Assembly (NCBI GenBank): GCA_963920595.1
Contig: OY986949.1
Location: 744,001-808,000, forward strand
Origin: Eimeria praecox
Lineage: Eukaryota
Reading direction: 5' to 3'
Length of the DNA: 64,000 nucleotides
Part shown: in pieces, positions 1 to 64,000 of the stretch
Layout: each line of letters begins with the position of its first letter
How positions within the stretch are numbered: position 1 is the first letter of the stretch
Program-made: the position numbers and the translations under genes
The notes under the pieces: model-generated
Told to the model about the DNA's origin: nothing
The model's database searches: none
The model's input: only the letters and a program-made list of their open reading frames with translations

Positions 1-68
1 TGCGAATGCAGGGAGGCAGAGCAGTTGAAAGGCGGTAACTGCGCTAGGCTGGCTGCGTTTTGCTTCAG

Positions 69-909
69 GATATCCAACTGTGTGGGTCTGAGAAACAGGA
101 GGTCATTTTTTGTATTAATTTCTCTCTGTACCGCGCTTAGCATCTCAATCCTTGTCAGCGCAATTCTTGCTGCGTTGGTACGATAGCCCAGATCACTTAA
201 CCAGCTCCCGTCCTTTGTCTTTTTGTACTTAGAGTTTGCACGTGCACAGTTGTTGGAATTTGGTTGTCATTTGAGAAAGACTACACGTATTTCAGCATGT
301 TAACGACCAGGCTGAACTTGAACGGGCGCAACTTCAGCTGGGTTTCAAGACCTTCTGGGAAATAATCACCACTCGTAAAGCCCTGTGAGCATACGTTTCT
401 TTCGATTCCTACTTTGCACTTCTCTCTCTTTGTGTTTTGAAGGGAGCCCTCGAGCTCTACTTGCTAACGCCATGTCATGGGTGGGTCGGTTGCCTGTTAG
501 TGGGTTTGCGTTGCTGTGCGTTTGATGAGTATTGTTCTGTTACGTTATTGTTAAAGCTGTGACGCATGGATAATGCACTTTGCAGGGGAGCGGAAGTTGC
601 GTTTTGCGGGCTGGCGAGCCTTCTCCTGCTAAATCTTGTCTGCTTCAACAGCTACCTGATCACCATGAATCTCACGACTGCTGAAGAATTCCATCGGCCC
701 TATGGAGAGGCAAACCCGTTTTCTGAGGGTGAGCAGCGTTAATAGGGAAGATGCCGAAACCCAAAAACCATTATGGCCATATTTGCGCACCAGTGCTTGC
801 AAACGTGGAGTGTTCGGGTTTCGCATGAGAGCGCCTGTGCGATTTGGCGTTTTTAGGGTGGAAGTTAAACTGCTATCATTTTTGGTGTTTGAAGACAGAG
901 CCATGGTGA
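69..909 (+). CDS. DHHC-family palmitoyltransferase, 3' exons (gene starts before the window)
   Basis: Phase-compatible GT-AG exons 69-177 (wISNCVGLRNRRSFFVLISL, end of the DHHC-CRD), 296-384, 586-728 (NLTTAEEF = TTxE motif; ANPFSEG) and 857-909 (WKLNCYHF, PaCCT-like). The final exon and stop are uncertain. Confidence 0.85.
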
Positions 910-2094
910 CTCGAACACAAGGCACACAGCAAGCTTGCAGCTTCCAGAGGCACCTAAAGCGGCATCTTATTTCCCGTGCACGAAGCCCGCGCTTGCACTG
1001 TAGATACCATGGACACATCGAAAGTTCACTCTGACCGCATTGAAGGTTTCATAGTGGGTGCTCTTGTAACCTGCAGTGCGATCAACTTCCGGACTTTCGT
1101 CAATGTATTCGCTGATGGAGCGCCGCCAGGGCCCGACAACCCACCACGATCACCGTCTATGCAATCATCCTCCTTTAACAGCACAGAATCTCCTCAGCAC
1201 CAGTCTACCGCTGAGAACGCTTAGAAATGTAGCATATATGCAACAGCTAACGTATCTGGAGGCAACATGTGACCTTTCTGACGTATCCCGTGAGTAAACA
1301 AGATGAGGAACTTCATGGCGAAGCATACATTAATCCACGTTGTTAATGCCCCAAACATGCTATTGCCACTGAAGAAATCCATGTTGGAGTGATATGCACG
1401 GTTAGCACCGGTGGTGGCAAATTCTAGAACTCATGCCCGAACAGGCTGGTATCGCACTGTTTATATTCGTTTTATTTTTATCGCATCCGGTCTCAGGCTG
1501 GTTGCCATTTAACCCTCACTACATTCTACAGTGCTTTTCTATTCGTCGGCTTACACTTTCCGGGACCCTTGGCAGGCGTTAGTGTTAACGAGTACTGCCT
1601 GCCTACAGTCTGTAGGCTTACACATCCTACATATGTCCCAGAGGTTTCTACGACCGCTTGCCTAAATCGTTTGCGGCAACAGCCAGGACTCTCCGGTGGT
1701 GATCTGGCGCCCTTGGGTCTCTGCAGCCACTACCTATCTAATGATGCAGGAGCGTAGGCGCTCTAAAAGTTTTTTCCGCTGTCACAATTGCTGTCAGAGC
1801 GACTCCTGTCGGGACCCCATTAGCCCAACACTGATTCCTCGTACGACGAACGCAGGGCAGTATAATGAAGGCCCCCTGACCTCCGCGTTCATCTCGCACG
1901 CTCTAATTCGCGTAGCAACGTCTGTTCATCGCGCCACTACACGACTCAACGCATGCTCTGAACCCTGCAGGAACCAAAATATTATCCAAATACCACTATT
2001 CTTCGTACTCAATACCGCATGAGCCCAATCACTGCTACAGCACACACAAGGACACAATGGGAACGATGCATTGCAGTTGCTTGTCCTAAAAACA

Positions 2095-2132
2095 CGTAAC
2101 ATTTACATAGTATCGTAACATTTACATAGTAT
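2095..2132. repeat. Perfect 19-bp tandem duplication (CGTAACATTTACATAGTAT x2)
   Basis: Directly visible at 2095-2113 and 2114-2132. Confidence 0.9.
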
Positions 2133-3420
2133 CATAAATTCATTTTTCGCAGCTCAGATATCTGGCCAGACTCGGTCCGCGCAGTGGTCATGCATCGCCT
2201 GCAATCCGCGGACTGCGGAAGCAGATGAGAGGCATACCCACAATAAACACTACCGTTCGATTGGCTTATATCATCTTCGCTGCAATAGAAGTATATTATT
2301 TGTTGCAGTCTTCAGGATTAAGAAGACTGAAGGCCTAGTCTACTTCCCCACTGCACGTGCCGCACCGGCGAGAGCCCGCGGGGTGCGGGGAGAGGAACAT
2401 GCAAGGGAAGGACGCAAGCCCCACTCGGTGGCCCCACAATGAAAGTTTGTGGGGCTTTGGGTAATAAATTGGTAGTATTTCCAAGGGAATTTTGGGAAGA
2501 ATAGTGTAGCAAGGGAATGGCAAGCTGAACTCGGCACAAGTAAGGAGGAATATGCAGTGTTCAGTACAGTTCCCCAGCAGGATCGTCTTGGGACCACACG
2601 ACAGCTCGAACGTAGGTGGAAATTACCGTTATTTCTGCCTTTTTTTCAAAAAGGATAAGTATCAAAGAGTTTTAACTCATTGGACCACTACGATATCGGC
2701 ATTCGCATCCATGAGGCGTAGCTGTGGCTTGCTTTGTACCGGGGACTGAAATTTGTCCTCTCCCTTTAGATTTACCCGCAGTCCCTCTACGGTCGGATTG
2801 GGCTGATCTATTAAGTGGTCGTTACTCCCCATTTATGTGCGTGTAATCCAAATGCCTAAGCACTTCAAAGTTTCTTGCTTCCGCTCATCATGGAAACAGA
2901 CGCGGGGGGCGTCTCTGTTTTCCTCGATGTTTATGGCAGGCTGGAGTTTAAGTAGGGTAAGCACATCACAGGTGAAACATAAAGTCGAGGACCTTCAAGG
3001 AACGCCACAGACACTTATAAGAAGTTCCCCAGCAGGAACTGTCGAGTACTTGAGTAGATTCCTCTAGCGTTGCCATTGCCTGCCGTTTGAGTTTCCTACT
3101 TTTGCTCCGAGTTTTCTTCGTTCTCGGTTCGTAACTCTATTCCTCTGCTACGAACGAAGCCAGATCTTCTGCACTAGCGTACTGTTTGTTAGCATCGTTT
3201 GCCTACTGGCTTTCGTATCACACGCTGTTGGCGCACGGGGCTGAGTGTGCAGAGGCCTCGACTCGCAGCACGCAGCGCTAATGACAGTCAGATCACTTCT
3301 AGTAGCTTTGGAATTATGCTCTACTAGTGTCCGAGAGGTCGAGTATGTGGGTCGGTTTTAACCCCCAACACGCCAAGTGCGCATTTCAGGTTCCTGTTAT
3401 TTGCGTTTCTGTTTTATTCG

Positions 3421-6388
3421 TTATTTTTCCTTCTGAGCCGCATCTGTATGGGTGTTGAACACACTCCGCAAAAGAGTGCAGAGTTGCAACGGTTTGTTCG
3501 GCTGTTTATTGGGCTTCTTCTGGGTGCAGCGCGGCTTGGCTGGAGGGAGGGTGCACACAGCCCGTGTGCGTTCGTTATTTTCGATGAATCTGCCTGTGCC
3601 GCTATCTGCTTTTTCTGGCATGTCCTTGGGGGTACCTGAAGGCTCGCAAGTAAAGCGGAATCCCGCCTGTGCTCTATCGATTGAAAGCTCCGAAGTTAGC
3701 TGCATTCTCGAATGGTACAGTGTGGTTACTTCCAACTCACCGCTTAGCTGCCGACGTGCGCTTGCGTTTTTGAGTGTGGGTTTCGATAGCTCCAGCGAAA
3801 TGGGTTGCTTGCTGCGCGCTGATGGCAGCCACAGTCCCACCTGTGTTGTTGAATCAGCTGGCGAACTTGAAACATAAATAAAATTCAACCAACCTGTGCG
3901 ACACGAGTACAGTAGCGGGTTGTACAACTCCAGAATAGCCAGTGGCTCGAGGGCTGCTCGTGCAGCTTCGTAGGGCGTGCCAGCTTGTATCTCCATCGAA
4001 CAGGGCTGACTGGGGGATGGGTATACGAAGTATTCGCGAGGGAGCAAACCCTAAGCGCTCTAAGATGATGGACTGTAAGTATTCTACGCCCGCCGAAATA
4101 ATGCTACCTGAATGAGAAGCTCAGCGGGCGTCGACCCTGCTTGCGGATGCGCTACAAACAAGTGGCGAATGCCTAGTGTCTCCGGCCTGCACGGATTAAG
4201 TGTTTTGCACACTGAACGAGTGCTCATGCAGATGAGTCGGACAAGCTTTCGAACGTCTGGGGGTCGAGTGGAGCTCTAAGAATAAGCACTTCTGCCTGAA
4301 ATGCGAATACAATTTAGCGTTTCGTGCTGGTGAATTGATGTGTAGGTGGCCATGCCTTTTTGTCAAGTGCATCTGCTAAAGCCGAAACTGAAGTCTGTTC
4401 TGAATCAATTTCCTCCAGGCCGTCGCGAACTAGCATGGATACTCCCCAGATCTGATTTTGGCGCGTTTCCACCAACGTTGACAGTTGATTCTAGCAGTGT
4501 CAAAGGGCACGCGTTGCAAAGCTTACCGCTTGTTGCGGTATGGCTCCCCACGGAGCCCGAGAGCGAACGTCAAAAGTGATATAGGACGAAGGGCGAGGAT
4601 GCGGTGTCTCGCGAACGGACAGTCTTGTCAAGAGCCCAGTTGCAAGAGTCTATGAGGTTCTATTAGCATGAGACCAACGAGCGGCAAGTGGCGGCAATGA
4701 GCTCACAAAACCCTTGATGCTTAGCTTGACTCGTTCTTGCGTGGTGAAGAGCGCACGGAAGAGCTGTAAGAATTCCGTTTGCAACAGAGCCACTTGCTTC
4801 ACAGTCCCACAGATGAATATATTCGCCAACATCTGCAGAGACTATCCTCCAGATTTCCTAGTCAGAAAGCATTTCGACTTTACCTCAACAATGGAGGAAC
4901 AGGAGTTTACTGGACGACCAGAGAGCGGTGAAGTTACTGGGGAAAGGCGGTCCCGTTTCAGGGATGCGGCAGCTGATTTTGTTTTGTAATCGTTTTACCT
5001 TCAACGCATTCAATGCTCAAAAGGTCGAAAGAGAAACCCCCTGTGCCAATTTGGCTCCTTGACGCCAAACCCTGTAGTGAGCTGAAGGCGGCCAACCACC
5101 GCGTGAGATCAGAAGAAATAAGGACAAGCTTTGTAGCCATTTTGGGTGCAGTCATAAACCACTCTGTGGGACAGGCACATCATGAGGCAGGCCCTAAAGC
5201 TGTTTTGCTGCAAAGTGCCACCTATGAAACTTGTCAAGAATGCAGCATCGCCGCCCCCTCTGTTCTTTGTTCGGTCGCTGTCCGACGGCAAGCTTGTAGT
5301 AATCAGCTGAGGCAGTACGCCGCGGAGAGTATCAAGAGTGTAGGCGTCCTCAAACGATATCCAGACCTTGAAGCCCGTCTCAACTGAGGAACGCATGAAT
5401 GAAGCAGTTCAAGACGAGAGGCGGATCATCAAACGCACAAACAGTCGAAACTGAAACTTGAGGACAGCGCGTAGATCCAAATACAGCAATGTCCTGAGCA
5501 AAGCCAGCTATTCAAAATGCCCTTCGAATGCTTGAAAAACTTATTACCTCGAGTGCTGCGCACCAGTATTGCAACAATTTTGTACTCAAGTGGCCATCAG
5601 CTTCCCCTGCCACCTTCCGGCAATCGAGCGATAGTGCCACTCTCATCGTTAGCAGAGGCTCACTAAGTGGAAAAAAGCCCTTTTGATTGCAATCTGGTAC
5701 TAAGTTTCCCTTCATGAAGGCTACAACTCTTGCTCGCGCACCACAAGTGGCCACTTCGATCCCATTCCCCAAGGTTGTCTGTACACTTCGGACCCAACAG
5801 CAGTTCAACCAACAAACAAAAAACTAGCATACTGCTAAACGCCAAGCCAATTTATCCGAAAAATTCTTACTACCCAATTTGCTTGTGTCGATGAGGCAAG
5901 CAATCTTATGTGTTACCAGCTTGAATCTAGACCAGCGTGCGGGAGTGCCGAAAAGTGTTCCCACGGCCGCGAACTTGGCTGTAGGAAGGCTTCTCCACAT
6001 TTTCCGTATTGCCTGGTTTCCCTACTGTGCTTATTAGGACTTAAGGGGCCTGATAAGCTCTGGAGTTCGAGGCGCAGGACAAAAGTGTCTGAATCGAAAC
6101 GCCAATTGCTCACGCAGTCAATTGCAAGTGAAAATACAGTAGCACTTCGGTATGCGTGACAGAGAGTCAATTCTAAACTTCGCAGATACACAGACACCTA
6201 CTGCAGACGTTTCTGGTTAGAAAGCCCTTGCCAAAAAGGCTCCCAAATGCGTTTCGGCGTAGGCGTGTTTCTAAAGAAAGGGCTGTGTTCCACACGAAGT
6301 GCAACCGGAGAGCTAACCGGTAAGGTGCGCGAACGAGTGAAGAGGAGCTTGAATGCTCCTTACGCAATGCGGAGACAGCATTAGCCAA
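3421..6388 (-). CDS. Possible multi-exon hypothetical protein
   Basis: A run of same-strand ORFs (3421-4047, 4650-4832, 4958-5155, 5109-5396, 5512-5808, 5913-6197, 6173-6388). No recognisable motif, and the exon structure was not resolved. Confidence 0.25.
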
Positions 6389-6530
6389 ACGCGCAGGGGA
6401 TCTTTTTGGTATTATTGGGGAAAAGCTTTGAGCAAGAGCACTCTATAGCTCCGATAACCTGAGCTTCTCTGGTTCGCTGTCGCGGTTTCATGTAGAGTCC
6501 TCCACGTGGGCCCACACCGAATGCCGTCTG

Positions 6531-9500
6531 CTAGGGCGAAGCGTAGGGTGCTGAGGTAGCCCAAGTCACGATGGACAGACCGTCGCCCACCGGCAGCAAC
6601 ACCTGCACTCCAAGAGACATTTCAGCCTTCCACAGTCGTGCAGACAGCAGCTTTCCCGCAAAGGCAGTTTGCAAGTCGTGGAGAAGCGCATTCGCATGCA
6701 GGCACACAATGACTTGAGAAGACTGAGTGGACGCTATATGAGAGGCAACTCCAACCCTTAACCAAACACTACTTACGTGAGATATACGCCGGTCCTTGCG
6801 CAAAGCCTGTCGCAGTGCCTTAAGCGATTCCGCAATCTTTGCGTATCTTTTGGACCGAGGGGTATCTTCTGTGGCTCCGTCCTCCCACCACGAGATTCTT
6901 TTTCCATCCTGTCCCCTGCCCCATAGGGTATTATCTATTAAAAGGGTCCCATCAGGCGCAAGTAAGGGTCTCTCTGGGTCTAAGATGCATGCGACATACT
7001 CGGCATACTTCTTCTTTTCAGCATCAAGATATATCAGGTCAAACCCTCCATCAGGGAACATGCCGTTTTGCAGAGAAGCATCACTCAATCTGGTCCTTTC
7101 TGATGCCCCTTGCTCGGACAAAGCACTCCTTGCCGCTGTGGGCTGCGCCCCGAGCCACTGCAAGGCGTCAGCCTCCACCACCGTAATCAAATGGCCCCAA
7201 GGGGATGAACTGATGAGGCGACGTGCTGCAGCTGCTGCTCTTGGGTCCTTCTCAATAGCAACAAGGCCGACGCACGCACCGGGGACCCTTTCACGGCATG
7301 CCAGGCCCTCAGCTAAGGCAAGTGCTGCAGGAATCAGGCAGGCAAACAATGCATTGGCAGTGAAGATACATCGCCACGCCATACAAATCTGAGTAGAGGA
7401 AGACGTATGTACATGCTCAATCAAGCAGTGTAGCCACGTTTTAAAATGAAAAGGCCGCTTTAAGGCTACTGGGATGCAGGATGCAAGCAGCAAATATGCT
7501 ACACGAGGGTAACTGCAAAAACGTAAGGACCGTTTCGCTCGAGGTAACATCTAATAAGCCCCACAGGAGATGCCGACGAAGGCCCCAATCTCAAGGATTG
7601 AGTTTGGCCTCTTTAGTCTGCTGATGGCAGAGAGAATGCGCGAGTGCAGGTACCCCGACCAGAACTGGGGGACCCACTTCGCCGCCCCAACAAGGCTCTT
7701 TGCCGTGTTGCGTCCTTCTTCCAAGAGGGCTTCTTGCAGTACAGAGGGGGAGGTCGCAGCAGCCGCCACGTGATGTGCCCATTTCCATAAGTCCTGGGGG
7801 CTGGTTTCCTCAGCAGCCGCACGGCCTTCCTGCTGCAAGACCTTCCCCGCCTCCGAGTCTTCCACAGAAGGCAAGTGGCCTGCACACGCATAGCAGCCTC
7901 CACAATGCAATACACTCAGCCCCTCTACACCTGCAAGTCAGTGAAGTAGTTCAATACGACGCAGTGAAGGGATGCGCCTGTTACGCTTCCCATACACTAC
8001 ATCCAAGGGAAGTGGGCACGTTACCAGCTGGTGATTCAAACGCAGCGTTGTGTTTGAGAGCAGCCAGAAGCTGCTGAGCCCTGATTGCCCACAGTCCCCT
8101 TTGCTGCAGCAGCCTCTTGTGTGTATGTCGGGCCTGCATGCGCCTCTGGATCTGTGCGTGTCTGTCTCTCTCACTGTCCGCTGCCCCATGCTGCGCACAA
8201 GCAGGTGAACAGTAGACCCCGAGGGAAGCGCAGCACGAGGAGCAAAGCACGACACGTCTCCCGCACTGCCTATTGCTGCAGTTTGATAGACGCCCTGAGG
8301 GCCCCCCACAATGAATGCATTGTGCAAGGAGGTCTGGTGTGATCTGCTGGCACATCCGATGGTCGAACACATAGTTGCTCCCCAGAAACAAGCTGCTATG
8401 CGTACACGCGTCCATTTTCCCCGGTTCAGCCTTATCTGCATCTGTCTGTGGCTGGCTTGCCGCAGCGGCTGTGTCGCATCTGGCTCCTTCTTCTCTTGAG
8501 ACGCCGGTAGGCAGCATCGTTTTCTCCGCCGCCAAGGAGGAGCATCCTGAGTCATGGCATGACCCTTTGAGGCTGTGAATGTAGTTTTTGTACGCCAGGA
8601 TACCTCCCTTCAGGCGCGTGACTCGCGGGAAGCCAAGGACTTGCTTGAGGAACGCCCCCGCCTTGACACAGCGGATGCCGCCAGTGCAGTACATTAGGAC
8701 CTCTACATCCTCTCCGCTACCGGTGCTGCTGGATGAAGAGGGCCCGGCATTCCGGGAGGGAAGCTGCACCCCCGCTTGTAGGAGAGCCTCCTCTAGGGGG
8801 CCTCCAGGGGTAAATGAGGCTGCGAACGTTGGGGTGTCTATGCACTTGGCACCCTTGAAGTGGCCTACTGCATACTCACTCGCGTTTCGCATATCCAGGA
8901 GCACTGTTTTCCTTACAGGATATTGTTTCTGCTGTTGCTGCTGTAGCATGTCAGTCAGCTTGTGATGCCATACACTGGGACTCACCTCCTCCCCGCAGTT
9001 TGCCCAATCTAAGGGGGCGGCAAAGCCGTCCCTTAGCACCTGATGCCGTGGCCGGATATGAAGGGCATCGAAAGGTGGAGACCTCCAGTACTCTTCAAAG
9101 GTGACAAGGCAATCGAGGGTCACCTGCAAACCGTCTTCCAGCCCGGGGATCTGTTGCAACTCCCCAAGTAGATCAGACATCGCGATAGACGGCACAGCTA
9201 GTTGGGCGTTGAGCCCCTCCTCTGCCACATAAGCCCTCCCCAGCACACCTTTTGGGCCCCATAGGGCCCTCAGCAGCTCAGCCAGTGCCTTAGGCGATCT
9301 GAAGGGGAAAAATTTGTATAGGGACACCATCTGGTAAGGCGACGCGGTCGTCAAGGTGATGCGTTCGCGGACCGCCGGGATCTTCGAAGCGCCTAAGGGC
9401 GGGGGACTCGCGAAGTCCTGCGCGGTAGTGGAAAACGGAACCGAGGGCAATGGTGGCTCCAGCTGCAAATGTATTGACAACTTAGGTCCCCTAGGGAGAC

Positions 9501-10557
9501 GCAAAATGCGCAGAGTAGCCTCCCTCTTCAAACCATTCTGCCTTCTGACGCGGTCGCTAGCAATGTTGCTGGGGGGCACGCATGATGGGCAATGGGGTAG
9601 GCAGCGGTACTGGGTAAGCAAAGGGCCGTAATGCTCCCGGAGTGTCCTTAGGGCTTCTTCCTCAGACTCCAACGGAAGCAGCTCAGGTACAGGCCCTCCC
9701 TCAGAATCTAAACCACCGTTGGTGTGGAGCTGTCTACCAAGCTGGCTATCCGCTGGGCTGTCTGGTTGCAGTGCAGATCGGCATTTCGTCTTGGGCGCAG
9801 ACACCTGGGCCACAAGCTGCAAAGGTAAGCCCCCGCAGAAGTCCTCTTTCAGTTTAAGAGCCTTAAAAACGGCTTTTCTTAAAGATTCCAACAGGGACGG
9901 TGGAGGCGAGTCGGCTGCAGCTCGGGATGGCAAGGCGGTGTCCTGAGCTTGCAGGGTACCCGCCTGAGCGGCTGCCCCCTTAGAGACGTGCTTCACTCTA
10001 GGATCCTGAAAGGGCCCCAAGAGGCACAGAGGCAGGAAAATATGCCGCTTCTGAGAGCCTCGGAAAAGCCCCAAAGCCCGTCTCGTCTCTTGTGCTATTC
10101 CCACTTCGACAGGAACGACCTCAATCACAAAAGGTGATGCGTCTGTTGCTGGGGCTACAGTTGCAACAACAGGGGCCACCGATAGCTCGGATTCTGCTCC
10201 TTCTGCTCCTGCAAAGTCCAACGGCAACGTATGATAGGCATCTTCTTGGAACACCGAGACTCCGATGCTCCTCTCCCCGCCAACAACCACTGGGGAACTC
10301 TCATCGCTAGCCTGTAGCCAAACACATCTGGGGCATTCAAAGCCCGCAGCTTCGCCGCTTGTGCTGCTGTTGCTGCTGTTGCCGTTTGCACTGGTGGTGC
10401 TACTGAATGCTCTGTGCTGCGCAGACGGGCGCTCGTGGGGACTGGCTTGTGGTAAAAGGGATGGTGACCTTGTAGGCCTGAGAAATCCCCCAGTACGGCT
10501 AAGCTCATTGTGGAGCAGCAACAGCACCAGTAGTAGGCGCACGGGGGTGCTCGGCAT
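6531..10557 (-). CDS. TrhO/UPF0176 rhodanese-family tRNA U34 hydroxylase fused to a C-terminal COMT/CCoAOMT-type (TrmR-like) O-methyltransferase; signal peptide, probably apicoplast-targeted
   Basis: Exons 10557-8025, 7879-7565, 7324-6777 and 6602-6531, all GT-AG and phase-matched. TrhO motifs: SLYKF, GRAYVAEEGLNAQ, LDMRNASEYAVGHFKGA, MYCTGGIRCVKA, LKGGILAY, NYVFDHR and a C-terminal Cys cluster. OMT motifs: ILEIGAFVGISSLALAEGL, AIEKDP, FDLIYLDAEK, GTLLIDNTLWGRG, LLPVGDGL. N-terminus MPSTPVRLLLVLLLL. Confidence 0.85.
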
Positions 10558-11517
10558 TGGCTGCAGCACAGTGAAAATTCAGCTTATGGCCGAACTTGCC
10601 GGTGCTGGAGTTTGCCTGTTCACTGCAGATGACATAATGGCTATGGTTGCGCCCTCTGGTGTTGTTGCTGCTGCTGTTCCAATTTTCCATGTCTCTGCTG
10701 TTGCTGTCCTTCGGCTAACAACTGCCGCCTGGCCTGACAGTCTACTGTCCCCGTTCCTGAAACAAGGCTTTGTATGGAAAGTAGCTCCATGTGTTTATAA
10801 TACCCGCATCCCGACAACTTCTCCACAGCAAAGCAGGAGTAGATGCCTGTCTGTCTTGCAAGCACTAGCCCGCATTGGGAACCCCCGGGCCCCTCAGGGC
10901 CCCTGGGTTTCAGCAAGGGGGTCCGGGGCCCCTGAGCAAACTTACGGAGATCCCGCGCTGTCTTACATGCCCGAGTGTCATCGAAAAGCTTCTTTTTGGA
11001 AAACACAAAGGCAAACTCTTTCCCAGTCCTATATCCGTATCTGTACCAGCACCTTGAAGTTGTGTGGCTGCGGGCATTGCGGGTCAGGCCGAGCCTCACA
11101 ACTCCTGTGAACCACCCTTTCTGCAGAGGCATCGTTTCCCCGTAATTAATCCATTGTATACCCACAAAGATGCTTTAAGCCCTCGATTTTCTTACAAATG
11201 TGGCGGCGGCAGGCCGCGAACAGCAACTGAACCCTGGATTGCCGCTGCAGGCATTTGGGTGACCACGGGACGGAGCAGCAAAACTGCAGAGCAGGCTCAG
11301 CCAGTCCACAAAGCAGAATAGCGACACCGTGAAGGCAAATGACAGCAGCAGAGGCTCTGTTGGAATGGGCAGAGCGAACGGCTGCAGCACTGACTGTCAG
11401 CGCTGCATCTCAACATCGACGACAGAATACACTTCGATTTAGACTAGCCCTTCTTGCCCTACCGATGCTTATCTTTTCAAACCCAAGGTCTATGTTGCAT
11501 ACTATTCAGGCTCTGTA

Positions 11518-14500
11518 ATGTTTGGGCTCCTCGTCTTGTGCTTTGGGGTCCTTGGGCTGCCATTCAGCTGGCCTCTGCGGTTGCACGATGATGCTATCTT
11601 TCCACAGCGGTTGCTTCTGCCCGCCTTCCTTTGGAGTCCCTTAAGGCTTTATCAAAAAGCAGAAGGGGACCTAAGAGTTCTCCCCCTAACAAACTGCGTG
11701 CCACCTCCTTCATGGCTCCCTAGCTGGCCGTACACCCGTCTATGTTACGGTGCCTGGGGGGGCGGGGGACTGTACGGTCCCTACTGCTCTCACGGGAGGC
11801 CCCAGGCAAGTCCTACCATTCGGAATAGGATGATCGGCTTAAGGGTTCTCGCATGCCATGCAGTATCATCAGCACCAGCGGTAGCAGCAGGAACAGCATT
11901 GCGCGCCCCACCACCAGGAACGCCCCTTCCGGAATGCGCCGGCACGCCTCATCCATTGGGGTGCTCCGGGGCATTTGAGGCTGCCCGAAGATGGATTAAT
12001 GCATCCAAACCCATCAGAGAAGCTCACACAGCTGAGGCCCGTCTGAGGGTGCTAATGCAACAGGCGGTGGAAGGGCCCCTCGATGGTGATCCCTCGAAGT
12101 TATCAGAAATGCCACCCGTTCGGGAACGCCAGCGCGCAGAGGGACATAAAATTGATGGACCAGGGGGGCTCAAAACCGACCAGGTAGCAGCAAAGTATTT
12201 AGCCCCTCTGTCCTCCGGTGTCACCCTGTTTGGAGAATCGCGACCCGTTGCAGGCTGCGCAGCGGCGGCCGCCGTGAGAGTGGCCTTGCACTTTCCTGCG
12301 AAGCTTCAGCAAAACGGCATGAGCAACAACATAAACCGATGCTCAGTGGGTAGGAGCAATTCCAGCCGCTTGTGCTGCGCCGCAAGCAGGCAAGGAGCTA
12401 AAGTGTACGTTTGGGGGGAAAGTGACTCGCTTGTTGTTGGCGGTTTGCTTCAGTTGCTATCAGGAAGCCTTAATGGAGGGACTCCGTGTGGGGTATTCTA
12501 TTTGGCCGGCCTAGGTCCCAGCAAGCTGTTGCGCCGTTGTAACTTGCTGGATATGCTGCCGCACACTCGGATTCGGGGCTTTCGGGAGGCTGTTGAACTT
12601 ATTTTGAGTTCCACCTGCGATTTGCTGCAGCGGTGCATCCGCTGTGAAGTAGGCTTGCCGCTGGGGAAGGGGCCTCCTGATTTTAATGGGGTCGAGGGAG
12701 GGATCCCTGTGGGCGCTTCCTGTACTGCATCCAAACCGGACTGGGGAGAAACAGAATCACCCATGCTACCGACAACAACAGCGCCAGACACTATACCAAC
12801 ATCCGTGAAGAGGGGGACGGGAGACGGTCGTACTGATGGCGCGCAAGAGTCTCTTGGGGAGTTGTCAGACCCTTTCACACTTTCAGCAAACAAAAGAGGA
12901 CCTTATCTGCGACAACGTGGAGAACCAGAACCAGCTGTGTTGAAGGAGCGTAGTCGTGCGGCGCTTCCCCTTGGTGGTGGCGTTGGCTCAGAGGTGCACG
13001 TGCTGGTCTCTGGGGGAGTTGATTCTGCTGTATCTTTGCTCCTCATGCGCGAATGGGGCTTCAGAGCCAAGCCTGTTTTCCTCAAGGTCTGGGCCCCAGA
13101 AGCCGCCCAACTGAAGGGACAGCTGCGTTCCCAGCACCATGAAGGGACGCTTGCTGTTGCAGCCGCTGCAGCGGCAGCTGCAGCAGCTTGCCCGTGGCGC
13201 GAAGATGCTGAGTCGGCAGCGGCAGTGGCTGCTGCAGCAGGTTTGCCCCTTGAGGTGTTCCCCATGCAGCAGCAGTATTGGGACAGGGTCATCGCTACCT
13301 TCATAGAAGGAGCTCGGTGAGTTCTTATCTGCGCAGCGTCCAAGCCATAAGCTAGGGTCTGTGCCACTCGCCTAACTGTTAGAAGAGCAGATACCCAAGT
13401 CAATAATGAGTACTCAATGCGTATCACGTATACTGTGTCGAAGGTCGGGCTTGACTCTTAACCCAGACTGGAGCTGCAACTCCCTAGTGAAATTCGGGGC
13501 CTTTGCGCAGACTCTTGGTGATGTAGACTCTCCAATCGTCTCCGGCCATTATGCGAGGATCCAAATGGATGGAGGTAGGTAATAGGCCTTTGGAAGGTGG
13601 CAAGGCATCGTTAGTGAGGGTTCCTTTGAGAACTACCTATATGGCGCGCAGCAAATGCACCTGCTGCTTTCGTTGCAAGCATTGCGGAGACAAGAGCGGC
13701 TGCACCTCCCTTGTTCTTCGTAGCTAAATTCTGGGAATTCGCGCAGAAATGGAGCAGGTGCACCCGCGCTGACAGCACTGAATTGCTTCAACGCTTGCAG
13801 GCCTTTCATGTTGATGCTGTTGTCGCTTGTGTGTGTGCCGCTCAGGGACTCCCCGGTTACTCAGGGGGAGAGACTTGGCAAAGGATCAGTCTTACTTTCT
13901 TTCTGGTTTGTCCACCCAGCAACTGTCTCGTTCCCTGTTCCCTGTGGGCGCCCTCTTGAAGAGCCAGGTAAAGCTGTAGAGCCTTCTGTTGCTCTACTTA
14001 GTCATTAAATCCCCGAGGAGGCAAAAAAGACAGCACCAGCCCGTTGCTCTGCTGCTGCGCGTCGTGATTTATTGCAGGTGCGGAAGCTGGCAGCCGACTG
14101 GCACCTGCCTTCTTCACAGAGGCCGGATAGCCAAGGCCTCTGCTTTTTGGGGCCGTTGCCAGTGGGTCAGTTTCTGATGCACCTGCTGGGAGAGAAGGAA
14201 GGCCCCATTTTTCATTTTCCATCAGGAGCCCTTGTTGGCCGTCACAAAGGCCTTTGGGCATTTACTGCAGGCCAGCAAAAGGGGGTCCTGCCTCTCTTGG
14301 ATCCCCGCTTATGCAGACGCTGCGTAGGAGCAGGTGGCGTCCCTCCAACACTTTCAGGACCTTGGAGTGTAGTGGGCAAGGTGCCTGAAGCCAACGCCCT
14401 TTTTGTAGTCAGCAAAGAGGAGGAAAGAGCAGCGGAAGACTGTGTCCGGATTCTGGCAACTGAAGCCAGGGATTCCCCTAAGTGCAGCGGTGGCCCCCTC

Positions 14501-15067
14501 CTAGAGGCTGCTACAAAGACCGACCGAAGGGCCCTTCTCGCATTGGCACTTAGACAGCTAAGAACTTGTTTAAGGGTGGACAACGTAAGGTGGTTTAAGG
14601 GAGAAGCCCCCCCGGAGTTCGCTGCTTCTGCTGCTGCTCATGGGACGCCCTTCCGCAGCGACGGTTCTATCGTAGCAGCCGTTGCAGCAAGTATGGTCGC
14701 TGCTGCAAGGGAAGGTGCTCCAGTGCTTGTTGCGAAGCCTGCGAATGATACTTTAATAAAAGACACCAACGAAGGGGTAGGGCTCGTTGTGCAGGTGAGA
14801 CACAGCGCAGGCTTTCATGGAGTGGCAAAGCACAAATTCAAGGTTTTGTGGGCGTCAGAGGGGCCTTCACAGGAGAGACTCTCAGGAAGCTCGTCATGTT
14901 TTTCTGTTCCTCATGAAGCGGAGTTGTTGCTGGAGGAGCCCGATATAGGCCTCGCCCCTGGGCAGATTGCCGCCTTTTATAGGGGTGAGGAGTGCGTGGG
15001 CTCGGCGCGAATTTCTCCCTTGCAGGGCTTACCGGTATTGAAGGGTATCCTGGACAAGGGGAATTGA
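11518..15067 (+). CDS. mnmA: tRNA U34 2-thiouridylase MnmA with N-terminal SufE-like domain; signal peptide, probably apicoplast-targeted
   Basis: Exons 11518-13316, 13444-13574, 13846-13967 and 14078-15067. Motifs: [12 protein letters not shown] (PP-loop), [53 protein letters not shown]. SufE-like segment: VAGCAA…[15 protein letters not shown]…LPHTRIRGF. Confidence 0.92.
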
Positions 15068-17082
15068 TAATCAAGACGAGGAGGCAAACTATTACGTATT
15101 TGCCGGTGTGTCTTTGCGCTTGTTTCACGGACAATGAATATTTGTAAATCGTTGTGCAAATCACGGGGCTATGCACGCAAATGAAGAGTGACTCACCTAA
15201 GCGCCTAGCATCAGCGAGGGTAATGAAGCAGTCCTTTACCAATCTGAAATGAGGGATGCGCACGATTCTAGGAACTAAGGCTTCCCCAAGCTACAGTGGA
15301 AGGTGTACGTAAACTCCGTCCCGGATTCTCATGCACCGAACTGGTTTCCTCAACGATCCATCCTGCTACCTTGTTGTGGAAGGAGATTCGTGGCTTTTTT
15401 TTCAGCGCATCTGGTTCTTTTGGTATTTTGTTGTGGGCCCTATGGGGATATCCCAGGTCAACCAACTACTTGGTAGCACGTACACCTACGAGCAACTGTA
15501 CGCCATGCTGGCGAAATGCCACTTGCCTTCTGGAGTCTACGTAGCTACATTTCAGATTGTCTAGCACTGGCGGACACTCCACCTGGTGGACTCTGCTTCA
15601 CCTCCTGGCGCCTTTTTAGCTAGCTCTGTTGCTTCACTGTACTCGAGGAGCGCTTTGCAGTCAAGCCTCACCAGAAGCGCTGCGCCTTGAGGGGGCAGGT
15701 AAAGCATATCACGCAGCATTTCAAGGTGGAATGAGCTGGAGGAAGCATACGCAAATGTGAGTTCGACGCGCCAGTGTACAAAAAATAGTCCCCAAAGGAA
15801 TTTGCAGGTAAGATGCTGGTGTGATTGGTGTGCTAACGCGTTGCTTGAAATGTGCTGCATTTAGCAAACCTCCATTGCCGTGTGCGTTGGCTGATGCGAG
15901 CACTGGACGCATACTGAGGTGAGCTATGATAGCCACTTGCTGCCTTCGAGTAGGGTGGCATCGCAGAACTCCAGCTGGCATAACAATAGGAGCCTAGGAA
16001 GGCATTCTTCCCTAAAACTGCATGGCCAGCATAAGCCACCTGGACGTGCTGCTAGGCGCTTTCCACACATTGTTTGAAACAAAAGCGTGATAGCACCGCT
16101 GGGTTTTATACCGAAAGCTAAATATTTTGTCGGGCCTGTCCACCAACCGTGCTGTACTGATCCACTCCCCAGGGTAAGTGTATCCTAGTCTAGGACCGTT
16201 GCGATCTGCAGTTAGCCGAAAAAATGTTTAGATCTACCCAATGTTCAATGAAGCCCACAGGCGTCCTCTGCACATCAACCGAAGGCCCTGTTGCTGGAAA
16301 AGACGCGGAATGCGTTCATTGTAGCATTCTGTCTTGCTACTCTGGCTGCAAGGAGACCCCACATGCAGCAAACTCCCCTTGCTGCGTGCATAAACGTAGG
16401 CAACCGATAAACATGTATGCGTCCGGCAATAGCCAGCTTGCCCGCAACTAGTCACTCGTTCCAACATGAGGCAGGCCATGGTACAGTCACAGATGCGTGC
16501 CCAATCCAGTGAGGCTCATAGGCCGAATTCCCAGGTATACACCTGCTCATACAAAATTACAGTATACAGTGTAAATGTGAAATATAAAGTTAAGCAATCT
16601 ACGCTCACCTAACGCCCTACGAAGCATCCGTGCTTGAGCGCTGCCGTTAAAGCATACAACCGACTTTACAACCGCACTAAAAGCATCCAACCGGCTTTAC
16701 CTTCATCCACTATTGATGCAGTAAATTAGGGGGTAGTGTTTCACAGAATCAGCGGAACTGTTTACGTAGATAAAGCCTTGCAGCCCATGTACTGGGCACA
16801 TTAGTTCAACGCCCCAGCAGTGAGGAGCTACGTGCTTGATGTGCACATCAAGAAAAGAATAGGTAAGGGCTTCTGCTTTTCACAAAAAATAAAAAACATG
16901 AATAATACACGACCTTGACTGAAATGGCTAATACCGTTATTCTGTTTGCTGCTGCCTTCCACCGCCTTGTGCACTACTCACAACAACCCCACCCCCCTTC
17001 CATTCTACGAAGGGCCCCGTAGCATGGCAGTTCCCCCATACTATTTATTTTCTTATTTATATCAATTTCGACATGCATGCAA

Positions 17083-18015
17083 ATGGAGGCTCAGAAGGCT
17101 GCTAGGTAAAGACGGCTGACTTCCTCCTTCAGCGTCTAACAACACACTGCTCGTGGTTTCCCCACTTCTCCCCTCTATGCTTCCTTCCTTCCAACCATCG
17201 CTTCGATGTTTTACCAGAAACTGAATAATTGCGCATATTCATTCAGCTTACTTGCTTCATTAAAGCCAACAATACATTTTCGTTGCTTCTGTTCGCTCTG
17301 GTGTCGTGCGCAGGCGGGTGCCGTACGGCAGAATTGGCGATTTCGTGGGGAAGCGAATTCGCTTCATTGGGCGTATAAAAGAAGCCGAGGAAGATGCTGT
17401 CATCCTTGAGGCTTCAGAAGGTACGCACGCTAAAAGTACAGTGCACGCTAGCATCGCCCGGGCTTTCAAGACAAGCAAGGCATGCTGCGTGGAAACCGAC
17501 CCACTGCCTGGCTAGCTAAATCCAGATGTTAAACACTGTTCCGGTTGCAGCAACAACTTGGTGGGCTCCAGGTCTATTTCTGGTACTGCTGCTGCTGTAG
17601 GTAAATGTGTAAAGTGTTTTCTTCGAGGAACCCCTCCGCCCTGCCGCTATGTGGAAGTGGTGGCAACGGTGCAAGATGATCTGACAATCAAGCAGGGCGA
17701 ACACGATCAGACCATCCCTTTAGGGGACAACCTGGGTGGGCGCTTTTCGTTTCGTGTGCTCCCTACTGCTCTCTACTCCTGACGGGCAACTGGTGCATGC
17801 CGGCAGAATCTGCATTTGCAAGTACTGTGCATTTCATAGACCCCCATCCCTCGTAATTCGCATAGGACTAGTATCTGCGACTGGTAAAGTGAACCTTCCG
17901 GCTGTTCGGACTTTGGGCTGTGTGTGTTCTGGGGCGAGCAGACATTGATCTGGCTGATGCAGCCACAGCAGCAACCTTCCATCCTCAGTTCAGCCATATG
18001 TTTGAGGGGGAATAA
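17083..18015 (+). CDS. RPA3: Replication protein A 14-kDa subunit (RPA3-like OB fold)
   Basis: Four phase-matched exons (17083-17105, 17314-17420, 17601-17735, 17942-18015) give a ~112-aa protein: RRVPYGRIGDFVGKRIRFIGRI…YVEVVATV…LGDNLDIDLAD. Confidence 0.75.
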
Positions 18016-19766
18016 ACGACACTGCCAAGCGGGTGTAGCTGCTGCTGTGAGAATGCGGCACCAGCACTTAATAAGTCTGGCAAGTAGGAGCGAGTTTATA
18101 GGGGGGCTTTGCCTCTGCTTGTCGGCGTGGAGAGTTGTTGGGTCCCCACAGTCTCATGGGCTGTGGGACGCTGACAAACACTCTTCATTTCTGTTGCATT
18201 GTTTGTAGTACTTACAATATAATGACCCCTTGCTTTGAAGTAACTAGCAGCTTACACGGGCAAATAAAAACACTCATAGGGCCTTAACATCACAGCATGG
18301 GTGCCTTCCTGAAGTATCCAATTGTACAGCGTCTTTAAAAACTAGTTAATGCTTTGCTGTATTGAAGACCTTTATGCACTCGCCATCAGCAGGACGTTGG
18401 GCTATGTCGTAGCGAACAATTCGGGTGATACATTATATGTCTGCCTACGAACAAACGCAGCTGCTGAGCTACTTTGTCGCAGTAAATGCTGCAGCTACCC
18501 CCACCACTCCCCCCGGTACATGCACGAAGCGTCAGAGGGATTCCATAACTGGCATGATAGCCAGGAGTTCACAGGCGTGCAAGAAGCCGCCCTTGCTTGC
18601 CTCGTTCAATGCATCAGCTCCTCTCCCTCTAGATGAGCAAGCAAGGCTCAACCAGGGCAGCCGTTGCGTCCCTTACAAACAGGGAATGGCAGGATGTCCA
18701 CACCAAGTGGGAGGCAGAAGTCTCCGGTCGTCAATAGTCCGCTGGGTGGCCCTGTAGGTTGGGAGCATAGAGCAGTTGCCGGTAGACTGGTACCGCTAGA
18801 AGAGGCAAATATTGAAAGGCAATACAGAATTACAAGTCGAGCCCTTTGCGCCTAAAACCCTTCAAGGCAAACCCGCTCCATGTGTTTACACGTCTCGTGG
18901 GGTGGGGGGTACAGCTGCCGCTAGAGCTAAGTGCGGATTTTTGGGTCTTTACCAGTAAGGCCACGTGAAACGGATTGGGGGATAGACATGCTATAAACGG
19001 AAACTCTAACTTTTTATTATCTTCTATAATTGACAGAAATATAAACCTTCAAGGTGTGGGCTTGTGCCGCCAGTTCCGCGGCCTCCCCAGCCCCCCTGGC
19101 CACTGAGACCCCTTCATCTCCTTCACTTTGTCGCTATAGCTGCGTATACTGTTGACTTCTCTGTGCTTTTTGCTTGAGTAGACGAGCAGGAAGGAACCCT
19201 TGCTGCGTCGTCCTACAGGGCTACACACCCACATCTCCTCATACCTTTCTTGGCTCTGCATCCGCCTCCTCTCGTTTGATCCCCTTGTGCAGCTTCACTG
19301 GGGTTCTTGCTCTTGTACCCAAAGTATGTGCTTGCGGATGCTGCCTGAGGCGTTGGCCTGTTCACGCCCAGCGGCACCTCGCCAGCACAGCGGTACCAGC
19401 GGTGGCCTTCCCCTCCCCCAACAGGTTGTGACAGTCCCGTTGCTTTTCCCCCCTGCTAGTTGCCGTATGTCTCCTACTTCACCGCACCTTGGGCTGCATG
19501 TGAAAGTGACGCTTTGAGGGGCAGCTCTGCTGGTGACGGACGGAAACGCACCTTTCCATTCTCCAGGGCCTGTGTTGAACTTTCGTGCTCGATCAGGCAT
19601 CTTTTCACCTAGTGCGCTGTGGTGCGTTTTGGGGATATTTCTGTCCCTTGGAGTATCAGCTGCTGGATTCCTCTGATTTGCCCAGCGAGCGCGTCAGCAT
19701 TGCATGCGTTGCTGAGTATTGCGGGCAGTTCTCGTCTCTGCTGCAGCCTCGACACGACTGTCTCCA

Positions 19767-22700
19767 ATGAAAGAAGAGGGAGGCCGTACAGCTGCCTCCC
19801 CATCTGCAGCTGCCTCCAGTAGTCCCACTGCGAGTCAAGAGAATGACCAGGCTCAGGCCAACGCGGCAGCCGCTCCTCATGGCGTCACCACCAAACCCCA
19901 GGATGATGTGAACGCATCACAGTATGCAGCGGGATATGGTAGGCGCAAGGGAGGGGCCGGCGGTGCCAGGGGCAGTCTCTTAAAGGGCCGCAGCAAACAC
20001 AGACCAGCCCAAGGCGTAGGCGGCAGCGGCTCCGGTGCTGCCGTTTGCAGTAAATTCGTATCACCGGAGGCGGTCCTTAGCGCCGCACGTGAGGTGAAGG
20101 ACAGTCTCCCTCAACTTTCCCCCGAGCTTCTCACAAGCCTGAAGGCGAGAGGCCTAGAACCGTGTACACTTAGGGAGGTCCTGGAGGAGAGGGGCATCGA
20201 CTGGGCAGCAACGCAGGTTCGCAGCTGTACCTGTTCATCCCCATCTTCTCTCCCCTTATCTATATCCCTCCACGCATCGGGGGTCATTAGAGAGGTGTTC
20301 TCCTCGCATTCGTCGTTACTTGCGTATTTTGGCCTTGTCCCCCACCTGGCGGTTCTGATGTTTTGCATTTGAAGGATTTGTTTATGTGTGTGTTTAGGTG
20401 CGGGACGAGAGAGCGGAGTCGGAGCATGCGCGGCTGCTGGAGGCATTCCAACGGCAATGCGAAGGGTGGGGGAACAATAGAGAAGGCTGGGTGCACAGCA
20501 AATGGCACAGCGTCATTGTCTGCCCAGATTTTAAACGTGGGGGACTGCAGGTGGGCTTCCGTGGCTGCATAGTCTTGCGTTCTTGTTGGGAAGCCGCACA
20601 GGCTTCCTATGAGCGTCCTTGCGGACTTGTATTTTTGGTTATATATTTCTGCAATTCGTTGCACTGGCTTTGGTAGTGCATGCGGTTCGGCTTTGCTTCG
20701 TGTCGCGTGCGCCATTGTGCGTGGTGTCTTGTTTCAGGTCTCTCGGTCTTCAATGCGGGAGATGTGGAATAGCATCATGTCGGTCGTGCACGGATTCGTA
20801 GATCCTGACCTGGTAGTCTGCAGGGTCACTGACCCCACTCACCCGGTGCGCTTCGCGACTCCCCCTGGCGAGAGCTGCTACACCGTTGTGTACGCCGGGA
20901 AGGAGCCGATAAAGGCCTCCAGGGAACGAAGAATACTTGGAGAGTATACGGGGCATGTCCGCGCTGGAAGCACCAACAAACAAAGGTACGTACAGATCGT
21001 TTTCCGTGGCATCTGCATTTTCCTAATTTCAAATGCGTCCATGGCGGGCTCTGGTGAGCGCAGGTGTAGTGCGCCCGCATTGCGTCGAATGGGAAGATGC
21101 GCATGTAGACGAACAGAGGCAGTTGCATGCATGATTTAGTGGAGAAAGAAGTGTCGTTTTGTTGTTGTGAGGCTCGCCGAGGGGAAAGTTGCAGTTGATA
21201 GGTATAATAGTAGGCTAGTTTGGCTGTATGCTCTTTGCAGATTCGAGTATGTCTTTGACTTGTCATTCTGTGCTCTGGCATGGCGCGCGGCGGAGGAATT
21301 CGAGAAAGATAGTGATTCGTCAGGGGACGAGGGTTCCCCTATTCCAGAAAAAGCCCCACCCCCAGCCCCCTCTGAGCCCACAGGGTCGGGAAGAAAGAAG
21401 GGGCTAAAGAAAGACGAGGCGGACCCAGCTAATAATGAAGGCGTGCGCAGAGTGCAAGTCACAGGTGCGACGCTTGGAGGGTAGGGTTATCTCGAAAGCT
21501 AGGGAGTGCCCATACTCTGCCTTGGGAGTACAGACCCTGAACCAAAAGATGGCAGCAGCCTGTGTCTCTCAGGAAAGAGGAAGGGCAAGCCCAAATGGCG
21601 CAGGTGTGCGTGTTGTGCTCAATGGATGCGTTATGTTTGTGCGTTTTTGCTCCCAGGCTCTTCGAATATCGAGCGTGTGGCACTCCCTGTACGAGGAGAG
21701 CTGGTGTTGGACTCGCATGATGCATGCAACCAGATGTCGCTTGTCAATCACTACGGTGGGTGCCGTCATTTGATCTTATGCCCGCATGCCCCGTTTGCCT
21801 CTTATTGTGTTTTAGTTATGGTTACCTCAACTGTGTCTCTGCTGCGCACCTCTGACCTCGCCAGTGCCTCTGTTTAGGCTCACACAGATATGAGGTAACT
21901 CTGGACCGCTCTCTGCCCAGTAGCTAGCTTTGTGGATCCATGGTGCGCCCATGGTAAGCTATGTGCTTGATAGATAGTTACGCTTCCGGGCACAACTTGC
22001 TGTGCGGCCGCCTTTTCAGGCACCATTGGACTGCTGGGCGAGAAAATATGCCACTGCAACACAGAGTGGCAGCAAGTCTTTGTGGATGGTTGGCCCCACA
22101 TTGTTCTCACGACGATACCTGGAGTTGCGATAGAACCTGGTTCGTTGTGAGGCATTTCGCGGCATAGCCTCTTTTGGGATGTTCTCTTGGTTCTTCCTTG
22201 CCATGTGACTTGGGCTGGCGTGCTTGTCAGGGCTCGGCATTGCTCCCTCTCTATATATGCAGAAAGGATTGAAATTCTTTGGGGGGGGAGAGCATTAGCG
22301 CGCTCGCTCATCATCTGGACGGTATCAGCAGGTGGCGAGCCATCAGTGATGCCTGCCACTAGCCAGTGTTGCTGTTGCTGCTGCTGCAGGAGAAGAGGTG
22401 CTCGCAGACTTCGGCTATGATTGGTTCAATAGGGTCCAAGATGCCTCTCACAAGGCGATAGCACGCGAGCTCCTCGACTATCGAATCGGCGCCAAGGCAG
22501 GCGCCTGCCAGGTGTGGGGCGTGGAGTCGCAGTTGCTGTCATACATATTGTGCTGCATTGTTGGGTGTCATTATCTCAACAGCCCCTTCCTCCTGCATGC
22601 TGTGTGATTTGCTGCGCAACAGGCTCTTGCACCGGCACGGAATGCAGAGTGCTTAGTGCGGGACAACGACGTGGCGTTGCAGACTAGAGCCAGGATGGGT

Positions 22701-25171
22701 GAAGTGTGCCCTTACTGTCACTCAGACGAAATACCTGTAGTGCCAGTTACCTCCTCCAAGACTGCAGTGAAGGTTGCAGACAGTGGTGGCAGGCAGGCGG
22801 CAGCGGGCAAGCAAGGAACAGGACAGAGGCCACAGAAGACTCAGGCCCAAGGGAAGTTGGACATTCAGGCAACAAGCGAAGCAGGAAGCCAGCAGACAGT
22901 ACCTATATGGGGTGAACAGGTCGTGCATTGCGACGGGTGCGACAGACCATGCCATCTCCGTTGTATCTTCGGGGCTCATGGCGCCAACCGGAGTCATACG
23001 GAGCAGGAACAAGACCAACAGCAACCTGAGCAATCTGGAAAGGAGCAAAATCAGCAGCAACAATGTCTGGAGGGGCAAACTCTTCGGGAGGAGGAACAGC
23101 AGCCCCAAGACAACCGACAGGAAGGGCAACAGCAGCGCAAGGAGCCTGTAGAGCATTTTGAGCAGGATCTGCAAGGAGGCGCAACTGCATCGTTTCAGGA
23201 GCACCAGGGGCCCTTCATACCTTCAGGTGGCTCAAACGACGCGTCCAATGGGATCCCCAAAGCGACGCAGCCCTGCCCACAGTTCGGCGTTATAACGGGC
23301 GGGGAAACTGTGGATGACGTGTACCGCTGGTTTGTTGAAGGGGACTGTAAATGGTTTTGCTGCGTCTGCCGGTTACAGTGGGAGAGAATGGCAACAGCCA
23401 TGAATTTCTCAGTGGACTGGAGAGCCCGTAAGGTCCTTAGCGAGGGGAACCCGCTTCTTTTGCCTTGTTCGAGCGATGCTGGGACGAGAGGCCTTGCGGC
23501 GCCGAAAGCCCAGATGACACAGGTGGAGCAGTTGAACAGCCCGTATGCTTCATATCACACGACAGTTCAAGACGTCAGTAGTGCAAGTGGCACGAAACGC
23601 AGAGGCTGCGGTAGAAGAGGCTCCGGGCTGAGTGCTCACTATAAGAGATCGAAGAGGGCCATGACAGAGTCTACTGCCTCGAACTTTAGCAGGAGCGTGA
23701 AGCGTGTTTTTGGCTCAAGCGCACTGCAAGGGTGCCATCAGGAAAAGTCTTTGTCAGCCACCAGTGGTGGGCATGACTCTCCACAGGAAACAGGGGGATC
23801 GGCTTCTCAAGACAACAGTGCCGAGGGGAGTGGGTACGCAACACGGGTTGCATCCGCTGCTGCTGACCCGTGCATTGCCGAGACTAAACCTCCTTCGTCT
23901 GATACCTTAATTGTGACCGGCAAAGAAAGCGAGTCTGTCCCAGGTTGTGAAGCTGATTCCAAAACATCCGTGCCGCGCGAAAAGCTGACGGAAGCAGTGC
24001 CCCTCATGAAAAGCGAGGAACTCCCCCAAGATCCGGCTGAATACAGAGAGACAAGGCCAGGGGTTATGAAGGATTACTTTGGGACTGCGCCTTCTTTGCC
24101 GATCGGCAGAGGCAGTCTCTCATCGGAGTGCAAACCAAGCAGAGCTGGCCCATCAACAGGCAGTGATGGCGATGACGCTGTTGAGAAGAAGCATGCTGAC
24201 GGTCTTGTGATAGAGGAGGCAATGCGTGTGTACAGGAACAGCAGCGAAAAGAGACAAAGCAGCAAGATGCAACCGTGTCCGGTGGCGCTGACCCCGGAGG
24301 AGTACTCAAGCGAAGAGCTGCTGGCTGTCGGACGGATATGCTGGTGGAACCTCGGGCGCTTTTAGGTTCACTGCAGCCGTGTGTGCATTGCTATAAGTTG
24401 TACGGGGCAAAAGCAAGTGTAGAGGTCTGCAGGCTGACGAAGCGGCATTTAGCGTCTAACTGGGATCATCCGCACTTTGCCTCTCCTGCACAAATACAGG
24501 ATGCACTTCTCACATGTTTCCAAGACGCCTTGCTGACAGTGCAGAGAGAGCATCAACAAAAACTGCAAAGGCTTTTCGACAACATGACTCCGCTGCAGCG
24601 AGGGGCTAGCATGAACACTCTTATTGGAGGAAGCAGACAACCAAGGATACATGAGAGCGCGGCTCGCCGCAGCGCAGAAAGCATGCAGAAGCCCCAAGTT
24701 CATGATACTGAGACAGTGTGGAAGGGAAGCATTCCGCTGCTTTGTGTCACTTTGGGGAAGACAAGGGTGGACTACCAGTTTCCGGATGGCCCTTCGAAGA
24801 AGAAGTGGTATTATGGGGTCGTGAGCAACTACCAGGCGATTTCAAGTAAGGTCGCAGACGCCGGTACGGAGAGAAGTGGCGAGGGCAACAAAGAGGACGA
24901 AAAGGAGAAGAAAATCACGTATTATACAAATCAATTCCGCATAGACTACGACGACGGAGATTTCCAAACTGTACCGCCCCACGAATTGATTGAAATGCTC
25001 ATTGAGACAGGACCTGGCAGCAAACTAGACGGGCGAAAAGCTATCACAACAACTCCTCTAGTCAAAATGCTTTCTCCAGAACTTAAGAGAGCTAACCGCC
25101 AAGTTAATCAACTTGTACGCGAGACCAACAGGAAAGGTTGCGTAGCGGAGTCGGACTCTGATGAGGAATAA
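19767..25171 (+). CDS. SET-domain protein with split PHD finger and C-terminal Tudor-like segment (putative histone lysine methyltransferase)
   Basis: Multi-exon. SET motifs: ILGEYTGHV, YVFDL, LDSHDACNQMSLVNHY, VDGWPHIV, EEVLADFGYDWF. PHD: CPYC…VHCDGCDRPCHLRC…WFCCVC. C-terminal WYYGVV…FRIDYDDGD. Apparent frameshift near 24330. Confidence 0.8.
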
Positions 25172-27225
25172 TCGCAGGGTCATTGTAGTATTAGCATCTT
25201 GCCTCATTGTCCAACTTACAGGCAGCGAAATGGGCCCCATAAGCGCATATAAAACAAATGTTTTTACACTCTCCTGCCGACGTGCGGTAATAGCATAGGT
25301 ACTTTGGGTTCTTGTAAGCTGTTTCCTCGGATAGTACGTAGAGACAGCGCTGTCTATGCTTGCGTTTGCGAGCCTGTTTTCGATCGTGGCTCCAGGAAGA
25401 ACGGCGCATATCAGAGGCTGAGAGGTATCGCCTGCAGCACGAATATTGGCTGCTGGCCTAGACAGCAGGAGGGGGCATGGCTGTTTCTGCCAGGTGCATC
25501 CTTGCGTTTAGTGTATTCTGGTTATCTGCTGTCCCAAGTACTGAGTTTTTCTTGACTCCCATTTGCTACGATGTGCGTAGTGACATTATGTAGCAGTTGC
25601 CACCATTGCAGAGGGAGTCCTCACTGTAGTTTCTCTGCCTTTAGGGCATCCCTAGACAGCATCGAGCAGGTTTACGGTGGCATGAAGCATATAGACGGTC
25701 CAAGGGAATGGTTGAATCGTGTTTTGTGGCAACTCGAAAGGAGTGGGCCGTCGAAGGGCGGATGGGGGTCTACTAACTCTGCTACTAACCCTAAGTACAG
25801 AGTTCATTATCAGCAGCAGCTAAACAGTTTTCGAACGTTCAGTCCTTGGTTTCTTTACGAGGCTGCCGAGTAGCAGTGCATAGATTAAAGGACTGGTTTT
25901 CGGTGGTATGCGCCTCCCCAAGCTGCTTTTCTGATGAGAGCTTTCCATACAACGCTCATGGAACAGTTTGCAGGCGAAAGGGTAATCTCGTACTGAAGTG
26001 TTGATTCTGGTCATGGGGTCGGGATGGGGCACAGCTGTTTCTGAGTTGTTTGAACATCGGCAACCCAGCGACTCTTGATACTGTTCTAAGGAATACGGTT
26101 GAACAGGAACGGAATAGTGAGGCAGCCATATAGGAATCCGTACGGTTGACGAAGAGTTGCAGAAGCGAAGGGCCAGCCACTGGGCAGATGAAGAAGACGT
26201 GCTGTAAGTTCATCTAAGGCTGCAGCGCTGTTTGGGTGATTTCTGCACCATCAGAGGCATCCTGTTTAAGCTGCCATTCTCATACCTTCAGCCTTTTTAT
26301 CTTACACGAAGGTAAGCAGTGGGAAAGGAGCACACAAAGCTTGCTACATTTAGAATATAGGAATGTAGCGCATATGCTTACAGAAACAGCCACGTCAATT
26401 TATGGTAGCCGCGAAGTCGTATAAAGAACAGCAAGCGGTTCATCTACTACTGTGCATCTGCAGGCACAATGCTTCCACTAGCACTGGCGAGTAGGCGCTA
26501 ACCGAGCGGGAAACCTACGAGTCAAGATGCGTTAATCGTAAAACCACATAGAAGTGACCAGCACCATACTGGTGACTGTAAAGTACACTAAAGTGGGCGG
26601 ATGGTGCTCAGCATGGCAGCTGTCGCACATCAGCCAGCGAGCCCGAGGCAGTAATTGGATGTGGGAACTGAAAAAGAAGGCCGGCTTATATGTCTAGCTC
26701 TTCAAACCCTCACAGTGTATTGTATTTCATGTTAGTGTTATATATGTGAGGAAGCAATGCGGGAGTATGGAGAACAGCAAAGAAGAATTGGTCTGCTCTT
26801 AGTGCCGAGGCCTTGCTGGTCCACTGGGCGTATTCTCGGTTGCTCACTGTGCATTTTGATCTTGAAAGTCCTGTCTCCTGGCGTTCATGTAGTGGTATTG
26901 ATAAAACTAAACAAAAATGTTGAAGCCTTGAAAGCTGAATATCGAACTCGTTCAATGCATGGAAGGCGTGCTAGCTTGCGGAGGGCAGTGCGCAGCATGA
27001 GGGTCTACGGCGCCTTTACTGGTCTGCTGTCGGCTGCACCAGTGAACAAGAAGAAGACAAGTGGCCATTGAAACTAAATTAGAATAGTCTTACATGCATT
27101 TTTCAGGGCACATTTGCTGGCATATTTGCCCTTTTCGTGTATTTAGCCTTGCAGAGAATCGGAATCGGAAGAGACGGGTCCAAAGTACGCTTATGGGCTG
27201 AACGGAGGACGAAACAGCACTGAAA

Positions 27226-28917
27226 ATGGCTTTGCTTCCAATTTTGCTCATCTTTACTTATTCCCTTTTGCTTCTCGGGGCTCAATCAGTTAAATGGAAC
27301 AATCGAATAAGCTCTCTTATGTCTCCTGAATACGTCTCGGCCTTGGGGGCTAAGGAAGCTGCCCGGCGAGCGAGCGACAGTCATATCGAGGCTTCAAAAT
27401 TGAGAGGAGAGACCCTCTCTGCTCACTCTTTAGTTCAACAATGGGCGGAGAGACAGCACCAGTTGTCTTCTGCAGGAGGCACTATTCCTCAGTTAGGGGT
27501 TGCCGCAGAATCCGAATGGGACTACAAGGAGCACGGGGCTGACTGGACACAAGGGAAGTGCAAAACAGGCACACGCCAATCGCCTGTTGATCTGCACATT
27601 GAGGGCTTGGAAGAACCGCCTCAAAAGAACATGACACAGCTTTATGTGAGCGCTTTCTCTGGTGAGCGAGCAGCCTCGATGCCTTCCAAGCTGTGGAAGA
27701 AAGGCGACTTCTTTTACACCTATCCTAACCAGCTGAGCAATGTCTTGTTGTATAGAACAGATAAGGTATTTCAACTTCGTTCTGCTGGAGAAGGTCTTGT
27801 TCCCCTAGGGGCAATGTTTGGCTCGGACACGACCGAGATGTTCGTTGCTCATCAGATTTTGTTTCATTCTCCCAGTGAGCATACATTTCAAGGAGCAGCC
27901 AACAGACGGGAGATAGAGATGCAAATATGGCACTATTCTAATGATCTGCTGTCAATGGAAGCCAGCAAGAGTGTAAACGTCACTTCTCTCCCCTACTTGG
28001 CGCTCTTCGCCCAGAGTAGCGTCAACCTGCCTGAAGTTGAACGAGCGGTGGCTGAGAACAGCAAAAATGGACGGGACCCTTCTCTTCCTTCTTCGCATTG
28101 GAGAGTTATTTCTTTGACCTTCATGAGCGAAGAACTCGACCAAGCAAGCCTTGAGGAACTGAGGGGACTCCCATCAGAAAAACTCTTGAGAACGCTACTG
28201 ATGGCAGACATCTCAAACAAACGAACGCAAGGTACGTTGCAAAAACAAGCCACTTCTGTTCAAAAACGTATGCCGCTTTGTCCGTGTTGGGGGAATGTGT
28301 TGTTTTGGTCTTTCTTGCTGTGGCATACCCCGTCTACCGGACGATTCAGAAGCTTTGCCGATTCCCTTGAGGGAAATGCTTGACAATTTGCACTCTGTGT
28401 GCTTTTTCTTGCCTGTCTTCAGGAGAATCCGAGCTGCTTGAGCTTCCTCACCCATTGAACCTGCAGTCGTTGATGATGATGCATGATGATGCTACAACTG
28501 ACAAATCAGGAGTTCTTTGCTTACGACGGGAGCCACACTATGCCTGGATGTGAAGAGAATGTAAGGTGGTATGTGGCGCGCCAGCCTTTGCCTGTAGCTA
28601 CAGACACCATGCTGAGGTTCTATAAAATGTTAAATCCCAAGACTCTTAAATCGGTTAAAGAAAAAGATGGGAACTTTCGCCAGCTGCAAAACGTTGAAGG
28701 CAACATGCACAACGATGGGAACGTTTTCTTAGTGCAGGGCTTTCCTCTGCAAGTGCTCATTGCAGATAGTCTGGGGTTTACAAACATGTCAGACCAGGCA
28801 GAGGTCAATGCCAGCACGTTCCAGGGATGGTTTCAAGAGAGCAGCGCAATTTCTGTGCCAGTTTGCTTGCCCTTGGTTGCAGTTTCCATGTCACTTTTTG
28901 TGGGTTTGACGTTGTAA
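27226..28917 (+). CDS. Alpha-carbonic-anhydrase-related protein with signal peptide and C-terminal hydrophobic (GPI-like) tail
   Basis: Exons 27226-28231 and 28423-28917. Motifs: WDYKEHGADW, CKTGTRQSPVDL, FHSPSEHT, EIEMQIWH, YDGSHTMPGCEENVRW, NFRQLQ. A 10-bp duplication at 28473-28492 shifts the frame. Confidence 0.88.
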
Positions 28918-31064
28918 AAAATTCACCGATTGCATGTACAAACATTTGAGTGGTTATTGTTGAAGGAATTACACTGGAAGCAAAATTTTAGGATTTTGAT
29001 CCCTTTTTAGGAAGCGGCCAAGACCCACAACCATTCGAGTCTGAGGGCTCTGCGCTGCTTTGTGGCCCAAGTTGTTCTTGGTGCCTGACAATGCGTTTTG
29101 ATGCCCGCAGCACATTTTCACCAATGAGTCTGCATGGCTAATTTATGGTGCCACAGAGGGCCCGCCATGCTGGATCCTCCAGCATTATATACTTCAACCC
29201 GCAATCTACTTCCAGCCATGAAAACCGTTAAATAAAAAGTCTACTTTATTAAGCTTGCAGTTTCTCAAAGTACACACGTTTGTCAGTACAGTTCAAACCT
29301 AAATTTGAACCGAGTGATTTGCTATAGTAGCGAAGCAGCTGACGAAGCATGAAACAGCATGTGCACAGGTAAGATGCAAAGCAAAACAAGCATTGATGCA
29401 TCCACGTGAAATATCTAAAGAAGCCACTTGCGTTAATTTGCACACCATCAGGCAAATGTTCTATGCACAATGAATAGCAAGGGCGATTGCATGTGAATGG
29501 CAAGGACCTCAAGGATACTGCGTTAGCTAGTCTTCTCAGATCCTTTCACGAGAGAAATTTGGGACATTGAACAGCTGTAAAGCAGTAGATCTTAAAGACC
29601 TCTTCTGTGCCGGTGAACTTACCAGACACTGAGAGCCTGCTTAGCTATTCAAGAACTGCAAGCAAACTGTTTGCTTGCATTCCTTCCGACGCTTTCCTCA
29701 GGCATGCCAGAATACCGGCTCACCTCTTTTGCACGGAATTTACCCCTGTTACCTTCCTCACACACAAAAGAACAGTTTCGAAAGGCAGCAGAGGCAGTCG
29801 CAACGGTATGTACTGCTGTTGCCCCTCTGATGCACTTCAAAATCATATTGTCACATCCAGAGATGCACTCAGATGCGGTTACCCGCAGAGCATCACCTGG
29901 AGAAATTATACCAACGAGCGAGATAAATGCTTCCATTCACTCAAAAAAGCACATAAAACGCCATTTGTCGTTCACTGTGCCTATGCATACCATATTTAAG
30001 CTGCCACGTATCGTTGAATAATGGAAGAACTGCACCTCAATACTATGCTGCAAAGAGTTTATAACAACTCGGTGCAGCTAAGCTAACCACTATTGACCAT
30101 CGAAAAATTGGTGTTTCTGCGTTCTAATTGCTTTGCCTCTACATATACCTTCCCCCTACATATATAGTCGCATACGGCCATGCGGTGCCGACTGCTGTCT
30201 AGAGCCACCCGATTCAAGGAAATACAGCTGATTTTAACGGAGCGGTACCGAGGTCAGCCAAGGCTTGTTTAGGTCCAAAAAAGGAAATGGTCGCCAGTTG
30301 CTGTTACAAGAGGAATTGGCTGGAAACAAACATTCCTGGAACATAAGTCCCCGTTGTTTTCCCTCCAGATGCTTCGTCCCTAACTAATTGGGCACCATAA
30401 ACGTTGTCAACTGACAGAAAGAACACTGAGCTAGACGATGAGAAGCCAAAGGGCTGCTGCACGGCATTAATTAAACCCTGCTGGTAGCTCCGAAAATGTC
30501 TTATCAGACTGGTTGGAGGACCCCACTGGGACATTTCGAACCCAGATAAATCACATGCTGGCTAGCTTGCTTAGCTAGCGCCCTAAAACTCTGTGCACGG
30601 GAAGCAGATCGAATGTGAGAGGCTGGTGCGTCCAGCCAAGACACACTGCCTCCCTGTTGATTGTGTGTTTTGCGCCAAGACTGCCATAAATCCCTTCAGC
30701 CACCAAACCACCACTTGTAAAGGTCGTCTGGCAGCACTTGAGCACTTAGCACGAGGCACGATGCAAACCACGACAGGCCGGAGGGGGGCGGCGCACGCAG
30801 AGCAACCGTTCAACCCAGACACAGACTATACAGAACACCATTCACTTGGAAACGCGAAGCAGAGGGTGAGCCACTAGTCCCTTAACAGAACTATACAGCC
30901 GCTCACATGCTCCAATCACTGTTGATGTTGCCTGCTACTCCTGCTGCTGTACCTGCACTGCAGAATGAAATCACGCAGCACCACTTGCTGTCTTTGCGAC
31001 AACGTACGGTAGTCATTGTGTAGCATGCACTGTTGAGGGTGTTCAACTTTACAGTGATCGCCCC

Positions 31065-33612
31065 TCAGACATCGGTTTCCTGGTTTCTCAGTTCCGGACG
31101 GTCCTTTTGGTCTTTCTTTGACTTTGCCTGTTGCTCCTTCTTCTCCTGTGCCGCAAGCCTTTTTTCCTCTGCTTCCTGCTTGGCCATATCCCGAGCTGCC
31201 TGTGGCCAGAAGGGATGTGGGTCCGCGCGCTTCTTACACAAGAGCAGCAGCAGCACAAGGAAGTTGATGCCGCAAAGCACCAACATAATCAGACAGGGGT
31301 AGTAATAGACAGAATGGAAAACCTCCACAACAAGCTTCTGCATGGGGATTTTCAACAGCGAAAGGAAGCCGGCTATCAAGTGAATAGTCCCCACAATCTT
31401 TCCGAAGTGAGAGGACGAGAACGTGTCGGACACGAAACAGTAGCTCTGTGAGCTGTAAAAGGATACGTAACAAATATAAAGGATAGCTGAAAAATACGCA
31501 GTAGGCAGCGCTGGAATCATGCTGAACCCATACGCCAAGGTTATGCAGGTATTCAGGAAGAACAAAATGGGCATGATGCCAACCATGTCTACGACCTTGC
31601 CTATTACCTAAAATGATTCAAAAACACACGCAAGAACCCTTAAGAGCTGCAGGCACTCCAGCCATGAGCCTATTAAACTCTATTCTATAAAGCACAACGT
31701 GGATGATATCCGCATAAAGGAAGTGTTCTCTGTACTCTACTTGTTGTGTGCGAACATATATCTATTCGTTCCGCACTTACAATGCACGGGAATAGGGAGA
31801 AGGGCAAGGCAGCTCCCATGAAGTCGTTGACCTCCTTTCCGAGTAGATTTTCGGCCGCCGTGGTGAAAAAGGCATACATGATAGCTTTAATGATAGAGTA
31901 GACCACGATATAGATGGCATAGGGCGACGTGAATTGTTTAATGAACGAAGCGGGCTTCTCTTCTCTACCTGCAGCTAGCTGGTCTAGCGTCTCTGCGTTC
32001 CCGGCACCTCCCGTTGCTACGCTCATTCGCGTTGCTTGGTAAATAGCTGGCACCTCTTCCGTTTCGTCAGCGACGGGCGGGTTGTTCGCAACTTTATTTT
32101 GCTTGTCATCTTGAGTTTTCTTATTCTCGTCTACTCCTCACCTTCAGACATGGTCTTCTTTCCCTGTTCCCTGGCAGCCCCCTGACGAGGCACATCAAGG
32201 AAATTTTTGCTCCTGCGGCCTGGTTCGGAAGAAGTGGCCCCCGAATGCCCGTCGTGTCCATAAAGCGGCCACTGCCCTTCATGAAAACTGCTGAAGCTGT
32301 CGCGCCATGCGTGGGCTTCTATGGAGGCAAACGAGTCGTTGACCCTTTGGATAGGATGATGGTAGTCACCACCCTGTTCCATTTCCGTAAATTCGTTCCA
32401 GGGCTTGAAATGCTTATAGGGGATTAAAAATAAGGATACGATGAAGCACAACCCTGAAAAGCGCCCCAAACAGGAACATGGTATGCTCCTCAATATGATT
32501 CCGCTACATGGCAGTGGGTGTATCATGAAAGACCTAGTAGTGCGCTCGTGTAGGGAAGGAACGAACAGCACGAAGCACGCAGAGGAGCGTTAACTCAGAT
32601 GCAGTGCTTCTGAAAACCCCCGCAAGAGCAAGAACACATGATCGACGTAAGCATAGGACAAAGCACTCAAAAATAACATTGAACGCACCTGGTCCCATAA
32701 GAGCATAGCCTAGGCAAACCTCTCTCAGGCCTATACCAGGATTGGCCACCTCTATCTTGTCCAAAATTGTAGGGACAGCGAAACTGGCGCTCTTGGACGC
32801 TCCGAGAATGGCCACAATTAGCCTGCAAAACGACCATGAACGGATGGAAACGAAATAGGGGAATAGCACAAGAGAGCATACCCCGGAGCACTAGGCGGGT
32901 AGAACCACAAGGTGGAAGGTGAAACTACTCTCGAACTAAACCGACCGTATACCGTACCCTTCGTGTCCAGGGAAGAGGTTGGCTGACGAGAGAAGGGGCA
33001 AATACCCTATATCTGACCCTATGCCCATAAATATGAATGCCGCTATGTACGTTTGTGCCGACTCGGATCCGAAGGCAAGCAATACCCAGGCAAGCGCGTT
33101 CATGAGCTGGCCTACAGCAGCTGTTATGCGCGGCCCCAGGTAATCAAGCAGGAGACCGGCAGCGAGGGAGAAGGAGAATGCAAAGGCCAAGCATGTTACA
33201 AATATATTTCCAACTGCTGAATTCTGAGCCTCACATATGTACCTCTTCCCCCCATGTATTGGCTCTCTCATATCTGGGTTCCCCTCCGCCAGGTATTGGT
33301 CGCACAGCCAGGCATAGGCGTTAGACCTGAAGAGCAAATTTGAGAGGTTGGCCAGGCGAAGTATACACGAGCCGTCAAAAACGCGTAGATAACATACGTC
33401 ACCAGCACAAAATAACGCCCAACTCCACAAGGTTTCCGCTGCGTCTTTGCAGCCAGGACTGCGGGTGTGTTCTCCACGTGAGCTATTGCCCCCTGTAGCA
33501 GCTTGCGAAAGAATCCCAAGAATCCCTTCTTCCCGTTGCCCTCAGAAGAGGCCGAAGCGTTGCTGGAGCCCCCATTTGGCCGGCTCGGCAGCTTAGCCGC
33601 GGGAGCTGGCAT
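31065..33612 (-). CDS. Apicomplexan amino acid transporter (ApiAT/NPT, MFS fold)
   Basis: Multi-TM exons: YFAWPNLSNLLFRSNAYAWLC, ICEAQNSAV, AGLLLDYLGPRIT, SANLFPG, SFIKQFTSPY, DTFSSSHFGKIVG. Apparent 1-nt frameshifts near 33350 and 32135. Confidence 0.85.
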
Positions 33613-35148
33613 TTGCCCAATATGGGAAGGCAACAGTGCTTCCGCCAAGTGAAAGTTGTGAAAAAGAAGTGCCAAAGATCTCGAAACATAACACAAGGTC
33701 CAAGAAAAAGGCAAAATCGACGAGGAAAATGGGAGCACTGCCGAAAAAGTTGCACGTCAAGCGAATGAATGAATGCAACTGCGGCGGTGCTGAGTGCGCC
33801 TCAATAGATCTGTCTGAAGGTCAGTTCCTTCTTCAAGAAGAAATCTGATCGCAATTAGTCCTCCTTCTACAGGTTAAAAGCGAAATGTCAGTAGTGTATA
33901 TCCGGCTGGGAAACAGCCACCGAGAGGGCACTGCTGTGCTCGTTGGAAGCACTTCGCTGAAAAATGCCAATTCAAGCAACTTGCTGATGGCTCCGAGGCT
34001 AATTATGATAGTCGAGATTGTAAAAGAAAATAATATACCGTTTAATTGCCGGTTTGCGAATGGGTCACCGCTGTTAAGCATCAGTGAGAGACTGCAAGCC
34101 TTCGGTGGGGCTTGCAAGCGTGAAGTCGAAGGGCGAGCTGTAGCGAGCTATGGTCACAAAACGGCTGCATTTTGGAGGAAATCCCCACGATTACTAGGTA
34201 AGTGGAATAATTTTGCACAGATACTGTCAAATGAAATCCAATTACACCGTTACATCTCTTCTTGCTTCGCGTGCCCCCCTCTTCCCCACAGCAAGGATTC
34301 TGGGAATGCGCAGCTTGCTAACTGCGAAGCAAAGGTGTACATCCCATGCAATATGCACCATTTTCACGTGAATTAGATTTATAAAATGGGCTTAGGATTT
34401 ACTGCAACAAACTAGACATGCAGCAAAATTGGTGAGAGCTGACGGGAAGGACGAGGGCGTGGTGTGCAAGGAGAGTTCTCGATCTTAGCCGAATATCACC
34501 ATGAGCTGCCTAGAGCCAAAGTTCTTGAGAAAAAAAGTTAATTCAAGGGAGCTCACCTTCGCTTCAGTACCTATGCATTCTGGGCCCAGTGGCACAAATG
34601 TTTAGGGCTAGTGCGGAGGGGTTAGGGAGATTAGGGCCTCTTTGCCGCTGCAGGGCAAGCGCACATGAAAGCACGCGCAGTCCGCTTTTCGATGCACGCA
34701 TCAGCACGCCATCGAAGTACAGAAACTTTCCTGGCTCTCTGCCTCCAGCATGAGCACAAATATGGGAGCCTCCATCCACGCCGGAGTAACCCCTCCGTAG
34801 TAGGTGCTGCCGTTTAATTCCTGCGTCATCCCGGAGCAAAACTTAATGTCTCCTGGGGCCAGATTTTATTTGTGCAGTTGTATTTGCGTGCGCCTCATGC
34901 GCACTAGCGAGTATTCCGGTGGTTCTTGCATGGCCATACGCCAGCGACATGCTTGCATGCATGCTGTAAGGTGCCCGCTTACAAGTTACACTAGGAAGTT
35001 CGGTACTCCACCACGTGGAGAACGGCACGTAAAGTCGTGCTGAGCTAAAAAGGCTGCCGTTCTAGGGCCTTGTCTGCCACCTTGCTCACCTCTTGCAAAA
35101 AATAGTCGAATACTCGTTGTGATCGACGACAATGAACCTATCGTAGAG

Positions 35149-35198
35149 AATCAACTCAACGCGAACTCACCATATTGTGAGTTCACGTTGAGTTGATT
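35149..35198. repeat. Inverted repeat/hairpin, 22-bp arms (1 mismatch), 6-nt loop
   Basis: AATCAACTCAACGCGAACTCAC-CATATT-GTGAGTTCACGTTGAGTTGATT. Confidence 0.9.
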
Positions 35199-35719
35199 AT
35201 CCGCGGGCACCGCTGCATTTACACCGTCTCTAGTGCGTTCCTGTTGCTTACGGTTTACGCACGGCATTCGCCCGTTTGCTATGCAGCTGAGCGTTGTTAA
35301 GGGATACACCTTACGACTTTGCAACCTGTTGCCGTTTTGGTATCCATGGTCTACCTACCCTTGCCGTCGAACAGCACGCTTGTGGTTGGCGTAGATACTA
35401 CGGCCCGCCTGGCATTTTTTTGTGCCCGCTTTTTTTTCATGCAAGTTATGTGTGGAGACTGAAGGGATGACTTCACCAGCAGGGAGCATATTTTCTGCTT
35501 GTTTACATCGTACAGTGATCGGAAGACTCTAAAAAGCTGGGATCAGAGATAGCATTTGGATCCTACTCTTCCAGGTGGCAGACACAAGGCCACCGACTTT
35601 CATCTCAGTTCCTGGTAAGTAGGTCTAGCGTTCGACCTCTAATGCTAGCTCATAGCATCCGCTACATTATGTCCTACATTAATATTTCAACGTGAATCGT
35701 TCCTATTTCTGACGGGCCT

Positions 35720-38350
35720 TTAGCTCGGCGCGGAAGCATGGTGACAGCGTGAAGCCATAACCTTAAGCGTACAATGCATCTCTACACTCTTTAAACCAAA
35801 TTCAATTTGTTCTTCAGCCGAGACGCTTCCAGCTGGTGTCAATGGTTGGGCAACGCGCTTCCGCTTCTTGGATTTAGCCTCCGGCGCAGCCCCTAGCTTG
35901 CGGGTGAGGACGCAGGTGCGAGCTTTCAGCTCGTCACCGAGTCCCCCAGCCTTTCGCCTACTGCCTGCCTCTGTACTTGCGGAACAATCCGCTGAATCGC
36001 CCCTGTCGCTGTCGCCCTCTTCTTCTAACTCTGAGCTAGTCGAGTCCGACTCATCGGTGCTACTCTCACTTGCTGCTTGTTCCTTTGTTTGCTTGTGTCG
36101 CCTTACTCCCCCAGCCGCCTGTCCGCCACCAGCTAGAAGACACGTGAGCTTCTGTTTCAGAAATACCTGCATCACGTCGCATGCGCGCACTAAAGGAATT
36201 TGTGTGCTTGCCGTTTCAAGCAGACAGCACCGCAGCCATACTACAAGAGGATTATCTTACTTGCTTGCAGAGTTTTACGCGATTTAGCATTGAAAACGTA
36301 AGCATAACGCCCCAACCCACAGCAATCAGATGTTCTCCGGAAGGATCTAGCCCCAGGCCTGTAGCAGAGACACACGGACAAAATACACACTGGGACTTGC
36401 GCAAACAATCGTGCGCGCCAGAACCGTCATGACTAACACCAACAAGGAATGTTGGTAAGCCGCACCGAGAATTGCTCCCATGGCTCCTTTAAACCCTCCT
36501 AAAGAAACGGCGCCAAGCTGCAAGTCAATGCATGCAGCGGTAGAAACTGGATGATCGTTCTTCTTGGAAGAGAGCCTTTCTCGTTGCTTGTCTAGCATTG
36601 CAGCGAGAAGCTCCTCTTGACTTCAGGCGGCCGTTCTTTCTCTGCGGTAACGCTGAGGGAGCGGTAGATGAAGGATTGTACTTAGGGCAAGTCTTGTCAG
36701 CCAGGCGCAGCAAGGCAGAACCGCTCTGCACGCTCATGCCGTAGATCATCCCATAAGAGTCAGCATAGTAAACGTGGCGGATTCCTTGCCACTGCAAGAG
36801 GCCAGCAATTTCTGAGCTGCTTCGGCTGCGCAGTATTATCGCAGCTGTTATTGTTGAGGTCTTCAGGAGAGCCCTTCTTCGCCAGCAAGCGATAGTCCCT
36901 ATCTGCAGCTCTGGTAGATGTGTTGGCCGCCTCAGGGTCGCAGCAGGAGCAAGAAGCCGCAGTCTCTGCTGCATGAGCTAGTGCTACCCGGATGTCAGTC
37001 TTGCTCTGCAACACCTCTGCTGTGGGCCGGACACACAGGGCTGTTACGGGACGCTTCTCTTGCGTGGCCTCGCAAACTTCTAGTACTGGTCGGCGCTGGC
37101 AGCGCAAGTCATAGAAGCGCAATGCGCCCCTTGCAGTTCCCACAGCCAGCACCATAGGGTGTACAGGCAGCAGCCACTCCATTTTAGTTACCGATACGTC
37201 ACACCGCAGCCCCAGGAAGCTAGGCTTCACATTCTTTGCACACCAAATAGTCCTTCCATAGTCTAGGTCTACAACCTTTGCGTCGTTCTCCTTCCCGCCA
37301 AAGGCCAGTAAACTGTGACACAGGGGATGACTGCAGGCAGCCGCTATAGGGCCTGGAAGCAGGTATGCAACTCTGCAGCCGAATGACGTGCTTCTGTTCC
37401 CTGTCTGCACAGAGCATGGCCCCGCACTGGAATTCTTTTCTATGGGAAGAAACTGTACAGGTACGCAAGCCAGCCCCCGCTCAACTGCCTCATCCGGAAA
37501 TGCGGTTACTCCACCTGGCTCGCTTGACAACTCGACAATCCGAGTGTTGAAATATCCTTCCCACTCCACCACGCAGGCATGACCCTTTTGACCAACAGCA
37601 AGGAGCAGCCTGCTGGAACCACTGCTGCAGGATGAGTCCTCTTCTGCATCCCTTCCAGCCTCTGTGGGTAGTGGCAGCAGTGTACTGCGGAGCGAAGCTT
37701 CGCCTGTTGTCACACCGCTCGCTAGCCATGATTTGCAAAGCAGTGACCTAGTAAATGCACGTGATCCCGCAGATCCAAATATTGAAAGAGCCACTGGGGT
37801 TGACGGCAGCTGGAACGATCGCAAAGGCACGTGTAGCGAGTTCTCCCCCAAAAGAGGCGTGTCATGAAGCGGTGCCTCACACACGATGCTAGATGTGGCG
37901 AACCCTTCCACGGATCCGCATGCTCGACCAACTGCAATCTCTGAAACCTCCTTGCCGCTGTGGAAACATACACAGTTCACATCGCTGCGCAAACTCGTGA
38001 GCTTCAGCACCTTAACTGTGCGTGTGGTCACTAATTGTTTTCGACTGAAAATGGGCAAAAATATCACGCTGATGCGGTTACACACGGAAAACGAGTGCTC
38101 ACTTGGGAGAATTCACTCGTGCCAGCAAATGGCAGGAAACCTACGGTATCGGTAGAAAGCATCACAGATGACAGACATATTGTTCTGCCTGCATACAGAC
38201 TCACCCTGAAGGCCCTGCCCAGCAGAGGGCCGTTACTTCCAAAGAACGGCTCTGCTTGGCCCTCTTTATAATGCGCGTACGCCGGGTATCGGCGGACAGC
38301 CAGGAGAGTTCCTTGCACAGGCCCGAGTGATCCCCCACAATGAATTCCAT
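35720..38350 (-). CDS. NSA1: NSA1/WDR74-like WD40 ribosome biogenesis factor
   Basis: Motifs: MEFIVGDHSGLCK, AFGGKENDAKVVDL…IWCAKNVKP, LRFYDLRCQRRPV, YADSYGMIY, GGFKGAMGAI, VGLGRYAYVFN, VFLKQKLTCLL, and an acidic then basic tail. First intron is phase-matched (donor at 38204). Frameshifts near 36830 and 36625; the 3' end is approximate. Confidence 0.78.
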
Positions 38351-39166
38351 CCCCAGAAGCTCCTCCCCCACCCCGAAGAGATCCGCCGCCCTTTCAAGCC
38401 ACAAACAAGCTATCCACTAAATATAAATCAGCGGCGGGCATATATCCCCGCCCCTATTCAACGAGGGTCTTTCCTGGGCTAATCCATCCCATCGTCAAAC
38501 GACATTTTGAAAAATCACGAAAAACGGATGACTCGAATGGCAAGAAAGTCCTACACTTTTTATTAATTTATAAGAGAGGTCCAAAGCCAATCCATACAGC
38601 ACTTAAGTATCGAGGCCATGCGAATACGCATGGGGCCATAAGGGAACAGTTATGAGCGGCCCCACAACCCACCTTCAATGCTGTGGATAATTACTCTGTA
38701 AAATATGGCTTTGCTTAGCATTGGAGGAACTATTATTCAAAACATGTAGCCTCTTAGTATAGAGTTTGAGCCACTTATACTGCTGCAGGTAAGTATTCCA
38801 CTAGTTGCATGCCGCTTCCGTAGCGTCCGGGTGAACCTTGGAATGATACACATGGAAGGACCTTGTTATCCACTTAAAACAATATAGAGAAATAGGAAAA
38901 CTTGAGTGCCAATAATTTAACGTGTCTCTCTGCATAGCCTTCAGTTAGTAACTGCGGCATCGCCTGCATGATCCGCCGCGCGCGCTGCGTATGATCATTG
39001 CTGGTGCGTATACCTTATTAGGCTACATGAGCATTTATTTACTAGTCACAGCCAACGTAATTATGACTATGACAAATAACGGCGTACGCACAGGAGGACT
39101 ATAGTGTACAGTTACGAGCTCCCAGTCTTGTGCTCGAGTATTTACTGTAGCCTACTCTTCGTTACA

Positions 39167-39366
39167 ATGGTACTCGTATCCTTACTTGCTCGCAACCTGA
39201 TTACAGAGGATCAAGCAGGCGCTTGAATATAATCAACAGAATCTACAACACGAGCTCTTCTAGCGAAGCGATTGCTGTGCACGCATGTGGGGCGGGCAGC
39301 ATGCTCTCTATCATGGTGGTAATCGTATCTGTACATGCTCGCAGCCTGACTACGGAGGACCAGGCA
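39167..39366 (+). repeat. Diverged ~50-bp direct repeat (39167-39217 / 39316-39366), possibly LTR-derived
   Basis: ATGGTACTCGTATCCTTACTTGCTCGCAACCTGATTACAGAGGATCAAGCA vs GTGGTAATCGTATCTGTACATGCTCGCAGCCTGACTACGGAGGACCAGGCA. Confidence 0.7.
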
Positions 39367-40899
39367 AATGTTTAAAGAGAGTCTACAAAACAGTAAGCGT
39401 TTGAAGAGAGTCTAAACTACCGTCAACAATGGCATCGCATGCAGAAAAGGGGCACTGACTGTGCGGGTATATGGAGATGCCTTGCAGCATTAGCTGCAAC
39501 TAGGAGTGTTGTAGCCCATGACAAGTCTTTCCCCACCACGCTCCCTGCCAGTCGGGTACCTTAGGCCACTGCTCCCACCGTGTTGGAGGCCGGAGGCCAG
39601 ATTAGTTGCCTTTGGCGATCTTTTTTTCCAAGCATTTGACTCCATCGCAGCTCGTGAAGATCGACGACTCTGTTTGCGCCTAGTATCGCCACATGGTTCA
39701 TCCGGGAAGGTGCGAGAAACGAGCCCCACCCAGTTGCGTGTAGCAATAAATGGAGAAAAAAATGTGCCAAGACGCTTAAACAGTATTTTCTGAAATATCC
39801 CTATCAAATTCTCTGCTTTTTCCTCTTGAATAATGAATATTAATTACGGCCTATCCTGTCTTCCGCTGGGGTGACAACCCAAGGTCGGGAGCCTTGCTGT
39901 GCAGAAACAAAGTCGACTTCCGCATCCCATCAGGTATATTTCTATCAAGAACAATTCATGAGGAATGATCCCGTCTTTGCCCAACTTTTAGATATGAACC
40001 GTGCGGCCTCAGCGGCTACGCTTTGGGGAAGGCAGACAGGGCATGAGGGCCAGAAAACTACGGTAATAGATCGCGAGTAGAAATGGGCTATATTTTTATG
40101 ATACGGGGCTTCTGTGTTGACGCAGCTCAGCGCAGCATATTCCTACGGATGCTGTCGGCGTAGTACTCAGGCACTACAATGGTACCCGAATTGAGTCGCT
40201 AGAGGCCCATCCAGATGACAGAAATTATTCTCGGTATTCTATACAAGACATAATGCTTCCGGAAGTCGCTCTGCAGACACCAGGATCTGCAACTGGTTAC
40301 GAGGATAGCGCTATAGCCAACGCATTGACAGGAACGGGGCCAGTGCGAGAATCTGAGGAAGGACACTTCTCCTTCCTCCTTTAGGGGAATAGGCCCTGGA
40401 ATATGAATAAGAAACTATCATTTGATATTTAGGGGTAATTCGCTGGGTGTGGCATATTAGATCGCTTGAGTTCGTCTGAGCAGACATGGTCAGGGCAGAC
40501 AAGTTATGGCATCGTGGAGCATTGTTCACTACATTTGAGGGCTAATCCGGGATTGATTTTGGACCCAAATGAGGTAATACTTGACAAAACGTGCCACTGT
40601 CAATTTCCAACATAGATTAAGACAGTTATGCATGGGTGCACCTACGTAAGGGACGGGTTATGGGCGCTGCCGAAGAGACGACACCCAGAATTTCGACTCA
40701 CCGACTGCATAATGGGTGGCATGCTCACCACATCTCCAATACGCCGAAGCTCATCACGCTATACAAGCCGAAGGTGTAAAAGGAACAGCTGCTATCAGCA
40801 GCACGCCGCCCTGGGAAGGTCTCCATTCATGCTGGTCCGTACCCCGCAGTTGAATATCTGACAGCTATGATAGGCACCTTAAGGGGAATCTTGGAACAC

Positions 40900-43480
40900 T
40901 ATGGAGTAGAGAAGGGCATCACCACTTTGCTACCGCCACGGTCAAAAGAAGGGACCCCAATGCACGCACTTCTACTACGCATCGAAACTAGTTTCACCAG
41001 GATGTGAATTGAACCTATATGGGCTAGTGAGTTCTTGGGGTTCCTAGAAGGTCCAACTCCGCTGTACCAGACCTACTTAAGGACAGCTTTGCTCTATGGA
41101 AATTTGAAACTGGTAAGTGAACGGATGTGTGGAAGATTCTGCAGCCAGATGGCTAGAAGCAAGCCAATGGCTGCCAATGGCTGAATTTGCTTCCGATGGA
41201 CAACGAATCACGATAAGCATACTAAGCGGTTTGCTGTTGTACTGGAGCTGAAAAGGTAGCTGCATAGATGACTTGGGCGTCTTTTATTGCTCCCGTGTCC
41301 TCCGCGGATACAGCTTTTGTTATTACACAAGGAGGACCGGAGCAGAATCCAGCGTGGGAGGGGGATGCGAAAACGTTGGCTATCTACCTTGGGTCTAAGC
41401 CTGATGCGCTGGAGTGCTGCGACCGCAGGGCCCCCATACTCGGATAGTTGAGGCCGGCGAGTGTGAGCTGTGGAGACGGAATTGAGTTCCACAGGGGCCA
41501 GACTAATGGAGATGGGCTATCGAAGAGGCACAGAGCTTGCTGTGAGTACAAGGGAGGAGGGCACCAAGCGGGGGCTTTTCCCAATGGAGGGCAGCGTACT
41601 GAACGTCCGGGGGAAGCGTGTAAAAAGCATGGATGTATGGGGCACTACGCTAGAAATCACGCTATTCGACGTAGTGTGTGGTAACGAGCGCAAGGATTTG
41701 GCAGCAGGTACCTGTTTAAAGTGATGGTGCGAAAGAGTCTCCGCTGAGTGAGAGACGAACGTTCTAAACTGCCTGCGTATGGTAAGGGACTGACTTTGCT
41801 TGTTAGCCACCGGACCTAACGCGATGGCAGTCTCCCCTAAATGGGACGAGGAACAGCTCGGTGTAGAGGAACGACCAAATGACAGGGAATAGAGGAGTGT
41901 TAGCCAACACGGCACAAACAGTGTAGGCATGTATCTACACCGCCTCGAGAGAAAACGGCAGTACCCAAGACGGGGAGTGGCGCTCAAAGAATAGATGAGG
42001 AGCTGAAAGGTGGCAGTATGCCTGACGAGGGTGAAGTTGCGCCGCTGCGGTGGCTGGAGGTGTGCTCCAGCGCTACTCTGTTGAAAGATGTGTAATGTAA
42101 AAAGTAGGAACTGCGGCCATTCTCCGGTTTGGTTTGTCATGGCCTGGTGCATCCATGAGGCTTTATTAGATACGAGGGCGTCACGAAGTACCGTTAGTCC
42201 TAGAAGAGTGGGATGTCTGCAGTTAAAGGCGCGGCTGCTCTCCCAGTAGTCTGCATTCATCGTAGGTAATGGCCAACAACTGCTTATTGAACTAGCAGTG
42301 CCAGGCTTGATGATGCGATGCGAACGTGAATGTTTTCTCCGGAGATTTCCTTAGTGGGCACTAGCCCATATGATCTGGTGCTGGGGATTGAATACTTAAC
42401 TCACCATAATGCTACTTGGTATTTCTAGTCTGGCGAGCTAGGAACCTGTGTGAACAGCAGATGGTGCGAGCTGCCTGTGGTAAGGGAAAAAGAGGGCGAA
42501 CACGGAAAGGAACCTTTGCGGGGGCGCGCCTGAGGATCCCTGATGACCAGGCATGTGACATATTGGCCAAGCAAATGGCAGGCATGACTCCAGAAGAGGC
42601 TGCAAAATCCCCACGCCTCACTTACCTGAAGAGATAAGACAAGGTCGCTAAGGCAAAGATGCGGACTAAGGAGCTGATACGACAGGCTAATGAAGACTAG
42701 GAAAGCATCGAAGGACCACTACAGGCGCATAATGGTGCAGCGGCTTCACCACAAACGAACAGTGAGGCGTCCTAAGGCTAACCGATGGATGCCGAGGGGC
42801 TTTATGCTCTGCACGCATTGAACACTACAAACTAACCAAGGGAAAAAATGTAGAAGCGCCCATGGCCACCATGAAGTCGAATATTGATGAAGGATCGCCG
42901 CGGTCTATCGCTGAATTCGACTAATCAATGTTCCACGAAAATCTATGAAAGACAGGCTCACAGCGTACCGCCAAGGGGATACTGGCGATTCTGCGTGAGC
43001 ACCGAGCGGTTTTGCCTGACCCTTTACTTGCAGGGTTGCCGCCGAAACGCCCCTCGTGCTGCCTGGCAAATTGATTGAGAAGCCTGTTATCTACCCCAGG
43101 ATCGTAGAACACCTCAATTTTCATAAGCAGGAGATAGCTATCTTATCAACAGCATACCTACGATCATGCCTGAGAACCACGATGGTGGACCATGGGAGCG
43201 GAAGGCGCCCATGGTCTATACCTATTAAACTTTAATTCGTCTTACTGTATTGTCTGATTTCCCGACGCCTGCAATTCAAACTATCCTACGGATGTAAATT
43301 AACGCCTATCTCTAACCCTTATTTGACCAAGGTGTCAGAGCTTACCTAGACGATGTCCTCATGCCCACCCTGGTGCCGATCTACTGCAACAAGTGCTATG
43401 TCTCTTCCTCAAGCGCCAGCTTTACCCTTAGTTCCGGCATTGCACGTTTCCAAGGCGCAAAAACACCTTGTTACGGTATA
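40900..43480 (+). mobile_element. Decayed Ty3/gypsy-type LTR retrotransposon remnant (gag knuckle - protease - RT)
   Basis: Degenerate knuckle ACKKHGCMGHYARNH (~41616-41660); protease EALLDTRAS (42157-42183) and PYDLVLGIEYLTHHN (42366+); RT AYLDDVLM (43340-43363). Order is gag-PR-RT. Many stops; boundaries approximate. Confidence 0.75.
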
Positions 43481-43482
43481 GA

Positions 43483-43566
43483 CGGGAAGTTGCGTAAATA
43501 GTGCCCTCTAAATGGTGCAAAAGTCGTAACACGGTTTCCATAGGTGAACCTGCGGAAGGAGCATTC
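43483..43566 (+). pseudogene. 3'-terminal fragment of 18S rRNA (degenerate rDNA unit 1)
   Basis: CGGGAAGTTGCGTAAATAG…AAGTCGTAACACGGTTTCCATAGGTGAACCTGCGGAAGGAGCATTC matches 59727-59810 with substitutions. The rest of the 18S is absent. Confidence 0.9.
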
Positions 43567-43992
43567 AGGCATTGAGTCCCCAAGCGATTGCATCATCGAA
43601 AAGGCTTTTGGGAAGCGTTTTGCGATGCTTTGAGGATGCTGTGGAGAACGCCAACGAGCGAACAAATTAAACCAAACCTTGGATCGCTTTGCTTTTCCCC
43701 ACGACCTCCTTTGCTATAAAAAAGAAGCGAATGAACTCCCTTTCGAGCATTTGATGAATTTTAACCCATCGGCAAGGGTGGAAGATTTGTCGCCTGTAGG
43801 GGCGGTAAGAGCGCATGTGGGGGGTGGGGCTGGTTGGGGCTACATGCCTGCCCGTGCCCCTGCACACATGCAGGCATGCAGGCACCCATACATGTGCCCA
43901 TGCATGCATGCGTGTATGCAATGTGTGCAATCCATCCCACTTCTCCCAGATTTTTGAGCTTTTGTACCAAATAAAAAGCATTTCGCTTTTTT

Positions 43993-44147
43993 ACAATTCC
44001 AGCAATGGATGTCTTGGCTCACGCATCGATGAAGGACGCAGCGAAATGCGATACGCATTGTGAATTGCAGATTTTAGTGAACCATCAAATTTCTGGACGC
44101 ATATGGCGCTGCTGGGATTTCTCGGCAGCACGTCTGTTTCAGTGTCT
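43993..44147 (+). rRNA. 5.8S rRNA (degenerate unit 1, probably pseudogene)
   Basis: GCAATGGATGTCTTGGCTCACGCATCGATGAAGGACGCAGCGAAATGCGATA…, near-identical to 60249-60404. Confidence 0.88.
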
Positions 44148-44521
44148 TTTGATATCTTCCATGAATACACTGCCAACATTGGGCACAGTTTATTGTGTCC
44201 AGCGTGTGGTGGCTTCATATGCGCTTCCCAAAATAATAGGTTTGCCCTAGATGCGTCGTGTGTGAGTTTGTTGTGGTGCCTACGTACTATGACAAGCAAA
44301 GATTGACATTGGTTATCCCTTCGTTCATGAAAGAGATACGGTGGTTGAAAAGCTGCTGATATATATCTCAGGAAGCATGGATGATCGTGGCATACACAAT
44401 GGGTGTATCGCTGGTATAGCTTATAGTGCTACTGAGCCCACTTACATAGGGGGGGGATAACTTGAAGGATATCAACGGCGCTTGATGCGGAGCCCAAAAA
44501 AATACATCTGTTGAAATATTT

Positions 44522-46879
44522 TAGACCTGAAATCAGTCGAGGTTACCAGCTGAATTTGAGCACATTACTAAGCGGAAGAAAAGAAAATAACAATGATTCC
44601 CCTAGTAACGGCGAGTGAAGCGGGAAGAGCTCAAGGTGAAAACCGTGAGTCCCCGATTTGGCCTCACGAATTGTATCCTCTAGAGGCGTTGCCAGTGGGA
44701 AGGCAGGTCTAAGTTTCTTGGAACAGAACTTCAGAAAGGGTGACAGTCCCGTTCTTTGTCCTGCTCGGTGCTCCCCACGTACGGTGCGCTTTTATTGAGT
44801 CGCGTTCGTTGGGATTTGAGCGCAAAACGTGTGATAAGCTCCACATAAAGCTAAATATTGGCATGAGACCCATAGCGAACAAGTACTGAAAAGGAAAGAT
44901 GAAAAGGGCTTTGGAAAGAAAGTTAAAAGTGTCGAAGAGATTGAAAGCTTTTGTCCCTAGGGTGCCGGTGAGGTTCAGTACTTGTATCTCTTATATCTCC
45001 ATTATAGTGCTTGGGGGGTATATTTATTACTGTATTTCACTACGATTTCTTGAGGATGGTCAGCATCAGTGGACGCCCGACTATTGTCCCCAAGGAAGGT
45101 AAGCCTCCCCAACGAAGGTAGGCCCATCGTGGGCTGTTATAGCCTTTGGGTTTGTGGTGTTCAGGTGTTTGCAGAGGTGTATTTTCCCCGTGCGATGGGC
45201 ACACTTTTGAGTACCGTCGCTCTGCGATGCTGCCCTTAACAGTTCCAAACTACCCGTCTTGAAACATAGACCAAGGAGTCTAACGTATGTGCGCGTATGC
45301 GGGCGGAAGCCCTGTATGCACAATGAAAGTGAGAGTAGGGAGAGGTTTTGCTTTTTGCAGCCCTCCCATCTACGACCGACCATGAACTTTGGGAGAGGTT
45401 TGAGTTGTAGCACATCTGTTAGGACACGAAAGATGGTGAACTACGGCTGCGTAGGGTGAAGTCAGGCGAAAGACTGATGGAAGCTCGTAGCGATACTGAC
45501 GTGCAAATCGTTCGTCAAACTTGGGTATAGGGGCGAAAGACTAATCGAATCGTCTAGTAGCTGGTTTCTTCCGAAGTTTCTCTCAGGATAGCTGGAGTTC
45601 AATTAGTTTTATCAGGTAAAGCGAATGATTAGAGGCCTCGGGGGCGCGTTGCCCTTGACTTATTCTCAAACTTTAAATGGGTAAGATCCAGTGGTTACTT
45701 TATTGAACTGCTGGGGTTAATATGAACTCCAAGTGGGCCATTTTTGGTAAGCAGAACTGGCGATGAGGGATGCTCCTAACGCTTGGTTAAGGTGCCTAAA
45801 TACTCGCTCATCAGACACCATAAAAGGTGTTGGTTCATTTTGACAGCAGGACGGTGGTCATGGAAGTCGAAATCCGCTAAGAAGTGTGTAACAACTTACC
45901 TGCCGAATGAACCAGCCCTGAAAATGGATGGCAGTGCAGCGCGCCGATACCAGGCCATTATCGCAAGTTTTCAGCAGTGGACGTTGCGCGATGATGAGTA
46001 GGAAGACATGGGGATCGTAGCGAAGCATTCGGCGTGAGCCTGTGTGGAACGGTCTCTAGTGCAGATCTTGGTGGCAGTAGCAAATATTCAAATGAGAACT
46101 TTGAAGACTGAAGTGGAGAAGGGTTCCATGTGAACTGCAATTGGATATGGGTTAGCCGGTCCTGAGCAAAAACTTAATTGCGGGAAATTCGGGGTTGTAT
46201 TGTCCTCGTATTTTGCGAAAGGGAGTCAGGATAATATTCCTGAGCCAGGACGTGGATACTGCACGGCAACTTGAATGAACTCCTCGACGCAGGCGGGTGC
46301 CCCGGGAAGCGCTGTCTTTGCTTTTTAACAGCCACGTTATAAACATACCCTTGAATCAGAGTATCTGGAGATAGGGTTGACTGGTTGATAAAGCTTCCTG
46401 GCTTCCAGGGAGTGCGGTGTGCTTCTGATTGCCCTTGAAAAGAGGGGGGTAAGTTATTTACACCCTTGGCCTTACCATTAACCGCATCAGGTCTCCAAAG
46501 TTAGCAGCCGCTGGTCGATCGACGAAAGTAAATAAGGGAAGCCGGCAAAATGGATCCGTAACTTCGGGAAAAGGATTGGCTCTGAGTGCTCGGTGAATAG
46601 CGCCAGTGTCTTCATCGTCGGTCAGAGCTGCGCCGGCTCGTTTGTGCTGCGCGGCGCGTCTGCAGATCGCTGGTGCTGACTGCAATGTGACCACTGGTCT
46701 GCGTACACAGTGAGCAGCTAAATCAGAACTGGTGCGAACAAGTGGAATCCGACTGTTTAATTTAAACACAACATTTGCGCAAACGTTCCTAACGCAACGT
46801 GATTTCTGCTCAGTGTTGTGAATGTCAATGTGATGAAATTCTATCAAGCGCTGGTTAACGGCGGACGTAACTATGACGT
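44522..46879 (+). pseudogene. 28S rRNA 5' portion, degenerate, ending at the retrotransposon junction in helix 69
   Basis: Colinear with 60845-63211 but with substitutions in conserved stretches (ACCAGCTGAATTTGAGCACA vs ACCCGCTGAATTTAAGCATA), small deletions (~44935, ~46777) and a local duplication (~45088-45125). Confidence 0.9.
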
Positions 46880-49800
46880 GAAAATTTTAAGTACAGCTGG
46901 GTTTTGGAGGGGCAGGCTGCTTCCTCTGAAAATTATCAATTAGTTTTTGAGTGACGGAGTCCCAACTCCTGAGGCACGCCCTTTTTGTGAGAGCCACTCG
47001 CTTTCACGCGTCTTAAGAGCGCACTTTATACGACCAAGTAGGGCGTCGAATTATTGTATCATAAAAGTATCATATCATGCAGGCTTTGGAACATTCGAAC
47101 GAGATCACCCGCCGCTCCGAAGTCTTCTTTTGCCCCTATAGGCTACATGAAATCCCCAGAGTTTTTGGCTAAGGCGAAAACAGTCGGCATTAATTCCACG
47201 CTGCATAACCCATGCTGAACATTCTGAGATCCCAAGTCTCTGCATGAGTGCCATCTTGTTGTGAGCTATTACGCACTCTTTAAAGGATAACTGCTTCTAA
47301 GCTAACCTCCTAAATATAAATGAAATTAAATTTCTTCTCTTGCAGTGCAGCCAAGGGATCTATATACTAATGCCTGTACTGTTACCCGATATCCTTGAGC
47401 TTCGTACTGTTTTTCGAGGCTTTGATATTTCTCATCTTTTTGTAGACGGGCTGCTCCGAGAGAGTTCTTCTTGTAGTCCTCAAAGACGACCCCCATATCC
47501 ACTGTTGCCAAGTCCTTACGCTTGTCATCTCGAAGAATAATATCTGGCCTTAAGAGTGTGTCCATGCCTTCAGGGCAGGCGTCGATTTGGAGCTTCTTGC
47601 TCCTATTCTTCGCGCTGCTCTTGATTGCTGCTGTAATCCTCTCCAATGCCTTGTTATGTCGGTCTTTGATCTTGCTATCCATGTGATGAGGGCAGTGGTT
47701 GAGGACATGCCGTAGGATATCCAAGTCCTCTGTGCAGTGGCGGCATCGCGATGCCTTTGAGACCTTAATCTTCTACAGGTATGCTCGTGTGCGGAGTTCT
47801 GCAGACCGTGCTCTCAAGGCGAAGATGGCCTCGTTCGGCTTCAGACAGGTGGGGCCTCTCAAGAAAGCATTGCTCTCTGCTGTCTGGTAGGCCCCTAACT
47901 TCCTTTGATCTACCTTTTCCTTCCACACGTCTCGTTGCCACTCCGGTATATGCTGCTTGATGCTTTTAATGATATGCTTCTGATCAAATTCGGAGCCATC
48001 TGTTCGCTGAGCAACATAGCTACCGTTCCTTCTAGTCTCGATGAGCGCCTTGCTCATCCATATCTCCCTGGAAGCTCCGACCATAAGCTTCGAACACCCA
48101 CCAATTTGCCTCTCTTCTTCAAGCAGCCCAAGTCGCGCCCGTTGAGGTAGGCAATAATCGCTTCCCAGTCGCTCTTGCCACTCTCAGGTGTGTAGATGAA
48201 AGCTTTGTTGATGATTTCCAGCAGCTGGCCTTCTGCAATCGCTCGAATCACGCTGTATGAACTGTTGAGCATTTGTACAGCATGATCTATCTGTGTTGCA
48301 GTTGCGGTCATGATGAGGGAAATACACCGAAGACCACCATGTGAGGTGGGCTGGTGAAACATCTCAACGACAGTACTCTTTGAAAACTTGAAGGTAACCT
48401 TTAGAAAAGAGCGTATATTACGATCGAATGCAATCATCTGCTGTCTGTAAGGATAACAGTACCTGAGATGATAGTCAAGACGATACATCACGAAAGCGCT
48501 AATCGCATCAAGTTTCTGCCAGGGGAGGAGTGCTGACCTCAGGAGCTTGGCAATGTCCTTCTTCGCCATGCTCATGGCTCGAAGGATTTGGTTTTGATGC
48601 ACTAAAGATTCCAGTGCACCCTTAACGCCCAGGTACTTGTACGCCTTCCCTAGCTTGACCACTGGCAAGACCTCGTTGTGGAGCTTCAGCTGCACCGGAT
48701 CGGGCTGTTGTCGCTTCTCTCCCCGCTTCCATCCCAGTATAGCACATTTGGACGGTTTGGCCTCTAATCCTGTCCACTGGAGGAAGCGCACCACCGGTTG
48801 ACGAAGTGTAGAAATTCCTGCTCGAGTGCTAGCAACCGTCTTGAGGTCGTCTGCATATGCCATCTGGTAGACCTTCACCGGCTGTTTCCCGACCGTCATA
48901 CGCAGTACGAGGCCTGCATCACAAGCTGATAATCTCTGCAGGAAGACTCCATGGATAGGTTAAAGAGGATCGGGCTGAAAGGATATCCTTGCTTCACTCC
49001 TTGTCGGTTCTCAATTCGTCCTGTGCAGCCCACCTTCATCACGAGGCAGAAGCTCCCTCCTTGATAGAGATCCATGATGATCTCGCAAACGTGCTTTGGT
49101 AGCCTTTGAGCCTTCAAGACAGCCTGTCTGAACTCGTGGGGGACATATCCAAATGCACTTTTCAAGTCGTAGTATGCCATGTACAGCGGTTTGTTGCCTC
49201 CGCTTGGAGTTGAGGATGTTTTGGGCAAGAAGTAGGTGCTCGTGGCACCCATTCACTGGCAAGAAGCCCTTCTGCGACTTTGAGGCGACCCAGGACTGTA
49301 CTGCCCAGTCCGTAATCCTGCTGGCCCACAGTTCTGCGTAAAGTGTGTAGATACAGTCCTGTAGATTGATGGGATTCCAACCCTTCACATCGTTAGGACC
49401 GCCCTGCTTGGGAATCAAAACGGCCACGCTTTCCCTCCACTTCTCTGGAGTACACCGATGGCGAGAGCACGCATTGTATATCGGTGTCATGGCTGGAACA
49501 AGCACTCGTCGAACCTCTTGTACACAAAGAACCCTATCCCATCTGGCGCTGCTGCAGACTTGAGGTTGCTCTTTGGCAGCTGAGAATGCACATCCTCTTC
49601 TGTAAAGTATAGATCAATCGCATACGCTCCACTAGGAGCTGAAGCCAAAGCGCCTAAGAACTCATGAGCAGCACTAGAAGTGGAATCAATTGATTGCTCA
49701 GAGTGCTGATCTCGAAAGCCTGCCTCCAGCTCACTGAGTTGGATGGGACAATCTTGGCTTGCAGGTTGATCTTCGACAGCTAGTAGTTGCTCCACACACT

Positions 49801-50660
49801 TCTAGCTGTCTTTCATGTAGAGTGTTCGGAGGTTTTGTGCTGACTCTTCTTTGAGGATCATGATGAGGCAACGACGCGTGGTTCGTAGATTTCTTTCAAG
49901 GGCCCGCTTCATCATTTTATCATCAAGAAATGCTCCAGATTGTTTCCCCTGCTGTGCTATCTCCTCTGCTAGGAGTGCTTGAAACACCTTGTCGACGTTT
50001 CCCTGTGCCTGAACCTGCTTCGGAGGCACGCCTGTCCTTCGGATTCCTGAGTTCTCGGTGCTCGTTGGGGGGGTTCTTCTTGCGACGCTGATTTGTTTCC
50101 TTGGGATTCTTATCTGCAAACCAAATCACATCACAAAGCTGCGTGGTGAAGCCTTCTGCTGCGGTTTCCACTTCTTCCCACGTGCTGTCGACCATCTTGG
50201 TAGCAGCAGCTTTGCGCAAGTTCCGTCACTTGCCTTGTAAGCCTTGTGTCCGTTGGTTATTGTAGGCATGTGCTGCTTTGCTGTTGCTGCGGGCGTTGCC
50301 TGTCTGCCCACCATTGCACGATCCCCTGCTAGTTTTGTAGGAGTCAGCTGTGGAGGACTCTCTGAAGGTGTTTCTGGCCCCCTCCATCATTTCGCTACTC
50401 GGAGCCTTTCATCCAAGTTTTGTACACCTTCATCTTCCTCCTCGATGTGCTGCCTGGCGTTCCGCTTGCTGGGATGGAGCGCCAAGGGGGTTGCCACACT
50501 TTGGTACTCGCTAATTATTTGTCTTCTGCTCAGAGCGCAAGGGTTGTTTGCTCGCCTACATGTGTGAAGAGCCAATCTCCTTTGGGACTTGAATGAGCGA
50601 CAGCAGCTGAGACAGTGGGCAGGCCGTTCGTTCGCCCCCGCTGGAGTTGTTTTGATGCCC
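46879..50660 (-). mobile_element. Non-LTR retrotransposon, RLE type (NeSL/R5/Utopia-like), copy 1, decayed, antisense in 28S
   Basis: Fragmented ORF: N-terminal zinc finger HCLSCCRSFKSQRRLALHTC (~50560-50618); RT motifs AAPDGI, INLQDCIY, SQKGF, YDLKSAFGYVPH, GVKQGYPFSPILFNL, AYADDL, PSKC, YKYLG, LLPWQKLDAI; CCHC CRHCTEDLDILRHVLNHC; RLE RHN…RPDII…D…KDEKY; ~200-nt 3' UTR. Confidence 0.93.
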
Positions 50661-50661
50661 T

Positions 50662-51015
50662 CTGGGGCGTGAACGCACAGCGTGGTTTGTACAACGTGAA
50701 ATTAGCACTGACTGTATCCGTCTAAGCCATCGTATTTGGGGTTTTCACATGGCAGATAATGGCACGAGGCGAGCAAGAGGAGGAGGTCGTTCTCGTGCTA
50801 ACACATCTTAAGTTGCTTGACACACTAATGCGCTAATAGAACATCAAGCCTAACACGCTCGGTAGCAACACTGAAGGTTTATTCAAACGCGTGAAGACGG
50901 TTGGCTCGACATCCGGGCGTGCCGTAGGAGTTGGAGCTCCCTCGCATCCACCTTTTCAACCTTTTTTGCTCGAGGCGGCAACGCCCAACTCCAAAACCCA
51001 GCTATTAAATTTTCA
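50662..51015 (+). mobile_element. Inverted, 5'-truncated 3'-end fragment of the same retrotransposon family (diverged subfamily)
   Basis: 50671-50820 translates as ERTAWFVQREISTDCIRLSHRIWGFHMADNGTRRARGGGRSRANTS*VA*, codon-aligned with the copy-2 C-terminus ERSAWIVQREISADCIRLSQKIWGFHVADRGDRRPRSGGRSRGNAPKSA*. The 3' UTR ends CTCCAAAACCCAGCTATTAAATTTTCA, like the other copies. Confidence 0.9.

Positions 51016-64000: not shown

What the first reader, a model, noticed from the sequence alone, without database searches (positions are those of the whole stretch)
6531..10557. Spliced TrhO + O-methyltransferase fusion: a possible one-protein 5-methoxyuridine (mo5U34) pathway for the apicoplast
Seen: a 145-nt GT-AG intron (8024-7880, phase 1 at both ends) joins the TrhO ORF in frame (…FESPAG|HLPSVED…) to a complete COMT/CCoAOMT-type methyltransferase; a signal peptide is present. 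Known: bacterial TrhO hydroxylates U34 to ho5U, and Bacillus TrmR, a methyltransferase of this family, converts ho5U to mo5U. Inference: a Rosetta-stone fusion implying mo5U in organellar tRNAs, which would extend wobble decoding for a minimal tRNA set. I do not know of this being characterised in apicomplexans.
Basis: partly seen in the sequence, partly recalled or inferred. Interest (0 to 1): 0.78.

Follow-up and report, generated by a model that had tools for sequence, protein, structure and literature searches.

The report
Coccidian tRNA hydroxylase-methyltransferase fusion gene
This spliced Eimeria gene joins a TrhO-family tRNA hydroxylase to an O-methyltransferase, a fusion already noted in 2019 in a diatom and oomycetes; it is predicted to enter the parasite's relict plastid and likely makes 5-methoxyuridine on wobble bases generally assumed to be unmodified in organelles, which is untested.

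Summary
The fusion is real. The gene has four exons, not two, and the model equals the annotated Eimeria praecox protein (1155 aa). Spliced contigs skip all three introns, and one runs from the TrhO active site into the methyltransferase. All six TrhO residues that E. coli needs are kept. The leader is signal peptide, Phe, basic stretch: apicoplast-like.

The fusion is not new. Sakai 2019 noted trhO-trmR fusions in Phytophthora and Phaeodactylum, and this scan met it six times on other DNA. I found it in red algae, ochrophytes, oomycetes, Vitrella, Besnoitia and 11 eimeriids.

The methyltransferase is not a Firmicute TrmR orthologue: it is closer to other PF01596 enzymes and lacks R90. It keeps TrmR's R178 position (11 of 11 eimeriids, 1 of 15 stand-alone controls).

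Added here: the apicomplexan copy, a PB1-fold domain in red-lineage copies, and a head-to-head position with apicoplast-type SufE-MnmA.

Best reading: a one-protein U34 to ho5U to mo5U synthase for apicoplast tRNAs (0.55). I found no test of it in any eukaryote.

The parts
8025..10557 (-). Exon 1: leader, PB1-fold domain and whole TrhO domain (aa 1-845)
7880..8024 (-). Intron 1, 145 nt, GT-AG, phase 1; joins TrhO to the methyltransferase
   Evidence: skipped by contig X1 record 3
7565..7879 (-). Exon 2: methyltransferase N-terminal helices and SAM motif I (EIGAFVG, aa 941-947)
7325..7564 (-).
   Evidence: skipped by contig X5 record 14
6777..7324 (-). Exon 3: methyltransferase core with E974-K975, D1050-x-x-K1053, D1080-N1081 and basic helix K1108-R1109-x-x-K1112
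6603..6776 (-).
   Evidence: skipped by contigs X1 record 2 and X2 record 7
6531..6602 (-). Exon 4: last beta-hairpin of the methyltransferase and stop codon
10363..10557 (-). Predicted bipartite leader: signal peptide (aa 1-24), Phe at +1, then a basic, Ser/Thr/Pro-rich, acid-poor stretch
   Evidence: hydropathy heuristic; hydrophobic stretch followed by small residue plus F/Y in 9 of 13 eimeriid proteins
9460..10128 (-). PB1-fold (beta-grasp) domain with low-complexity insertions, aa 144-366; found in red-algal, ochrophyte and apicomplexan copies, not in the named oomycete copies
   Evidence: fold match made on homologues P0081 and P0137
8188..9336 (-). TrhO domain, aa 408-790: UPF0176_N, rhodanese with CTGGIRC at C624, and eight conserved C-terminal cysteines
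11518..15067 (+). Head-to-head neighbour: SufE-like plus MnmA tRNA U34 2-thiouridylase with a hydrophobic N-terminus; start codons 961 bp apart; inner exon borders not mapped
   Evidence: Toxoplasma MnmA with SufE is apicoplast-located (PMC9420914)

Best explanation
A four-exon nuclear gene encodes one protein with a TrhO domain and a PF01596 O-methyltransferase domain; it is predicted to be imported into the apicoplast, where the TrhO domain likely hydroxylates wobble U34 of family-box tRNAs with O2 and the methyltransferase likely converts the product to 5-methoxyuridine with SAM. Shown: splicing, fusion, domain identity, catalytic residues, conservation. Inferred: localisation, both activities, and that mo5U34 helps one tRNA read all codons of a box. 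The methyltransferase looks like a non-orthologous TrmR stand-in that has a similar basic surface for tRNA phosphates. The gene probably came with the red-algal plastid (inferred from the tree and the shared PB1-fold domain).
For: Splicing. TrhO: best NCBIfam family is TrhO. E. coli K112, R114, C200, T201, G203, R205 (needed per Sakai 2019) align to R502, R504, C624, T625, G627, R629. C624 is kept in 121 of 121 aligned fusions and R629 in 120 of 121. Top fold hit is B. subtilis TrhO bound to tRNA. Methyltransferase: D133 and K136 in 86 of 86, D159-N160 in 83 of 86 fused domains. The R178 position, which Ryu 2018 calls TrmR-specific, is R in 63 of 82 fused domains, 11 of 11 eimeriids, 3 of 3 TrmR orthologues and 1 of 15 stand-alone controls; mean net charge of the helix is +2.3 against -1.4. 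Position 86 is R/K in 42 of 86 against 0 of 15. Both domains occur together in 88 of 123 and 59 of 117 retrieved proteins, in red algae, ochrophytes, oomycetes, Vitrella and Besnoitia. Targeting: leader pattern in 9 of 13 eimeriid proteins; coccidian TrhO falls in the red alga, ochrophyte and Vitrella subclade (SH-aLRT 93); the neighbour is SufE-MnmA.
Against: 85 of 86 fused methyltransferases are closer to stand-alone non-TrmR enzymes than to TrmR. The profile scores 97 bits on SynOMT and 92 on PaMTH1 against 60 on TrmR. Foldseek ranks TrmR 26th. In the tree the fused domains mix with stand-alone enzymes, apart from TrmR. R90 is absent in 86 of 86. R178 is missing in several oomycete and red-algal copies; a motif-anchored recount gave 51 of 85, with 59 of 144 fused rows unanchored. 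The sequences are related, so these counts are not independent. P0001 scores 120.7 bits against the TrhO cut-off of 170. Oomycete copies have mitochondrion-like leaders, so the family is not plastid-only. Four of 13 eimeriid models lack the hydrophobic leader (probably truncated models, not checked). Organelles are reported to read family boxes with unmodified U34. The only Toxoplasma protein described as rhodanese in the hyperLOPIT tables is mitochondrial (TGME49_314422, 621 aa); I did not compare its sequence, so it may or may not be the orthologue.
Confidence: 0.55

Rival explanations
1. The TrhO domain hydroxylates apicoplast tRNA, but the methyltransferase acts on a small molecule (a catechol or phenol) or nothing; the product stays ho5U.
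For: Sequence, tree and fold place the domain with CCoAOMT-like enzymes; the metal triad is intact; R90 is absent.
Against: The fusion is kept from red algae to coccidia and oomycetes. The R178 basic helix sets fused domains apart from the stand-alone controls. ho5U methylation is the known next step after TrhO in Bacillus.
Confidence: 0.2
2. The chemistry is as proposed but the compartment or RNA differs: mitochondrion (imported tRNAs), dual targeting, or another RNA or position.
For: Named oomycete copies have Arg-rich leaders without a hydrophobic stretch. A Toxoplasma rhodanese-domain protein of unknown relation is mitochondrial. No localisation data exist for this protein in what I read.
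Against: Signal plus F/Y plus basic leader in 9 of 13 eimeriid proteins; red-lineage placement and PB1-fold domain; apicomplexan mitochondria encode no tRNAs (recalled, no call).
Confidence: 0.17
3. The rhodanese domain serves as a sulfur carrier for the neighbouring SufE-MnmA thiolation pathway instead of as a hydroxylase.
For: Rhodanese fold with an active-site Cys; head-to-head with SufE-MnmA.
Against: Full TrhO architecture with the CTGGIRC loop, the basic beta-sheet residues and the Cys-rich tail; a homologue's model matches TrhO at Z 29.5 against 12.9 for the best plain rhodanese.
Confidence: 0.05
4. TrhO and the methyltransferase are separate genes, or the main transcript retains intron 1 and ends at the 7981 stop.
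For: An in-frame stop lies inside intron 1; some depth remains over the intron in X1.
Against: Contig X1 record 3 is spliced across the junction and spans from the TrhO active site to motif I; depth over the intron bin is 3.75 against 12.5-13.6 beside it; 11 eimeriid annotations and many algal proteins are fused.
Confidence: 0.03

Closest known systems
yceA(trhO)-trmR fusion genes of Phytophthora sojae, P. ramorum and Phaeodactylum tricornutum (Sakai et al. 2019, PMC6599085)
   Same: Same domain order; same eukaryotic clade in the TrhO tree (Phytophthora ramorum P0082 and diatom copies).
   Different: Apicomplexan host; long low-complexity insertions; apicoplast-type leader and PB1-fold domain, both absent from the named oomycete copies. 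In the passages I read the paper used the fusion only as a clue and did not test it.
Bacterial TrhO (E. coli YceA; B. subtilis TrhO, PDB 9j5o)
   Same: UPF0176_N, rhodanese CTGGIRC and Cys-rich tail; all six essential residues kept; the Vitrella copy is 43% identical to E. coli TrhO over 204 aa.
   Different: Fused, nuclear-encoded, spliced; CVK instead of CEK after the loop; activity untested.
Bacillus subtilis TrmR (YrrM, PDB 5zw3/5zw4; Ryu et al. 2018, PMC6158493)
   Same: PF01596 fold; E85, D133, K136, D159, N160 kept; K at 86, R at 178, K at 181.
   Different: Not orthologous: about 27% identity against 34% to Bacteroidota stand-alone enzymes; R90 absent, with R one place earlier; TrmR proper is confined to Firmicutes per Ryu.
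Cation-dependent small-molecule O-methyltransferases (SynOMT 3cbg, PaMTH1 4ymg, SafC 5lhm, CCoAOMT 1sui)
   Same: Best sequence and fold matches for the methyltransferase domain; same metal triad.
   Different: They are stand-alone, and six solved examples read by eye have no Arg at the 178 position.
Apicoplast U34/C34 modification enzymes MnmA, MnmE, MnmG and TilS of Toxoplasma and Plasmodium
   Same: Nuclear-encoded, bacterial-type wobble modifiers for the apicoplast tRNA set; an MnmA gene is the direct neighbour here.
   Different: They act on split-box tRNAs or the CAU tRNA; an xo5U route for family boxes was not mentioned in the passages and searches I made.

Membership tests
TrhO (tRNA U34 hydroxylase) | UPF0176_N + rhodanese + Rhodanese_C architecture | tested here: met
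   All three Pfam families over cut-off
TrhO (tRNA U34 hydroxylase) | Essential loop residues C200, T201, G203, R205 | tested here: met
   C624, T625, G627, R629
TrhO (tRNA U34 hydroxylase) | Basic tRNA-binding sheet K112, R114 | tested here: met
   R502 and R504; R/K in 110 and 116 of 121 aligned fusions
TrhO (tRNA U34 hydroxylase) | NCBIfam equivalog NF001133 cut-off, 170 bits | tested here: inconclusive
   Best family but 120.7 bits, split by insertions; compact homologue P0015 passes at 171.8
TrhO (tRNA U34 hydroxylase) | O2-dependent ho5U34 formation on tRNA | not testable with these tools
   Needs enzymology or complementation
TrmR (Firmicute ho5U methyltransferase) | Membership of the TrmR sequence cluster within PF01596 | tested here: not met
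   1 of 86 fused domains closer to TrmR than to stand-alone controls; separate in the tree
TrmR (Firmicute ho5U methyltransferase) | R86 | tested here: inconclusive
   K975 here; R/K in 42 of 86 fused, 2 of 3 TrmR orthologues, 0 of 15 controls
TrmR (Firmicute ho5U methyltransferase) | R90 | tested here: not met
   Ala here; R/K in 0 of 86 fused, but R/K one place earlier in 41 of 86
TrmR (Firmicute ho5U methyltransferase) | R178 | tested here: met
   R1109; 63 of 82 fused, 1 of 15 controls, by register from the conserved helix end
TrmR (Firmicute ho5U methyltransferase) | SAM-dependent ho5U34 to mo5U34 methylation | not testable with these tools
   Needs LC-MS
PF01596 cation-dependent O-methyltransferases | SAM motif I, acidic residue after strand 2, D-x-x-K and D-N metal ligands | tested here: met
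   EIGAFVG, E974, D1050, K1053, D1080, N1081
Eukaryotic TrhO-methyltransferase fusions (Sakai 2019) | TrhO then PF01596 in one polypeptide, within the eukaryotic fused clade | tested here: met
   all 73 fused rows lie in one clade of 77 rows, SH-aLRT 92, no bootstrap
Nucleus-encoded apicoplast proteins | Signal peptide followed by a basic, acid-poor transit peptide, often with an aromatic residue at +1 (rule recalled) | tested here: met
   Heuristic only; 4 K/R against 1 D/E in the 40 residues after Phe25
Nucleus-encoded apicoplast proteins | Shown localisation to the apicoplast | not testable with these tools
   No orthologue could be identified in the hyperLOPIT tables
PB1 domain | Beta-grasp fold of about 85 residues | tested here: met
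   Homologue P0081 residues 41-146 match Cdc24, Par6 and NBR1 PB1 at Z 9.3-9.5, rmsd 2.2-3.5 over 82-93 residues; same strand and helix order in P0001
PB1 domain | Pfam PF00564 sequence profile | tested here: inconclusive
   2 of 59 members, best E 0.04

The most novel reading that the evidence does not exclude
Coccidian apicoplasts, and red-lineage plastids generally, do not rely on unmodified-U superwobbling: one PB1-bearing fusion protein installs bacterial-type mo5U34 using a methyltransferase recruited independently of TrmR, and in Eimeria it shares a divergent promoter with MnmA so that both U34 pathways of the organelle are co-expressed.
Probability: 0.4. Interest if true: 0.7.

Novelty: new member of a known kind. 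Interest (0 to 1): 0.42.

Why it matters
Organelles with small tRNA sets are generally said to read four-codon boxes with unmodified U34. Sakai 2019 suggested xo5U in eukaryotes, and a 2023 review had no functional data for human TSTD2. A coccidian copy moves that open question into parasites where apicoplast tRNA modifiers are already studied by knockout. A positive result would add a wobble modification to the apicoplast's minimal translation system and show a second origin of ho5U methylation. The fusion itself is already known, so the surprise is moderate.

Tried and rejected
No genome is held for the window, so copy number, a second TrhO paralogue and synteny of the MnmA pairing could not be checked. 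No listed run is on record as RNA; raw junction reads were not obtained, so splicing rests on contigs. The profile search returned only eimeriids. No Toxoplasma or Plasmodium protein appeared by name; only 20 of the 150 hits were looked up, the library holds one representative per 50% cluster, and two searches were length-limited, so this is no evidence of absence. Only 2 of 95 fetched loci held both domains, both as fused eukaryote-like ORFs; no bacterial trhO with a neighbouring methyltransferase was seen, but many loci are short. TGME49_309100 was not among the rows shown from the hyperLOPIT table (first 15 places per term) and not in the paper search, so synteny in Toxoplasma is open. The Dorrell 2017 supplement, which may list the ochrophyte copy as plastid-targeted, could not be read. 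The Atlas feature search put many PF01596 clusters at 0.95-0.96, including TrmR-named ones, and did not separate them. The Fisher test is not used, as rows are related. Nine coding differences between X1 and the window (3 synonymous, 6 not) say little. VIA second look on the P0001 model was never run. Rows dropped: 4 of 108 methyltransferase domains under 170 aa, 14 partial or near-duplicate rows before the tree; the TrhO tree used 107 hand-picked or sampled rows and lacked E. coli TrhO. Literature searches that found no test of this fusion or of mo5U in apicoplasts; subscription papers are not covered.
Full report
Gene structure. The minus strand holds a long ORF from ATG 10557 to a stop at 7981 with the three Pfam domains of TrhO, and a separate ORF with PF01596. 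A four-exon model (10557-8025, 7879-7565, 7324-6777, 6602-6531; three GT-AG introns of 145, 240 and 174 nt) gives 1155 residues identical to P0001, which NCBI names a conserved hypothetical protein of Eimeria praecox. In one search, contig X1 record 3 covers 7565-7878 and 8024-9004 without letters between, X5 record 14 skips 7325-7564, and X1 record 2 and X2 record 7 skip the third intron; the small offsets are base ambiguities. X6 is contiguous. X1 record 3 reaches from the CTGGIRC codons (8688) to the SAM motif (7592). These runs are only guessed to be RNA and are contigs, but precise loss of three GT-AG introns is hard to explain otherwise.

TrhO half. Sakai 2019 (PMC6599085; passages and the first part of the Discussion read) found C200, T201, G203, R205, K112 and R114 needed for hydroxylation. 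Aligned with E. coli TrhO these are C624, T625, G627, R629, R502 and R504. Across 121 aligned fusions C624 is invariant and each of the eight tail cysteines is kept in 103-105. TrhO is the best NCBIfam family, below its cut-off (120.7 against 170 bits). The AlphaFold model (mean pLDDT 73) finds B. subtilis TrhO with tRNA first.

Methyltransferase half. SAM and metal ligands are intact. By descent it is not TrmR. The family profile scores SynOMT 97, PaMTH1 92 and TrmR 60 bits; 85 of 86 fused domains are closer to stand-alone enzymes than to three TrmR orthologues, identified by their place next to mltG and udk or a U32 peptidase; the tree keeps TrmR apart and mixes fused and stand-alone domains (SH-aLRT only). 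Ryu 2018 (PMC6158493; abstract, passages and Discussion read) names R86, R90 and R178 as TrmR-specific. Using the 5zw3 numbering, the window protein has K at 86, A at 90 (R at 89), R at 178 and K at 181. R178 occurs in 63 of 82 fused domains with that helix, 11 of 11 eimeriids, 3 of 3 TrmR and 1 of 15 stand-alone controls; R90 in 0 of 86. A second, motif-anchored count on a wider set gave 51 of 85, with 59 rows unanchored; Vitrella and Besnoitia have R178, several oomycetes and red algae do not. The control set is small and the rows are related. I read this as a TrmR-like basic surface on a non-TrmR scaffold: it works like TrmR probably, but is not a member.

Distribution and origin. Both domains occur in 88 of 123 proteins and in 59 of 117 new ones. 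Named carriers are 11 eimeriids including Cyclospora, Besnoitia (BESB_005890), Vitrella, four red-algal entries, pelagophytes, a diatom and six oomycete genera or species. In the TrhO tree all 73 fused rows lie in one clade (SH-aLRT 92), next to bacterial TrhOs; coccidia lie in a subclade with red algae, ochrophytes and Vitrella (93), oomycetes outside it. Red-lineage copies carry an extra N-terminal domain that six named oomycete copies have no room for (the eimeriid matches to that profile are weak, E 0.0004-0.2). In homologue P0081 it matches PB1 domains at Z 9.3-9.5, in P0137 at TM 0.55-0.6, and P0001 shows the same strand and helix order at residues 144-366. Its role is unknown; self-association or RNA binding are guesses.

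Targeting. P0001 begins with a hydrophobic stretch, a predicted cleavage before Phe25 and a basic, acid-poor, Ser/Thr-rich stretch; 9 of 13 eimeriid proteins show this pattern, four lack it. The aromatic +1 rule for complex plastids is recalled. Oomycete copies have Arg-rich leaders without a hydrophobic stretch, so the family probably serves mitochondria there. The gene lies head to head, 961 bp between start codons, with a SufE-like plus MnmA gene; the Toxoplasma gene of that build is apicoplast-located (PMC9420914, passages). Whether the pairing is conserved could not be checked. In the hyperLOPIT tables (PMC7670262, supplement rows) the only protein described as rhodanese is a 621-aa mitochondrial one whose relation to this family I did not test.

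Mechanism. Most likely the imported protein binds the anticodon arm of family-box tRNAs through the basic sheet, hydroxylates C5 of U34 with O2 at the CTGGIR loop, and passes the tRNA to the methyltransferase, which holds the backbone with K975, K1053, R1109 and K1112 and methylates the hydroxyl with SAM. In bacteria xo5U34 improves reading of G- and U-ending codons. Structure and residues are shown; localisation and activities are inferred. Joint confidence 0.55.

What is known. Sakai 2019 states that yceA and trmR are fused in Phytophthora sojae, P. ramorum and Phaeodactylum tricornutum and suggests xo5U in eukaryotes. Papers on apicoplast tRNA modification describe superwobbling with unmodified U and cover TilS, MnmA, MnmE and MnmG (PMC12069591 and bioRxiv 2024.12.21.629855, passages); a Plasmodium tRNA modification review has no occurrence of mo5U, ho5U, TrhO or TrmR (PMC12002611, term count only). 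PMC11571807 (passages) gives the general view on organelles; PMC10135228 (passages) reports no data for human TSTD2; PMC10219651 and PMC5462543 were seen as search listings only. Nine searches found no test of the fusion and no mention in apicomplexans. This scan has six earlier notes on the same fusion in other genomes; they agree and are not independent support.

Verdict. A real, expressed-looking, intact gene and a new member of a known but untested kind. Interest 0.42: the apicomplexan copy, the R178 surface, the PB1-fold domain and the MnmA pairing make an open question testable, but the fusion idea is from 2019.

Noticed in passing
window 11518-15067 (+): SufE-like plus MnmA tRNA thiouridylase gene with a hydrophobic N-terminus, divergent from the fusion gene; two U34-modifying genes share about 960 bp of upstream DNA. 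X1 contigs end at 10864 and begin at 10871 between them, which contigs cannot prove to be transcript starts.
   Followed up: partly
window 9460-10128 (-): PB1-fold domain ahead of TrhO in red-algal, ochrophyte and apicomplexan copies; no Pfam family covers it at cut-off.
   Followed up: yes
P0124 (Lagenidium): Annotated protein with two TrhO units before one methyltransferase, preceded by a nucleotidyltransferase-like region; may be a merged gene model.
   Followed up: no
P0214, P0217, P0227, P0238: Proteins with the methyltransferase domain and no TrhO; P0214 and P0217 carry it twice in tandem, and P0214 keeps the R178 position. Possibly a split form of the fusion.
   Followed up: no
P0015, P0017, P0023, P0025-P0034: Pelagophyte-type fusions lack the Cys-rich tail of TrhO (no PF12368) while keeping the catalytic loop.
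   Followed up: no
L099:1992-2975: A Bacteroides stand-alone PF01596 gene, of the type closest to the fused domain, lies between pyk and rbfA.
   Followed up: no
P0019-P0022: A second, unfused TrhO-like family in diatom-type proteins, apart from the fused clade in the tree (used as outgroup).
   Followed up: partly
window 27202-28914 (+): Carbonic anhydrase-like gene in at least two exons.
   Followed up: no
window 32939-33541 (-): Weak MFS transporter match.
   Followed up: no
window 48057-48959 (-): Weak reverse transcriptase match (E 0.00045, below cut-off), probably a retroelement remnant.
   Followed up: no
window 8929: A 6-nt in-frame insertion at the poly-Gln tract in one X6 contig, possibly repeat-length variation or a mis-laid repeat contig.
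   Followed up: no

What the first reader, a model, noticed from the sequence alone, without database searches (positions are those of the whole stretch)
46879..51015. Element carries an inverted copy of its own 3' end at its 5' side, forming long imperfect inverted termini (TG…CA)
Seen: 50662-51015 (+) encodes the last ~50 codons plus the 195-nt 3' UTR of the family. It is joined back-to-back to the N-terminal zinc-finger region of copy 1, so the composite begins TGAAAATTTTAA and ends TTAAATTTTCA. The fragment is clearly diverged in DNA but conserved in protein (VQREISTDCIRLS vs VQREISADCIRLS), so it comes from another subfamily or is old. No ATG is visible upstream of the zinc finger. Inference, three options: (a) both ends of one break were primed on two element RNAs; (b) a nested opposite-strand truncated insertion; (c) a fixed architecture, analogous to Penelope inverted pseudo-LTRs, supplying a promoter or a 5'/3' RNA panhandle for an antisense element.
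Basis: partly seen in the sequence, partly recalled or inferred. Interest (0 to 1): 0.8.

Follow-up and report, generated by a model that had tools for sequence, protein, structure and literature searches.

The report
One-off head-to-head retrotransposon junction
In a chicken-gut Eimeria parasite, a broken retrotransposon inside a ribosomal RNA gene is joined back-to-back to the tail of a different, related retrotransposon; this is a single-locus junction, likely left by a deletion or rearrangement, and not a built-in inverted-end design.

Summary
The inverted piece is real: 50670-51014 (+) is 46 codons plus a 203-nt 3' UTR of the same family of restriction-like-endonuclease (RLE) non-LTR retrotransposons. 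It is only 62-64% identical to copies 1 and 2 and belongs to another multi-copy subfamily. It is not a fixed terminus. Nine long relatives carry 90-300 more residues where copy 1 breaks. Contigs bridging the junction sit at single-locus depth, while the family is roughly 50-fold deeper. TG…CA is a boundary slip: T46879 is a paired base of 28S helix 69, and A51015 starts the flanking repeat. Neither the 3' half of 28S nor copy 1's missing N-terminus follows the fragment, which argues against one doubly primed break or a plain nested insertion. Best reading: two independent, 5'-truncated insertions, an old one in 28S and a younger one at a non-rDNA site, fused 5'-to-5' with loss of the DNA between. 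Similar bridges are known from L1. The better lead is the host family: likely NeSL/Utopia-group, inserted antisense at one 28S site in two rDNA units of Eimeria.

The parts
44546..46879 (+). 5' two-thirds of a 28S rRNA gene (unit 1), ending in helix 69; the 3' half is absent
   Evidence: Rfam LSU hits; helix-69 pairing shown on the matching letters of unit 2; 2165/2387 identical to unit 2; no downstream 28S motif or LSU hit
46880..50669 (-). Copy 1 (subfamily A): 5'-truncated, degenerate RLE non-LTR retrotransposon, antisense to 28S; zinc finger, RT, CCHC, PD..D endonuclease, 3' UTR; several frameshifts and stops
   Evidence: translations, tblastn with P0001/P0010, Pfam and PDB on relatives; exact match to a public E. 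praecox gene model
47261..47334 (.). 74-nt AT-rich insert in copy 1, absent from copy 2 and from another copy in run X2
   Evidence: gap between direct-repeat families D7 and D3; joint 47260-47335
50564..50614 (-). N-terminal C2H2-like zinc finger of copy 1, 19 codons inside the break
   Evidence: weak zf-C2H2 hits on relatives P0010 and P0002
50669..50670 (.). 5'-to-5' junction, blunt or about 1 nt of overlap
   Evidence: P0010 homology ends at 50671; X4 record 27 starts at 50670; bridged by X1 and X2 contigs at single-locus depth
50670..51014 (+). 3' fragment of subfamily B: 46 codons, stop at 50809-50811, 203-nt 3' UTR ending AAATTTTC
   Evidence: peptide 38/46 to P0032 (E. brunetti), 36/46 to P0001, 33/44 to copy 2
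51015..51050 (.). Right flank: start of a very high-copy non-rDNA repeat; the likely insertion site of the B fragment
   Evidence: depth bins and loose ends at 51015 and 51047-51053; rough depth ratio about 2,800-fold; no Rfam family at its curated score
63212..64000 (-). Copy 2 (subfamily A) at the same 28S base of rDNA unit 2; its 5' end lies outside the window
   Evidence: 368/406 identical to copy 1 in the ORF part

Best explanation
This is a single-locus junction between two 5'-truncated retrotransposons of different subfamilies, likely inserted at different times and likely fused head-to-head by a deletion or rearrangement. Inferred order: (1) copy 1 inserted by target-primed reverse transcription, antisense, into 28S helix 69 and then decayed with its rDNA unit. 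(2) Later a subfamily-B RNA was primed at 51014/51015 in a non-rDNA repeat and was left 345 nt long. (3) Its 5' end became joined to a break inside copy 1 at 50669/50670, either during that insertion (retrotransposition-linked deletion) or by later end-joining. This removed at least 90 codons and the 5' UTR of copy 1, the 3' half of 28S and whatever lay between. The 'inverted termini' are the two homologous 3' ends facing outward and likely have no function. Shown: structure, boundaries, subfamily difference, single-locus depth, missing parts. Inferred: order, timing and repair route.
For: Single-locus depth: the junction contig has depth 841 in X1 (three zero-difference neighbours 825-900; a fourth 1176) and 545 in X2 (neighbours 553-589). 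Family-A contigs in X3 are about 48-60 times the locus-specific depth, and site 50875 in the fragment about 21-48 times. Relatives: 9 of 9 long proteins examined (6 clusters) start with Met and have the first zinc-finger Cys at residue 110-324, so their ORF continues where copy 1 breaks. X4 record 27 carries 191 nt of other sequence upstream of 50670. Different subfamily under purifying selection. Age contrast within run X4: 1/125 differences for the fragment versus 305/3018 for copy 1's body, Fisher p = 7e-5. No 28S 3' half, no leftover N-terminus at E<0.1, no shared 4-mer between the flanks. [quoted passage not shown]
Against: Depth figures are contig word depths that the tool warns are not copy numbers. 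X1 and X2 are one sample and may be the assembly's source. In the independent study X3 the listed pieces stop at 50572 (31 of about 13,000 pieces shown), so bridging there was not seen. The age contrast rests on 125 nt and assumes that X4 record 27 represents family B; part of copy 1's 10% could be subfamily difference. No DNA of another full-length copy's 5' end was read, and copy 2's 5' end is outside the window. Insertion-linked and later deletion cannot be told apart.
Confidence: 0.76

Rival explanations
1. Synchronous bridge: two reverse-transcription events, one at the 28S site (A) and one at the repeat (B), ran at the same time and their cDNA ends were joined, as in L1-mediated translocations and inversions.
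For: [quoted passage not shown] Each half has its own clean 3' junction.
Against: Copy 1 is frameshifted and about 10% from the abundant family sequence, while the fragment is about 1% from its relative. The two halves should have aged equally.
Confidence: 0.11
2. Plain nested insertion: a truncated B copy landed in the opposite orientation inside copy 1, and other elements later separated it from the remainder.
For: Nested insertions are common here: a Gypsy-like remnant truncates unit 1's small-subunit gene, and a 74-nt insert sits in copy 1.
Against: No remainder of the N-terminus or of 28S lies in the 7 kb after the fragment or elsewhere in the window, and the flank at 51015 is not element sequence.
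Confidence: 0.05
3. Fixed architecture: the inverted tail supplies a promoter or a 5'/3' panhandle for an antisense rDNA element, like Penelope inverted repeats.
For: An antisense element cannot use the sense rRNA co-transcript, so it needs another promoter (inference). The arms could pair: -275 kcal/mol against -146 +/- 8 for 40 shuffles. A and B have similar rough abundance. Penelope-like elements often carry an adjacent inverted 5'-truncated copy (PMC8557442, passages).
Against: Single-locus depth of the junction. Relatives are coding at that position. The arms come from different subfamilies, and the longest identical run is 14 nt. Wobble-compatible versus opposite transitions are 28:21, p = 0.39. 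The pairing energy follows from homology alone. The protein is RT plus RLE, not GIY-YIG.
Confidence: 0.04
4. Assembly chimera joining two repeats.
For: The region is repeat-dense, and the only bridging runs are one sample.
Confidence: 0.04

Closest known systems
L1 retrotransposition-mediated rearrangement bridges (10.1101/2024.08.27.596794; PMC11702581; passages read)
   Same: Two distinct 5'-truncated non-LTR copies, inverted, joined at their 5' breakpoints, each 3' end on a different target, with non-matching flanks.
   Different: Here the elements are RLE-type, fixed in a protist genome, from two subfamilies of apparently different age. No poly(A), no heteroduplicated target and no reciprocal junction were seen.
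NeSL clade, R5/LIN lineage of planarians (LIN9_SM, LIN24_SM, LIN26_SM; PMC4640811 section 10 and S6 supplement passages)
   Same: RLE non-LTR elements specific for 28S; the S6 junctions show LIN9/24/26 lying antisense to 28S, with LIN24/26 about 80 nt from this site. R5 is recalled, not read, to insert 8 bp upstream of the R2 site, the position found here.
   Different: Apicomplexan host; a different base than LIN9/24/26; no poly(T) tail. Phylogenetic membership was not tested against named references.
Oomycete Utopia-type elements
   Same: Among the nearest non-Eimeria proteins (31-35% identity), 4 of 12 scanned carry Pfam RNase_H upstream of RT and a fifth the related RVT_3; three clusters are named from Globisporangium. 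This matches the oomycete Utopia layout.
   Different: The Eimeria proteins have no RNase H, and the target is 28S, not U2 snRNA.
R2
   Same: Single ORF, zinc finger-RT-CCHC-RLE layout; best solved-structure hits are R2 proteins, E 5e-69; target within 8 nt of the R2 nick; 5' truncation and upstream deletions are typical (PMC3414825, passages). Eimeria 'LINE R2' models were already noted (PMC9141347).
   Different: Antisense orientation and a different base; R2 is reported only from animals.
Penelope-like elements with inverted 5'-truncated copies (PMC8557442)
   Same: An inverted, 5'-truncated copy directly at the 5' end gives inverted repeats around the unit.
   Different: There the structure recurs within a family, comes with direct pseudo-LTRs and uses a GIY-YIG nuclease. 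Here it is single-locus, cross-subfamily and RLE.

Membership tests
Penelope-like pseudo-LTR/inverted architecture | GIY-YIG endonuclease with telomerase-related RT | tested here: not met
   Pfam on full-length relatives gives RVT_1 and zf-RVT, no GIY-YIG; best structures are R2 proteins
Penelope-like pseudo-LTR/inverted architecture | Inverted copy derives from the same element and recurs among copies | tested here: not met
   62% identity to copy 1's own 3' end; junction at single-locus depth
Penelope-like pseudo-LTR/inverted architecture | Direct pseudo-LTR or hammerhead ribozyme | tested here: not met
   No direct repeat inside the unit; no hammerhead among Rfam hits for 50400-52500 or in the whole window at gathering score
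LTR- or TIR-type termini (TG…CA) | TG and CA are the element's own first and last bases, with a target duplication | tested here: not met
   T46879 is helix-69 rDNA; A51015 belongs to the flank repeat; no shared 4-mer between the flanks
Retrotransposition-mediated rearrangement bridge | Two 5'-truncated copies, inverted, joined at 5' breakpoints, with flanks from different loci | tested here: met
Retrotransposition-mediated rearrangement bridge | Synchronous origin; reciprocal junction or heteroduplicated target site | tested here: inconclusive
   The age contrast argues against synchrony; a reciprocal junction could not be searched because no genome is held
RLE-clade non-LTR retrotransposon | One ORF with N-terminal zinc finger, RT, CCHC knuckle and PD..D endonuclease; 5' truncation; no LTR | tested here: met
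R2 | Sense-strand insertion at the canonical 28S nick | tested here: not met
   Antisense, 8 nt upstream of the recalled R2 nick in the Rfam consensus, in 2 of 2 copies
NeSL clade (R5/LIN, Utopia) | RT groups with named NeSL, R5 or Utopia sequences in a tree | tested here: inconclusive
   No named references on hand; nearest hits have the oomycete RNase H-RT layout, which is a lead only
NeSL clade (R5/LIN, Utopia) | Sequence-specific insertion in a multicopy RNA gene | tested here: met
   2 of 2 subfamily-A copies in the window sit at the same 28S base; not shown genome-wide

The most novel reading that the evidence does not exclude
Eimeria carries an undescribed, recently active NeSL/Utopia-group family whose subfamily A inserts antisense into helix 69 of a variant 28S gene class (compensatory GGACGU/ACGU stem). 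Subfamily B has switched to a non-rDNA repeat of thousands of copies that mimics the target: an X3 loose end before 51015 ends ACCTTAAGA, in register with the antisense 28S site. The head-to-head junction would then be a fossil of these nucleases cutting rDNA units out of arrays and rearranging chromosomes in an apicomplexan.
Probability: 0.25. Interest if true: 0.6.

Novelty: new member of a known kind. Interest (0 to 1): 0.27.

Why it matters
The inverted ends themselves matter little: one dead locus with a known kind of junction. The host family matters more. It appears to be a 28S-specific RLE retrotransposon outside animals, with intact ORFs in public data (24 members in P0001's cluster; the 15 listed are all 1458 aa). 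It raises a testable question: how an antisense rDNA insert is transcribed without the rRNA co-transcript. It could also offer a target-switch pair (A versus B) for studying or engineering site-specific insertion. No paper with this was found in searches, but Repbase and the supplements of recent RLE surveys were not seen.

Tried and rejected
No whole genome is held, so other copies' 5' ends could not be read. A fine-scale view of contigs over the junction alone was not obtained, so the 3' flanks and upstream sequence of other B copies remain unseen. Related-locus scans of metagenome and viral contigs found no relative. The flank motif had 0 matches in metagenome contigs. A degenerate 3'-end pattern in prokaryotic genomes gave 3 loci, all chance: no blastn, tblastn or Rfam match. 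No RNA holder was listed among runs; this is no evidence on expression. ARAGORN found 0 tRNA genes, and Rfam hits at 50400-52500 are all below gathering scores. The earlier-findings index was empty three times. The protein atlas gave no answer. The peptide comparison used the wrong frame and was redone. The R5 paper and one review were not held. The panhandle was rejected on wobble counts. The LTR/TIR reading was rejected on boundaries. No RT tree was built, for lack of named references.
Full report
Setting. The window is coccidian. Copy 1 matches a public Eimeria praecox gene model (P0033, 99% over 290 residues; its first 220 residues map letter for letter, in five pieces including out-of-frame ones), and other named relatives are from E. 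necatrix, E. mitis and E. brunetti. Two rDNA units lie in the window. Each 28S gene is interrupted at the same base by an antisense non-LTR retrotransposon: copy 1 at 46880-50669, and copy 2 from 63212 to the window end. Full-length relatives are single ORFs of 1380-1536 aa with zinc finger, RT, CCHC and PD..D nuclease, most similar to R2 among solved structures. Copy 1 is broken by several frameshifts and stops.

The observation. The + strand after 50670 aligns along its length to the 3' ends of copies 1 and 2, far above 200 shuffles (scores 123.5 and 155.5, shuffle maxima 35 and 31.5). It holds 46 open codons, a stop and a 203-nt UTR. Identity is 62% to copy 1 and 64% to copy 2, against 81% between the copies. 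Against copy 2, 27 of 41 differences are at third positions and 19 of 44 codons differ silently, so the divergence arose between working subfamilies. The peptide is closer to P0032 (38/46) and P0001 (36/46) than to copy 2 (33/44). I call it subfamily B.

Boundaries. The closest long relative, P0010, aligns to the - strand up to 50671, and a contig in run X4 matches the fragment from 50670, so the join is at 50669/50670 with at most about 1 nt shared. At the left end, Rfam's alignment of unit 2 shows helix 69 with a compensatory stem (GGACGU…ACGU for consensus GGGAGU…ACUC). Unit 1 has the same letters, so rDNA runs through T46879. The insertion follows model position 2271, 8 nt upstream of the R2 nick (nick position recalled). 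At the right end, contigs of a high-copy repeat begin at 51015 with varied upstream sequence. All three element ends read AAATTT(T/C)C. The TG…CA signature therefore comes from taking one flanking base at each end. The flanks share no 4-mer.

Is the junction real, and is it general? Four of six listed runs were laid. X1 and X2, one sample and possibly the assembly's source, each have a zero-difference contig across the junction. Depths are 841 and 545, the same as neighbouring locus-specific contigs (825-900, one at 1176; 553-589). In X3, another study, family-A contigs are about 48-60 times deeper than locus-specific ones, and site 50875 of the fragment is 21-48 times deeper across X1-X3. These are rough word-depth ratios, not copy numbers. 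X3's listed pieces stop at 50572 and only 31 of about 13,000 pieces were shown, so independent bridging was not seen. At the protein level, 9 of 9 long relatives examined, from 6 clusters, start with Met and have the first finger Cys at residue 110-324. Copy 1 breaks 19 codons before that Cys, so it lacks at least 90 residues. X4 record 27 has 191 nt of different sequence upstream of 50670. The inverted tail is thus a single-locus feature as far as these data reach; no other copy's 5' DNA was read.

How it arose. One break primed at both ends would leave the 28S 3' half beyond the fragment. It is absent: no match to the downstream motif at 3 mismatches in the window and no LSU hit in 51015-58014. 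A plain nested insertion would leave copy 1's N-terminus there; the best tblastn hit is E 0.13 and off-locus. Within X4, the fragment differs at 1 of 125 nt but copy 1's body at 305 of 3018 (p = 7e-5). At 4 of 5 amino-acid-changing codons checked, the abundant variant gives P0010's residue and at 5 of 5 P0001's, so copy 1 carries private decay. This favours an old A copy and a younger B insertion joined with loss of the DNA between (0.76) over a synchronous bridge (0.11), nesting (0.05), fixed design (0.04) or chimera (0.04). Whether the loss happened during the B insertion or later cannot be told. A panhandle is possible energetically (-275 versus -146 +/- 8 kcal/mol for 40 shuffles; a perfect duplex gives -701), but shows no wobble excess (28:21, p = 0.39).

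Comparison with what is known. Inverted, 5'-joined pairs of truncated L1s are described as rearrangement bridges (10.1101/2024.08.27.596794, passages; PMC11702581, passages). R2 5' junctions often delete upstream target (PMC3414825, passages). Penelope-like elements often have an adjacent inverted truncated copy (PMC8557442, passages), but the defining features tested here are not met. For the host family, a survey already classed 17 Eimeria models as 'LINE R2', with no mention of 28S in its main text (PMC9141347, passages; supplements not seen). Antisense 28S insertion is known for planarian LIN9/24/26 of the NeSL clade (PMC4640811, passages, section 10 and supplement passages; PMC5035012, passages). 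That R5 inserts 8 bp upstream of the R2 site is recalled; the paper was not held. The nearest non-Eimeria proteins include oomycete RNase H-RT elements with the Utopia layout. Passages of PMC13580325, PMC11912684 and PMC3954772 added nothing on this family. Searches listed no paper on an Eimeria 28S-specific element; Repbase and bioRxiv supplements were not seen.

A lead. In X3, the loose-end consensus before 51015 (4 contigs, agreement 0.92) ends ACCTTAAGA. This equals, in register, the nine antisense bases upstream of the 28S insertion point in the Rfam consensus. It suggests that B cut a 28S-like site. The matching loose ends in X2 and X4 share only about AAGA, the X3 sequence need not be this locus's empty allele, and the host's own uninserted 28S was not seen.

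Verdict. Interest 0.27, most of it owed to the surrounding rDNA-targeting family.

Noticed in passing
window 46855-46879 and 63185-63211: Both inserted rDNA units carry a compensatory variant of the normally conserved 28S helix-69 stem (GGACGU…ACGU versus consensus GGGAGU…ACUC), possibly a divergent rDNA class that the element prefers.
   Followed up: partly
window 46879/46880 and 63211/63212: Two copies of an RLE retrotransposon insert antisense at the same 28S base, 8 nt upstream of the R2 nick, in an apicomplexan; intact ORFs exist in public data.
   Followed up: partly
window 51015-51050: A 36-nt motif with very high depth (rough ratio about 2,800 times single-locus in X3), varied flanks and one tandem form; one upstream flank mimics the antisense 28S target.
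   Followed up: partly
window 51700-51830 (-): Two tRNA-like T-arm/B-box segments inside the high-copy region, suggesting a tRNA-derived SINE-like repeat; ARAGORN calls no tRNA.
   Followed up: no
window ~39000-43480: Degenerate sequence with a YLDD motif at 43343 (Gypsy-like RT, label recalled) abuts and truncates the small-subunit gene of rDNA unit 1.
   Followed up: partly
window 47261-47334: 74-nt AT-rich insert in copy 1; X4 contigs match part of it with unrelated flanks, so it may be a piece of another repeat.
   Followed up: no
window 43475-46879 versus 59719-63211: The two rDNA units are only about 91% identical in 28S; unit 1 looks like an orphan pseudogene, and neither lies in a tandem array within the window.
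   Followed up: partly
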